From positions 1-10,839 of the forward strand of contig JBIIGV010000095.1 in the NCBI GenBank assembly GCA_044236265.1: a stretch of DNA of 10,839 nt. The letters are read 5' to 3'. A model generated the notes under the pieces. That model saw nothing but the letters and a program-made list of their open reading frames with translations. It was not told the DNA's origin and searched no databases. Made by a program: the position numbers and the translations under genes. Shown here one piece after another: positions 1 to 10,839 of the stretch. How positions within the stretch are numbered: the stretch's first letter is position 1; each line of letters starts with the position of its first letter. Source of the stretch: Oligoflexales bacterium (GTDB taxonomy: Bacteria; Bdellovibrionota_B; Oligoflexia; Oligoflexales; RGVZ01).

Positions 1-1
1 A

Positions 2-1444
2 TTTTTGCCTGACAAAGCGATTGATCTCGTCGACGAAGCAAGTGCAATGATTCGAACAGAGATGGACTCCATGCCTACGGAGGTCGATCAAGCACAAAGG
101 CGTGTCATGCAACTTGAGATCGAAGAAGCAGCTTTGAAAAAGGAAAAAGACAAGGCCAGTATTGATCGACTGTCGGTTCTGCAAAAAGAACTATCCTCAG
201 AGAAGGAAAAACTTCACACACTTCGTGCACAATACGAATCAGAAAAGAACAAGATTCATGGTCTAACAAGCCTAAGAACCGAAATTGAAAAGATCCGTCA
301 AGAGATTGAAAAAGCTGAGCGCGCCTACGACCTCTCAAAAGTTGCAGAGCTGAAACACGGAAAATTGCCAGAGTTGATCAAACTACTCCAGCAAGAGGAG
401 ACTAAGTTTGCAGCCCAAACAGGAGAATCCAGCCGCCTTTTACGAGAAGAGGTAACCGATGACGAAATTGCCGAGATTGTTGCAAGGTGGACCGGAATTC
501 CGGTGAAAAAACTCATGGAGGGTGAGAGAGAAAAAATTCTTAAACTTGACAAAATATTACACGATCGAGTTGTGGGACAGGATGAAGCTGTGCAACTGGT
601 CGCTGACGCCGTAATCCGTGCTCGCGCAGGCATAAAAGACCCAAAGCGCCCCATCGGTAGCTTCTTATTTTTAGGGCCAACCGGAGTCGGGAAAACTGAA
701 CTAGCAAAAGCACTGGCCGAGACCTTATTTGACTCAGAAGATAACATCATTCGCATCGACATGTCTGAGTACATGGAGAAACATGCTGTCAGTCGACTGA
801 TAGGCGCGCCTCCGGGCTATGTAGGCTACGATGAAGGCGGACAGCTTACAGAAGCTGTGCGGCGCAGGCCATACAGCGTCCTCTTATTCGATGAGATCGA
901 AAAGGCACATCCAGACGTTTTCAACATTCTACTGCAACTTTTAGATGAAGGTCGTCTTACAGACAACCAAGGCCGCGTCGTAAACTTTAAGGATACTGTT
1001 GTTATCATGACAAGTAACATTGGCGCTCATTTTCTATTGGAGGGTGTCAATAGTGATGGAGAAATTCGTGACACAGCCCGCAAGCAGGTTATGGACACCT
1101 TGCGCGGTCACTTTCGACCAGAGTTGCTCAACCGAATAGATGATATTGTTCTCTTTAAACCGCTTAAGTTGGACGAAATCAAACAAATTGTCCGATTACT
1201 AACCGCATCCTTAGCTCGTCGACTATCCGATAGACATATTGCGCTTAAACTCACGGACGAAGCCATTTCGCATATTGCTGCGACAGCCTATGATCCACTG
1301 TTCGGCGCGCGCCCCCTGAAGCGATATCTGCAGCGTGATCTCGAGACGAAAATTGGACGTGCGTTGATTGCAGGCGGCATAACTGAGGGATCAAACGTAA
1401 AAGTCGACGAAAAAGGCGGGACGTTATCTGTAACTGTAGTGTAA
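2..1444 (+). CDS. clpB: ATP-dependent chaperone ClpB, 5'-truncated by the window (end of NBD1, coiled-coil middle domain, NBD2)
   Basis: The frame is open from base 2 ([13 protein letters not shown]). It has the long coiled-coil M-domain (…[21 protein letters not shown]), NBD2 Walker [52 protein letters not shown], Walker [16 protein letters not shown] and sensor-2 GARPLKR. The track's TTG start at 5 is not the real start. Confidence 0.97.
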
Positions 1445-1471
1445 GTAAGCAAAGCATTCATAAAATGCAAC

Positions 1472-1501
1472 AAACCCGCCGGTAAATGCCGGCGAGTTTT
1501 T
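1472..1501. terminator. Probable bidirectional intrinsic terminator between convergent clpB and the 1515..1880 gene
   Basis: AAAC-C-CGCCGG-taaatg-CCGGCG-A-GTTTTT: a GC-rich stem followed by a T-run on +. On the - strand the mismatch becomes a U-G pair and the stem runs into GTTTGTTG. Confidence 0.75.
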
Positions 1502-1514
1502 CATTAGATAGAGT

Positions 1515-1880
1515 TTAGTGTAAATTACGCTTAAGCCAATCTTTCCACACGCTGATCGACCGACGGTACAGTATTAACGCAACTGCTTTTTGTTCCAAAG
1601 TTAAGGATTTAAAAAGTGACTTCATCTCGCCGAAATCACTACTTCCGAAAAATTTCACCGCAAAGCGCGCCATCGCACCGCTATTATCGGAGCTTAATTT
1701 AAAGCTAGGCGAGTGATAGTAGTCCTCAATGGCTTTAATATCGTCAGCATCAAAGAGGATATGGTTACCACGAATGGCCTCATTGTAAACAACACGCCAA
1801 ATCATTGGCAGTGGCAATGGGGGCACATTTGACTCGAAAAAGTTCTCGTACATTTGAGCGCCGGATCCTGGCCTGGACAT
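1515..1880 (-). CDS. Hypothetical protein (~121 aa, probably mostly helical)
   Basis: The ORF fills the space between the terminator and a putative sigma-54 promoter and has a protein-like composition. ATG at 1880 is preceded by GTGGGG (SD-like) and is preferred over the track's GTG at 1892. A later ATG (MYEN…) is also possible. No family recognised. Confidence 0.7.
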   Translation of the reverse strand: MSRPGSGAQMYENFFESNVPPLPLPMIWRVVYNEAIRGNHILFDADDIKAIEDYYHSPSFKLSSDNSGAMARFAVKFFGSSDFGEMKSLFKSLTLEQKAVALILYRRSISVWKDWLKRNLH

Positions 1881-1963
1881 AATCAACCCCACTTCAACTC
1901 CGCTGTAGATCTACCCGCACGCGTCCCGGGTCCGCGAAACCGGTCGCGGAATAGCCTTCGTGA

Positions 1964-1979
1964 TGCAAGGGGGAGGCCA
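1964..1979 (-). promoter_or_regulatory. Putative sigma-54 (RpoN) -24/-12 promoter for the 1515..1880 gene
   Basis: The minus strand reads TGGC-CTCCCCC-TTGCA, which has the exact GG-N10-GC spacing of the TGGCAC-N5-TTGCW consensus. It points toward the gene, with a predicted TSS near 1953. Confidence 0.55.
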
Positions 1980-1988
1980 TGCCTAACC

Positions 1989-2048
1989 TGTCGAAAAAGA
2001 TCAATAATTTCGTGCTAGAGGCCAATAAACTGTCAAAAGTTTCGACAG
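1989..2048. promoter_or_regulatory. Repeated CTGTC(G/A)AAA half-sites; possible activator (bEBP) binding region
   Basis: CTGTCGAAA (1989-1997), CTGTCAAAA (2030-2038) and the reverse complement TTTCGACAG (2040-2048). Bases 2030-2048 form an imperfect palindrome. Confidence 0.4.
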
Positions 2049-2108
2049 CCAATCATTGCCCAGGACATGTCATTGAAGAGGTAAAGGATAATTCAACTGA
2101 CAGTCATA

Positions 2109-2126
2109 GGGCGTTTTCAAACGCCC
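2109..2126. repeat. Perfect 8-bp inverted repeat (operator-like or hairpin)
   Basis: GGGCGTTT-tc-AAACGCCC in the divergent intergenic region. Confidence 0.5.
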
Positions 2127-2419
2127 ATCCTGAAATCAACTTTTTTTGGTCGTGAAGGCATGCCAAAAAATCTGCGTTTTAATAATTTCAGAGAAACCGC
2201 CCACTCCGATATCTACAACGGCATCCCCTCAGATCCGAAGTTCTCCAGCGAGCCCTCCGAACATCGCCGAACACTTTGTTGCAAGCGCCGGCAAAATCAT
2301 GTTGCTCAGACCACGCATACCCAATAGCGTAACAAATGAGCAAAGCACAAAGACAGACAAGACAAATCTAACGGCTTAGAAATGCGCCATCTCCAATTAA
2401 ATTTGGCAGGAGTTTTCGA

Positions 2420-3229
2420 GTGTCAAACATATTCATGTTTCTAGACTACAAGCAATTTGTCTGCGCCAAGATCAACTCAGAACCATCTCTAGGCCGTGGT
2501 AGCATCAAAAAAATCGCAGAAACGCTGCGCGTTCATCCGAGCCTTATTAGTCAAATCTTGAAGGGAGCAAAGGATTTCAACCCAGAGCAGGCCAACGAAG
2601 TTGCAGCGTTCTTGGGTCTTGATGACGACGCAACAGAATATTTCTTATGCCTTGTCGATATTGAACGCGCTGGCACTGTTAAATTGAAAACATTCTTACA
2701 GAACAAACGAGATAGAATGATTGAAGCTGCAAATCAAAGAAATGTTGCGGCGGAGTCATCTCTGGTAGGAGCCAGTAGACTCAACATCGACCGCTTCAAC
2801 TCACATTGGATCTATGCCACAATCTGCATTCTTTTGCAGGAGCCCAGATATCAGTCTGTACCCGCAATTGCAGATTGCCTGAAACTACCTAATACAACCA
2901 TTTCTGAAGCTCTGGATACGCTTGAAAGCTTGGGACTCATTACAAGAAATTTGGATAATAGCATTGTGGGTGTCTCGGCAATCGACGCTATTGAGTATTT
3001 TGACAAGAAACGATTTCATATTAATCTTCGTCTCAAAGCGTTGGACCGCCTAGGTTCAGACGAGACCAAAACCGGATCAGTAACACTGCCAGTCGCCCTA
3101 TCCCCCAAGGATAAAGATCGTTTGACACATTTAATTAAAAACTTTGTAGATCAAATTAATCATTCACCTGAAAAAATTGAGCCAGGCAATCTCTCATTTG
3201 TAACGGTTGATCTATTCGAAATCGCCTAA
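2420..3229 (+). CDS. TIGR02147/DUF4423-like protein with N-terminal XRE-like HTH (putative transcriptional regulator)
   Basis: The N-terminus IFMFLDYKQFV…GRGSIKKIAETLRVHPSLISQILKGAKDFNPEQANEVAAFLGL…EYFLCLVDIERAG and the central WIYATI…IADCLKL…ISEALDTLESLGLI (wHTH-like) match the pattern of this family. AGGAG at 2408-2412 precedes the GTG start. Confidence 0.8.
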   Translation: MSNIFMFLDYKQFVCAKINSEPSLGRGSIKKIAETLRVHPSLISQILKGAKDFNPEQANEVAAFLGLDDDATEYFLCLVDIERAGTVKLKTFLQNKRDRMIEAANQRNVAAESSLVGASRLNIDRFNSHWIYATICILLQEPRYQSVPAIADCLKLPNTTISEALDTLESLGLITRNLDNSIVGVSAIDAIEYFDKKRFHINLRLKALDRLGSDETKTGSVTLPVALSPKDKDRLTHLIKNFVDQINHSPEKIEPGNLSFVTVDLFEIA

Positions 3230-3233
3230 AAAA

Positions 3234-5150
3234 TCATGACAAGGCGATCATATCAAACACATAAAATGTAAAAGCCTTAGAAGCATTCAAACCGCTAATT
3301 AGCCGTCCTAAATGACTACGATACTCCTCTTCACATTCTTGACCTTCACGATCTAGAATCACCACAACATCATCAGTTCCTGTTGTGATCCCACGCTCTT
3401 TAAGAATTCTAATGCCAGACAGCAGCGTTTCAGCCTCTGTCCCAATTTTAACTACCAGAAAAAGGCTGTTAATAACGCCAGTAGAACTCAATGCATAATA
3501 ACTTTTGAGACGATATGCCAAACACCAAACTTCACCATCTTCTGATAGCGCAATGCTATTCGCAGAGTGCTCTGGACCGAGTTGACTCAGCTCTGAATTT
3601 AGCCGAGGATGCGCACCATTCATTCCCCCAAAAACCTCAAAAAGCACTGGATCAAAAACCAGAGATAGCTGACGTCGTATACGAGCCGGAACAGATTTAA
3701 TCTCAATGACTTTTTGTCGACTGTCGGCCTGCATTACTGGGAGTTTCTGTTTAACTAAACTGATATGAAACGAGTCACACCTGCGATTTAGTGCTCCCTC
3801 GCAAAGTCGCTCCATAAGGTCAGACGAAGACTTGACCGAACTGTGCACAAGGGCCCCAATATAACGAGGTGCTAGAAGAGAGGTTTTTGAAAGATTCTGA
3901 GCCACGACCAGAACATTATCTAACAGCTGCTTGTAAGACACTGCAAGCTCGTCACCGTTGTGAGATCCTTCTTGCATGAACCAATAGTCGTCGGTTAGCC
4001 GAACCATACTCACCTGCCCTGCAATTTTTCCTGAATCAACCTTTGAGGCAATACGATGGTAGAGCAATGGATTATTTGTCACGGTATCAGGCGGCAAATA
4101 GCGAGCAGGTCGACTGCCATATATTTTCCTCCTGGCACCCTTCAATAGTCCCGACTCGGTGAATAAATTTACAAGATCGTCTAGATGTGAGTGATGAACA
4201 GAAGTGGTTCGGCTGAGCTGCTTCAACAATTTAAACCAAGATGATAGCGTACTTGACTCATCCAGTGCGTCTAGCCGCAAACCAACAGTATTTTCATGCC
4301 GCCAAATAACTGATGCGTGGACCAAGCCATTTTGTAATTTAACGTGAAGACCAGGAATTATCCAATTGGGAACCGAATCCTGTTGGATCGAGGCACGTAA
4401 TCCATTAATAGAGATATCTTCAACACCACATACAAGACCTTCGCCGAAGTGATCATCCACGGGACTTATGACAATCGTTGCCCCGCAGGGCGTTCGACGC
4501 GCAACTCGCCGACTATCCTTCAATCGACTAGCCCCAGTGGCTTCAATCATACCCAGAAGAATTCGAGTTACATCGCTGGAATACTGGACATCACGGACGA
4601 GCATCTTATAGCTGAAAACGTCCCGGGAAAATGCCCCTCCCCTAATTCGAACCTGAACCACATCACCTATCTTTAACAGGGGATTTTTTACCGCAGAAAC
4701 TAACGCCATCGAGCTATGACTAACATCAACTGGAGTTGCAAACGTGACGGAATGTTCACCACTAATTTCTGCTATTTGAATATCCGGCCCAAATGAACTT
4801 CGCTTCGAACTCCTGAGATCTGTTATTAGAAGTTTAGACGGCAGCCTGCATTGACCTTGACCGTCAATCACATCTAATTCAAAAGAAATTCGCTGCCCCG
4901 CGAACAATGCAGACGCTGTATATGTTCCAGTTTCTAATGATTCATCGCAAAGCGTTATTCTAGAATCATCAAAAGGTGTCAGAATCTCGCATTTAATTTT
5001 CATCGACAGAGCCCGGGGAAGGTCGCCGCGCGTGACATGCAAAAATACGTCCGCCGCCTCCATCTCAGCCAAAAGTCCCGCAATGATCCGAGGCTTCGAT
5101 ATCACTCGGGAATAATTTGGAATTGTCGTTATTAGACTATCCAGCGGCAT
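3234..5150 (-). CDS. Tandem PilZ-domain protein with a ~320-aa C-terminal domain of unknown (possibly GNAT-like) fold
   Basis: PilZ1 has RSSKR (4800-4814) and DVSHSS (degenerate DxSxxG). PilZ2 has RRVAR (4497-4511) and DISING (4401-4418), followed by ASVIWRHENTVGLRL. The start overlaps the upstream cyclase gene by 14 bp. Confidence 0.75.
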   Translation of the reverse strand: MPLDSLITTIPNYSRVISKPRIIAGLLAEMEAADVFLHVTRGDLPRALSMKIKCEILTPFDDSRITLCDESLETGTYTASALFAGQRISFELDVIDGQGQCRLPSKLLITDLRSSKRSSFGPDIQIAEISGEHSVTFATPVDVSHSSMALVSAVKNPLLKIGDVVQVRIRGGAFSRDVFSYKMLVRDVQYSSDVTRILLGMIEATGASRLKDSRRVARRTPCGATIVISPVDDHFGEGLVCGVEDISINGLRASIQQDSVPNWIIPGLHVKLQNGLVHASVIWRHENTVGLRLDALDESSTLSSWFKLLKQLSRTTSVHHSHLDDLVNLFTESGLLKGARRKIYGSRPARYLPPDTVTNNPLLYHRIASKVDSGKIAGQVSMVRLTDDYWFMQEGSHNGDELAVSYKQLLDNVLVVAQNLSKTSLLAPRYIGALVHSSVKSSSDLMERLCEGALNRRCDSFHISLVKQKLPVMQADSRQKVIEIKSVPARIRRQLSLVFDPVLFEVFGGMNGAHPRLNSELSQLGPEHSANSIALSEDGEVWCLAYRLKSYYALSSTGVINSLFLVVKIGTEAETLLSGIRILKERGITTGTDDVVVILDREGQECEEEYRSHLGRLISGLNASKAFTFYVFDMIALS

Positions 5151-7998
5151 GATTAATTGTCCTTACACCGCTAATGAGTGTGCAAGCGAACTTGATGTTA
5201 AACCTGGATGTTGGCAACACATCAAATTCCACAAGATTCTCGCGAACAAACGCATAAGATGCTTGACTAGAAATTTTCTCGATAGCACTGCAGGAGATAG
5301 CGAGTTTAGCGGGACTACCATCGATCACTATATGCTTCATCAATCCCTCTAACTTACAAACCTCGTCGATACCGCTACCGATTACATCAATTTGCCCAAA
5401 CGTCTCGGTCCCTACTAGACCAAGAAAATACTTTCCATAATGTAGAAGTGCGCGCGCACCCTTACAGCCAATATCCTTTGCTACAAAATCTGCGTACTGC
5501 GCGAGATTTCGCAATTTATGAACGAAATTTGGATCAATAGACGGATCATGATCCGATCCATCCCATGTAATAATCACGGCATCACCGATAGTTTTCCGAA
5601 TCACACCACGAAGCTGTTCTTGGGCTTTCTTATTCACTAAATCATAGAAATTTCCGTAAGCTCGTGCTTTTAACTCCGTATCGTGGGAAAGATCTGAGCT
5701 TCCCACCAGATCAAACAAGAGAAGAAATGACGTCTTCGGCTTGCCGATCGTTGTCGGTAAATTTCGCGCTTTAGCGGCTTCGATAATTTTGGTTCTGATC
5801 TCCTTGTCACCGATAAGCCGGCTTGTCAACTCACCTAAAGCAACCACCGATGACCGCTGGCTCATCACCTCAAGGGCTGCTACAAAAATCGCCTCAGTGG
5901 ACTCCACAACCTGCACCACTGATGGGCTCGCAGGAGGATCGCCTGAAATTGTGAATAACGTAACAACAAAATTTCGTGTCTCTGGCGCAAGTGGAATCGC
6001 CGCGATACTCTCAGATCGCATAAGCTCAAAAAGAGACTGCGTCATTGGATGCATCTGGCTTTTAATCTCCCGAACATCTTTTACATAGCTACTTCGGCGC
6101 TCCATGAAGGCGACAACCGTGGGACCGATGGGCGATGCCCCTCCAGTTGCGAGATTGAGTGGATGTTTACTCAAGAACGCCCAAGCATCGCTTGGAAGTC
6201 CACAATGAGCAACAGCGACTCCTTGATCTCCAATCTTTGTGTGAATAGCTACAGCACACTTACAGTGATACGCAATAGACCTTGCATAGAGCGATAGGAA
6301 GTCTGCCGGTCTTTCGCAAAGGGCAAGCTCCAAATGCAGCATTTTGTGCAAATCCCGTGATACCTGGCTTGCGCTGTTAAGGTCCCGTACTATCATTGAC
6401 GACACCAAACCCTCAAAAACTGATAAAACAGCGCGAATATTCTCACGCTCTTCAGCAAGTCCATCGGCTCTAACCATTTTCTCTCTCAGGGCGGCATCTT
6501 TAAATTTTGTCATCATAATTGTCCCAACAACCTGCTCGTTGACCCTGATTGGAATTATGCAAAACAGATCAAATCCTGAGAGCGCTGTATTTGCACCCAA
6601 TCCAAGCCTTTTAGAATATGCAGCAAACGATTCGAATAAAGCCGAATCTCCATACAAAAGTGACCGCAAGGTTACCGCTCCAGGAATTGTGCCATCGTCG
6701 AAAACTTCTGACGTTTTTGAATGACTATCAAATGAATATGTAACAGGCCGACCAAGCGGAAGATTTATGGTTATGGTTATTCTTCCACAGTGCAAAAATT
6801 CACCGAGCATCGGCAGAACTGACTTTAGAGATTCAAGCTGAACTTCGGGTCGTTTACCGCGAAAACTATGAAACTGTTGATTGATAGAATCGAGTAGAAA
6901 ATCACGACGAATTCTACGGTAGAGCTTACCTAAAAGACCGATCGTTACAAAGCCTCCTGCATTCCCAGCGGCCAAGCCAAGCGCAGACAGTGACAACACA
7001 TTAAAAACGTATACTGGCGGGTAATCCACTACCTGTATAAGACCAATGACTCTGCCAGCATCAAGGATGCCACAGCTCCACATCAACGCGGATACCTTAT
7101 CTTTTTGTCGATAAAACTTGATGGCTCCAAACGTTGCCATTAAGAACAAAATAGCAGACCAATATGTAGCTTGCCGTAGAAATGGCCAGAACAGCAAAGA
7201 TCCCGCAATCAGGACAACGGCCTTTATTGCAAACCATAATCTTCGAGTCCAAACAGAGTTTAGCCTTGGATCGGGAATCACAAACATCAAGCACGCAGCC
7301 GTCATGAGCGATCGTAATGCAGCGTTTCTATAGTTACCTTCCGGAATAGCGGCATCCCATAACCCAGTCGACAGCGTTAACGAACCTATCAAAAGCAATG
7401 CACTAATTTGCAAGTTTCCTGGCTCGGACTTACTCGCAGGATTGAGGGCAATGAGCCTCTTTGTCGAAACTGCCAAGGCAGCAAGCAAAATGAGAGCAGA
7501 AACCAGCGCAAGCAGCAATCCACCTGCTTGTATTGACTCTACCAAATGAGGAACTGTAAGAATGCTGCTATCATTGGCTTCCCTCGGTAGAATTCCAACA
7601 AAATACCCCATCCTTGCAGTTAATGGCTTTTTTCCGACAATTTCATATCGCTCTCCTGGCTCAACCTGATAAACATTCAACCGCAACCAACTGTCGGACA
7701 TGGTTCCGGAAACTACGGTAATAGGAAGAACGTCCCCATCAGTCCCAAGGCGTCGTAGCTGATGGCTCCTTAGAATCTGCCCGAGTAACACAAAACGTTT
7801 AGTGGAGATAAACTGCCATTTCGCCACGCACTCGCTCTCGCTACACTGATTCTCAACTTGTGAAAGCTGAATCTCTGTTGCGCCAGAACCCCGCATTTTC
7901 AAATGAGCTATGAGTCCAGCACCCAAATACATGACTATCGCAATCGTAAACATGGCGATAAATGAATGTTTTTGGCTTGTACCGACAGACTCATTCAT
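5137..7998 (-). CDS. Membrane-bound class III nucleotidyl (adenylate/guanylate) cyclase-family protein: N-terminal TM, extracytoplasmic domain, ~7 TM helices, two GAF-like domains, cyclase domain
   Basis: Cyclase motifs LLLFDLVGSS, IRKTIGDAVIITW and ARALLHYG…GLVG…QIDVIGSGIDEVCKLE. GAF-like endings FCIIPIRVNEQVVGTIMM and SESIAAIPLA…FVVTLF. Several hydrophobic segments lie at about aa 155-360. ATGA overlap with the upstream gene at 7995-7998. Confidence 0.82.
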   Translation of the reverse strand: MNESVGTSQKHSFIAMFTIAIVMYLGAGLIAHLKMRGSGATEIQLSQVENQCSESECVAKWQFISTKRFVLLGQILRSHQLRRLGTDGDVLPITVVSGTMSDSWLRLNVYQVEPGERYEIVGKKPLTARMGYFVGILPREANDSSILTVPHLVESIQAGGLLLALVSALILLAALAVSTKRLIALNPASKSEPGNLQISALLLIGSLTLSTGLWDAAIPEGNYRNAALRSLMTAACLMFVIPDPRLNSVWTRRLWFAIKAVVLIAGSLLFWPFLRQATYWSAILFLMATFGAIKFYRQKDKVSALMWSCGILDAGRVIGLIQVVDYPPVYVFNVLSLSALGLAAGNAGGFVTIGLLGKLYRRIRRDFLLDSINQQFHSFRGKRPEVQLESLKSVLPMLGEFLHCGRITITINLPLGRPVTYSFDSHSKTSEVFDDGTIPGAVTLRSLLYGDSALFESFAAYSKRLGLGANTALSGFDLFCIIPIRVNEQVVGTIMMTKFKDAALREKMVRADGLAEERENIRAVLSVFEGLVSSMIVRDLNSASQVSRDLHKMLHLELALCERPADFLSLYARSIAYHCKCAVAIHTKIGDQGVAVAHCGLPSDAWAFLSKHPLNLATGGASPIGPTVVAFMERRSSYVKDVREIKSQMHPMTQSLFELMRSESIAAIPLAPETRNFVVTLFTISGDPPASPSVVQVVESTEAIFVAALEVMSQRSSVVALGELTSRLIGDKEIRTKIIEAAKARNLPTTIGKPKTSFLLLFDLVGSSDLSHDTELKARAYGNFYDLVNKKAQEQLRGVIRKTIGDAVIITWDGSDHDPSIDPNFVHKLRNLAQYADFVAKDIGCKGARALLHYGKYFLGLVGTETFGQIDVIGSGIDEVCKLEGLMKHIVIDGSPAKLAISCSAIEKISSQASYAFVRENLVEFDVLPTSRFNIKFACTLISGVRTINHAAG

Positions 7999-9092
7999 GC
8001 TGGAAGTTCTCCCGGCGCTTCACCCAATAGAGCATAGATGCGATTGCGATCAACGCCGGTCGCTGCAAGAAGTTGCGCTATGCGGCACTCGACAATACGC
8101 GTTATTATGTCAACAGACTTAAATGAACAACATGATCTAAATTCAAGAGTCCCATACCTCGTTGGCCTGATATATGACATATCTCTTACAGGAAAAAACG
8201 GATCCATAGGGAACAGACGAGGGGATTGGTTCATTTGATTCACCAAAGCCTGTAAATTATTTGCCGGAAAAGTTGGATATGTATGCAGTAAATATTCTTT
8301 ACCTAGTGTATCGGCATACATTTTTGTTCGGGCATTATCATAAACCTGACCATGAAATCTATTCGCGCGCGTGAATTTACGGCTAACGAGATGATCCAAA
8401 TTATACAATATCGGAAGGTATTTAAGTGACTCCTCAGAACTCGCGTTCAAATGGACGTGAGTTGAGGCAATATAAGCGGGAAAAAATGGATCCTGAGTCG
8501 GTCTTCGCTCTGATTTTACCATAAATGTATTTGTTATACCCCTAAGCCTAGGCACAGAGACCAAGTCCATGTTTCTTGGGGGAGTGGGCAGACAGCTAAT
8601 GTCGAGTCGCTCCAAATTTACAGCAGCCAATGCTTCGTCAACCTCTGAAAAAATCTGACCAATAAGATCTCTCAGCTGAGATACAGATCTCCTTGGAGGC
8701 AGAGACACCTCGAGAATATGCCAAGCAAAGTCCGGTTTAATCGTAACATAACCAATGTCGGTATCTTTACTCACACGACCTGGTTGATCCGTAATGCCAC
8801 GGTCTACGTAACCAAATTTCTCCATCAAAATTTTAGTCATTAGAATATATTCGGAACGGGTTGCTAAACGAATCTCCTGGTTAGTCCTCTGGGCGATGAA
8901 ATACTCAACCTCTAGCCCGATTGTTAAATTGGATTCCTCATAGTTCCAAAAAGGAACTTTTTTTTGTAAGAAAAGATGCTGGCGTAATTTCTCAACCGTC
9001 ATGAGATCTGGCTTAAAGATGCTACTTTCACAATTTTCCATTTCCACCCCCAACGTTGATGCGATCTGTTTCGGATAATTAATCGGGATCAT
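7995..9092 (-). CDS. Glutamate-cysteine ligase family 2 (GCS2)-like / GS-fold ATP-dependent carboxylate-amine ligase
   Basis: Motifs occur in the expected order: TIGLEVEY (ExE), ILEVSLPP, STHVHLN (HxH) and YIRPTRYGTLEFRS (R…TxExR). The start is uncertain: ATG 9092, or ATG 9041 behind GGGGGTGG. Confidence 0.8.
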   Translation of the reverse strand: MIPINYPKQIASTLGVEMENCESSIFKPDLMTVEKLRQHLFLQKKVPFWNYEESNLTIGLEVEYFIAQRTNQEIRLATRSEYILMTKILMEKFGYVDRGITDQPGRVSKDTDIGYVTIKPDFAWHILEVSLPPRRSVSQLRDLIGQIFSEVDEALAAVNLERLDISCLPTPPRNMDLVSVPRLRGITNTFMVKSERRPTQDPFFPAYIASTHVHLNASSEESLKYLPILYNLDHLVSRKFTRANRFHGQVYDNARTKMYADTLGKEYLLHTYPTFPANNLQALVNQMNQSPRLFPMDPFFPVRDMSYIRPTRYGTLEFRSCCSFKSVDIITRIVECRIAQLLAATGVDRNRIYALLGEAPGELPA

Positions 9093-9132
9093 TAACGCTC
9101 AAGATCGACTTCACCGTATCGTTACTTGGTGG

Positions 9133-9234
9133 TCAGTCGACACAACTCGGCCAAATCGATGTTTTGTTACTCCGGGGTAAAGAATCAGTCTTTTGACGAT
9201 GGCGATATTTCGTGATTAGTTTCATTGATCTCAT
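9133..9234 (-). CDS. Small 33-aa peptide MRSMKLITKYRHRQKTDSLPRSNKTSIWPSCVD (candidate precursor/signal peptide; not in the ORF track)
   Basis: Translated by hand from ATG (9234) to TGA (9135-9133). SD GAGGTG at 9249-9244 lies 9 nt before the ATG, and a second in-frame ATG is at 9225. The ORF is co-oriented with the ligase gene and ends 40 nt before it. Confidence 0.6.
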   Translation of the reverse strand: MRSMKLITKYRHRQKTDSLPRSNKTSIWPSCVD

Positions 9235-9325
9235 ACCTTTGATCACCTCGTCCTGTTACAGACGAAAAAATACATTCCGAGCATTTTTTTGCTAGTTTGT
9301 CAGCTTGAACCAGAAACATTGACCA

Positions 9326-9348
9326 ATGATCTAATAAGCTTAGATCAT
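9326..9348. promoter_or_regulatory. Perfect 9-bp inverted repeat in the divergent promoter region (operator candidate)
   Basis: ATGATCTAA-taagc-TTAGATCAT lies roughly midway between the divergent starts at 9234 (-) and 9434 (+). Confidence 0.55.
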
Positions 9349-9433
9349 AGAAGGAGCTCCGCATCAATTGAAGACCCTACGAAGACCAACTTGCCCCTCG
9401 TCGAATGTAAGAAAACGGCACGGAGGATGTTTA

Positions 9434-10171
9434 ATGACCGACAATCGTAAACTGATTTTAAGCTATTCGAACATCGCTTTCGCCGCTGACACCATCGCTC
9501 AATCCCAACAGGAAGGATTCGAACTCGTTCCATCAAAAGGAAAGTCTCGAATTATTGACGAAATTATATCTTTAAAGCCTTTTGCTGTTGCAATTGATGG
9601 GGTCTATTGCGAATCGAGATCAATGAAGGCAACATTTCTTTTGCAAAAGATTCGTCACGTTGTACAAACGACACCGGTATTCTTATTTAATTCAGATGAC
9701 GCAGATCATGTAAAGCTTATGGCTGACGACTTGGTCTACGCCGTCATAACAGGACCGGCTGATCTTGGTAAACTTACCTGCGCAATCAAGAAATACATCA
9801 ACACACCCAAGAGGGGTGGACGATCCGAAAGAGTTAGAAGCCAGGTTCAACTTCCATGTCTACTTAAGAAACTAGGAACGTCAGGTCTCATGCAAGGGAA
9901 GATTTGTGATCTCAGTCCCAAAGGAATGAAAATTTTACTTGAGCGTCCGTGCGATGATTGGAGTACCGGGGATGAACTACGTTTCTCAATCCCGAAAAAG
10001 AGCGATACAACATCACATCTAGACGGATACGGCCACCTCCGCTGGTCACAAAAACAGGAGGTTGGCAATGGCTTTGTCAACGTCCACCTGGGAGTTGAGT
10101 TCAGCCAGCTGCCGCTGCCAACTCTTTACGAGTTTCTCGATCTATTGAATAACACCAGAGCAGCTGCATAA
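9434..10171 (+). CDS. Degenerate receiver-like domain fused to a C-terminal PilZ domain (245 aa)
   Basis: GGAGG at 9422-9426 supports ATG 9434 over the track's TTG 9368. A receiver-like beta/alpha pattern (KPFAVAIDG…LLQKIR…TPVFLF…VITGP) is followed by PilZ features GKICDLSPKGM…GHLRW…HLGVEF. Confidence 0.75.
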   Translation: MTDNRKLILSYSNIAFAADTIAQSQQEGFELVPSKGKSRIIDEIISLKPFAVAIDGVYCESRSMKATFLLQKIRHVVQTTPVFLFNSDDADHVKLMADDLVYAVITGPADLGKLTCAIKKYINTPKRGGRSERVRSQVQLPCLLKKLGTSGLMQGKICDLSPKGMKILLERPCDDWSTGDELRFSIPKKSDTTSHLDGYGHLRWSQKQEVGNGFVNVHLGVEFSQLPLPTLYEFLDLLNNTRAAA

Positions 10172-10196
10172 TCGCCAATCTTGGGGATCAATAAAC

Positions 10197-10703
10197 ATGA
10201 GAGCCAGGAAACGCTTCCAATTAATCCCTCCGCTTGGGTTTCTGCTTATTCCATGGAGCTCCGTCGTTAAAAGTGAGGATGTCGACCTTCGTCTTGAGGT
10301 CGAAGGAACCATCCAACCACAGCCAACATGGCGCGATGAAACGAACATGATTATCACAAATCTTACATTTAACTTCGAAGGCATCGCTAATCCGAACCGC
10401 ATCAACAAAGATGTCGACTCTGAACCAAAGTATGCAAAACTCGTCGATGCGGGCAAGCAATTGCTCACACCAATCGAACTCTATCGCCCGAAAAAATGCC
10501 GGATCGGCGAAACAGGCATTGACGATGCCCATGTTCAGTTTATCCACAACAATCATGTCCATCGCCAAGATGCCCAAATTCTAATTATGCAGTACCGGCT
10601 CCATGAACTTAAGATTCGCTTTGCGTCTCAGGGATCCTACGGCGGATTATCTGGCACCGTAAGATGTGATCTCCCAGGCATGCTGCGGTATACATACGAC
10701 TAA
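10197..10703 (+). CDS. Putative secreted beta-rich protein (168 aa)
   Basis: Basic N-region (MRARKR) plus a hydrophobic stretch suggests a signal peptide. It has two Cys and a C-terminus LRYTYD. GGGGA lies upstream of the ATG. Confidence 0.7.
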   Translation: MRARKRFQLIPPLGFLLIPWSSVVKSEDVDLRLEVEGTIQPQPTWRDETNMIITNLTFNFEGIANPNRINKDVDSEPKYAKLVDAGKQLLTPIELYRPKKCRIGETGIDDAHVQFIHNNHVHRQDAQILIMQYRLHELKIRFASQGSYGGLSGTVRCDLPGMLRYTYD

Positions 10704-10721
10704 TAGAAAACCAGGTTTCTT

Positions 10722-10839
10722 ATGAGAGTTCTAATTGTCGCGCTTTCACTTGGATTATCTGCCACTAGCCATTCACAGGATCTGAACACCTTGACCTTTC
10801 ATGTCGATGACACTGACAAAGAGATAAAACTCCCGAATG
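10722..10839 (+). CDS. Putative secreted protein, 3'-truncated (MRVLIVALSLGLSATSHSQDLNTLTFHVDDTDKEIKLPN…)
   Basis: ATG lies 18 nt after the previous stop with AGGT upstream. The N-terminus is Sec signal-peptide-like and the frame is open to the window end. Confidence 0.65.
   Translation, partial: MRVLIVALSLGLSATSHSQDLNTLTFHVDDTDKEIKLPN

Follow-up and report, generated by a model that had tools for sequence, protein, structure and literature searches.

Several bacterial autoinducer systems, among them CqsA/CqsS, LuxM/LuxN and PhcB/PhcS, pair a synthase with a membrane receptor. Within the cell, PilZ domains read c-di-GMP, a nucleotide that class III cyclases do not make. GNAT acyltransferases carry an acyl-CoA pyrophosphate loop of the form Q/R-x-x-G-x-G, and Pup-like substrates end in Gly-Gly-Glu/Gln. 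PilZ and GNAT domains occur together in PixB (MXAN_2604) of Myxococcus xanthus, which combines two PilZ domains with a GNAT domain, binds c-di-GMP, acts in motility and development, and controls motility via the acetyltransferase domain (PMC8316039). According to the same source, PixB-like GNATs may have protein substrates, and sequence does not reveal the substrate. For class III cyclases, the Lys/Asp pair that specifies adenine has been defined, and the transition-state Asn is described as dispensable in some active enzymes (PMC4886424). Arg220 of plant glutamate-cysteine ligase (GCL) sits at the active-site tunnel (PMC6463388), and the attack-phase FliA promoter of Bdellovibrio has the consensus TTAAG-N16-CCGATA (PMC3627812).

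The window, meaning the whole stretch of DNA analysed (10,839 nucleotides), is one whole contig from an Oligoflexales bacterium with a genome of 3.25 Mb. Its minus strand carries three consecutive ORFs of 365, 953 and 638 aa, with a short ORF upstream. The features are as follows.

9133..9249, minus strand: 33-codon ORF including its ribosome site (ATG 9234, stop 9133; SD 9249-9243), with a 7-nt anti-SD match
9068..9095, minus strand: predicted sigma-28 (FliA)-type promoter (TTAAT 9095-9091, 16 nt, CCGAAA 9074-9069; predicted transcription start ~9061)
7995..9092, minus strand: ligase ORF, 365 aa; likely true start ATG 9041 (M18)
5137..7998, minus strand: membrane sensor, 953 aa; TM1, extracytoplasmic domain at ~aa 36-155, multi-pass membrane region to ~aa 355, GAF region at aa 380-715
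5742-5329, minus strand: class III cyclase-like domain of the sensor (aa 753-890), from a profile match
3234..5150, minus strand: PilZN-PilZ-PilZ plus tandem GNAT protein, 638 aa; PilZN-PilZ-PilZ at aa 12-300, from predicted structure and Pfam PilZ
4214-3243, minus strand: tandem GNAT acyltransferase fold of the same protein (aa 313-636), from predicted structure

A first-pass annotation of this DNA had described three large, co-oriented genes with overlapping ends, and the ORF listing gives the same coordinates: ligase and sensor share 4 nt (7995-7998), and sensor and PilZ-GNAT share 14 nt (5137-5150). That annotation had also cautioned that no transporter was visible, and the window indeed contains no exporter or tailoring gene. 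An Rfam search gave no match, and a scan for sigma-70 promoters gave no site above chance level. A receiver-PilZ gene lies divergent to the cassette in the window and at loci L020, L028 and L029.

A conserved three-gene unit

Ligase, sensor and PilZ-GNAT protein form a conserved unit. In the window's group, which comprises 17 non-redundant ligase loci, all three genes are present at nine (L020, L021, L022, L023, L025, L026, L028, L029 and L032); the sensor is fused to PilZ/GNAT at L022, and the gene order differs at L032. Four further loci carry ligase and sensor up to the contig end, and one carries ligase and PilZ-GNAT. The rest of the group consists of L035, where a second type of PilZ/GNAT-like gene accompanies a membrane cyclase, and of the L034 and L036 ligases, which lie beside MFS and NIPSNAP genes with no sensor in view; at L036, two ligases flank an MFS gene. 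Among the 130 genomes of the class, a full-length ligase occurs in eight, the sensor in the same eight, and PilZ-GNAT in seven of these.

A second phylum, that of G130 (Bdellovibrio-type), was sampled with 401 genomes. There were matches in 21, and 19 places from 17 genomes were examined. Two of these places (L135, L140) are other GCS-fold genes and were excluded from the family count, leaving 17 loci. The complete co-oriented trio is found at ten of the 17, a trio split over divergent units at one, the second type at one, ligase and a PilZ/GNAT-like gene with no sensor in view at four, and a contig that ends at the ligase at one. At L136, L137 and L139 the contig ends without a sensor showing, and L138 combines a split cyclase with a PilZ/GNAT-like gene of the second type, with no ligase in view. 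The sensor profile misses distant family members and gave no match in G130, and one partner each at L133 and L128 was assigned from alignment and motif, with no profile match. The second-type family (L035, L122, L138) is collinear with the window family but aligns weakly (probability 0.7% and 13%); we infer that it is PilZ/GNAT-like.

Synteny in other genomes, one of the checks proposed in the first pass, is thus present in both groups, and takes the form of three gene orders plus the one sensor-PilZ/GNAT fusion. In trees of 18 trios, ligase and PilZ-GNAT share nine of nine strong splits, and ligase and sensor share seven of nine. At the level of gene phylogeny, this congruence shows co-inheritance of the trio, not matched specificity.

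The predicted promoter and the short upstream ORF

The predicted sigma-28 promoter lies in a region where the homologous loci carry the same bipartite motif, 86-107 nt ahead of the conserved ligase Met. In a leave-one-out analysis, 14/16 loci had the motif as their top-scoring site, at a constant distance from the ligase, as compared with 0-3 of 13 for six decoy windows. The search range was set after a first look at the loci, and three further checks were then run. A matrix trained without the window gave the site at 9094 as the best on the window's minus strand (16.1 bits, with the next at 10.1); the motif was enriched before genes genome-wide (21 vs 2 of 1500 at 13 bits); and at 10/15 distant loci outside the training set, at most 1/30 shuffles equalled the observed site. 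The window promoter matches the Bdellovibrio attack-phase consensus (PMC3627812) at 9/11 positions. The flanks of flagellin-family genes in the window's genome have partial sigma-28 matches only. With a predicted bipartite promoter, and with fliA present in the genome (G000), the cassette qualifies as a putative member of the FliA (sigma-28) regulon. Because the promoter site spans the annotated ligase start at 9092, that start was moved to ATG 9041, which is probably the true one, and the short ORF is left upstream of the promoter.

The short ORF had been reported in the first pass as an SD-supported reading frame of 33 aa, and it exists as described. An ORF with such a ribosome site arose in 0.07% of 3000 shuffles of intergenic DNA and in 1/303 gene-free 5' flanks of the genome. 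With a looser SD definition, 10% of shuffles give such an ORF, and 66% give any ORF of at least 30 aa. The earlier proposal was that the ORF encodes an agr-like precursor for the ligase to mature, with the receptor as its sensor; alternatively, the peptide could be a lineage-specific add-on to the cassette. While both versions draw on a ribosome site that is far above chance, and on the presence of PafA within the ligase fold family, the homologous loci argue against them. At 15 other loci, the short ORFs upstream bear no resemblance to the window peptide, and an SD-supported ORF of 20-80 aa is found upstream in only 1/29 homologous loci, where it is unrelated; the short upstream ORF that the first pass expected beside ligase homologues is therefore unsupported. 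Moreover, the predicted promoter lies between the short ORF and the ligase, that is, downstream of the ORF, although transcription might also read through from further upstream; at L021 and L023, a gap of ~90-120 nt separates the end of the upstream gene from the ligase ORF. Among the 52 neighbouring proteins scanned there was neither a protease nor a peptide exporter. A peptide role of either kind is thus very improbable.

Other observations on the ORF concern its sequence. The exact 33-aa peptide is absent from the protein collection, and its C-terminal end differs from the Pup-type Gly-Gly-Glu/Gln. In contigs of four DNA runs aligned to 7900-9700, a ~90%-identical relative has a +1/-1 pair 3 nt apart within the ORF that keeps the frame, and this was judged uninformative. 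The short ORF could be a gene specific to this lineage that is translated, or a remnant. It lies outside the conserved unit and is not a conserved substrate.

Predicted activities of the three proteins

The placement of the ligase in the GS/GCS fold, made in the first pass from sequence, is borne out by its predicted structure (pLDDT 90). The closest solved fold is the plant GCL 2gwc (Z 26.3, rmsd 3.4, 304 aligned, 14% identity in the structural alignment), followed by YbdK-type enzymes (Z 20.5), other GshA proteins (15-18) and PafA (13.2). Foldseek matched the model to the GS/GCS fold with an E of 8e-12, and Atlas clusters the ligase with GCS2 (score 0.94-0.95). Searches with the window ligase gave no match in Pfam, GCS2 included, and a single match below threshold in NCBIfam, and sequence searches of the PDB, run with ligase, sensor and three alignments as queries, had no significant match. 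Given that the ligase-family profile never aligned significantly with canonical GshA, kinship with GshA rests on structure.

Conserved ligase residues are E61, E63, E128, H214, R255, R309, E317 and R319. Among 29 close homologues, E61 and E63 are present in at least 90%, and E128, H214, E317 and R319 are invariant. The metal/ATP residues (ExE, third Glu, His/Gln, EFR) are retained in 18 near and distant ligases, with His or Gln at position 214. R255 is also invariant among ligase homologues and aligns with an arginine of GshA that we take to be glutamate-binding, which makes glutamate the likely donor. Weak ligase matches were also seen in G303, G516 and G469.

A plant-type GCL as the nearest solved fold raises the idea that the protein is a spare glutamate-cysteine ligase, through which the operon would couple thiol supply to signalling. 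This is scarcely credible, given that canonical GshA is encoded outside the cassette in 8/8 cassette genomes, with a gshB-like gene as well in G000 (both on other contigs there). Across the class, canonical GshA is present in 115/130 genomes. The GshA motifs EPGG..E, RY and QVN are replaced in the cassette ligase by KPDF..E, RL and HVH, in a register that comes from weak alignments; the Tyr of the RY motif is presumably part of the cysteine pocket. The missing Pfam GCS2 match in the window protein also stands against a spare GCL. Judged by motifs and gene distribution, the cassette ligase is not the housekeeping GshA.

The 638-aa protein had been called a tandem-PilZ effector, a description that holds for one half and overlooks the other. 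Pfam PilZ scores above cut-off in the window protein, and the N-terminal part of the predicted structure (pLDDT 76) matches PP4397/YcgR/MrkH in Foldseek, with a VIA-align Z of 14.4 for PP4397. Across 25 PilZ-GNAT sequences, R113/R117, D142, R214/R218, S247 and G250 are invariant, both RxxxR motifs included; within the window clade, the first barrel has Ser/Ala as the last residue of its D/NxSxxG motif. The overlooked half is C-terminal and matches the tandem GNATs 5kgh, 7q3a and 2wpw (Foldseek E 2e-7 to 1e-6), with a VIA-align Z of 8-9 (9.1) for two-domain acetyltransferases. The acyl-CoA loop is recognisable in L123, L124 and L133 and altered in the window protein. On the structural model, the protein is a predicted acyltransferase, not a bare output adaptor. 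Moreover, c-di-GMP, the ligand of PilZ, is not a product of class III cyclases.

The sensor had been read as a class III cyclase with transmembrane and GAF modules. The cyclase fold and metal site agree with this reading: the cyclase-like domain matches the genome's 12 class III cyclases with hhalign probabilities of 95-96% (E 1e-8 to 1e-9), as compared with at most 1.5% for five shuffles, and the metal aspartates D763 and D806 are present in 42/42 close sensor homologues and in 13/13 near and distant ones. A simple scan gave four hydrophobic segments. GAF was scored in 24/42 homologues, with two GAF stretches in the L123 sensor, but not in the window protein. PF00211 had no match in 42 sensor members, and Pfam on 12 domain fragments gave PilZ alone, weakly. 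A likeness of the sensor to 7TMR-DISM (Atlas score 0.80-0.81, no Pfam match) is a lead only.

The cyclase-like domain and its linker are the best-conserved part of the sensor (mean identity 65-69%, vs 30-46% elsewhere). The adenine-specifying pair, K802 and D871, is found in 42/42 close homologues, and its Lys is missing in 8/13 of the wider set. The transition-state Asn and Arg are replaced by D878 and K882 in 41/41 close sensors, and the canonical NxxxR is found in 0/13 near and distant sensors. Since some active cyclases tolerate loss of the Asn (PMC4886424), the domain may still be active. Given the non-canonical Asn/Arg pair throughout and the frequent loss of the Lys, the cyclase-like domain might not produce cAMP.

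A non-canonical cyclase site would also suit anti-phage nucleotide signalling of a Pycsar-like kind, and the distant sensor L121 weakly matches two PycC models (E 0.0009 and 0.005). PADLOC, however, matches 0/3 window proteins and 1/3 distant sensors, the latter weakly, and a defence role fits poorly with an extracytoplasmic sensor domain, a FliA-type promoter, congruent trees and a cassette with no Pycsar effector. We regard it as highly unlikely.

Neighbouring genes, candidate function and known systems

A survey of 52 neighbouring proteins found several kinds of satellite gene. Exporters adjoin six loci, as EamA carriers beside L122, L124 and L128, and as MFS proteins beside L134, L136 and also L036. 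EamA matches number 8-12 domains per genome. A SAM methyltransferase is encoded at L121, L128 and L133, a JmjC enzyme at L134, and a PP2C with a cNMP-binding domain at L129, L130, L133 and L134. The cassette-adjacent PP2C-cNMP is the only full-length copy in 3/3 such genomes tested. Satellites are confined to a minority of loci, and some of these belong to genomes that are related, such as L129 and L130, which are close kin. Beside the closest loci, where part of the neighbours was scanned, no exporter or tailoring gene was identified. Exporters and tailoring enzymes nearby point to a small product, and the adjacent cNMP reader suggests that the nucleotide output of the sensor is functional.

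The best reading at present is an alternative that the first pass had mentioned, a synthase/receptor pair for a gamma-glutamyl small molecule. In its fuller form, to which we give an even chance, the cassette would be a synthase/receptor loop, driven by FliA and gated by c-di-GMP, whose signal or metabolite is an acyl/gamma-glutamyl amide. The ligase, whose fold and residues are seen, would couple a carboxylate (most probably the gamma-carboxyl group of glutamate) to a non-cysteine amine in a reaction that needs ATP and metal. The tandem GNAT, of which the fold is seen, would add an acyl group, switched by c-di-GMP on the PilZ domains. Judging from the neighbours, optional methyltransferase and JmjC enzymes may tailor the product and EamA or MFS proteins may export it. 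On the outside of the cell, the membrane protein would then bind the product; a nucleotide signal would be made or bound by its cyclase-like domain and read in some lineages by the adjacent cNMP-binding PP2C phosphatase. Synteny and the promoter motif are observed, and the whole would act as an autoinducer loop of the synthase/receptor kind, linked to the motile (FliA) phase, in which the short ORF has no conserved part.

The same genes could serve as an intracellular relay, a less likely possibility, in which the sensor reads an outside cue (e.g. prey-derived), the c-di-GMP-gated GNAT acylates motile-phase proteins and the ligase glutamylates them. This is consistent with the motility control via an acetyltransferase domain proposed for the c-di-GMP-binding PixB (PMC8316039), with the predicted sigma-28 promoter, with the sensor-PilZ/GNAT fusion in L022, with PP2C-cNMP genes adjacent in four loci, and with the divergent receiver-PilZ gene at the window, L020, L028 and L029. 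However, a relay leaves the EamA/MFS, methyltransferase and JmjC neighbours unexplained, the ligase fold is nearest to small-molecule ligases with PafA far behind, and the loci have no conserved target gene. A different role would be to sense and modify an amine that comes in as a nutrient, prey metabolite or toxin: the sensor would detect it, and ligase and GNAT would turn it into a conjugate to be used, stored or expelled. Cells often deal with amines by gamma-glutamylation or N-acylation, and the six exporter loci, as well as the two ligases around an MFS gene at L036, would fit. Against this, there are no recurrent catabolic genes, and control appears to be by a FliA-type promoter and PilZ rather than by a substrate-responsive regulator. 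We consider this role unlikely.

If the synthase/receptor loop is correct, it would extend the signals of bacteria by a chemical class, and their receptors by a type that is built as membrane-GAF-cyclase and not as histidine kinase. It would also tie the FliA attack-phase programme of predatory bacteria to c-di-GMP and to an output resembling a cyclic nucleotide. A more specific version is doubtful: in Bdellovibrio-type predators, an acylated gamma-glutamyl amide would be a hitherto unknown cell-cell signal, produced solely in the FliA-driven hunting phase and controlled by c-di-GMP, and the receptor with its rebuilt site would make a second messenger other than ordinary cAMP. The uniformly altered cyclase site is a question of enzymology in itself.

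Each part of the cassette has a known fold, yet the unit does not belong to any of the systems considered. The combination had been thought undescribed in the first pass, and apparently it is: no description of a ligase-sensor-PilZ/GNAT unit was found in the literature searched, which largely excludes subscription journals. Agr-type peptide quorum sensing and PafA/Pup resemble the cassette in superficial layout and the GS/GCS superfold only; the cassette has no conserved precursor, protease or histidine kinase, and PafA lies far from the ligase in fold (Z 13.2, as compared with 26.3 for GCL). Class III adenylyl cyclases have the fold and the two metal aspartates in common with the sensor, and sensors of the window's clade also keep the Lys/Asp adenine pair; the sensor differs by Asp/Lys in place of the transition-state Asn/Arg, and its distant members depart further. 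Plant and alphaproteobacterial GCL and YbdK (GCS2 fold) have the overall fold and the metal/ATP residues in common with the cassette ligase, which differs as a second, patchy paralogue (8 vs 115 of 130 genomes) in which the GshA motifs of this genome are replaced. PixB likewise has two PilZ domains plus GNAT in one protein (PMC8316039); in a comparison of architecture, the cassette protein adds a PilZN barrel and a tandem GNAT, and its gene is always accompanied by those for a GCL-fold ligase and a membrane cyclase-like sensor.

A parallel in gene layout is with autoinducer pairs. CqsA/CqsS, LuxM/LuxN and PhcB/PhcS each place a gene for a small-molecule enzyme beside one for a multi-pass membrane receptor, as the cassette does. 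One difference is that the cassette receptor ends in GAF and a cyclase-like domain and has no histidine kinase. Another is that the cassette has two enzymes, one of them PilZ-gated, with a predicted gamma-glutamyl/acyl amide chemistry.

The divergent receiver-PilZ gene and other flanking genes

The minus-strand cassette of GCS-fold ligase, membrane cyclase-like sensor and PilZ-GNAT genes is flanked in the window by the following features:

1-1444, plus strand: ClpB-like chaperone gene (3' part), recognized by its motifs
1472-1499: two-way terminator-like hairpin after the ClpB-like gene
2420-3229, plus strand: helix-turn-helix gene (TIGR02147/DUF4423), convergent with the cassette and separated from it by 4 nt
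9368-10171, plus strand: receiver-like plus PilZ gene, divergent from the cassette
10197-10703, plus strand: gene for a 168-aa protein with no match in a Pfam scan

At three homologous loci (L020, L028 and L029), the helix-turn-helix gene is also found downstream, and a receiver-PilZ gene sits at the same place as in the window. The receiver-PilZ gene likely starts near 9434. Comparison with a close relative revealed single-base indels at 9380 and 9394, at the 5' end of the open reading frame, suggesting that the longer N-terminus is non-coding. Short motifs at ~9290-9350, including the plus-strand hexamer TTGACC, are common to the window, L020, L028 and, in part, L029; they probably serve the receiver-PilZ gene, which is divergent, as its promoter or as a regulator site. 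The product of this gene has the same two domain types, receiver-like and PilZ, as Myxococcus PixA.

The 168-aa protein may be pilin-like. Contig C162 carries a second copy, 92% identical to it, along with two distant paralogues, and locus L011 has a cluster of its relatives.

Other contexts of the ligase family and cassette fragments

At L035 (9992-15823) and L122, the same ligase family adjoins a pair of genes encoding a second type of PilZ/GNAT-like protein and a membrane cyclase. L138 has this pair with the cyclase split and no ligase in view. Another context, at L036 (2-4436) and L034, runs from NIPSNAP through a ligase and MFS to a second ligase, which is in two pieces.

Short contig-end fragments in genomes G028 (C1:3324-3476 and C148:2254-2409) and G088 (C80:7-129) are pieces of the ligase and PilZ-GNAT genes, and reflect either assembly breaks or cassette decay.

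Sigma-28-type motifs across the genome

Across the window's genome (G000), many genes whose products have signal-peptide-like N-termini are preceded by a sigma-28-type motif, the FliA-type promoter motif predicted before the cassette ligase gene. The Bdellovibrio attack-phase regulon likewise has sigma-28-type motifs before genes whose products begin with signal-peptide-like sequences.
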